Part shown: one piece after another, positions 1-64,000 of the stretch | Position numbering within the stretch: the stretch's first letter is position 1 | How the letters are laid out: every line of letters starts with the position of its first letter | Source of the DNA: Euprymna scolopes | Lineage: Eukaryota | Assembly: GCA_053919585.1 (NCBI GenBank) | Contig: CM132802.1 | Reading direction: 5' to 3' (one strand) | Length of the DNA: 64,000 nt | Notes under the pieces: generated by a model | Told to the model about the DNA's origin: nothing | Seen by the model: only the letters and a program-made list of their open reading frames with translations | Databases searched by the model: none | Position numbers and translations under genes: made by a program

Positions 1-62
1 AGCTTAGTGTCCAATAATCTAGTAACTTAGTGTCCAATAATTTGGTAGCTTACACTCCAAGA
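1..62. repeat. Short tandem repeat, 23-bp period, about 2.7 copies
   Basis: agcttagtgtccaataatctagt / aacttagtgtccaataatttggt / agcttacactccaaga. Confidence 0.7.
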
Positions 63-1229
63 TTCTGCAGAATAGTTTAAAAAAAAGAAAAAGAAATTGT
101 TAGGGGGTGCCGATTGTTCAAGTGCTTACATATTTTTTTAAAATATTTTATTTGCCCAAGTTGTGTGTGATTTACTCGAGAACATGATTAAAAAAAACAA
201 CAACCAAAAACTACCTTTTCTTGTCCAACTTATGTATTTACGATTATTTTATTTGTATTTTTATTGCAAGTAGGAATTGTCTTCAAACAAAAAAAAAACA
301 ATGCATTCATGGTTTTCTATTATACAATAATACTACTCGATTTACATATAAAAAAAAAACAATATCTATGTTAGTTTACGTACTAACCGAGCATAATTTG
401 CATCCTAAAAGAAAAAAAATCAAATTCTAGTTTTGGGGCCGAATACGCTTCAACGGCCCTTAAAGATGATATAAAAGAAGGATTTGTTTTTAAATAATTA
501 AAATTTAACATTTTAGCGTGGGCGGATCACTTTCCTATATGAATTTAATGTACAATGAGACCCCATTTGTTGGCGCCGTAGAAAGACATCCAGCTGTTAG
601 GATTTGTTCAAGTTTGACGACTGGCAGTAGTAAGTGGACATAGGGCGGGGGTAGGGTAATGAGATGCAAACATTTAAAACCTACGTAGAAACACTTTAAA
701 ACGTGTGTGTGGAGATTATTTTTTTTATTATTTGATTTGCTTTAAAAATGACTCACCGTTCAATACGACATTATAATCAGTTAATTATTGTTTCCTGATA
801 TTAAAAGGCTGTTAACACACACACACACACACACACAGACATACACACAGGGACGCATACAAACTGTAAAATGAACACACCCTCGTAATTATTTTCGTTT
901 TGAATTTTTTTTTCTTTTTCAAACGGAATACGCCCGTCTTATATAAAAGATTTTTAATTTAATCTAAGGAAAATCTGATGTATTCGCTGGTCGCAACGTT
1001 TGTTTTCGAACGCGCGTGCATTCAATTCTTTTTCCTGCGCGAAATTGTGTCTTGTTTTCACTGGTCGCAACTTTTGTTTTCACGCACACATGCATTTAAT
1101 TCCTGGACGTTTATATATACATTTTTTATACTCCCTTTTACTTATATATATATATATTTTAATTCTGTATAATCACTATTCGATTGCTTGCTATAACATA
1201 TACTGAACCAACGAGTTACGAGTAGGCTA

Positions 1230-1231
<2 letters not shown>

Positions 1232-1298
<67 letters not shown>
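1232..1298. repeat. Compound (CA)n(TA)n microsatellite
   Basis: Seen directly; one of many (TA)n tracts in the window. Confidence 0.95.
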
Positions 1299-1302
<4 letters not shown>

Positions 1303-2401
1303 AGGGATTATTTCACCAACAAGAAGAGGAGGGGGTAAGAAAATGCAGTAAGGGCTTGCAACGAAATAGTGACGTTGCTTACAAGCAGTATTTTCTTTTC
1401 TTGTAATGGTAACAATTAACTGGTAACGTTTGCAGAACAACAGTAACGAGGTAATCAGTCTAAGAGACGCCAACCGACTAGCAAGCTAGGTAAGTAGCTT
1501 CTTAACTAATCACTAACCCGTAGTGAAACAATTCCTTTCATACATACTTACTCTCAGTGGCGAGAACTCCAATGTGATTGCCAACGAGATTAGAATGTCT
1601 ATTTAAATTAGTAGGAAATAGACACCCAGTTTTTCAGTAACGGCAAAACAGCAGTTCAGTGTATTTTCTTCCCTACGACCCAACCCCAGTAAGTCAANNN
1701 NNNNNNNNNNNNNNNNNNNNNNNNNNNNNNNNNNNNNNNNNNNNNNNNNNNNNNNNNNNNNNNNNNNNNNNNNNNNNNNNNNNNNNNNNNNNNNNNNNNN
1801 NNNNNNNNNNNNNNNNNNNNNNNNNNNNNNNGGGGGTTGTTGTATTATTCTGTAGTTATTGTTCCGAAGATCAATCAGAGGTCAGCCAAATATTTTATGT
1901 CGATAAGCCCATAGGAAAGCCGGAAATCTTTTTTAGCCGCGCAAACATCGACGCACGAACGTAGCATTTCAAAGTTTGATTATATCTGTTGAAATTTGCT
2001 AGCTACGATTGGCCAGAAAATGTCACGTGCTAATCCCAAGTATTCTTTTTCTTCGTTTTCTGCAGACGTAAGCTTATTGATTGATTTTATTACAGTGCGA
2101 TCTTTCGCGTGCCGCTTTCTTTGTTGGTAACCCATTTCGTGCACCTTTTGTATATTTATCTTGTTTTCCTTCTCCTCACTTAGTGTCCTACGGGGTGTCT
2201 GATATTTTATACTAAGTGTTAATCACACACGGCACAGCGAGAAGAAAGTCACTTAAAACTTAATTATATGTACTTTCTCATAACACCATTTACACATATA
2301 TTAACTAATACATTATGACTAGAACGATACATTTGTCGCCCTTAGTAAACACCACTACAGCGTTATTTTGAAGCAGCTAATGAAATAATCAACTAAGGCA
2401 A

Positions 2402-3008
2402 TGTAGTAGTAGTGACATCTATTCAATGTAGCCGCCTTCAGCCTCAATCACCAGTTCGATACGAACCCGGAACTTTGACCATGCCTTTTCGACATCGCCA
2501 GGGGAGCTCAACTAATACTCTGGGAATACTTGGCTTATGGCTGCGATCAGGCGGTTTTGGTGTTGTGGGAGGTCATTTTGTTGTTGTTCTCAACGTATAA
2601 CCAAACGAAGTAGCCCAATGGGTTCAGATCCTGGAAGAAGGGGGGTCAGGTATATAAGGGTACAAATCGTAGCACTTCTTTTGAAGCCAAGTTCTCTTGG
2701 CACACCCTAGGTCTGCTAGCCGCCAATAGTTGCACAAAGAAATCACCAAACTCTAGCACATCCAGGTACACTAAGGTGTTGACTTCGAAAAAGTGAGGTG
2801 GCAATGTCGCCCTACTTAGAAACAACATAAGACCGTAACCGTGGACGGAAACTTCGTTGATCTGTGCTCCTAAGCATTGAATCGTCAAGATTGGAAATTT
2901 GAGCGTGCTGGCAAGGTTCTGTTTAATAAGTTGGATCAGAATAGACCATCGGTTGTATAACGTCGCATCTCCGATCTCGATCGCTGAACATTGTGTCACT
3001 GTAAGACA
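2402..3008 (+). mobile_element. Possible solo LTR
   Basis: TGTAGTAGTAGTGACA...TGTCACTGTAAGACA imperfect inverted termini (TG...CA), GC-richer than flanks, TATA-like GTATATAAGG at ~2650; no TSD seen. Confidence 0.3.
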
Positions 3009-3714
3009 TGATAGAAGGATTATATCGTTCATGGGTTTTTTACCCCACTGGCCAGCTTCTAGATAGTATAAGAATAAATAAGTAAACAATTTTCATCGAG
3101 TGGAAATGGAATCATGGCTTTTCTATATTTATATTGTGCCAATAATTAAAGAAGAAATTATAAACTAGTAAACTTAAGTTTTTTTTTACAAGATAATGTT
3201 TAATGTGGACATCCGGTATTCAACACGACACACAACATTTATTTAGACTAATCGATTCGCCGGTCAAAACCATTAACATCATTTTCGCTAAATGATATTG
3301 TTTCGGTCTTGAGCAAAACTTAATATGCCAGAATGATGTACAGTCCTAGCATATATCTACCCGCATGCTTTACATCTTTTTTCTTGGGGGCAGTAACTTT
3401 CTTCCCTATCACCTCTCACGCCTCTACCGGAGAATTCCGAAGAGTTTCCTGAACCTTTTTATTCGGGGATCGGTACACAACCTTTCGATCGTCATACCTT
3501 ATAAAAACTCGACATTCACTCAGATGTTATCCTGTTACTTTAGAAGTACACAGATGTATAAATTCTACTGGTGTGCAAGCACATATAAAGACAGGAAACT
3601 GACTCGAAGACACTGGTTAATAAGTGTTATTGCGTCAGTGAGGCAGTACCGTAATATTCAGCGAAATCTTATTTATTTACCCTAGATGTCCACAAATGCT
3701 GAAAAGAATTATTT

Positions 3715-3860
3715 ATCTACTAGAGAGTCACCACTTATCAAGGCTCGAAAGTCATCAAGGAGACAGGTTAATGAGTGTAATTGAATCAGTCATTGAAAAG
3801 CGTAGTAATATTTTATGAGGGGAATTGGAAAAATTATATTATTTAGGAGGCGGCTCAATA
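3715..3860 (-). mobile_element. CR1/Zenon-like LINE 3' end fragment
   Basis: gagtcaccacttatcaagg matches the 3' terminus of the LINE copies at 15608 and 51237. Confidence 0.6.
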
Positions 3861-4244
3861 CCGACTTGTTTATTGTAATTAAAGTCGTACATGTTGTAGA
3901 CAGCTGGAAAATTGGTAAACTGAACGGTGCCACATTGGCTGCAATTCTTGGATTAAAGTCTTTCCTTATGGAAATTGTGTCTTGATTTTATGACAAACAG
4001 TGAGTTCATAGGTGGTCGTAGCTATACAGGTGCTTGTTGTGAAACATTTTTTTCTACATTTTATAATATATTTCTTTAAAGAACATGCGCAGAGAATTAG
4101 CTTTCGACTCCCTGTTTTTTTTTACATGTAAAACAGCAGTGAAATGCTTATTAAGATTTAAATAAAATGTGAATCATCTCACTGGACAACCCCCGATTTA
4201 TAAATAAGAAGTACTCGTTTATGCGCCAGTGGTAATATGCCTGT

Positions 4245-5141
4245 TATGGTGAAGTTTTCAAACTTTTTTCGTATACACAGTTTTATAGATAGTACACACA
4301 TAAAACTCTAGTCCCCTTCGCAGTAATCTCTTTCGGTTACAATGCACTTGTTGTGCCGTTCAACTACTTCTGGAATGATTCAGAGAAGTCCTCTCCTGTG
4401 AGCGTGTCGATGATCTTAGTACAATCTTTGTTGTCGCATAATGATATCTTACGATGTTTTCCCTGAGCTTAGGGATTACCGAAGACCACAAAAAGCAAAG
4501 TTTAGACTATGACGCAGGTGGGAAATTGTGTTGATGCAAATCTTTGTAAAATCGTCTGTAACAAGGATGGATTTGTGGACTGGTGAATACAAGCACATCT
4601 TCAGCACATTCAGTTTCTCACAAATACTTATATTTACATTTCCTACACAGACGCCAAACCACACGACGTTATTTATTAATTCGTATTAGACTAATCAACA
4701 CACGTGTTCTGACTTCCTTAGCAATACCACACTTTTCATAATGTCTCATAGACTCTTTGCATCCTTGAATTTCGTATGCCACTAAAAAATATGCCCGATT
4801 CATGCAAGACGTCAAAAAGCAGTCTGAACCATCCCATACGTTTTTTTGGCAGTTTTCATGTTTTAAACAAAACTTTATTGTATATCGTTCTTCTAAAGTG
4901 CTCCCAAGTCCAGCTGGCATTAGGGTTAATGCAATTCGGCAGTTGTAACGATCAAGTTTTAAAACGTTAAAACGGGGTATTCTAATTTCTGCCGTAGCTG
5001 TTCATTTGAATATGAAATAATAAAACTTGGTTAATCATCTCATAGATTATGTAGCAATACGATACTGGATTTTCAAGAGTTCACGGCAATTTGAAATCCT
5101 TGTACAAAAAAGTATTGGAATCTATTGAAGGCACAACCTGT
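4245..5141 (-). mobile_element. Decayed mariner-family DNA transposon
   Basis: Minus strand reads TLEERYTIKFCLK...SCMNRA...KESMRHYEKCGIAKEVRT, the Mos1-type N-terminal HTH region; frameshifted and internally deleted; ends in TA. Confidence 0.75.
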
Positions 5142-5146
5142 ATATA

Positions 5147-5892
5147 TCTTCTCTTCTATTCTTCTTCTCTTCTATTCTTCTATCTTCTTCTTCTATTCTA
5201 TCTATCTTCTTCTATTCTATATAAATAAAATGAACTCATTTTTTCCCGTGTGATTGTGACCTTAATAGGATTAAAAATCAAGATATTTCATGCAAATATA
5301 ATATGCACAAGCGGCAGAACAATATCTGAGGTGTGTTATAGGCTTATTATTTCTCAAATTCCTCGATAATCTTAGATTTCTATACTTTTTCTGCTGAGAA
5401 GTCACGACCAAAATCGGTTAAAATCAATGGAAGTAGTAAAATATTTTCTCTCTAATAAATTCCTCCTCCCCCTGCCACCACTTAACACCGTTTGGGGATC
5501 GTTCACAAGGAACAGTTGAGAAGAGAACACCGGTTTGGCTTCGTAGTTCTTTCATGTGAAGTTATTTAAAATCACTAATCTAAGCTGCAGTGCTCTGTGG
5601 CATAGTGGTTAGCGTGCTGGACAATTCCCATAATATTTTCACGTTCGCGCCGACCTACCGTAGTCGTTTTTTTTGTTTTTTTTTTCCTAAACAACTGGAA
5701 TGGACTTTTCTTGGTGGCCGAACTGTTAACGTTGCAGATGTTTTTTTTTGTTTGTTTTGTTTCACACTTTATTTTCCTACTTTTACTCATGACTCCGGGT
5801 TTGATCCTTCCTACTTACCTACCATCACATTTTTTAAAACTCCCCCCCGTCCTGGAAACAAACACTCAGGCAACGCCGGGTACCTTCGCTAG
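5147..5892 (+). mobile_element. Non-autonomous Helitron, family A
   Basis: A|TC 5' start with (TCTTC/TCTAT) repeats then TATATAAATAAAA; 3' GGCAACGCCGGG hairpin region then CTAG|T; homologous to 36359-39273. Confidence 0.75.
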
Positions 5893-5906
5893 TATATATA
5901 TATATG

Positions 5907-5964
<58 letters not shown>

Positions 5965-6131
5965 AATAAAAATCAATACGAAAAATATATGAATGTTTTT
6001 ATATTTTCTGTTTTTTATTTCCTGTGTGTTGACGTGTAGGAATACAAAAAGTATTTTGAAAAAAAAAAAACAAGAATGTTCCCTTCAAAAGCACATATTT
6101 TCGACCGATCCTTCGATCTTTCTCAGTGTGA

Positions 6132-6174
<43 letters not shown>

Positions 6175-7863
6175 CGCCCATGAGCCATGTGGTATTTAGT
6201 TTAATTTTGTTCGCACAAATGTGTATAATGGAAATATTATGGATTGAGATGTCGTAGGGCAAACGCACTGCGATTGTACGAGCTAACATATTAGCAGGTG
6301 ACGTAGGAGGAGAGATGTGTGAAAATCGAGACCACTTAGACGGCAAAGAAAACCTTTAGAAACTCTAGGCTTATAATATATCCTAAGAAAGGTACAGACA
6401 GAAGAGATCCGCATCTACTTAAGGCACATTCTCTCAACTCGGTTTAAGCTCGCACTTTTTTTAAACAGTACTAAATTAAAGCACAGCTGAACATTGAATT
6501 GAAAATCGAAGAACATTGATTTATTAACGTGACATTCACAAATAAGTTCACCAATATGTCAGGAAAAATTACCCTGTTTACCTTTTATTCAAAATGAAAG
6601 TCATTCCTAATATTATTCTTAGTTGTTTTGACTTTGTTAAAGGATAGTTACTTACATCCACCGTTTATCGAGATGTCGCTGTAATTAATGGCGAGTCGGT
6701 GAAATTAGATACAACCATTCTTTTTAATTTAATTAACGTTCTTATCAATATACTTCATATTTTTTCGTGTAAATAAAAGGACCTTTCAAAATTAAAGCGT
6801 ATAGTATTCAAGAACTACAAAACTCAAACCTTCAAGAGCTACAAAAACGGAAATGGTACCAGTGAAACAAGGGACATTTCGTGCTTAAAACATATTATTG
6901 TATTTTACGACATAGTCAATGCACTTTTGCTAGCCTCTTTTGATATCCTGGCCGTCAAAGCCGAAACGTAGTTTGCATCTTACATGACTGTCGCAACAAT
7001 GTAATCGACGAACCCATCTCCTAACTCTGTTGATACAAAATCCATCGGATATGGAAACGATCAATATGTAGCGGTGAATGTTTATCAGTCCCTTTTAAAT
7101 TCGTTTGTGGAGAAATTCAATGAAATATATCTTCTTCAGTTGCCTGTCCATGACAGAGGTTGCGTTCTTACATCTTAAGCCGATATCTGAAACAGAGAGA
7201 TAAAATATTCAGCTCATGACTGTATGTTCAGTCGTCTAAATAATGTAATCTGAATCCTTGTATGTAGTCCATTAGTCATAATGAAAAAAAGGAGTTATTA
7301 CATTTGGAATGCCTCTCATGTATACATGCATTATTAAGTAAGCGTTTTACTGTCAATTTAATTGTAACTGAGATGTTCACAGGACAACATTGGATTGCAA
7401 ATCGAGAAGGGTCACTGTGAAACGGGATAAGTCGAAGTCACACGGCCGTTGATACAAGGGGTCAGTGCAGTTATCTATATAACTATAGTGTTGAGTTTAT
7501 TTAGCGATCTGACATCGTTATTAAAGGAGTAATTTTCCTAGTTAAAAATTATTAAAACGAACTTCTTAATATAATCAGTCATTAAGAAGGTTAAGTAATT
7601 TGCACATTCTTTGAAAAACAAGCGTCCATCGATTAATTACTTTTTATTTTTTATTTTTACTTATTAGATCTTTGTTTGACATTTATTTCTGTATAGTTTA
7701 GGCATTGCGCACAATTGTGNNNNNNNNNNNNNNNNNNNNNNNNNNNNNNNNNNNNNNNNNNNNNNNNNNNNNNNNNNNNNNNNNNNNNNNNNNNNNNNNN
7801 NNNNNNNNNNNNNNNNNNNNNNNNNNNNNNNNNNNNNNNNNNNNNNNNNNNNNNNNNNNNNNN

Positions 7864-8139
7864 ATCAAGGCACGGAAGCCACTCAGGGATAAGGGTTATT
7901 GCAAGTACATTACGTTAGTGTGGAGATTTGATGAAGTGTTTACTTAAGGGGGCGGTTCATTAGGAATTTCTTAACGTTGGATTTGAAGACATCCAAGTTG
8001 TAGTCCGGTGGGAAGCAGGCAGACGGAACAGAGTTCCACAGGCGTGCAGTTCTAGGAAAGAAGCTTTGTTCATGGAATCCACGTTTTGATTTAGGCACAG
8101 ATATAGAGTGGGGGACAATTTTCACAGTGGATTCACAGT

Positions 8140-8141
<2 letters not shown>
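7864..8141 (-). mobile_element. CR1/Zenon-like LINE, 5'-truncated 3' fragment
   Basis: FHEQSFFPRTARLWNSVPSACFPPDYNLDVFKSNV C-terminus, same as the 51.3-51.5 kb copy. Confidence 0.85.
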
Positions 8142-8198
<57 letters not shown>

Positions 8199-9054
8199 AA
8201 AGATACTTTTGTATAAAAATAAACATTCATAAATACACTATAGATTTCACAATATTTTCTAAGTAAATCAATATCGATTAATTTCAAAAGAAAAACAAAA
8301 TAAAATATTAAATAACGCATATCTTGTTGATCGATATACTAAAATGAATACAATTCACGAATTACCTAAATTTATATTTGGCGACTACAGTGAAATTAAA
8401 TGATTACGCAACACATTGACAAATACCGACAACTTCGCTTTCGATTTTCAGATTTTGTAATCATTCTTATATTCTTTTATTTTCTGTAAAAGTTGATAAA
8501 TTCTTGTCTACTTATGAGTTAGGAGCAGAATAATTTAACAAATTAACATAATAACTATTTGAAGTATTCTGCATTACGAAGCAGCTGCTGACATGGATTG
8601 AATTAAAAGTACTTAAAGAAATAAAGGGTAACCTGGTCAACATGTTGAGATCTTTAACAAAAAATTTGTCATTTATTTGTATATTCTCTGTAGTTACATT
8701 GAGCTTCATAAATAATAGGATTCGTATAAATAAAATGTGAAATGACTTTGATGGTATGTTGTCGATAGTCTCTTCAAAACTTCTCCCTGAATATGCGGTC
8801 TACAGTTGATATTTAATATGTAAATATTTTGATTTGTAGCAGAATTTCTATTTAGTTTTNNNNNNNNNNNNNNNNNNNNNNNNNNNNNNNNNNNNNNNNN
8901 NNNNNNNNNNNNNNNNNNNNNNNNNNNNNNNNNNNNNNNNNNNNNNNNNNNNNNNNNNNNNNNNNNNNNNNNNNNNNNNNNNNNNNNNNNNNNNNNNNNN
9001 NNNNNNNNNNNNNNNNNNNNNNNNNNNNNNNNNNNNNNNNNNNNNNNNNNNNNN

Positions 9055-9316
9055 TATTATTATTACTGTTATTATTCCTATTATTATTGTTATTTTATTA
9101 TCAATATTATTACTACTACTATTATTATTAGAACTATTATTATTACCATTATTATTACTATTATTATTACTAATATTATTACTATTATTATTACTATTAT
9201 TAATACTATTATTATTACTAATATTATTACTAATATTATTACTATTATTATTACTATTATTATTACTATTATTATTACTAATATAATTACTATTATTATT
9301 ATTAATATTATTATTT
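9055..9316. repeat. Degenerate (ATT)n/(ACT)n trinucleotide tract
   Basis: Seen directly; source of the spurious poly-Asn ORF. Confidence 0.9.
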
Positions 9317-10695
9317 AATGGGTGCATCATAATAATAAATAGACACTTTGCTCTATAATAATACCCACGGAATCTGCATGAATTAAAATATTTTAGCGTA
9401 TTATGGATCGGCCAACCCTGGACAACCGGCTAATGTATTCAAGTCATAATGTTTCTAAATGCTAGTAATCTGACTTAAAACGTATTTATCGGTGGGTAAA
9501 AATAGCGTCCGGAAAAATGCTATTTTTCTGTCTCGGCGTAAAATCTTCAGTAGTTCACGAGTTTAAATAATCCGGAATATTTCATGTTTTATTAGTTCAT
9601 GTTATCTCTATCTGTTATCTCTATCTTTAGTTCTGCTAGGACCTGTGCGTGTGTTTGCATGTGAGGGTGCGTTACGTATGGAGTTAAACACGTCTGGACA
9701 TATTTTTTATGCAAGATCACAACAATGTATGTTATGTATGTAAAAAGGTTTGTTGTGTTTTTTTCTTTTAGATATGATTTGCATCGGGATATCTTTTATA
9801 AGTATTGAACATCGATGATCGAAATAATCTGATGAAAGAAGTTACACTCCATTTTAAAGAAAGTTAACACCTTGCACAGTTTAACATCACAATTTGAGAA
9901 GTTTGTTTTACAACACAATTTTAAAGGCCAAAGATATAAACTAAACAGTGGGTTGTTTAATATGACAGGGAGTATTCGAAATACATCTGCACGTTTGAAA
10001 CTTAAACTCTAATTCAAGCTATTATAACCTAACAAGCAGTAAGATATACTGTTATATTATGTAATGCGATGAATGGTGAGTTCTTATCTAGCTGGGTGTG
10101 TTCTCTAATTTCCTTAACTACTTTCATTTAACTATCTTGTTTACAAGCCGTACTTGTAAAATCGCTGCCGTCTAGAAATGTCTCCTAGTGTGTGGATATA
10201 TGTGTGAACATATAAACCGAATACATAAATATGACGTGACGTACTTGGTCCTCTTTGGCGGTGGAGGACTGCTCATCGACATCTTCGGAGTTTACTCTAC
10301 TAAACAAATACAAACGCATGGCAAACGAACACTACACGATGATTATTTTTTTTTTAATATTTCTTATTCGACTCCACAGGTATAATCTCGGCAAACTGCA
10401 ATGGATCGACGATCTTGGCATGCGGACAACCCGGCTCCCCCTTTTTGAGAAGACCTTGGTTCTTACATCTTGTTATCCTTCGTGTCTAGAAACCAAGTCA
10501 AATCAAATTTACAAAATTTCCCCACACCCGAAATATTTTGCACGTCAGGTCCAGTCCTATCTACCTTATTTCCGGTGCAAAATTTGGTCGGTCATAGAGT
10601 TTGATCTATGTTAATCATGATACCCTGACTTTTCTTTGCATTTGCCAATTTCGCTAACTTTACTGTTTCTCACGATTGTTATTATTGATCTAGAT

Positions 10696-10765
<70 letters not shown>

Positions 10766-10777
10766 AATTCTGAATAA

Positions 10778-10900
10778 TTAGGTGCTTTACCGGCGTTGTC
10801 CGGCGGCTACAAACAGTGACATCAAAAGTATGCTTTTCGGTATGACAAAGACGCAGTCGAAATAAATGCTTCTGTTTAGAACATAATTGAAACACGATAC
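10778..10900 (-). mobile_element. Helitron-type 3' terminus
   Basis: Minus strand GCCGGACAACGCCGGTAAAGCACCTAA|T: CCGG/CCGG hairpin followed by CTAA, like the other Helitron ends in the window. Confidence 0.45.
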
Positions 10901-11550
10901 TTGAATTTTAAAGTTACACCTCAATACATCCATTATCTATAAAATCAATTTACTAAAAACAACATGACCTTCCAGACTGTTTAATATAGTCTATAATTTA
11001 TTGTGGAAAATATCTCCGCGGGGGAATTTATAGCTTTCTCCTGGTAACCCCATGATGGGTCCACAACTTAAGCAGGGAATCAATCAATTTGATTGAAAAT
11101 GGGCGACATCTCAGGTTTCAATGACAATAAATAAATATAGGAGTGTCATGCACCATTATTTGTTTTATCAATTCTATCAATCATCATTCAAGAACATCAA
11201 TGTCGGGTCTCTCTGCTAGTACGGAATAATCGACAAAATATTATTAGTTAAAGTATTAAACAAACGTGAGCACTGATATAACGAACATCTTTATAAATGA
11301 AGTTGTGTTAATATTATGCGTTAAGGTTATGGTGAGTATTATTTTCTAATAAATTATTAATTAGTACAGATGATTAAATAAAGAGAATTATCAGTAAAAT
11401 AAAAGAAAATTTACATGAAAATTGAAATGATCTGAAGTAATAATTATAAGAATTTACGAAACTTTTATGGAGATAAAAGTAAACAGAGGTAACCGTTCGT
11501 TTTGAAGTACTTTTATTGAATACCTAATTTAGCTTTGAAAAACACTGCTT

Positions 11551-11614
<64 letters not shown>

Positions 11615-11615
<1 letters not shown>

Positions 11616-12024
11616 TAGCAAAAGTCCCCGCCGTTGACTGGGTTCAAAAACAGCCTACATAAAATGGACTCTGATTTATCAAAGTATGATAGGTTATAAA
11701 AAGGAAGGGTTGTAAAGAGATAGCTTCGAATTTGGGCGTATCAAAACCAAAGCAAAATATGATGAAAGTAAAAATAAAATAGATAAACCCCATAATTTAT
11801 TATACCATACCTGTTCACACTGAAACACTGATCACAATATTCTCTGGATATATATTAAAAAAACTTGTTAAACTTTGTGACATATTTACATTCTATGGAG
11901 GTCAGGCGCGAACGAACATCTCATAATTTTATTATACCATATTTCCTCAAACTGAAACATAATTATCAAAGTATACTTGCGCAGATGGATATGAAAAGTC
12001 TTTATTAAAGTTTGTGCCTTTAAC
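11615..12024 (-). mobile_element. Non-autonomous Helitron, family C
   Basis: Minus-strand end ACCCAGTCAACGGCGGGGACTTTTGCTAG|T next to (TA)n; close homologues at 42953-43654 and 47300-47997; internal ~135-bp repeats. Confidence 0.75.
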
Positions 12025-12201
12025 GTTAATGATGTCGTACACATGTGTCACTCCAGGGCATCTTTGAAATTCACCGCGTTTATCAAAATTTAAAATTTCT
12101 CTAATCAGATACAATACCACAACTACAACCTCCTCCCCCTATAATGGTTTTAAAATATTGTCTATCTGATGTACTACAGTAACAGGATATTTTTTAGAAT
12201 A

Positions 12202-12722
12202 TTTTCTTTTTTACATAGGGATAACTTATTATCAAGGTCATGAGATCACTTTAGGATAAGGATTATTCAGTGTACAGTAGGCTCTGGGATTAAACTATAT
12301 TAATAGTTAGTAGTAGATATTTGGTAAATTAGATTACTTAAGGTGACAGTACATCAAGAATTTGTTTACGTTGGATATGAAGACTACCAAATTGTAGTCA
12401 AGTGAAAAACAGGCAAACGGAAGAGCGTTTTACAAGTTTGCAAGGTAAACGGAAGAGCCTTCCACAGGTGTGCAGTTCTAAGAAAGAAGCTTTGTTCATG
12501 GAATCTACGTGTTGGTTAAGGCGCACATAAGGAGTGGAGAAATTTATTGACAGTGGTTTTAGCTAGAGGAGTGTTTTTCGTGAAAGATGGCAGAGGAGGA
12601 ACCATAGATTGGAGCTTAGACGAGCATTTTCCATGGAAATAATGATAAAGCAGAGACAGGCTCGCAGTATCAATCCTGTTGCAAAGAGGTTGCAGGAAAG
12701 AGAAAAGGGCATCCCCCACTAA
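12202..12722 (-). mobile_element. CR1/Zenon-like LINE 3' fragment inserted in the Helitron Rep
   Basis: VGDALFSFLQPL..R...ASLSLLYHYFHGKCSS.LQS.VPP plus 3' tail; lies between Rep motifs I and II. Confidence 0.85.
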
Positions 12723-14152
12723 GCATCTATTTCCGAATCGGTTAATTGAACCACAATATGGGTAGCAACTGCTTTGATGATGCTATTCCAGTGAAATTTA
12801 TTTGCAACCCAAGTCATGAAAAAAGTTGGTCTACAATAAAAGCTTTTTCGCTAATATGTCAAGCTGCATGTTATTCCAAAACTATGGGCATCTCCGAATA
12901 ATTTTGAACGTTGGCATGTTCTTATGATCACATAGCATTTGTCGTAGGCTTTGTCTATCTTGTAAAAAAGCAAAGGAAGAATTAAAAACCTTCAGTTTTT
13001 GCTCCGAAAACAAAATGGCATAGTGAACAGATGTTCTTTCAAGTCAATCCAAAGCAAAGCATATATACTACGGTTTCGAAACAAATCTTGAATCACGATT
13101 TTGTAATTTGACATTTGGTAAATGTCTAGGAAAAGCCAGCACCACATAATGTGGCACGTCTGATGCAAATACACGGATCTGGCCTTCTCCAGGTGCAATG
13201 TATACAATGTAATAATTACGAATATCAGACCCATCTTCTATTTGCATGACATGCAACTGGCACAACTTCTTTATGTATACGGCGGGAATGAGTTGGTTGT
13301 CGTCAGAGTTTGAACCTCTCAAAACAACCTGGGCTGTGCTTTAAATAAGTAAAAAGTGCCCGTAGTTCTGCCGACAATTAGATAGCTGCACATCATGATA
13401 AAATGGGGTTATCATGTTCAACTTTCACAATCCTGATTTGACTGCACCTGACCTTATTTGTTGTGTTTATAAGGTTGTCTCTCAGAGAGCCTGCGTTTAA
13501 ATGGGAGACTGGCGAATTTCCATCACCACATGACCTTGCCAAAAACTTCGATATTTTGGTAAGATCGGTAGGAAACAAAAACGACCTGACGATTTAGTGG
13601 CACCCCACAAGAAACATATAATCCACAATCTAGTGTATCAACATTTACTTTAATGCACAAAAATCATCAAGTTCAGGGGCTTTTTCGCATAAAGAAAGGT
13701 TGTTCTCAACTCCTGCATGTGGTATATTGCCTTTCAGCATTTTTTAATTGCAGGATTGCAAATTCTGCACCGTCTTTATCCGTTAAAAGTTGGTGGCATG
13801 AAAGCTGAGAGATATTATTCTGCATGCAAAAGGCAATTATTTGATTTAAACTTTTTTCCACACCGGAGGTTGCACGTGTGACACGAATAATGTTTGCATT
13901 TTTTATGAAATTTTTTTATGGGTTGGTAAAATGCAGAATTTCAGGATCACAAGGGCAATGTCATTTACAGAATTTTTCTTTCCCACTACTGTTTCATTAG
14001 CCAATCTTCTGAGATCTGCTTTTCTGTTCTTAATTTTCAGCATTGCCTCTCCCTTTTCCTGTTCCCACAGAACTTTCTGTCATCCTCTTTTTTCCCCCGT
14101 ACATGTTTTTCCTCTTGTCGGCTTTTCTGTTCTAATCCTTCAGCTTTGCCTC

Positions 14153-14155
<3 letters not shown>

Positions 14156-14198
<43 letters not shown>
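14156..14198. repeat. (CT)n microsatellite
   Basis: Seen directly. Confidence 0.95.
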
Positions 14199-14201
<3 letters not shown>

Positions 14202-14369
14202 ACCCAACAGTTTTCGATAGTTTTTAGGGGCTAACTGTATTTGCACCCTTCTTTCTTCATCCATCCCTTTCCTGTTGTCAAATACTCTCTTTTTAAATAA
14301 CATTTAATTCACTTGCTTTATGCCTCTTGCCGTTAAAAGTGGCTTTATTTGTTTACAAGCCTAAGAATG

Positions 14370-15100
14370 CTTAATTCCTCGAAACATGTGAATATACTAA
14401 ATATTTCCTTGGATGGGAGAGCCCGTGCAACAAATATTACGCAAGAATTATTTTTGAGGGTAAATAATAAAAAAAAAAACATTTATTCCCTTAGACACTA
14501 AATTGGAAGGCTTTATTTTCGTTGTAGTCCCCTCTAGTCTGTAATAATGAAATCACTACAGGGGAATTATTATCACAGATTAGGCTTCAGTTATGGCATC
14601 AAATTTCCATGAGTTGTAATGCAAGCAACATGTAGGGCAATGACGGTCGTCCAGTTGCTCAGTTGGAAATTATTAAAGAGATCTGAAAGTGTTCGCACCT
14701 CACTTGTATGTGTATTTGAATTGAAAAGTAGTTGTTGATCACTGGCGCAGTGAAGGAGTAACGACATTAACACTCGGTAGACTCTTGAACCCGAACCTTA
14801 AATATGACATCAGTTTCCACGGAGGGGATGCTATGATCTAAGATGGAAATAAGCCACTCATTATAATCATATTGATTACGGGAATTCGTACTGCGGCAAG
14901 GGGATGTAAATGACCCAGCTAGAGCGCATAGCATTTGTTAATGTACCCATAGAATGGAATCGATTTTTGATCGTCGACCTCGAATTGGTTAAGAAATCAC
15001 TAGGCAAGGCATATGCTTTGAATATTTGCAGGTTGTACCAATTTTGAATGGCAGCATTGAAGAAGGAAATGTTACCAATGTTAATGAGACCGTTGCTTGT
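14370..15100 (-). pseudogene. Decayed ubiquitin-specific protease (peptidase C19) domain inside the Helitron ORF
   Basis: GLINIGNISFFNAAIQ (Cys box, 15044-15091), QYDYNEWLISILD (QQD box, 14836-14874), IFKVRVQESTEC*C, EQLDDRHCPTC, and a weak His-box-like stretch near 14390-14440. Confidence 0.7.
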
Positions 15101-15578
15101 TTGTTGTGCATGAACATGGTCAAAAATCAGTAATAATAATACAGGTCGTTACCACCTGAAGAAACTGGCTCTTGAATGGAGTGTCACATGTGCTTGAGAT
15201 TACTCTGAAAATAATTATTTACAACACCAGATTGAGGATGCATTTTTTCATATGTGGAGTCATCTTTGTTATCAAGAATCAACGCGAAACCCGAATATGT
15301 GAACTAAAATATAAAGTATTCAAAACTGTTTAAAACAACCAAATCATCAGCCAGGTAATTATAACTTATTGGTTACAGTAACTATTATTTAAGGTATGCT
15401 TGAATTTTTTACCGTATTTCCGATTGTTGGCTTCTCTGCTAAATCAATGGTTTAAAGCTCTAAATATTATTATTTTAAGGTACTGTGTTGATGACGCTAG
15501 TGCACGTACGATGCCATGCTATTTGTAATAGTAGTTAAATTCAGGTTTTACCGTATTTTTTATTATGAGTAGGAAATA

Positions 15579-15835
15579 GTTTTTTTTTTTTTTTTTTTTT
15601 TACAAAGGAGTCACCACTTATCAAGCCCCGGAGGTCACTCAAAGATAAGTGTAAATGAGTGTAAAGTGGTCAAGGGGAGCATGTCAGTCCTCGATAGTAG
15701 TGGAAACTTGGTAAATTGGATTACTTAAGGGGATGGCTCATCAAGAATTTGTTCACATTGGATTTGAAGACCACCATATTGTAGTCAGTTGGAAAGCAAG
15801 AAAATAAAACAGAGCTCCACAGACGTGCAGTTCTA
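15579..15835 (-). mobile_element. CR1/Zenon-like LINE 3' end with poly(A)
   Basis: Long poly(T) tract on + strand, gagtcaccacttatcaag terminus and C-terminal coding remnant. Confidence 0.85.
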
Positions 15836-18800
15836 TTTTCTTTAGATTTACATATTATTAGACTGGGAGAGTACTCCGAAGAGGTTTAGAAATGTACATG
15901 ATTGTGGGCCGTACGTAGTTGTATAAAAATATTACTGCCATCTCCAGCTAGAGATTCAATGTCTCTATCCACTGTGCCACGGGAAATAGTTACGAAACAC
16001 CTTACTCTCTCCTTCTTTAACATGGGTTTATAAATACTAATGTTGTTTGTTCAGTACGGTAACATAAGCGCAAAAGTACCGGGGTGAATTCCGCAATCGG
16101 TTAATAGTAACTTAAATAACACTCTGCGTTTGAAACAAATTTGTTTTCTTGTACATAGCGAAAAAATTCAATTATATCTTGCGTTTTACTCTTATTTGAA
16201 ATAAAAAGCGAGCAAATCATTGGTTTTTGAAAGTCATACAGAAATTAACAGGGATAAAACGGGAATATAAAAAAAACACTGTTATTGTATTTTTTTTTAA
16301 AAATTAAAATCATTACCTGCGTTGTTTCGTTGATAAATAAAGTCCTTTCGAAACGGAATGGCAGATGGAGTTGGAGAGAGGGGAAGTAGGGAGAGAGAAG
16401 GGTAGTTAGGTAACGTGAGGGATGGAAGAGAAAGGTTGGTTGACATGAAAGCAAGAAAAGTGTTTGAGTGAAAATAAAGATAGAAAAACATAGTAGTAGG
16501 AAGTGAGAATCAAATTGGCGGAATGAAACTGTAAGAAAAAACTTTTAAAAATATTCACTGAAAGAAAATATGAGGATTCTTATTTAGAAGGCAACATAAT
16601 TGTTTCAGAAACGGAAATGTCATATTCCAAAAATTACGTAAATCGATCGAGTAGTTTATTTTTAAAAAGAAAAGTATTTTTAGCGATGTATGTGAAATGG
16701 TTAGTATTACAAAGCTGAGTTTAAAAGTCAAATATTTATTGCGTTTTAAAATTATTAATACAAAAATTGATAAAACTGTGTTTGAAACAATGTTGTCTTG
16801 TCAGTAGTGGAAATTCAACTGTGTCTTATTTTGAAACTTATTTTGAATAAAATAGAAAAATAATTGTATCTTTAAAATTCATGTATGGATTAACATGGAT
16901 GAAATGTGGAATAAAATAAACAGTGTCAATGAAGATTTTTTTATTTGAATGAAAGCATTAATCACAAATTATTTTATTTGAAAGTAGCAAAATAAAATCT
17001 CCAGAGAATCGCTTGATTTTTAACTTTGCTATATGAGGTGTTCAAAAACCACTGAATCGAAAAAAAATCTCCAGAAAAAAAACACAGGATTTTAATTTTC
17101 ACCCTACAAAAAATGTCATGATGATAATAAAATTTCCCTGTTTACTCTCTATAGTTTTGGAACTATATTGAAACGGTTTGCTCTCAAAATTCCTGCCAAG
17201 TTTCATCAGCTAGTTTTCTGTTTTTCCTTAGAATTGTATTTTTGGTTTTGCCAGAAAAATAATAAAGTAAAAAGTTTGTTTATGGAAAATTTATAAAAGA
17301 ATTTTATAAATTAAACATCACAACAATGACAAACTTAAATATAGAATATTGCATAAGAAATTCTCCACAAATATCAGAAAAATCATTAATTGAAAAGGTT
17401 TCATTATACAATTATTTTTTCTTATTTTTGTGGAGTTCCTTAAAAAGACATCCATAAGCAGCAAGAATCAAATGTATACGTTATTAATTGATATATTTCA
17501 GAACCGATCTGGGAGGTTAAGTAAAAGTGGCACCCATAAAAATGGCCAAAATTTATGAATGGGGAAAATAACACAAGATAAACATCTCGAAAGTTTGGAG
17601 AAATATATAAAAGAGAAAACATTTAAGGAGTTTTGCAAATTAAAACAGAAATATAAAGTATATGTATATTTCCAAGTCGATGAGGACCCTGGGCTATCAT
17701 CTCCTAAAATGATATTCTGCTTTTTTAGACGATAACGTGTGATCACACCGAAGATATAGTTTAGATTAAAAGTAAATATCAGTATTCCTATCAATTTATA
17801 ACATTTTTGAACAAGTAATTAATCTTTTATATCCGTCATAGCTTAAGTCTAACAGGCAAAGTTGTAAAACCACACGTTACTACCTTTAAAGTAAAGCACA
17901 CGAAATTTATCTCTTATAGAAAACATGGTTATTAGTCTAAACTGTTACAAAGGTCTGGAAATGGGGGTGCTAATTTACACTAAACTGGGCAGGGCTTTTC
18001 ATGCCGCCCAGCATTAACAATCGAATCTATTTTGTTTGCTCTGCTCTGAATATTTAAAAATACCTAATCCAGGGTATAAGCTCACATTTTCGAATCTCTC
18101 TGGATTGAAAAACAAGCCTGAATTGATATGTTCTGGTTCACTTGCCTCTTCACGAGGGTATAGTTAAATAAACGTCGGATCTTAATGTGTAGAAGGCACT
18201 TTTAAAAAAAAGAGTTGCTAGCTAGAGTTGCTAGCTTCTAGTTTGTAACCTTATATTGTAAACCAATCGCTTCTATTAAAGATCACTCTCCGAATATATA
18301 ATCAATATTTGTAAAATCGAGTCTACAAGGGTTACTTCCCTTAAACTGTTAGCAAAAAAACTGTCGTAGAACTGTTATTTATTTTGCCTATTTAAACCCT
18401 CGATTGATGTAAACTATTAGGCTAAAACTGCCAAATGACACCGTTTCATGATAAACGTCTGATGTTTTTAATTCCGTATCATTACTAACCCCCATGAACT
18501 TTGTGAGAAAAATAAAAATTAGCACCAAAAGGTTTGTGTTCACCCCTAAATCACCCTGTGGCTCGAGTCCCAGAAGTTTTCCAGGGTCAAATATTACGTT
18601 TCCGGATATATATCAACCTGGTCATGCTTTTGGAAAATGTTCAGTAAAATCTAATTGTCGGAAAAGTTTATGTGTAGAAAATTGCTATTTTTATACATTT
18701 TGTACCACTTTTTGACCCCTTACGGACGGGAGCAGAATTTTATGAATAATCCGAGAATGTTACATTTCCTACCTTCGGTAATTTAAACTTCATACAAAAT

Positions 18801-18939
18801 TACTGCGACCAAGTACATTAATATGTTGACTGATCATTTACTACCCTACTTTGGTCTGAATTTGGATGATAATCCCAACTTCATGCAGGATAATTCTCCC
18901 ATTCACACAATTGGCAATATCAAGAGGTTCCTAGAAGTG

Positions 18940-19792
18940 CATGGTGTTCTCTGTTGAGATTAGCCTGCAAGATATCCAGCCCCAAATCCTTTCGAAAGCG
19001 TATGCCATTACATCAATCTGTTTTAAATCTAGGTTAGANNNNNNNNNNNNNNNNNNNNNNNNNNNNNNNNNNNNNNNNNNNNNNNNNNNNNNNNNNNNNN
19101 NNNNNNNNNNNNNNNNNNNNNNNNNNNNNNNNNNNNNNNNNNNNNNNNNNNNNNNNNNNNNNNNNNNNNNCGTTTATGTATATTCATGTTTATTTATTTA
19201 TTTTCTATTGTTTTGTTAGTTTTAAAACTATTTGTATCTCTATCCTAGAGTAAATTTTATCTTGTGAACACAGATGTTTGCTATTTCTCTTCTACGGTTT
19301 TATAGATGTTGGGGTTCTTTAAAGTACAGGTTAGCAAATTTTTCATGAAGCCATAATCTACATAGGTGGTCTAGGTCCGTTTACGTGGTAGCTTGTCTTA
19401 TTATTTTCCGTTCGACTTCCGACGAATGTCCGCTTTCCTTGAGTTCCCAGTATTTATTTGCTAGCGTTATTTTCATACGGTGTTTTTTTTTAATTTAAAC
19501 CGAACCTAGATTTAAAACAGATCCAGAAAACTAGATATCCAGGCTAAATAGAGCACACACAAAGGAACAGGTCAACCAAATAGACCTTTGTCCGATAAGT
19601 GCATGCTCATTGGCTGGAAGGGCGCGGTGGATACTAGAAAGCTGATTGGCTAACTAAAATCTCAATAGAAGATGCGTATATAAAAACGAAAAACAACCAC
19701 AAGATTCGCGCATAAGCCCGAAGTGTCCTAGAGTGGATGAAACGCGGAACATTCAGTGTAGCTTTATCGCCATATATACTTTATAACTTACT

Positions 19793-19795
<3 letters not shown>
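18940..19795. mobile_element. Penelope-like element remnant with inverted halves
   Basis: Minus strand 19240-19480 reads TLANKYWELKE...LCRLWLHEK...*NRRREIANICVHKIKF (GIY-YIG C-terminus); 19016-19035 is the reverse complement of 19503-19522; plus-strand tail ends in a hammerhead motif. Confidence 0.7.
19708..19770 (+). ncRNA. Type I hammerhead ribozyme motif, family 2, core mutated
   Basis: ATAAGC-CCGAAGT-GTCC/GGAT-GAAA-stem III-GTA-GCTT; core differs from CUGANGA at two positions. Confidence 0.6.
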
Positions 19796-19836
<41 letters not shown>

Positions 19837-19838
<2 letters not shown>

Positions 19839-20705
19839 GTGAACGTATTTGTGTGTGTCGCTCTGTGTGTACATGTGTACATTTCCCTACGCAATAAATC
19901 TGTCAATTTTACGTCTACAGACTTGAAATTTGATATACAAGGTTACTGATATTTGGGAAAATCATTGTAATCCGTTTTCGGACAGAAATTTCGCTGTTAA
20001 CCGGTGAAAGTTTTCCGATTTTACCTTAGAGAACTCTACCCAATTATCCGCCCATTTTAGGTCTAAACACTTCAAATTTTAGATATAGGTTCCTTGGACA
20101 TAAATCAAACTTAATAATTTGATTTGAGGCAAGAACAATAAATGTAAAGGTGTCATAATAGGTGGCAAAGTTTAAAAAAAATTGACCCCTGCGGTCTCTA
20201 CTAAATTACTTAGACACTTTCTGGTCTAAACATTTGAACTTTTACATAAAGGGTATTTAGAGATAGGGCCAGCTTTTTAATCTGTCTTGGTCTAACATTT
20301 TTAGTTACCACTATATAAATGTATGTATGTTTGCATGTCTGCCTTAAAATTTCGACAGAGGCGACGAATCTTTACAAGATCAGTATCATTTTGAAGTTCG
20401 ACCTTTCAGACGACAAATATGAAAAAATTGGTAAAGTCATTAATATCTTCACCTTCAACTGGCCACTTTTCTACAGAGGAGGTCGCTCTTTTCGCCGATA
20501 TTTTCGACAGTCATCTTCTCCTTTCGATTGTAAAACCGTGATTATAACTTACGTAACTTCTGGTTTTGCGGTGGTCCTAACAGCAAAGCCGGCACGTTTT
20601 TATCCCGGTATATCACTCCTTCGCAATACAGATTCGAGCCTGCCTTCCTGCTAACAGTTTTTTTTTGTTTTTTGCTCAACACACACCGCCAAACACCCGG
20701 GCAAC
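19837..20705 (+). mobile_element. Non-autonomous Helitron, family B (3' end runs into gap)
   Basis: Colinear with the reverse complement of 48836-49722; ends CACCCGGGCAAC at the gap edge. Confidence 0.75.
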
Positions 20706-21807
20706 NNNNNNNNNNNNNNNNNNNNNNNNNNNNNNNNNNNNNNNNNNNNNNNNNNNNNNNNNNNNNNNNNNNNNNNNNNNNNNNNNNNNNNNNNNNNNNN
20801 NNNNNNNNNNNNNNNNNNNNNNNNNNNNNNNNNTAAATAAAAAATGTTAGCGTGGTCGAACGTTTCCATATTACAGTGTTCGTAATTATGAAAGATTAGG
20901 AAGTTATGCGTCAAAAGAATCTAAATAATAATTTATTTGTCTGTACGTCCAGTGTCACACACAATTTTCATTATCGAACACGTTAATTAATGAAAATAAA
21001 TCACCTGTCTCTATGGTCGCTCATTATCAGTTAAAAATCATTAAAACTGTTTCCTCTACAAAATTTAAAATAAAACTCATGGTTGTCATTTATTGTTTCG
21101 AATTGGCTATTTTCAGTTTATAATTTAAAAAAAAAGTAATGTAGTAGGAGGGATGTAATTTTCTTTTATAGATTCTTTTTGTAAATTTAAGATTTGTGCA
21201 AGAAAGTGACATATGTTTGTTTCTAATTATATAAAATTATTAAGGATAAAAACAATGTATATTGTCTGTGAATATTCATTGCAAAAAAATCAAAACATTC
21301 TTCATAGATTCCAAAAACTAAAGAATAAATTTGCTGAATTTGTTTTTAGCTCAAGGTTATACGCCTTTTTTATTTATACATAAGTAGTGTGAACTATCCA
21401 CGGGTTATGCGAGTTAAATGTAATTGTTAAATGAAAGCACCCATCAAATTAAAAGCCATAAATACGGACGAGACGTTTTATATTAATATGATTATTAGTT
21501 AAATTCCATTAAGTCTCACGCATATCCATGACTAAATACATTAAGACATTAGTTTAGTATACTTTTAAATAGAAAAAAAAATGATTGAAATAGATGTGTA
21601 GAGAAAATATGATTAATCAATTATATCCCATAATTTCTTTATACAAATACTATTTATGGACCTCGACGTATGTTGAATAAAACTACATATGATATAAAAA
21701 TAGATGACAAAGTGTGTTTATTCTTAATTCCGAGACGTTGTTTTATTACCGTTTATTTTTCTCAGCATGTAAAAATTCTTGCTTCTTATAACCATATGTA
21801 CATATAT

Positions 21808-21880
<73 letters not shown>

Positions 21881-21881
21881 C

Positions 21882-22013
21882 GTAATTTATAAAATATATA
21901 TCGTGATTAAGCTACACTATATAGTCCGCGCATAAGCCTGAAGAGTCATAGAGTGGATGAAACGCGGAATATTCAGTGTAGATTAATCGCCATATATATT
22001 TTATAAATTACTA
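21882..22013 (+). mobile_element. Minimal PLE-type unit: hammerhead plus 37-bp inverted tail copy
   Basis: 21882-21918 is an imperfect reverse complement of 21975-22011; body homologous to 19707-19793. Confidence 0.65.
21928..21990 (+). ncRNA. Type I hammerhead ribozyme motif, family 2, canonical core
   Basis: ATAAGC-CTGAAGA-GTC/GAT-GAAA-CGCG GAATATTC AGTG-TA; GUA cleavage triplet at 21978-21980; one stem I mismatch. Confidence 0.7.
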
Positions 22014-22115
22014 ACTAGCTCTACCTATGTATTGAGCACTTTTGAAGTAAATACTTAAAGTTTACGCATAAATATATACTTTTCTATATTAATTTTATGT
22101 GAATAAATTAAGTAG

Positions 22116-22152
<37 letters not shown>

Positions 22153-22860
22153 TATAAATTGTTTCCCTTATGCATATGGAATTAAGTACATAACACTCTG
22201 CATTATATTTTTGAGTAAATCCAAATGAATTAAATTCATTATTAATAATATGCCCAGCCTATAGTTATTTACAATACATAAAATGTATTATTTACTACAA
22301 TACATAAAAAAAAACATTTATATGGTTTGCTGTTATCCCCCCCCCCCCAACTGAGTTGATCTATAGGACTTACTGTATTTATAAATCCAAATGCCCTTCG
22401 GGAGATTGTGGCTCTGATAGTGAAGATGACACAAATATAATTTGATTACAACAACGTTGTCTAGTAGATTAAAGATACATCACTCTTAAAATGTTGTTAT
22501 ATTAAACAACATGACCGACCAACATTCCATGTTTATTCCCCCTTTGAGAATACTTCAGTTATCAACATATCACCATTTTAAGCGCGTAAAATGATAAAAG
22601 AAATCATGAAATAATAAAACATTACTAATAACAAAAAAAAAACTGCTTTCATAGAATAAAAAATACAAGTGTTAATAACGCCTTGAAATGGTTCTACATT
22701 TATTAAAATAATTAACTACTAAATGAATCTACGCATGATCGAAGTGATTTTTTAAATTAATGAAAACCAGTTTGATTAATATATTAATGATGAGAAATCA
22801 AAAAAGATTAAAAAGAACCCGGACCCACAAAAATATGGTGATTGCATTGGCTAGTTCTTG

Positions 22861-22886
22861 CTAAAAATTAAGACGTTTACTCGGAA

Positions 22887-22950
<64 letters not shown>

Positions 22951-23016
22951 AATGTTTCTTCTACATTATTACTGATTAATTCCGTCCAACTTCCGAGTAA
23001 ACGTCTTAATTTGTAG
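22861..23016. repeat. 28-bp inverted repeat flanking a (TA)n tract
   Basis: aaattaagacgtttactcggaagt (22865-22888) vs acttccgagtaaacgtcttaattt (22989-23012), perfect over 24 bp. Confidence 0.9.
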
Positions 23017-23019
23017 TTG

Positions 23020-23160
23020 CTGGTGAAGGAATTAATGTTTTTTGGAGAATTTTTCGATATTTGTCGTCCGAAGGGTCAAACTTAAAAAAAATACCAACTT
23101 AGTGAAATACCTTCGCCTCTATCGAATGTTCTTGCCAGAAATACATGCACAAATGCATAG

Positions 23161-23170
<10 letters not shown>
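23020..23170 (-). mobile_element. Internal fragment of Helitron family B
   Basis: Matches 49090-49235 (gatatttgtcgtc.gaa.ggtc...cgcctct.tcgaa). Confidence 0.6.
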
Positions 23171-23201
<31 letters not shown>

Positions 23202-25152
23202 TGCTAACGTCTTGTCAGACGAGTGTCACTCCCTCAGACACTTAATGTCCATGAGCCCAGAAATGACTTTTTTTCTTAGTCCTTGTGTTTTCAGCATTTC
23301 AAGCCTACATGAGTCATAACTTTTCCATCGCCACAGGACCATTTTTATAGACAAATGCCTGAGGGAGTATCTACACACAGGTGATGTTACCTCTCTCTCG
23401 GTTCAAAATGTCGAGATCCAGCAACAAGCAAGAGCAAGATAGCTAGCAAAATTTAAACTGCAGACCAGCTTAATGCGGGTACTGGTCTCCCGCTTTATGG
23501 TTTTTTAAGTCAGAGATGTGCTTCTCCTAGAAAGGTTGCCTTCACCACGGCTTATGGGAGCNNNNNNNNNNNNNNNNNNNNNNNNNNNNNNNNNNNNNNN
23601 NNNNNNNNNNNNNNNNNNNNNNNNNNNNNNNNNNNNNNNNNNNNNNNNNNNNNNNNNNNNNNNNNNNNNNNNNNNNNNNNNNNNNNNNNNNNNNNNNNNN
23701 NNNNNNNNNNNNNNNNNNNNNNNNNNNNNNNNNNNNNNNNNNNNNNNNNNNNNNNNNNNNNNNNNNNNNNNNNNNNNNNNNNNNNNNNNNNNNNNAAATT
23801 TAACAAAATTCCCACTACGTATATTTACTACGCTATAATCACATAATGTATAACCATTAACCCCTATCCTCAAGTCGCCTTAAGACCTTGATAAGTGGTG
23901 ATTCTTGTGTTGATAATACGTATATTATAGATTAATTGACATAGCCACCACCATTCTGAATGCATACCAGTCATTAGTTCTGAAGGGGCGTACGGAGCGC
24001 GCTTTCTTAGGTAAATCCGTGTCACTGCTGTTAAATAGACAAACCTGTCGCAGGACTTCGCTGACATCAACTGAATAGGCTATGTAAACGTTCAGCAGGT
24101 GACGATGACAGTTAATCGCTTACATTTGTTTTCATTGCAGAATTAAATGAAGCATCATTATAAATGACTAGCAGAGTCTCACACAGTCAATATATCAACG
24201 GCAAGATAAAATTTTCAGATCACGAATGCAATCAACATAATAAAATCAACTTTTATTGTCTTCTAAGGAGAACTTTACTCTTTCGCTTAAAATGTTATCA
24301 ATATTTAATATATGTAATTACTTAAGAATAATATCGTTTAGGATTTCATGCAAAAATTGTCGGAAATTTCCAGAAGCCAACTGCATAAATATTAATTAAT
24401 TTTTTATCGACATTGGATGATGAACACTCCCGTTATATTGTCTCAGCATTGCCTCTCAGTGTTGATTTACAAGTACTTGGAAGTAACCTACTCCGATGAA
24501 ATTCCTGGGTTTAGATATGTGCTACTGATAAGCAAAACTCAGAATGAGAACCTTGTCTAATTCCTCTAGGTGTGAGACTCTCATAGTTTGTTTAAACTGC
24601 GGCGTTGTTTGATCGTAGAAATAATAATATATACACATATAAAAATGCAATATACTTTTGAATCAAGGCATATATTTAAATTGCTTAAAAGCAGTATCGA
24701 ATAACACAAGTTTTTAATAACATACAGATTTATGAAAAACATGACACATGTTAATGTAAGAAAATCAATAGTACAAGGATCTGTATTGGATTTCTTTGCC
24801 TTTTTTAAAATTCGAGCTTATCACGTTTTTCAGCTAGCAAAATGGGGTCCATTCTTCTGTAAATATTGAAAAAAAATCGTAAACAATCATCGTAAAATAT
24901 TTTAAAATATAAGCTCCTACAAGGGGCATATGATTTTTTCTCGCTAAATGACAAACAAATCGGATACATGCTGAAATGCAAATATTCATGTTTAACAGGT
25001 AATTTTTCTCGCCGTCTTATTAAATCAATCATATTCTCTTAGCTTGTCCCTGTCTTTATCATTTTCTCTCTCTATCTCTATATCATGCATATATCATATG
25101 CATATATATATATATATATATATATGCATATATATGGAGATATATAGATATA

Positions 25153-25359
25153 CAGTATGACTCCCCCCCAAAAAAAACAAACAAAAGCTAAATGGAGGCC
25201 ATCTAGAACATATGCTGTAGAAGAAAAGGCATAAAGTGTTTAGATGTGATGTTTTGAGATAATAAACTAGTTATGACCAAAGTTTCATTTCAATCGGAGA
25301 AAACACTAAGAGACAGAGCCTAATTAGAGTTGGGACCCGTATTTTGGGGGATCAACCTG
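25153..25359. mobile_element. Tc1/mariner-type MITE
   Basis: TA-flanked, degenerate TIRs, internal sequence shared with 36135-36338. Confidence 0.7.
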
Positions 25360-25369
25360 TATATATGTA

Positions 25370-26175
25370 CAGGGTAGGCCAAATGTAGGTTTACAGTTAT
25401 TCAATATTTGAAATTCTTTAACTAGGTTATTTGAAAAAACTTCAAATAGTTTAAATATGTATTTGAAATTCAATTCCAGAACAGGGGGAAATTCATTATA
25501 CATGTTTACATAGAAACAAATAATTTAATCTCTCAGATGCTCAAAATGTCCTCCTTAAAAATTGCAACATTCATCAACTCTCTCCAGGACATTCTGACAC
25601 ACAGTGCGACACAAATTCCGATCTTCATCAATTTCTGTGAATGCGACATGAATGTAATCTTTTAAATCATTTACTGTTTTGGGTTTCTTCTCATAAACCT
25701 TGTTCTTAATAACACCCACAAAAAAGAAATCCGTTGGGGTTAGGTAAGGTGAACGTGGTGGCCATTCGATGCTGCCCCTTCTTCCGAACAAAACTTGGTT
25801 AAAGTAGTCTCTTACTCCAGATACATAATGTTGTGGTGCTCCATCCTGCTGAAGGAAATTTCAATCAAAGTCAGGTTTAGTTCTGACTTGTTGTACTACT
25901 ACTTCACGAAGCATGTTTAGGTTGTTCTCCCGATTTACCCGTTCATTAAAACTAAGAAAACGGTCCCAACAACACCTTCGCTCGATAATGCACCCCAAAC
26001 TGTAATACCAGGCTGGTTCAGTTCAATCTCTATGGTTAAATGGGGATTTTCATCGGCCCAGTACACACAGTTATGCCTGTTTACATGACCAGATAATTTA
26101 AAACAAGCCTCATCTGACGAAATAATCTTATCCAAAAAGTCAAGTTTAACTCCAATAAATCGATTACGCATCATT
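25370..26175 (-). mobile_element. IS630-Tc1-mariner transposon remnant (DD41D/DD37D-like catalytic domain)
   Basis: IISSDEACFKLSGHVNRHNCVYWADENPH...VWGALS...QQDGAPQHY...EWPPRSPYLTPTDFF; TA|CAGGGTAGGCC terminus; N-terminus missing. Confidence 0.85.
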
Positions 26176-26348
26176 ACTCAATGTGGCAGTCGCCGAGGGA
26201 TTTCTTCAGAGAGTCTTCATAACTTTTCTTCGGTGCCCTTCTGTCACGACAGCCATTAAACAGTTCGCCGTATAGGACTATTTTTGGCAGGCGATGATCC
26301 TCCATTCTGGAGATGTGCCTGATCCATATGTGACTTCAGCAGCATGAA

Positions 26349-26674
26349 AGAGAGAGAGAGATAGATAGATAGATAGATAGAGAGAGATAGAGAGAGAGAG
26401 AGAGATTAAAATCCTTCGGTATTGACAGAATATGGATACCCACTGCAAGGGTGCCTGCACGTGAAATTTTGTGGCAAGAATTGCACAATTTCCAATCACA
26501 CATCTCCTGAGTCAACATTGTTAAATACCAGTGGCAAGTGGAGGCTCAAGAAAACTAAAAACAATACCGAGATAAGCGGAAAGCACATACATCGCCTAGA
26601 ATTCCCAAATGGTTACCCATCTGGTACTAGCCATGTTCAACGTTGCTTAACTTCGGTGACCTGACTAGAACTGG
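26349..26674 (-). mobile_element. 5S rRNA-derived SINE-like repeat
   Basis: Minus strand ccagttctagtcaggtcaccgaagttaagcaacgttgaacatggctagtaccagatgggtaaccatttgggaattc matches the 5S internal control region (A and C boxes); followed by ~170 bp body and a (CT/CTAT)n tail; 5' end in gap. Confidence 0.65.
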
Positions 26675-26981
26675 NNNNNNNNNNNNNNNNNNNNNNNNNN
26701 NNNNNNNNNNNNNNNNNNNNNNNNNNNNNNNNNNNNNNNNNNNNNNNNNNNNNNNNNNNNNNNNNNNNNNNNNNNNNNNNNNNNNNNNNNNNNNNNNNNN
26801 NNNNNNNNNNNNNNNNNNNNNNNNNNNNNNNNNNNNNNNNNNNNNNNNNNNNNNTAGTCTAAAGAGCTAAGTGTATTTTAATGTAATAGTGAAATTACTA
26901 GTTTAATTAAAATACAGGAAATGCTCGTTGTAATTTAGATATATAATAAGCTCGATAGTTAAATGTCCTAGAGCTAATTCA

Positions 26982-27922
26982 ATATTAAGTAATGTGATTT
27001 ATAATTTTAAAATTTTAAAAAATTTTTAAAATTTAAAAATCAAAATTTAATTAAATTAAAAATCAGTTTCATAAGAAGGAACAACAACAAAGTCAATTAT
27101 CTGTACGATCGTTTCGGAAATCCGTGCTTTTTATTTGTGGTATACATGAAGTCACGTAGAACAATTATACATAATTTTTTTGGTAAGCACGGTCTCCTCA
27201 TCAGCAAATTTAGGAGGATTTCTATTGAATTGAAAAGACACCAAAAATAAACCTAGCATTAAAAGTAAGACAGATGAATCTGAAAAATTGAAGTAAAAGG
27301 TTTGGATTTAAAATTTATAAGAAAATTAATAAGAAAATTGGTATAGGTTAGAGATAGAAATGAGTAGAAAAAATATATTTTTTTTGAATTTACATAATAA
27401 ATTTGATTTAAAAATATATAGATATATAATTACCTTTTGGTTTTTCTTTTTTTGAAAACAGGAACTATATTTAAAGAAGTCATTTAGATGTGTGCTATAG
27501 CTTTTTATTTTATTGAATGATGAATTTTAAAAGGGCGACGCTCGTGCAGTAAATTGTTTCCGTTAGCGTATTTTAATTTAAAGACGCTACAGTTAATATC
27601 TATAGAGAGAGAGAGTATTAATTTTGCAAGTTTTTAAGGGGAGATAATTGTCATGGCTTTATTTATTATTTGATTTACGAGTCTAAGGGCGGTAATTGGT
27701 TTAACTTAATTTATTAAAAAAAAAAAGTAATCTATATTTACTAATGAGTAATTTTTAATGATTTAAGGTGGTTTATATTTATTAAATTTAAACCAACGTT
27801 TATGATTACATGATAGAAGCTCATGTCTTGAATTTACTAGTTTGGTTGTGCTTTTTATATCTTCATATTTTAAAATTTTTAGGGTTTCTTTAGTACATAA
27901 TGTACAAAATTTATCTCCTGGT
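26982..27922 (-). repeat. Inverted copy (~940 bp) of the PLE 3' end
   Basis: Near-identical reverse complement of 29861-30799 with only scattered differences. Confidence 0.95.
27099..27209 (-). ncRNA. Type I hammerhead ribozyme, family 1 (inverted copy)
   Basis: Reverse complement of 30571-30681 with all core nucleotides intact. Confidence 0.8.
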
Positions 27923-30019
27923 ACCGGCAGATAAAACTGGAAATTTCTACACAATGGACTATATACAATATAAAAATCTAATATATAAAGAACTTAATAA
28001 AAATTATAAAACTACTAATAAATCAGCACTAAATAAAATAAATAATGATGCAAAAACATTTTAACTAAACTTAAAATAGATAAATACACAGAAATAACGG
28101 TACCAGGTACCCCGTGATTTACTTTAAAGGACCACAAACACAGCTTCAATATAAACCCTACTATTAGACTCATTTGCCCCTCGAAATCAGATATAGGACT
28201 GGTTAGTAAAAACATATTAGATAGAATTATCCCCAAAATTAAATCCATAATAAAATACCCACTATGGTAATCTTCAAACCAAGTAATCGACTGGTTTTCT
28301 AATATTCAAAATAAAAATAATATTAAATTTCTTTCTTTTGCCATTGAATCATATTACCAATCTATATCACCTATCCTACTTAATAAATCTCTATTAATGG
28401 CACGAAAATTAACTAATATAGCTCAAGACGAAACTAAACTAGTACTTATAGCTAGACAATCTTTAATAACATTTGATAATAAATATTGGACCAGGAAAAA
28501 TACCCCTAACCACTTCAACATTTTAATGGGATCGACGGACTCGACTCAGGTCACTGATCTAGTTGGCCTTTTCCTTTTAAATTAAATACATTGTATACTC
28601 CATAAACAATTCAAACTTGAAGGAGGGCTATATAGAGATGATGCACTTTTCATAACAAATTCTACTAATAAAAATTATGAAAATGCAATTAAAGCTCTAC
28701 ATAAATTATTTAAAAATTATGGACTTAGTATAAAAATCGACCCTAATAAAAAAATTGTTAATTTCTTAGATCTTAAATCTTGAAAATTCTACCTTTGAAC
28801 CATACCATAAACCTAACCAATCACTTCTATATGTCCACAATCAATCAAACCACCCTAAATCAATATTAAAATCAATAGTTCCCAATATCGCTCTAAGAAC
28901 TTCCAGACTGTCTTCTACTAAATCAATATTTACCAAAAATGAAAAATACTATAATGAAGCCCTTAAAAACTCTGGATATAATTCACAAATTAAATTCATA
29001 AATGAAAATGATAGAAACATAAACTGCATTAAAAATAAACCTATTAAGAGCGTAATAACATATAATATGGCAATGTCTTCCCGTATACGAGTTAAGAAAA
29101 ATAACCAGGGGACAAAAAAAGATAAAACCAAACAACAAATGTTAGATAATAATATAAATAAACAACAAACTAAAACCCGCAAACGTAAGAATAGACACAA
29201 GGAGATCCTATGGTTCAACCCCCCGTATTCCAAAAACCTAGAAACAAACATAGCTAGAGAATTTTTAAAAATATTAGATAAGAACTTTAAAGCCCCCCAT
29301 AGATATAATAAGATTTTCAATAAGAACACAATTAAAGTCTCTTACTCTACTATGCCTAACCTTCATCAGAAAATAATTAGCTCTAATAATAATAAAATTA
29401 ATAAACTACAAAATGCAACTATACAAAATACATCGGACTGTAACTGTAGAAGAAAAAATAAATGTCCCCTACAAGGCTCATGTAAAATTAAAAATGTTAT
29501 CTATAGCTGCACCGTATCAAAAACTCCAAATATACAAGAACCTATCTACAGCCATAACTCAACTACCAGATTAAATAATAACACCAACTTAAATCAATCT
29601 ACCGATCAATTATTAACCAACCCACCACATTATAATCCAACAATAGACCTAACGGAAAATAATCATAATAATCAAGAGGTAATATATATTGGTTCCACAT
29701 CTGGCCCAATAAAACATAGAATTTCAACGCACAAACATTCTTTTAAAAATAACTCTCTATCAAACCAAACTACTCTATCCAACTATATTTGGCAACTAAA
29801 AAATAGCAATATTTCTTTCAACTTAAAATGGCAAATAATTGAGACTTGCAAATCATATAAACCAGGAGATAAATTTTGTACATTATGTACAAAAGAAACC
29901 CTAAAAATTTAAAAATATGAAGATATAAAAAGCACAACCAAACTAGTAAATTAAAGACATGAGCTTCTATCATGTAATCATAAACGTTGGTTTAAATTTA
30001 ATAAATATAAACCACCTTA
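27923..30019 (+). pseudogene. PLE reverse transcriptase / GIY-YIG endonuclease ORF (disrupted)
   Basis: ORF pieces 28397-28585 and 29067-29912; CNC...CPL..C, VIY...YIG, CTLC..E, RHE...C.HK; several stops and a frameshift. Confidence 0.9.
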
Positions 30020-30570
30020 AATCATTAAAAATTACTCATTAGTAAATATAGATTATTTTTTTAAAAATAAATTAAGTTAAACCAATTACCGCCCTTAGAC
30101 TCGTAAATCAAATAATAAATAAAGCCATGACAATTATCTCCCCTTAAAAACTTGCAAAATGAATACTCTCTCTCTATAGATATTAACTGTAACGTCTTTA
30201 AATTAAAATACGCTAACGGAAACAATTTACTGCACGAGCGTCGCCCTTTTAAAATTCATCATTCAATAAAATAAAAAGCTATAGCAAACATCTAAATGAC
30301 TTCTTTAAATACAGTTCCTGATTTCAAAAAAAGAAAAACCAAAAGGTAATTATATATCTATATATTTTTAAATCAAATTTATTATGTAAATTCAAAAAAA
30401 TATATTTTTTTTCTACTCATTTCTATCTCTAACCTATACCAATTTTCTTATTAATTTTCTTATAAATTTTAAATCCAAACCTTTTACTTCAATTTTTCAG
30501 ATTCATCTGCCTTACTTTTAATGCTAGGTTTATTTTTGGTGTCTTTTCAATTCAATAGAAATCCTCCTAA

Positions 30571-30681
30571 ATTTGCTGATGAGGAGACCGTGCTTACCAA
30601 AAAAACTATGTATAATTGTTCTACGTGACTTCATGTATACCACAAATAAAAAGCACGGATTTCCGAAACGATCGTACAGAT
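30571..30681 (+). ncRNA. Type I hammerhead ribozyme, family 1
   Basis: Stem I ATTTG/CAGAT, CTGATGA (30576), stem II GGAGACCGTGCTT/AAGCACGG-A-TTTCC, GAAA, palindromic CGATCG, GUA cleavage site at 30676. Confidence 0.82.
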
Positions 30682-30792
30682 AATGGACTTTGTTGTTGTT
30701 CCTTCTTATGAAACTGATTTTTAATTTAATTAAATTTTGATTTTTAAATTTTTAAAAATTTTAAAAAAATTTTAAATTATAAATCACATTAC

Positions 30793-30830
<38 letters not shown>

Positions 30831-32944
30831 AAATATAAGTGGCAATATATATATATAAAACGTGGTTCAAGCTTTGTTCAGCTCTCTTCAGATGGTTTTA
30901 TATAAAAGTTTTCAGAAAAATTTTTGCTAGTTGCTGTTTCTGAGTCAAATGCCAATACGAAACCTGGTGTCACCAGTGAGGCAGGTACAGTGTTATTAGC
31001 CTCGATCCGTGTTCCAATGTTTCTTTACAATGGGATCGCATTTTTCGTTGGCGAATGTGTCTGTTGGCGCTCGGGAAAGACTGCTTCCCCGCCCTGTAGT
31101 CCCCAAATCTCTTATCAAAAGATGAAATTTAAGTAGTAATGAGTTCCAACCGAGTAAAGTATCACAAGGCCCGAATGGTATTAGTACTCAGTAGCGTCCC
31201 TGGTGTTGGTGAGGATGATTTTTATCATGGAATTGACGATATTTTATGCACAATAACACTTGTGTATTATGATTTGGGTATGGCATCAACTTTCACAACC
31301 TTCTTCTGAGAGAGTTGAAGGCTTCTCCTTTCTTCTGCCATAATAACGACACATCTCTGGTGCCAATAATTTCAGTCGTTCGATTGTGTAGAAACGCAAG
31401 TTCGGGAAGTGAGAGCTAATAATATGTCGGAGGACTGTTTGGATAGTCCCGTCTGAACTCCCTGATCAATGAGATGGAAGTCATCTCTGTGTTCAAGCTG
31501 ACCATAGAGGTGTCTTTGAGCGATTTCTTCATTAAGAGATAGGTCGGGTCCAGTTGTCTCTCGTCTCACTCGATTTGGATGATCGGCTAAGTGTTCTCTG
31601 CCCCATATGTAAACGTCGACAGGAGTACAGCCGGGTTTTGAGTTGTTTCAGCCGAACCGTTTGTTTCGCTCGTCGGCAGCTTCAATCATATCTTCTGTTG
31701 TAGCAAGAGCAGATGCCGTCTCTTCTTCTGATCTGTAGTTTTTATGACACAATTTTTACTTTTAACTCCAGGTCATTGAAAGCTAATAGTGTTTAAGCTG
31801 GTTTGAGTTTGGCTTGGGCGATTGTAGCGGCGGCTACGGTAGATGATGTATTGAAGGATCGAAAATAGCGGACAGAATGAATAAAGTTTGACACGTTATC
31901 TGCCATTTTGGGGAGGAAATGTGACTGGTAGTGAAAGAGGCGCGAGACAAATAGCTTCGTTATAATTAAAATACGTGTTTTCTTGTTATAAGACGAACTG
32001 CGTGACACTACTCTATTTACGGAGTATGTCAAACACAAGAAAGTGTCGATTCATCTATCTATTTATCTTACTGGGGAGATGGAGGGGAGATGAATGTGAA
32101 GAATGTAAAAGGCTGTCAAATTATGGTAAATAAAATTGTAGACAAGTTTACCGGTATAGCTGGCCAGCTGATCGGATCTACGTGTATGTCATGTAGACCA
32201 GGTTAGTTGGAGATTATTGAAAGTTGGAATTTGGGCGTTGAGGAGAGTGGACGGTTTAAAGGGTCGTCGCCCACTTCACTGGGAATGAAGCTGACGTGTG
32301 TGAAGTAAGCACGCAGGCAAAGATATCCACTTTCCATGTTTCTGCGATCGAACCTGGAATGTGAATACACACTATATAAAACAAACCAGCGTTCTTGGAA
32401 GTGAATGAGTATTCGTTCAAACAGATTCCAACCTCCCCTTCGAGAACAAGATGAATTCCGGGTGGGAAAGATCAATGGCGCATGAAGGTATATCCAAAAT
32501 ACATGTATCACACGTACACACACATACACACACGCGCGTGCACCCGCATATGAACAATTAGATGTGATTACCACATTAATAGATAGCAACAACATAATTC
32601 TACGGTTAAAATAGTGAAGAAGTCACGACAGATAGTTAGTAACACGTATACACATCTGGAGGAACTCTTTGTCTCAAGTACTCATATCAACATTTATACG
32701 ATTATATTACATACACTGTTTTGATTTCGTCTTGGTACACGATGATATAAAACTGTGAGAGTAGTAACATTCATAGTTCCGACAGACATTGAAATATCAT
32801 TTTGCTATTTTTTTGTTTTAATATGATGTTTCAAGAGTGCATGCATTTCGTGGAAATGTACACAAAACTAAGACAGTAAGCATAAGCTCTCACCAACAAT
32901 TTAGACTCTGAGGCATGAGATATTTTATACGCACATTTTAGGTG

Positions 32945-33075
32945 ATGCTGGGTATGCCCTTAAACCATACCCGATGTTGAGGCCCCAGCTTGGGGCTTTG
33001 AGGAGTGTGGAGTCACCCCTTTATTGCCATTGCTCCCAGGTCCACTCTGACCGGTATAGTAGTACCTGTTCCTAT
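32945..33075 (+). mobile_element. SINE-like dispersed repeat fragment
   Basis: gtggagtcacccctttattgccattgctcccaggtccactctgacc resembles an invertebrate SINE body from memory; single copy in this window. Confidence 0.4.
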
Positions 33076-33982
33076 TTACAATGTCTCATCACAGGACAGA
33101 GTTAGACACCAGGGTCGTTTTCTAACATGGAGAAAAGGAACAAAAATAAAAATTGTCTCAGTCGTGAAGGATTTCTCCTCCATTGAGAAAAAGAAATTGA
33201 AGTGCAGCGTCTGAAGATCAGATACTGCACTTTAATGTTGCCCCGAAGGCCAAGAAATACCTCTTAGGGTCCCAACTATGGATTAAATAGAAACTGACCG
33301 GAAAAAAATATATATATACATATTCCATTAAAAAACTTTTCTTCATAATCACTGGATTCAGCAATAAATGACCTAAAAAGATTGATATGTCGTAAAACAA
33401 AAACAACCAATCAATCCACATTTAGGATAAACGCTGAAAGATCTTAAAAAGCACCTACTTTCAGAAAGTGACGGTGATGGTTAAATAAGACCTTAAATAT
33501 AGTTGTCAATTCATAGGTTCACAAAATACAGAGGGTAAGATTATAAAAAAAAATATTCATAGAAAGAAGAGTATAAGGGTTATGCTGAGTAAAAGCTTAA
33601 CTCGTAGAGGTTGTAAGCCAGTTCAACACGTGGTAAAAAAGTAACCGAAGTTCGTTTATATAAAATAAATGGTACTAAAAATAATGCTTGCATTCCTATA
33701 ATTATGAAGACAAAAGGTAATAATTCTTACTGATCTATCCGAGAATGTCGCGCTAATTAAGGTATAAAAGAAAGAATGTTATGCAGCAACGCGGGAATGG
33801 CTTAAATTATGTTTAAAATAGACACCGGGAGTTTTTAGTCGGTGTAGCGTCAGAAAGAAGTTCGTAACCTAGTAGGGATGGTAAAAGATGAATCAATCTA
33901 TTTTATGCTACATAGAACCCACCGACAATGGGACTTATATATATTAGTCCTCGCGCGAAAGCGCATGGCACAAAATGTTTTA

Positions 33983-34029
<47 letters not shown>
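33983..34029. repeat. (AAT)n microsatellite
   Basis: Seen directly. Confidence 0.95.
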
Positions 34030-34032
<3 letters not shown>

Positions 34033-34628
34033 TGACAAAGTATTTCCCTATCGAGGACTACTATTGAGTGTAACCAGTTATACACTCCTTTTGAAATTTT
34101 CATCACTATTTTTCTCGTTATCTACTGAATATTTGTTAATGAAACCTATATGAAATATGTTCCTTTTTAAATTGTAAAGATTTTCTATTCTGAAAGAAGT
34201 TCAAAAGAATTTAATCTAAAAATGTTATTTCAAAGTTTTTGTTAAAAAAATTCAGATTTTCTCATTATTCAGACATGCATCAAAAAGAGGGAGTGGCAAA
34301 AAGAGTTGTGGTATGATATAGTAAAAAGATTTTGTTTAACAATGTTCATAACTTGGATGAAATGCTTTTCTAACTTGTATATGTATACACATGTAAGCGT
34401 GCTCGATCATTTTCTTCTTTTTTATGTAAATATAAAGGATGTGGAAATATGAAAACAATAGAAACAGTAAAAATGAATGAAGTAATTATGAACGGTTGTT
34501 TTTCAAAGAAATTTGCAAACTAATTACATTTCATCAAGTCGCTCGCATATCCATGACTGCCTACGTTAGTTTGCATACAAAATGTAGAATTTTAATATGA
34601 ATATTAGTGTGTGGAAAAATATAATATA

Positions 34629-35060
34629 CTGTGTGTCCATAAAGTTACTATACAGTCTTATTGTTTTATGGTATTATATTTGTATTAATAGCTAATATTT
34701 ATTTTTACAGGTTTATTTAATCAAGCATGCCACGCAAGCTAACTTTGTAAGAGCGCAAATTTATTTTGAAGCGATATTGGAAAACAGAAAACGCACAGGA
34801 TGTAATTCGTAATTGGAATCATTATTTTAATACATATCCTCCAACACGTTTGGCTATTTATAAACTTCGAGACAAATTTGATGATACTGGCTCCGTTGCC
34901 GATGCATTGGAGCTGAAGGCTTCCAATTTGAATATTTGTTTGTTTGCCTTGATTGTTACAGTCTTTTCGGATGTAACACGTGTATTTTCTGAGATTTTTA
35001 TAAACATAAAGGTGTTATTTCTTTTTATTTCTTTTGTTACAAATAAATAATTTAATACAC
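34629..35060 (+). mobile_element. Internally deleted Tc1/mariner element (DUF4817-like HTH N-terminus)
   Basis: MPRKLTL*ERKFILKRYWKTENAQDVIRNW...PPTRLAIYKLRDKFDDTGSVAD; TA|CTGTGTGTCCATAAAGT TIR-like start. Confidence 0.7.
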
Positions 35061-35437
35061 TATCTTACTGTACTGTTAATATATTACAGGGTGTCTGCAT
35101 AGTAACTTGTAAGACTGTANNNNNNNNNNNNNNNNNNNNNNNNNNNNNNNNNNNNNNNNNNNNNNNNNNNNNNNNNNNNNNNNNNNNNNNNNNNNNNNNN
35201 NNNNNNNNNNNNNNNNNNNNNNNNNNNNNNNNNNNNNNNNNNNNNNNNNNNNNNNNNNNNNNNNNNNNNNNNNNNNNNNNNNNNNNNNNNNNNNNGCCCA
35301 TGGAATCTACTTTCATTTTGTCCCCATACATGACGTCATATATGGCATCATGCATGACGTTATCTGCTATTATATCATACATAGTATGTATGATATGACG
35401 CCATTGTGAACAAACAAACAAACAGAATTACATATTT

Positions 35438-35500
<63 letters not shown>

Positions 35501-36134
35501 TTGGGGTGCATGTAATACCAGTTCTTGATGGATAACTGAAGAAAAGAAAATATGAGCCTGGACATTACAAGACGGATAAACGTATGGAAATACTATGCGC
35601 TATATGTACTGCCCCAAGACGTGGAAATCTGAAGGTGTGTATTTAGAGGCGGGTGTAATTTACTGGGAGAGATGCATTCCTAATCTTTGTTAAGAAATAT
35701 ATCTAGTGGCAATTTTTTTTTTTATATAAAACCTTAGAAAAATTGTTCGCTTTATAAATTGTAGTCATTCTACCGACAAGGATTATCAGTTAAGCAACAA
35801 TTAGGTTCGTTCTGCTCAAAGCTTTCATTACTATAAGCAAATCATATATATGGACTTAGATTTTTTAGAAGTGCATATACCTCGAAATGAACGGGTGAGT
35901 CCATTATGAATTACGGACCGTTAGTTGGTTTATTTGCGAAGATTTTCTAGTGTAAGTGGTATATATCGCTGGTTTGTTTAATAAATGTTCTTGTGTCGCT
36001 GGTATATCGCTTTTTCAGTGTAATCTGGGTTGGTTGTGTTTATCGGCGTTATAATTAACTAGGTGTCCAAATCAAACAACTCAATAATAACTCCGAAATC
36101 ATCGTTTTATAAACGAGAATAATTATTCATAATA

Positions 36135-36338
36135 CCAGGTGACCCAAAAAACAGAGGGCATTCAATATTTTTTTTAGCATTTTACAGTCAACGAAGAAAA
36201 AAGGCAAAACACCCTAGTGGTTGATGTGATGTTTTGAATATAATAAACTAGTTATGACCAAAGTTTCATTTCATTCGGACAAAACACTAAGAAACGGGGC
36301 CTAATTAGAATTTAGGTCCATTTTTTGGGGTCACCCTG
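36135..36338. mobile_element. Tc1/mariner-type MITE
   Basis: TA|CCAGGTGACCCAAAAAA...TTTTTTGGGGTCACCCTG|TA. Confidence 0.8.
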
Positions 36339-36358
36339 TATATTCAGAGCACACTTTA

Positions 36359-50720: not shown

Positions 50721-50753
<33 letters not shown>

Positions 50754-51054
50754 CAACAAGGCATTATTCAAGATCGTCTGATTGGACACGACATAGTTAT
50801 ACTTTTTTCAGATCTTTGTGGATGTCTTTTCTATTTGCGTTGCTATCTTTTTTTAATGTCAGTAGGTATGTTATACATGATTATACATACATGACACCTA
50901 AAAAAAAAAGAAGATGAAAACAAGAACAATTAATACTGCGGTTAATCGGATGCATCGGTAGTGAGCGCGTGAGTAGAAAATTGCTGAACAATAATTTTTG
51001 GGCGTCTTTTTATATTACATGCCTGCTGAAATTAAAAAGACCGCAAGACAAATG

Positions 51055-51110
<56 letters not shown>

Positions 51111-51220
51111 ACGCGCGTGCGTGTGTGTGAGTTTGTAGAAATCAATAAACCCCCAAAAAATATGACGATATAAAACCGTATATTACTATATAGAGATTCA
51201 TTAATTTATTCAATAATGGG

Positions 51221-54200
51221 GTTTTTTTACACGGTGGTCACCACTTATCAAGGCCAAGAAGCCACTCTTGGATAAGGGTTATTGCAATTACAGTACGTTA
51301 GTATGAAGATTTGATGACGTGTTTACTTAAGGGGGCGGTACATTAGGACTTTGTTTACGTTGGACTTGAATACATCCAAGTTGTAGTCAGTTTGGAAGGA
51401 GGCAGTGGAACTGTGTTCCACATACATGCAGTTCAAAGAAAGAAGCTTTGTTCATAGAATCCACGTTTTTATTTAGGCATAGATAAAAAGTGGGTGAAAT
51501 TTTTCACAGTGGATTCAGCTAGACGGGTGTTTTTCGTGAAAGATGTGCGAGGGGGGACCAGAGATTGGAATTCAGATGAGCACCTGCCATGGAAAAAACA
51601 ATACAACAAGGATAGGCTCGCAACGTCTCTTCTGTGGGAGAGAGGTTGCAGGGTAGAGAAAAGGGCATCCTCCACTAAGCCATGAAGTCTGTTTTGTACT
51701 CTGCTAAGTCAGGATAGGCTGTTTTTAGCAGCTCCTGCCCAGATATTGCAGCAGTATTCCATCGTTGGACGTACTTGGCTTTTATATAGATAGAAAATTG
51801 CATCAGTAGTGAGATATCTTCTGGAGCAGTAGAAGGATCCCACCATCTTTCCGGCGACCTTGGCAACAGACTTGATGTACGCGCTCTATTTCAGATCAGG
51901 AGTAAAGGACAAACCCAGAAGCTTGTCAAAACACGGGGCTTCTAGATAAGCGCCACCCATTTCAATTGATGCCAGATGGGGATCAGAGCGTTGATGATGT
52001 AAAGATAGGAGTTTGGTTTTAGATGCATTAAAGGTAACCAGCCACGTCTTCCCCCACTGAACCACGCGCTAGAGATCAGAGGAGAGAGAATCAGAGAGAA
52101 CTTTGCCATTTACAGCCTTTGATTTGTTGACGTAGATGAACGTGTCATCAGCATAGATGTTAACGAATGATTTAAGTATGTGTTTAGGGAGGTCATTGAT
52201 GTAGATCAGGAAGAGAGTTGGGCCCAGGATTGGCCCTTCAGGGACTCCAGTATTAATACTGAAGGTCTCTCAGAGAGAAATTATTTACTGATTGAGAAAA
52301 CATTTCCAGTTATACCGCAGCTGGAAATCTTGTGAAGTAGGCCCTTATGTCATACCTTGTCGAAGGCAGCAATTGCCCTAGAAAGGAAGCCTTTGTCAAG
52401 AGATTCTCTAATCCTGTGAGATATAACCGTTAGCACATCTGCGGTAGATCTTGCAGAACGGAAACCATAGTGTGTGACACTAAGAATATTGTTTTTGCTG
52501 AGGTGGTTTATTATTTCTCTATTTAATATGGATTCTAGCAACTTACTCATAACACACAGGAGACTTATTGGTCTGTCATTAGAGGGAGATGACTTATCAC
52601 CTGAATTCTTAAATACAGGGCATACTGATGAGGTTTTTCAGGGAGTCGGAAGGGACTTCTCCTTAAGGCAACGCTTAAACAGTTTCGTAAGTATGGGAGC
52701 AAGTTCTGATTGAAGCTTTTTTACCACTATATTTGAGATGCCGTGAGGGCCAGATGCTTTACTGGAATCAAGATTCTTGATTAGCTTGGCGACGTCCTGC
52801 ACAGATATGTATATGTTACCTAGCGTGTTCTGTGTTATAGGAGGAAATATGGGGAGTTGATGGCCTTCGTCACATAGGGTAGAATCAGCTGCAAAGTTCT
52901 TTGCCAAACTATTTGTCTGATGCTGACGAGATGACTTCTGGTCCATTGATAATTGTTTGGATAGAACCCACACTTCTGTTCAGGATTCTATTTGTCATTT
53001 GCCAAAAGTGGTAGGAACTAAGCCGCTGATCAGCTTCGTTGGATTTAACAGACTGGGCATATACCTCTCTTTCATTTTTTCTTACTCTTTTACAGTGGTT
53101 GCTGGCAGTCCTGAAAGCAGCTTTAGTCTCAGTGCATCTATTACGTTGATAGTTATGGGAAAATGATTTCTGTGCGCGATAGCAGCAGCACATTCTGGGG
53201 AGAACCATGGCTGGTTATTAGGTGTTTGTTGTAATTTTTTAGATAGTATGAATTGGTCTATACCTAGAATTAACCATTCGGTCACATCTGATACTATAGA
53301 GGACACATCCTTTTTAAACATGGAGTGCAGAGGTAAATCAGATATGAATGCACGGAAGCTATCCCAGTCAGCCATAGAGTATCGGTATACAGTACGGTGA
53401 AGGTGTACGTATGGGGACTTATTATATTTAATTTTTATCTTAACTGACACGACGTAGTGGTCGGAGGATCCTTGAGGAGAATGAACGGAACATGAACATA
53501 GCTCAGGGGAAGTTGAGAGAAAAAGGTCTAGGAGGCTTGCATATTGACAAGTAGTATCGGGCACACGGGTTGGTTCGCGAACAATCTGAGTGGGTCATAA
53601 GCAATGGCAAAATCATGACAAAACATCCCCTTACGTCTGTCTTATTTGAATGGGTCAGCCATTCGATGTTATGGACGTTGAAGTCACAACAGATGTGGAT
53701 GTTAGCCGAGGGATGTGCAGACAGGATGTGGTCTATTTTCTCAGATATACTCTTAAAGATTGTAACTCCACTGTTGTTGGGCAGATAGAGGGCAAATATA
53801 AATTCAGTGGTGTTAGCAAGTTCAACCCGAAAGCACATATAGGGTAAATTATGATCTTCTCTAGAGATATCCCTGCCACACGGGAAGCCATCTTTTATGT
53901 AGGCACATATTCCATGCCCATGGCGATCTTGGGGGTCAAATTTAGCTGTTAGGTTGTAGTATCCGTTAATTATGAACTCATCTAGGGAAGTGGTCGGCCC
54001 TATTCCAGTTTCACTTAGAAAGAATATGTCCGGTTTCGTCTGCTGTAATTGGGTTTCAACCTCTGGAAGGTTGGAACGTAGACCCCTGATGTTGGAGAAG
54101 GAGACCTGGTAGTAGAGGTCTACGTTGAAAAATGGGGTTCTAGATGTATTCGAGTTTTTTTTCTGGAGATATTTCATGTTGAGGTTTTCGGATTTGAGGA

Positions 54201-54700
54201 AAAGGTCGGCATACTTGGTTAGAGCAGTATAGACAGGAAGAGTAAGAGAGAAAAAGACTGGAAAAATGTTTGTTGTACATGAAAAGGTAAAGCCGTAACA
54301 ATTACCCACTAGTATGCCATCGAGAGGCCCCACCAGAGACTACTGCATGGTCCAGAATCCATTCACCAAATAGCAATACAGCAGTCCCAGTACTTTTCGC
54401 CTGCTGATAGGACAGCCTTCTTAATGGTTAATCCAAGATTCGGGTCCTTGACTATCAGGCAGATAACGTCAGCCCAGACAAAGCATTTACCTCCAGCACC
54501 CTTACTAGTGACATGGTCACAAGGATAGACATAGAAACAGAAAATTTCCGACATCTCAGACAACTGTTCACCAAGTACTATCGAGCTTAAAAGCAGCTTT
54601 TTCTTCGCCCTTTGTCAGAAAAATCACTCATTTGAATGAGGACTGATGGAGAAGAAAGGGGAAGCGAGAGTTACTGGAGCTGCCGATAACGCATCCACTG
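51221..54700 (-). mobile_element. Near full-length CR1/Zenon-like LINE (APE + RT), disrupted
   Basis: FSNIRGLRSN...FLSET, DFNVH, LDLFL...SSDH (APE); [52 protein letters not shown] (RT); C-terminal EYCC.IWAGA / LQPLSHRRDVASLSLLY typical of Zenon-like CR1; frameshifts present. Confidence 0.92.
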
Positions 54701-57290
54701 TATTATCTACTCTCCATTAAAAAAGGGGGGGATGGGTACAAGTGACTAATTAATATCTAAGTATTAAAGTCTGGTGCTAAAATATCAATTCAGGAGACTT
54801 TTGATGATAATCTCCCCTCCCATAATATGGGTGGAATATTTTGGCGTTATCTATCTTGAGTTTTAATCATTGGAGCTTCAACTTTCAGCTTTTAGCTTTT
54901 ATCAATTTGTAAAGTCGGCTTAATATTAATTTACATTTGAGTTTAGATAATTATTCAAGGATTTAATTTAGGAGGTTCGTTTTCATAGGTGACTTTTTTC
55001 TTTGCTAATTACACTGCATTATATTTCGAATATAATTGAAAATAAGACTAACTATATTAGATGTTTGATGGGCTAGCTAGGAAGCAAGCATTTCCAATAT
55101 AAGCAAGCTTGCAGTAGTATTATATATTAAGTATATTACTTAAATAAATTCCTAACTTTATCTATTGTAATAGAGAAAATAATTCCCGGCCTTTTCTTTT
55201 TTTTATCGCTAGTTTATTTGTAGTATATGTGAGCAGTATTTTGCCCGTTTCAATAGTAGTCGCGAAGGGGAATGGGATCCCGCTTGAAAATGTTATATAT
55301 CTAAACTAATAGGAGCAGTATATGAGTTCATAGTTAATGTAAAATTGAAAGCCTTTCACCATGATCTTAAATTTAGTTAAAAGTAATCTCTAAATTATTT
55401 CCGACTAGTAGGTCCGCACCTCTCAGAAAGCCAACACCACTTCACCCCGGTTTAATAATATATCCCAACCGAAAAAGCAGGGAAGATCGGTAGCCTATAA
55501 TTACGGTTTAAAATTAATCAATTTCTATTAGGCCAATACGCAGCTAGAGGAATTTGAAAGCAACTTAATAAAACTATTGAAAAAAAATAAAATTGAAAGA
55601 ACGTAAGAAGAACTCAAAACCAATAGTTAAAAAAATTAAATGACTTCGCAGGTAAGGTTAAAACCAAAAACAAGTCTTTTGTAGCTGCTGATATACTAAA
55701 ATCTATTACACACCGAATTACCAAATATGTAAACTAAACAAAGTATTTAAATTTAGAACCCGTTGAATCAGCACACACCATCGATGGCAAAGCAAAATTT
55801 TGATAATCACAAAAGAATTCTAACCCTTGCACTCTGACATTTTCTTTGTAGCATCGTGCACCTTACTTTAGAAGTAACCTATTTATCAGAATTATCAGCT
55901 CTACCTCGGGCAAAATAAGTAAAAAAATCACTCGAGAATGAAGACGAACATATTCTGTCTAAGACAATGTTATAGAGTTGTTCCTTAATCTAAAACACAA
56001 TTCTATGTTAAGCTTCATAACATTTGACAAATATAAATAAATTTTACCATAAGATACTCATTCTAGCAAAAAAACAATTCAGACCTCTCTGAATCAGAAA
56101 TTAGGCATATGTTACTTGCCAGAAAAAGAAACACTAATACAATTTGATAACTAACTTAGGACAAGAAAAGACACTCCAAACTACGTTGACATAGTAATTA
56201 TCCGTTTCGCATGAAATTAAGTAAATCTAACTATTTCTTGTTTCCTTATGTTTTTATTCTTCTCAAGTTTCTATATTAATACTTTACATTACCAGGAATA
56301 TTGTATTAATAATTTTCCCCACTTAAAATATAATCATAAACAACGAAATACTCTATTCACCTCGTTAAATGATAAACGGTTGCTATAGTAAGAGAAGACC
56401 GCTTAAAAAATATTGGAATTAAGTTAGAAGACAGTAGAACTTATTTAAGTATGATACTTATTATCTTGCAAACCATGCGAGTGCGCTTATGAGCCTGGTC
56501 TGAACCGTGACTCATAACTTTCCTTTTCTAATCTGATTGCCCGGTAGAACTTGTAAATTTGCTAGGTAACTTATCTGCGAGTCAATGACTGTAAATAGTT
56601 TTTTTTAACACATTGTGCTGAAACACTGGAGTAATTCCAATATGTGAGAATTACTCGAGTCGGCCTTTGTCTGGCCTTTATCCCTTACTAGATCAACGAG
56701 CATCAATTTCCCTGTGAATGTTTCTTCCAGAAGAGCAAATTTTTGTTTCCATACTAACTTTATTTACTTGACTGGCCTAGACTATTTTAAAACTGATGCT
56801 AATGTACTTGAATCTATGTTTTCAATTTTTATCTTCTACAGTACAAAACTAACTAATATAAACATTTCCATAAGTATATAAGACCCCTCAATGTTGACGA
56901 CAAGCTGGAAAAACTGAAACCTAACTGAATACAACGTGTAATCGCAACTTTCGTGGTAAACGAACATCTTTTGGGAAGCAATTATTAATATAAAATACAA
57001 AGTCATTGCTAATTTACCAAACCTATTGCCTTGCTCTTATTTACTTATACTGATTTCCTCTGTTTAGAAATAATAATATATCATTCAATGACTAAGTGTA
57101 ATGTTTAAATATAAGGCCTATACTGGCCACATATTTATTGCTACTGAGTTATTCTACTAAAATAAATAGCTCAAATATTATTTCTAAATGTCTGCTTAAA
57201 AGGGATAATACTTTCCTCACAGCCCCCTTCCCGTGTCTGCTATGCATGACAACGTTACAATCCGTACACCTTGAAAACCACACCTTATCC

Positions 57291-57327
<37 letters not shown>

Positions 57328-57543
57328 TTAATTCTGTATTCTTGTAAGTATATCATCTCTCCTCTTTTGTTTCAATAGGCGATAAAAGCAATTGCTCTTC
57401 TCCCCAAACTAATGCAAAATCACATACTTTGTACGTACATTGTTATTTTTTTATAGCTTTCGATCCTAAACAATAGGAGACTGACCTTTTAAAAATCGGA
57501 AAATACTAAACATCTATAGAATTCTATTGCTACCACTAAAATA

Positions 57544-57597
<54 letters not shown>

Positions 57598-57829
57598 CGA
57601 AAATCTAGATACCTAGTAGTCACAGTTTGTGCACAGACAGTAAGGGGTCTATATTAACACTACATTTCTTTCACTTACATGGGAAACATAAGGTGATCAA
57701 CTTTACATAAAAACTAACACCTAATCGCAATTCGAAACACACCCTAACCGTCATACTTTTCCAATTATGAACTAATACAAAAACCATATTTGATCTTTTT
57801 TTCCTAGTAGAAATTAATTTCAAATCTAC

Positions 57830-60610
57830 AACCCATACTCATACATAACTCCTTTCCAAACGTAACCACATCTTCCAGTTTTGAGGAGTGTAACTTCAAA
57901 GCAGATACTGATTCTTTGATACAAACTCTATTAATCCTAACTATCCATCCGGGGGCATAGGAATACTTGGCCTTGAAACCAAGCGCAGGGAAAATCTTCT
58001 CGGTGCTGATGGACCCGTAGATCTGATCAGGTAATCCATTTAGTAGAAGGAAAACTCCGATTTGTAAACCTGTGTCACTGTCCTCATACATCTTGGCACC
58101 AAATGGAGGAGGCAGGCCTCCTCATTCCTGGACGACAACCTTCCTAGAGCTGGGGATTTGATCAAATGACAGGTTTGCAAACCTACTATAATCAATCATA
58201 TCTGTGACAGCATAGATGTTGCACGCTCTCTTGACACTAGCGCCCAAATACATGTATTTGGTGACTTTAACGCTCACCACAGAAATTGGCTTGGATTCTC
58301 TAACTACATTGACACAGCTAGTAGCGTCATCAATAACTTTGCTATATCCCATTCCCTGAAACAGAGAGTAACATTCACAACCCATCTCCCAGATCGCCAG
58401 GACCAGCAAGTCTCACTTCTGGATCTATTTCTGTCAACTGTTCCTGATGATTGTGTAACAAATGTCCATTGCCCACTCGGGAATGCTCATCATGCTGTAA
58501 TAAAAAAAATAGACATTACTCTAAACTCTCGACCACAAGTTGAAGATCCATTGCTCAAAACAACAAGGTGCTACAATTAGAGATCACATCAGAGACGCCC
58601 CATGAGGAAATATATTTTCTCTTTCAGCAGAACAGAACAAATGAGACTACGGTTCAAAGCAGCAGTTGAGGCATATGTTCCTACACGGAAGCTCTATTGT
58701 AAACCCCACTCTCCTCAATGGTTTACTTCTACATGCGCAGCTGCCATTGCTAAGACACAACATGCATACTGTCCATTTATCACGCATAAGTCCTGTACAA
58801 ACAGACAAATGTATATAGAAGCTAGAAATAATTGCGAGAAAAAAGTAGCAACATCTGAGATTAAATACACTGAAACCACCAGGAAACGCATCGAAGCGCA
58901 ACAATTAGGAACTCGTGATTTTTGGAAAACCTAAACAGTGTTGTCAATAATGGGCAGTCGACAATACTCCCACTATCAAACAATCACGATTTTGTTTGCG
59001 CAGCAACTGAAAAAGCTAACATTCTTGTCCGTCAGTTTGCCTCAAATTCTACCATGGACCCAGCAAGTCATTCCCTCCCTGCTTTTGCTCTGCGGATAGA
59101 CACCACGCTAGATGATCTAAAGAGAACGCCCACCCAAGTACATGATATTATAATAAACCTAGACACCTCAAAAGCGTGTGGACCTGACCTCATCCCAGCT
59201 GTGCTATTAAAAAATGCTCTGCTGAGTTCGCTCCTGTTCTCTCTAAACTCTTTAGCAAATGCTTAAACGAATCTTGCTTCTGAGGTACCAGTTTACAAAA
59301 ACTCTGGTTAAAGAACAAACCTATTAAATTATCGGCAAATATGCCTCCGCCCTCTTTTCGCCAAAATATTTGAGTCCTTAATTGATCAAGTTCTAGCTGC
59401 TAAACTTATGTCAGACCACCAATATGGATTTAGGCAAGCCCGTTCTACTGCGGATATTTTAACTGAACGTTTATACCAAGCAATGGATGAGGCAGGGGAG
59501 GGGAGGGCAGTACCCTTAAACATATCTAAAGCTTTTGCAGGGTATGGAACGATGGTCTTCTCATGAAAATAAAATTCTATGGTTTTACTGCACGAATGAT
59601 TAGCATAATTAGATCCTTCTTAAATGAGAGAAACATCCAGGCTGTCATCGATAGGCGTGCGTCATAAAATTGATATAAATGCGGGTGGACCTCAGTGAGC
59701 GATTCTTGGAGCTTTATTATTTCTGATATTCGGAAATGACTTACCTGATAACATTGAGATGGGTATATTTGCTCATTACACCACGCTCTATAGCAGGCAC
59801 GTGGGGAAAACTAATGAGCACATATCTTAGGCAATAGCTGAAACTATAGTTTCCTTTAATAATTACAAAAAACCCTTACCAAGCACCAATAGCTATAGAT
59901 AGAGATATTTTACATGAGAGCGCCTCGTTCAAGCTCCTTGGCTTTACCTTCACAGGAAATGTGAGTTTGAATAGATACATTGAGATAATTGCTAAGACTG
60001 CTGAAAAGAAGGTGGACTCTCTCTATCGTGCTAGGAAGTTAATTAGGCGTGAAATTTTCCTGCACCTCTACAAAGCCACCATTCTCCCATGTATAGGGAA
60101 CTTCTGTCACATTTGGGTTGGTGCATCTGCTACTAGTCTCTCACTCCTGGGCAGTGTCTAAAAGAGAGTCGCCAACCTAATAGGGCCTGAATTGTCATCT
60201 AAACTTTACTCCTTGTTCCACCGACGAATGTTGCATCCCTCTGCCTTTTTTACAAATATTTTAATGGTAGATGTTCTGACGAACTACAAGCACTTGCACC
60301 TCCTCGACGAAAATTCCCCTGACAATCCCGACAAGCAGCAAAGCCATAAAACTACAGAGTTGATATCTCTAGATGTAAGAAAACCTTTTACTCTAATAGC
60401 TTCTTTCCCAGAACGGCATGACTTTGAGATTCTCATTCGCTTTCCTACATCCCCAACGGTACTGGGATGCAGAAGTGTAATGTGAACAGACATCTTGCTG
60501 CTAACCTCCCTACATAGTATCCTTGGAACTTAGATCCCTGATAGTAGTCCCCTACATCAGAGTGGCAATATGCCTCGTTTTGGGTGAAAATGTAATAACC
60601 CCCCAAAAAA
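57830..60610 (+). mobile_element. Decayed CR1/Zenon-like LINE (second subfamily)
   Basis: GDFNAHH, LLDLF, PQWFTSTCAAAI, LDTSKACGPDLIP, QYGFRQARSTAD, LYKATILPCI..FCHIW.GA; ends CCCCAAAAAA. Confidence 0.88.
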
Positions 60611-61935
60611 TTGATGCGTCGGACTCATCCCAGGTGGATGATTTGGTCGGGCATTTCCTATAAAATGAGCTTAAATGTAGATTTAAGAATAGCGACTCAC
60701 AGTGTGTGCCTCTATAGGGGTGGATGCCCTATTAGTGTCTAGAGTAAGTCACAGGCTGTATAATAGATCCATTATTAAATTAAAATATTTTTGTAGCTAT
60801 GGATTAGCATTACAATAGAAAATGAAAAAAAATACTTCAAACCTCCTAGATGTAACCCTAAACCTTAATGAAGAATGACGCTTCCCTTACCATAAGCACC
60901 AATATATCATAAATTTTACAATTGCCTTGATTTGTCATCAAAGCAATCCGGGAATCAGTTTCGAACAAGATCTCAAACCTACCAAATATATAAAACTATT
61001 TAACTTTTACAACACTGCTCTTCCTAACTCACAATACACCAACAAAATAATGTACAATAAAATGACAGTAATAACCATGCAAACAACCAACGCATAATTA
61101 CTATAATAGGACCAAATGCAAATATCGACAAAAATAGTATAATTCGAAATCATAATTAGCACAAGCAAAATAAGCATATAAACAAAAAAATAAACAGTGA
61201 CCCCCTCCCTCCGATATAAACTTAAATGAAGATAAAAATTTGGTTTACCCAACCCTATAAGAATAGAGGTAAAACCAATATTCTAACGAATTCTTCAAAA
61301 TAATAGAAAACTCATTTAAACACCCTCATCGACACAGCACGATTCTAAATTAACAAAATTATAAAAATCTCCTGCTCGATTATGCTTCATCTAGAGCAAC
61401 CAATGACAAAACTGATAATAAAAAAATAATAGCACAAAAAATATTAGCATAACCTTAAACCCAGCTTAAACTAACTGTAATTGCAATGCCCCATAAAACT
61501 GACCACTGGAGAATGGATGTACGCACTACGACCTCAGATACTCATGTACGATTACAGAAATTTCCCTCACCACAGGAGAAAATCTCTTGAGGGGTCAAAC
61601 CAAAATAGCTAGAACAACACACACTTATATTCATAACTTAACAAAAAATGACACATTTACCGAACAACCAGTTCTGCTAACAGAAGAAATAGATACTAAA
61701 TGACGCAATGAACATGCTTCGAAGAATCTGGACTATACTTAACGCCCCGGAAATTCCTAAATATATCGCACTTCAATCAAAAAATATATACATACATACA
61801 TACATACAAACTCGCAAACATACATATATACATACGTCCATACATGCATGCACGCATACATACATCAGACTATCCTCCTTCGTGATAAAAAATAGATATA
61901 TAACAACCTAATGTCCTCTCTTACTTAGTAAACAC

Positions 61936-63130
61936 TTTTTTTACATACGCATCGTCACTTATTAAGGTCAAGAGGCAACTGAAGGATAAGGGTTAAAGAG
62001 TGTACAGTAGACATTGGACAATATAGTAATCATTAGTAATGAAAATTTGGTAAATTTGATAACTTATATAGAACGGCTCATCAAGAACTTATTTACGTTA
62101 GACTTGAACACAACCATATTGTAGTCAGCCGGAAAGCAGGAAAACGGAAGACAATTCCACAGGCGTGCAGTTCTAAGAAAGAAGCTTTGTTCATGGAATC
62201 TACGTTTAGGTTTAGGCATAGATAAAGAGTGGGGGGAATTATTGATAGTGTGTACAGCTAGACGAGTGTTTCTTGTGAAAGTTTGGCGAGGGGGGACCAT
62301 AGATTGAAGCTCAGTTGAATATCTTCAATGAAAATAACAATACATCAGAGACAAACTCGCAACATTTCTTCTGTGAGATAGAGGTTGCAAGGAGGAGAAA
62401 AGGACATCTCCTACAAGGCTACGAAGTCTATTTTAAACTCTATCAAGGCAGGACAAGTCCTTTCTAGCAGCTCCTGCCCAGATGTGGCAACAATATTCCA
62501 TCCTTGGACTACCTGGCTCTTATATAGATAGAGAATAGCATCGGCAGTGAGATATTTACCGTATCGATAGAAAGATCACACCATTCTTTCAGCGGCCTTG
62601 GCAACAGATTTAATGTACGTGTTCACTTTAAGATCAGGAGTAAAGATCAAGCCCAGAAGCTTGTCAAAACTTGAGGCCTCCTGAAGACGAGAGCCATTCA
62701 TTTCAATTGATGCACGATGTGGATCAGAATGTTGATGATGTAAAGAGAGAAACTTGGTTTTAGATGCATTAAAAGTAACCAGCCACTCCTTTCCCCATTG
62801 TACTACATGCTCAAGATCAGAGGAGAGAGAATTGGAGAGAACTTGGTCATTTACTGTATTAAATGTGCTACGATAAATGGTAGTGTCGTCAGCATAAATG
62901 TCTACAAATTATGTAAGGATGTAATTTGGAAGATCATTAATGTAGATCAGGAAAAGAGTTGGGCCCAGAATGGACCCATGAGGGACACCGGCATTAATAC
63001 TGTGAGCTTCTGATTTTTGCTCCTCAACTACTACTCGTATGAACCTATTAAAAAGAAATGATTTAATAATTTCCAGCTATACCATAGCTAGAGATCTTAT
63101 GAAGTAAACCTTTATGCCATACCCTATCAA
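61936..63130 (-). mobile_element. 5'-truncated CR1/Zenon-like LINE
   Basis: Colinear with 51221-52370 ([30 protein letters not shown]); poly(T) at 61936. Confidence 0.9.
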
Positions 63131-64000
63131 ACCTTAAAGAAAATAACATTAACTTCTCGTAGAAATAGAAAATACTTAGAAAGGCTAGATCGTAGAGCCC
63201 AGATTACAAAATCCTGCCTCCTCTGCAACGCAGAAGCTACAGCGATTATAACAGCCCCAGAAAATAAAATATTATTAATTCTAGATCAGAAATAATATTC
63301 TGTTGCAGGCACAAAACAAAATTTAAATATGGGAACACTCTACACTTTTCCGATAAACTTTCTCCAAAGCAGGACTAATATTTCTAACACCTTAGATCAA
63401 TCATCTGACATAAACCCTACCTGCTTCCCTAATGAGAGGTTTCTTATTGTGATAAACTTACCCCTTTCACAGTCCAAGTCTAACAATATCTGACAAGGGA
63501 ACACAGTTATGTTTAGTTATTTTTGCCAGAGTAACATTGCACATCTATATAACCTCTCCTTTATCTATTATCCCACTAAATCTCTCCCATTTACGTTCTT
63601 AATCAACACATTTATGTTAACAATAGAATAGAAATATAACTAAACTATTCTCCTTTGTCCTTATTTACTTATCCACCAACCAAGCTATCCATACATAAGT
63701 TAATAATAATAGTAACGGAACATCATCATAAATACTGTATATACTCATCTTCGACTATCAATTTCTCCTCAATACGTCTCACAGATAATTTGGATTCTTA
63801 CCCATTTTCCTCTTAAGTTAAAGCCTACATTTTAAATTTATCAGTATCTACCGTTCGCTGCTTTTCAATACAATCTGAATACCTGAAAAATCACGCTGAC
63901 TTTTCCCTCTAAAATAAAACATTCTTATTAAAAAACTCTATAATAGGCATCTCTTTATAAAAATTTTAACATTAAATATAAACCAAATTGACCCATTCTA

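What the first reader, a model, noticed from the sequence alone, without database searches (positions are those of the whole stretch)
12025..15100. Helitron/Helentron-type transposon carrying a USP (peptidase C19) deubiquitinase domain
Seen: on the minus strand, in one orientation and in order, a USP Cys box GLINIGNISFFNAAIQ (consensus GLxNxGNTC[YF]xN[SA]xxQ; the catalytic codon is TCC, one change from TGC), a QQD-like box QYDYNEWLISILD, IF...S..C*C, EQLDDRHCPTC and a weak His-box region. Then come an E/K/R-rich linker, a Cys-rich DUF6570-like stretch (FKRRLS...NP), IAPGEG/LAFP/DSRF, Rep motif I (PTFFMTW...W) and motif II (EFQ...HVY). Established: Helentrons are known to carry OTU-type cysteine proteases in this N-terminal position. 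Inference: this lineage uses a USP-family protease instead, which I do not know to have been described. It could be a transposon-encoded deubiquitinase or polyprotein-processing protease. This copy is dead.
Basis: partly seen in the sequence, partly recalled or inferred. Interest (0 to 1): 0.82.

Follow-up and report, generated by a model that had tools for sequence, protein, structure and literature searches.

The report
Dead Helentron transposon with N-terminal USP
This is a decayed, truncated copy of an old rolling-circle transposon (Helentron type) whose protein began with a ubiquitin-specific protease domain; the layout is real and shared with an octopod and a jellyfish, but USP domains in such elements were already catalogued in 2024.

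Summary
The window element is a dead, 3'-truncated copy of an old, low-copy Helentron-clade (HLE2) family. It carries two repeat insertions.

Its order is: 5' repeat X, leader, USP, E/K/R linker, zinc finger plus DUF6570, then Rep up to motif II. It stops at about 12035. No helicase remains in the window.

Three paralogous loci keep the USP collinear with the zinc finger/DUF6570, and two of them continue into Rep. Their Cys and His boxes are intact.

An Argonauta hians locus has USP, linker and the DUF6570 start in one 590-aa ORF. Rep, PIF1 and an endonuclease-like domain follow. A Clytia hemisphaerica locus is collinear with it. So the USP belongs to the transposase and is not an adjacent pseudogene or a tandem-copy artefact.

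The novelty is overstated. HELIANO (NAR 2024) already lists UCH among the domains stably carried by HLE2. Public proteomes hold many RepHel+USP proteins in a single ORF.

The same genome also has young, intact Helitrons with a C-terminal USP, as other first-stage notes of this scan reported elsewhere in this genome. A USP tree puts the N-terminal and C-terminal types in separate clades.

Verdict: real, a new member of a known kind, of modest interest.

The parts
17378..18801 (-). Repeat X. It is the upstream 5' region of the element and is itself a high-copy repeat. Deletion derivatives join it directly to the Rep fragment.
   Evidence: It is 73% identical to L040 9847-8949 and L041 8832-7889, where it abuts the equivalent of window ~13075. 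The genome search gave 1847 first-look candidates. X lies 0-22 bp from Rep-N at C21:81.04M and C31:66.04M.
15150..16757 (-). Leader between X and the USP, shared with the C22 copy. It holds a ~620-bp interspersed-repeat insertion at about 15384-16006.
   Evidence: Window 16757-16007 and 15383-15247 align to L034 2197-3144 with 16007-15383 missing there. Window 15835-15580 matches the same repeat as 12719-12202 (L036 ~2993-3487).
14449..15148 (-). USP (peptidase C19) remnant: Cys box 15044-15091 (Cys to Ser, TCC), QQD box 14836-14874, zinc-ribbon CxC ~14770 and CxxC 14628-14660. It is spread over three frames with stops.
14430..14448 (-). Site of a ~380-bp deletion that removed the His box and the C-terminal end of the USP.
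   Evidence: MAFFT alignment with L032 8300-8950 and L034 5230-5800. The His box is present in L034 (SGHYTFIIRGG) and L038 (SGHYTAMICRGDTWFFLND).
13760..14429 (-). E/K/R-rich linker, including a (GA)n-type RERERE run at 14172-14199.
   Evidence: It is homologous to the L032 249-aa ORF 8614-9360 (E=1e-8). The Argonauta protein has an equivalent RKDEQRQRDSVRKS repeat linker.
13300..13759 (-). Cys-rich zinc-finger-like stretch and DUF6570 remnant (FKRRLS 13484-13501).
   Evidence: tblastn of Argonauta residues 517-590 to window 13755-13552 gives E=4e-7. Pfam calls that Argonauta stretch DUF6570 at 27.7 bits.
12723..13299 (-). Rep (Helitron_like_N) N-terminal part: IAPGEG 13179-13199, LAFP, DSRF, motif I PTFFMTW 12809-12829.
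   Evidence: tblastn of the Argonauta DUF6570/Rep ORF gives E=2e-14. Paralog matches run from 1e-15 to 8e-12.
12210..12722 (-). Insertion of an interspersed repeat that resembles the 3' tail of a non-LTR retrotransposon. It is not part of the Helentron.
   Evidence: Copies L033, L034 and L036 join window 12722 directly to 12209. The translation ...FFLRTAHLWKALP... is seen.
12035..12209 (-). Rep motif II region (EFQRCPGVTHVY 12037-12072) and the truncation point of this copy at about 12035.
   Evidence: tblastn of Argonauta residues 315-365 gives E=7e-5. Beyond ~12035 the copies diverge. No Rep-C, helicase or endonuclease remnant is found anywhere in the window.

Best explanation
The window holds a dead, 3'-truncated, insertion-riddled copy of an old, low-copy Helentron-clade (HLE2) rolling-circle transposon.

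When intact, the family's single transposase protein read as follows:
- a short basic start (M-x-x-GRPKK),
- a USP-type cysteine protease domain,
- an E/K/R-rich linker,
- a zinc finger plus DUF6570,
- the HUH Rep nuclease,
- a PIF1 helicase,
- a C-terminal AP-endonuclease-like domain.

The architecture, and the fact that the USP belongs to the transposase ORF, are shown. The function is inferred. The USP most likely acted as a deubiquitinase that protected the transposase or transposition factors from ubiquitin-dependent removal. This is by analogy with the VTD deubiquitinases of zebrafish Helentrons, which are enzymatically active (PMC9741609).

In this copy nothing works. The catalytic Cys is Ser, the His box is deleted, frames are broken, and Rep-C, helicase and endonuclease are gone.
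For: - Motifs and coordinates.
- Paralogs at 70-81% nucleotide identity keep the order USP-linker-DUF6570-Rep. Their Cys box is intact: L032 GLINIANTCFFNAVIQ scores UCH 25.5 bits and L038 scores 24.6 bits, both above the 23.9 cut-off. His boxes are present in L034 and L038.
- The C22 copy (L034/L035) carries USP, Rep, Rep-C and helicase in line.
- L038 has a 289-aa ORF running from the USP His box into the linker, and then a 235-aa zinc finger/DUF6570 ORF.
- Argonauta hians GAB1600976.1 and its locus L043 show one 590-aa ORF with USP+linker+DUF6570 start. Helitron_like_N (51.6 bits) and PIF1 (78 bits) follow, then an endonuclease-like domain. The Atlas feature search matches that last domain to Exo_endo_phos clusters at 0.95.
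- Clytia hemisphaerica L044 positions 10481-21337 are collinear with the Argonauta element at 29-64% amino-acid identity.
- The start motif GRPKK lies 30-50 aa before the Cys box in L038, L032, Argonauta, P0003, P0004 and P0005.
- The USP fold is supported by a match to USP36 (8bs3), E=8.5e-6 over residues 18-253.
- No helicase lies upstream of the USP.
- In the USP tree the N-terminal type forms its own clade at 100/98, separate from the C-terminal type.
Against: - No intact copy of this N-terminal-USP family was found in this genome. Only four USP-bearing loci exist and all are decayed. The single-ORF claim therefore rests on Argonauta and on long ORF fragments.
- Pfam gives only a sub-threshold UCH hit on the window itself. 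It gives no DUF6570 or Helitron_like_N hit on window pieces.
- The endonuclease domain has no Pfam or PDB sequence hit.
- The element's termini were not defined.
- Deubiquitinase activity is untested for any Helitron USP.
- More than ten Rep fragments of the family lack the USP. I read these as deletion derivatives, but the direction (deletion versus insertion of a 4.3-kb block) is argued from parsimony and not shown.
Confidence: 0.85

Rival explanations
1. Tandem-copy artefact. The USP would be the C-terminal domain of an upstream Helitron copy (as in this genome's young Rep-Hel-USP families), followed head-to-tail by the N-terminus of the next copy.
For: The same genome has abundant intact Helitrons with the USP after PIF1: L018 2231 aa, with UCH at 1951-2211. 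Helitrons are known to form tandem arrays (established knowledge).
Against: No helicase remnant lies upstream of the USP in the window or in L034. A conserved M-x-x-GRPKK start sits just before the Cys box in several lineages. In Argonauta the USP, linker and DUF6570 start share one ORF. The window-family USP does not match the C-terminal USPs. It falls in a different clade, with the split supported at 99/96.
Confidence: 0.03
2. A host USP pseudogene or captured host gene fragment that merely sits next to a Helitron fragment, copied together by segmental duplication.
For: Helitrons capture host gene fragments (established). Two of the copies lie 0.5 Mb apart on C21 and share flanks (L033/L036). 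Most Rep fragments lack the USP.
Against: The same order recurs on four chromosomes with different flanks. It also recurs in Argonauta and Clytia at 29-64% amino-acid identity. Reading frames run from the USP into the linker and DUF6570. The USPs form a dedicated clade with a family-specific N-terminal motif.
Confidence: 0.04
3. The USP domain served as a cis-acting polyprotein-processing protease that released Rep-Hel from an N-terminal part, and did not act as a deubiquitinase on host or transposase ubiquitin conjugates.
For: The domain is fused in frame at the N-terminus of a very long multidomain protein. Intact relatives also carry a 2A-like D(V/I)ExNPGP recoding motif upstream, which shows that a polyprotein expression strategy is in use. 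Viral papain-like proteases combine both roles (established knowledge).
Against: No ubiquitin-like domain or conserved LRGG-type site was noticed in the linker, though I did not search for one systematically. The other protease classes fused to Helentrons are OTU and VTD. The VTDs were shown to cleave ubiquitin and NEDD8 chains (PMC9741609). The domain has the canonical USP boxes and zinc ribbon.
Confidence: 0.08

Closest known systems
HLE2 (Helentron/Helitron2 clade) elements carrying a UCH (PF00443) domain, as catalogued by HELIANO (Li et al., NAR 2024, PMC11417382)
   Same: Both have DUF6570-marked RepHel with a USP/UCH domain at a conserved position relative to RepHel. The paper reports UCH as almost exclusive to HLE2 and enriched in its subgroups c and d.
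   Different: The paper counts UCH among the domains encoded in ORFs separate from RepHel and gives no anatomy. Here the USP is at the extreme N-terminus and in frame with the linker and DUF6570 in Argonauta, with a GRPKK start motif. The window copy is a dead fragment. I could not tell which HELIANO subgroup it belongs to.
Helentrons with OTU and/or VTD (Herpes_teg_N) deubiquitinase domains (Erven et al., Nat Commun 2022, PMC9741609; Thomas & Pritham review as cited there)
   Same: Both have a cysteine-protease deubiquitinase-type domain fused upstream of Rep-Hel-EN in endonuclease-bearing rolling-circle elements of aquatic animals. The proposed role is the same: protecting transposition proteins from ubiquitin-dependent degradation.
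   Different: The protease class differs (USP/C19 instead of OTU or VTD). VTD activity was shown biochemically, whereas no Helitron USP has been assayed.
This genome's young Rep-Hel-USP Helitrons (L018, L017, L019) and their public relatives in insects, sturgeon and others
   Same: They are HLE2-type (DUF6570, Helitron_like_N, PIF1) with a USP domain in the same ORF.
   Different: Their USP is C-terminal, after PIF1, with no endonuclease-like domain. Many copies are intact (2231-2256 aa ORFs). Their USPs form a separate clade (99/96) from the N-terminal type and do not detectably match the window.

Membership tests
Helitron-like element, HLE2/Helentron clade | HUH Rep domain (Helitron_like_N) with motifs I and II | tested here: met
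   The window aligns to the Argonauta Rep ORF at E=2e-14 and 7e-5, and Pfam calls that ORF Helitron_like_N at 51.6 bits. PTFFMTW and EFQ..H.Y are present. Pfam on window pieces alone gives no hit. The Tyr motif region is missing because the copy is truncated.
Helitron-like element, HLE2/Helentron clade | PIF1-type helicase downstream of Rep | tested here: not met
   It is absent from the window copy. It is present in family copies L040, L035 and L036 and in Argonauta (PIF1 78 bits). The family meets this feature, while the window copy is a truncated fragment.
Helitron-like element, HLE2/Helentron clade | DUF6570 N-terminal to Rep (HLE2 marker according to PMC11417382) | tested here: met
   Window 13755-13552 matches the Argonauta stretch at E=4e-7, and that stretch scores DUF6570 27.7 and 27.1 bits. 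No direct Pfam hit was obtained on window pieces.
Helitron-like element, HLE2/Helentron clade | C-terminal AP endonuclease (Helentron in the strict sense) | tested here: inconclusive
   It is not in the window. The domain after PIF1 in Argonauta, Clytia and L040 is conserved. It shows ...CFTET..., GDFNFD and SDH motifs. The Atlas feature search gives 0.95 to Exo_endo_phos clusters. There is no Pfam or PDB sequence hit.
Helitron-like element, HLE2/Helentron clade | Defined termini, 3' hairpin and T-T target site | not tested
   The 3' end is missing from the window copy. The 5' edge is provisionally at 18801.
USP / peptidase C19 (Pfam UCH PF00443) | Cys box with catalytic Cys | tested here: not met
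   The box is present in the window at 15044-15091, but the catalytic residue is Ser (TCC). Pfam gives 18.8 bits, below the 23.9 cut-off. Paralogs L032 and L038 and Argonauta keep the Cys, and L032 and L038 pass the Pfam cut-off.
USP / peptidase C19 (Pfam UCH PF00443) | His box (GHY...) and the Asp/Asn box | tested here: not met
   They are deleted from the window copy. They are present in L034, L038, P0001 (UCH 42.4 bits), Argonauta and P0003-P0005.
USP / peptidase C19 (Pfam UCH PF00443) | Overall USP fold with QQD box and zinc-ribbon cysteines | tested here: met
   The window has QYDYNEWL, CxC and CxxC. The Argonauta homolog matches USP36, USP9X and USP14 catalytic domains, E=8.5e-6 over residues 18-253.
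USP / peptidase C19 (Pfam UCH PF00443) | Deubiquitinating activity | not testable with these tools
   This needs a biochemical assay of an intact relative.

The most novel reading that the evidence does not exclude
Rolling-circle transposons of the HLE2 clade may have acquired USP deubiquitinase domains at least twice. One acquisition would be at the extreme N-terminus of endonuclease-bearing Helentrons, a lineage shared by cnidarians and cephalopods with a GRPKK start and, in intact members, an upstream 2A-like recoding peptide. The other would be at the C-terminus of endonuclease-less Rep-Hel proteins. Together with OTU and VTD, that would make four protease classes recruited convergently. 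It would argue that removing ubiquitin is a near-essential accessory function for this transposon class. The window would be a fossil of the first lineage.
Probability: 0.5. Interest if true: 0.5.

Novelty: new member of a known kind. Interest (0 to 1): 0.33.

Why it matters
The window copy is a fossil with no function. Its value is as a pointer to three things.

- A USP domain is a genuine in-frame part of a Helentron transposase lineage that spans cnidarians and cephalopods.
- The same genome hosts a second, thriving Helitron lineage with the USP at the other end of the protein.
- With OTU and VTD already known, this suggests that these transposons repeatedly recruit deubiquitinases. That makes the question "what does ubiquitin do to Helitron transposition?" experimentally approachable with intact relatives.

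For annotation, the locus should be masked as a transposon and not called a USP pseudogene.

Tried and rejected
- Pfam on ten window pieces gave only a sub-threshold UCH hit.
- tblastn and phmmer with this genome's young Helitron proteins (helA, helB, helC) against the window gave nothing meaningful, even at E=50. The window family is too distant from them.
- The search for homologous proteins with the helA USP region and with the P0013 USP region returned nothing beyond the query itself.
- Pfam and PDB sequence searches failed to name the endonuclease-like domain.
- HELIANO supplementary tables are not held, so the UCH position and subgroups could not be read.
- The tandem-array and adjacent-pseudogene readings were considered and rejected (see rival explanations).
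- I first suspected that repeat X encoded the family's DUF6570. Its translation is non-coding in appearance and it is a high-copy repeat.
Neither was needed for the verdict.
Full report
**Observation**

Exact coordinates come:
- Cys box GLINIGNISFFNAAIQ: 15044-15091.
- QYDYNEWLISILD: 14836-14874.
- EQLDDRHCPTC: 14628-14660.
- RERERE run: 14172-14199.
- FKRRLS: 13484-13501.
- IAPGEGQ: 13179-13199.
- PTFFMTW: 12809-12829.
- EFQRCPGVTHVY: 12037-12072.

The codon at the catalytic position is TCC. The pieces lie in different frames and are separated by stops, so the copy is dead.

Pfam on the window pieces alone gives only UCH at E=0.0014 and 18.8 bits, below the 23.9 cut-off. On its own the window is therefore suggestive but not conclusive.

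**Genome context**

The window is C20:95294001-95358000 of a 5.9-Gb assembly with 46 large contigs. A six-frame search of the whole genome with PF00443 found 142 matches. About a hundred of these are intronless UCH domains inside very long open frames, and many of those frames are exactly 2256 aa.

One of them, L018:171-6863, is 2231 aa from its ATG. Its domains are DUF6570 (543-678), Helitron_like_N (778-962), PIF1 (1435-1860) and UCH (1951-2211). Two further families (L017, L019) have the same order.

So this genome has young, intact Helitrons with a C-terminal USP. Two other first-stage notes of this scan reported such PIF1-USP fusions elsewhere in the genome. These families do not detectably match the window.

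That raised a rival reading: the window's "N-terminal" USP could be the tail of an upstream tandem copy.

**The window's own family**

A DNA search with window 12700-15200 found a few copies at 70-81% identity. I fetched them and aligned them.
- C21:68.86M (L032/L033) and C22:59.46M (L034/L035) carry the USP part, the linker, the DUF6570 part and the Rep part in the same order.
- C21:68.39M (L036) carries the linker through to Rep.
- All three join window 12722 directly to 12209. So 12210-12722 is a foreign repeat insertion, and the same repeat also sits at about 15384-16006.

The copies are better preserved than the window.
- L032 reads GLINIANTCFFNAVIQ with the catalytic Cys.
- L034 has the His box ...ANSGHYTFIIRGG....
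- A more distant copy, C37:52.38M (L038, 43% amino-acid identity), was found with a USP piece. It reads MMLGRPKKLRRFRG...LVNIGNTCFFNSAMQ.
- L038 then has a 289-aa ORF that holds ...EQANSGHYTAMICRGDTWFFLNDSVIE...VPYIRFYVK and runs on into the linker. A 235-aa ORF with the zinc finger and the start of DUF6570 follows.
- Pfam scores the Cys-box pieces of L032 and L038 above the UCH cut-off, at 25.5 and 24.6 bits.

An alignment shows that the window lost about 380 bp at roughly 14430-14448.

**Relatives in other animals**

A full HMMER search of 1.84 billion representative proteins with the L038 289-aa piece returned P0013. This is an 820-aa partial protein of Argonauta hians (GAB1600976.1). It has a USP C-terminal half, an RKDEQRQRDSVRKS repeat linker, DUF6570 and Helitron_like_N.

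Its genomic locus, L043, reads as follows:
- A start MQRGRPKKK, followed by the Cys box GLLNGGTNVCFF.
- One 590-aa ORF with the rest of the USP, the linker and the first half of DUF6570.
- A 455-aa ORF with the second half of DUF6570 and Helitron_like_N.
- An LTR-retrotransposon insertion.
- Rep-C, PIF1, and a last domain with CFTET, GDFNFD and SDH motifs.

That last domain has no Pfam or PDB sequence hit. The Atlas feature search assigns it to Exo_endo_phos clusters at 0.95.

Using the Argonauta ORFs as a scaffold, the window aligns collinearly. The matches are USP QQD box at 7e-4, zinc finger/DUF6570 at 4e-7, and Rep at 2e-14 and 7e-5. The alignment ends at 12055 with nothing further anywhere in the window.
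- The C22 copy carries USP, Rep, Rep-C and helicase.
- L040 (C18) carries Rep, helicase and the endonuclease-like domain.
- In Clytia hemisphaerica the UCH gene XP_066926765.1 (P0020) lies in a stretch collinear with the whole Argonauta element, USP-linker-DUF6570-Rep-Hel-EN, at 29-64% amino-acid identity.
- Metagenomic proteins P0003, P0004 and P0005 share the GRPKK start, the USP and the K/E/R-rich tail.
- The Argonauta USP matches the USP36 catalytic domain at 8.5e-6 over residues 18-253.

**Rival readings**

- Tandem artefact:
  - No helicase lies upstream of the USP.
  - A conserved start motif precedes the Cys box.
  - USP and DUF6570 share an ORF in Argonauta.
  - In a maximum-likelihood tree of 41 USP domains, the C-terminal RepHel USPs form one clade (99/96) and the GRPKK N-terminal USPs form another (100/98).
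  - The two host USPs I had sit on the N-terminal side of a 100/95 split.
- Adjacent pseudogene: the same order occurs on four chromosomes and in two other phyla.

**Deletion derivatives and repeat X**

More than ten Rep fragments of the family begin sharply at the equivalent of window ~13058-13075 and lack the USP. In L040 and L041, and by coordinates at C21:81.04M and C31:66.04M, that point is joined directly to a sequence homologous to window 18801-17378, which I call repeat X.

X is itself a high-copy repeat, with 1847 first-look candidates. In the window it lies in the same orientation 2.2 kb upstream of the USP.

I read X as the 5' region of the element and the short forms as internal-deletion derivatives. 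The 4.3 kb they lack contains DUF6570 and the Rep N-terminus, which are collinear with the Argonauta and Clytia ORFs. This direction is an inference.

**What is already known**

- HELIANO (NAR 2024, PMC11417382) lists UCH among 20 domains stably included in Helitron-like elements. It reports UCH as almost exclusive to HLE2 and enriched in subgroups c and d. It counts UCH among the domains encoded in ORFs other than RepHel.
- Erven et al. 2022 (PMC9741609) showed that VTD domains of zebrafish Helentrons are active deubiquitinases. They also noted OTU domains in such elements and proposed protection of transposition proteins.
- A database search with the helicase+USP part of L018 returned many single proteins combining PF00443, PF14214, PF05970 and PF20209. 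They come from insects, sturgeon and metagenomes.
- Pfam scans show that most have the USP at the C-terminus. P0118 (3191 aa) has it at residues 16-321, and P0130 and P0165 also have it near the N-terminus.
- No paper in the library discusses a Helitron USP beyond the HELIANO listing.

**Verdict**

The thing is a fossil member of a kind that has been catalogued but hardly characterised.

The deubiquitinase function is inferred and untested. The N-terminal in-frame position, the GRPKK start, the spread across cnidarians and cephalopods, and the likely separate origin from the C-terminal USP lineage are modest additions.

Noticed in passing
L018:171-6863 (-) = G000:C1:120938170-120944862; also L017:5905-9600 (-) and L019:122-6075 (-): Young, intact, multi-copy Helitrons with the USP at the C-terminus after PIF1 (DUF6570-Rep-PIF1-UCH, 2231 aa). 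Dozens of loci have an identical 2256-aa open frame, so the family is probably still active in this genome.
   Followed up: partly
L044 (+) 10238; L018 (-) 6815; L019 (-) 6914; proteins P0004, P0008, P0020, P0034, P0043, P0049, P0107: A canonical 2A-like recoding motif D(V/I)ExNPGP lies near the N-terminus of several Helitron-like ORFs. In some it is upstream of the GRPKK-USP module, and it also occurs in this genome's young C-terminal-USP family. None was found in the window copy. No paper in the library holds both 'Helitron' and '2A-like'.
   Followed up: partly
window 17378-18801 (-): Repeat X is a very abundant interspersed repeat (1847 first-look candidates). Many copies cover only query 1-700 or only 730-1424. 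It may be the non-autonomous partner (HINE-like) of this Helentron family.
   Followed up: partly
protein P0004 (MCH2406271.1): This protein is annotated as a ubiquitin carboxyl-terminal hydrolase of a Nitrosopumilus MAG. It falls inside the Helentron N-terminal USP clade and carries the GRPTKRKGF motif and a 2A-like motif. It is probably eukaryotic DNA binned into an archaeal MAG.
   Followed up: partly
window 18823-18957 (+): An ORF fragment ...FMQDNSPIHT... looks like the C-terminal DDE region of a Tc1/mariner transposase. It lies directly beside the 5' edge of repeat X and next to an N run at 19039-19170.
   Followed up: no
L032 4331-7904; L043 13680-15639: LTR-retrotransposon insertions (gag zinc knuckles, RNase H and integrase; rve 54 bits) interrupt the USP of the C21 paralog and the Rep of the Argonauta element.
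   Followed up: partly
L001 = G000:C9:130853221-130857258: This is the strongest UCH match in the genome (171.9 bits, full profile) and lies in a 3809-aa open frame without stops. In the tree it groups with a bird USP, so it is probably a host USP with a giant exon.
   Followed up: no
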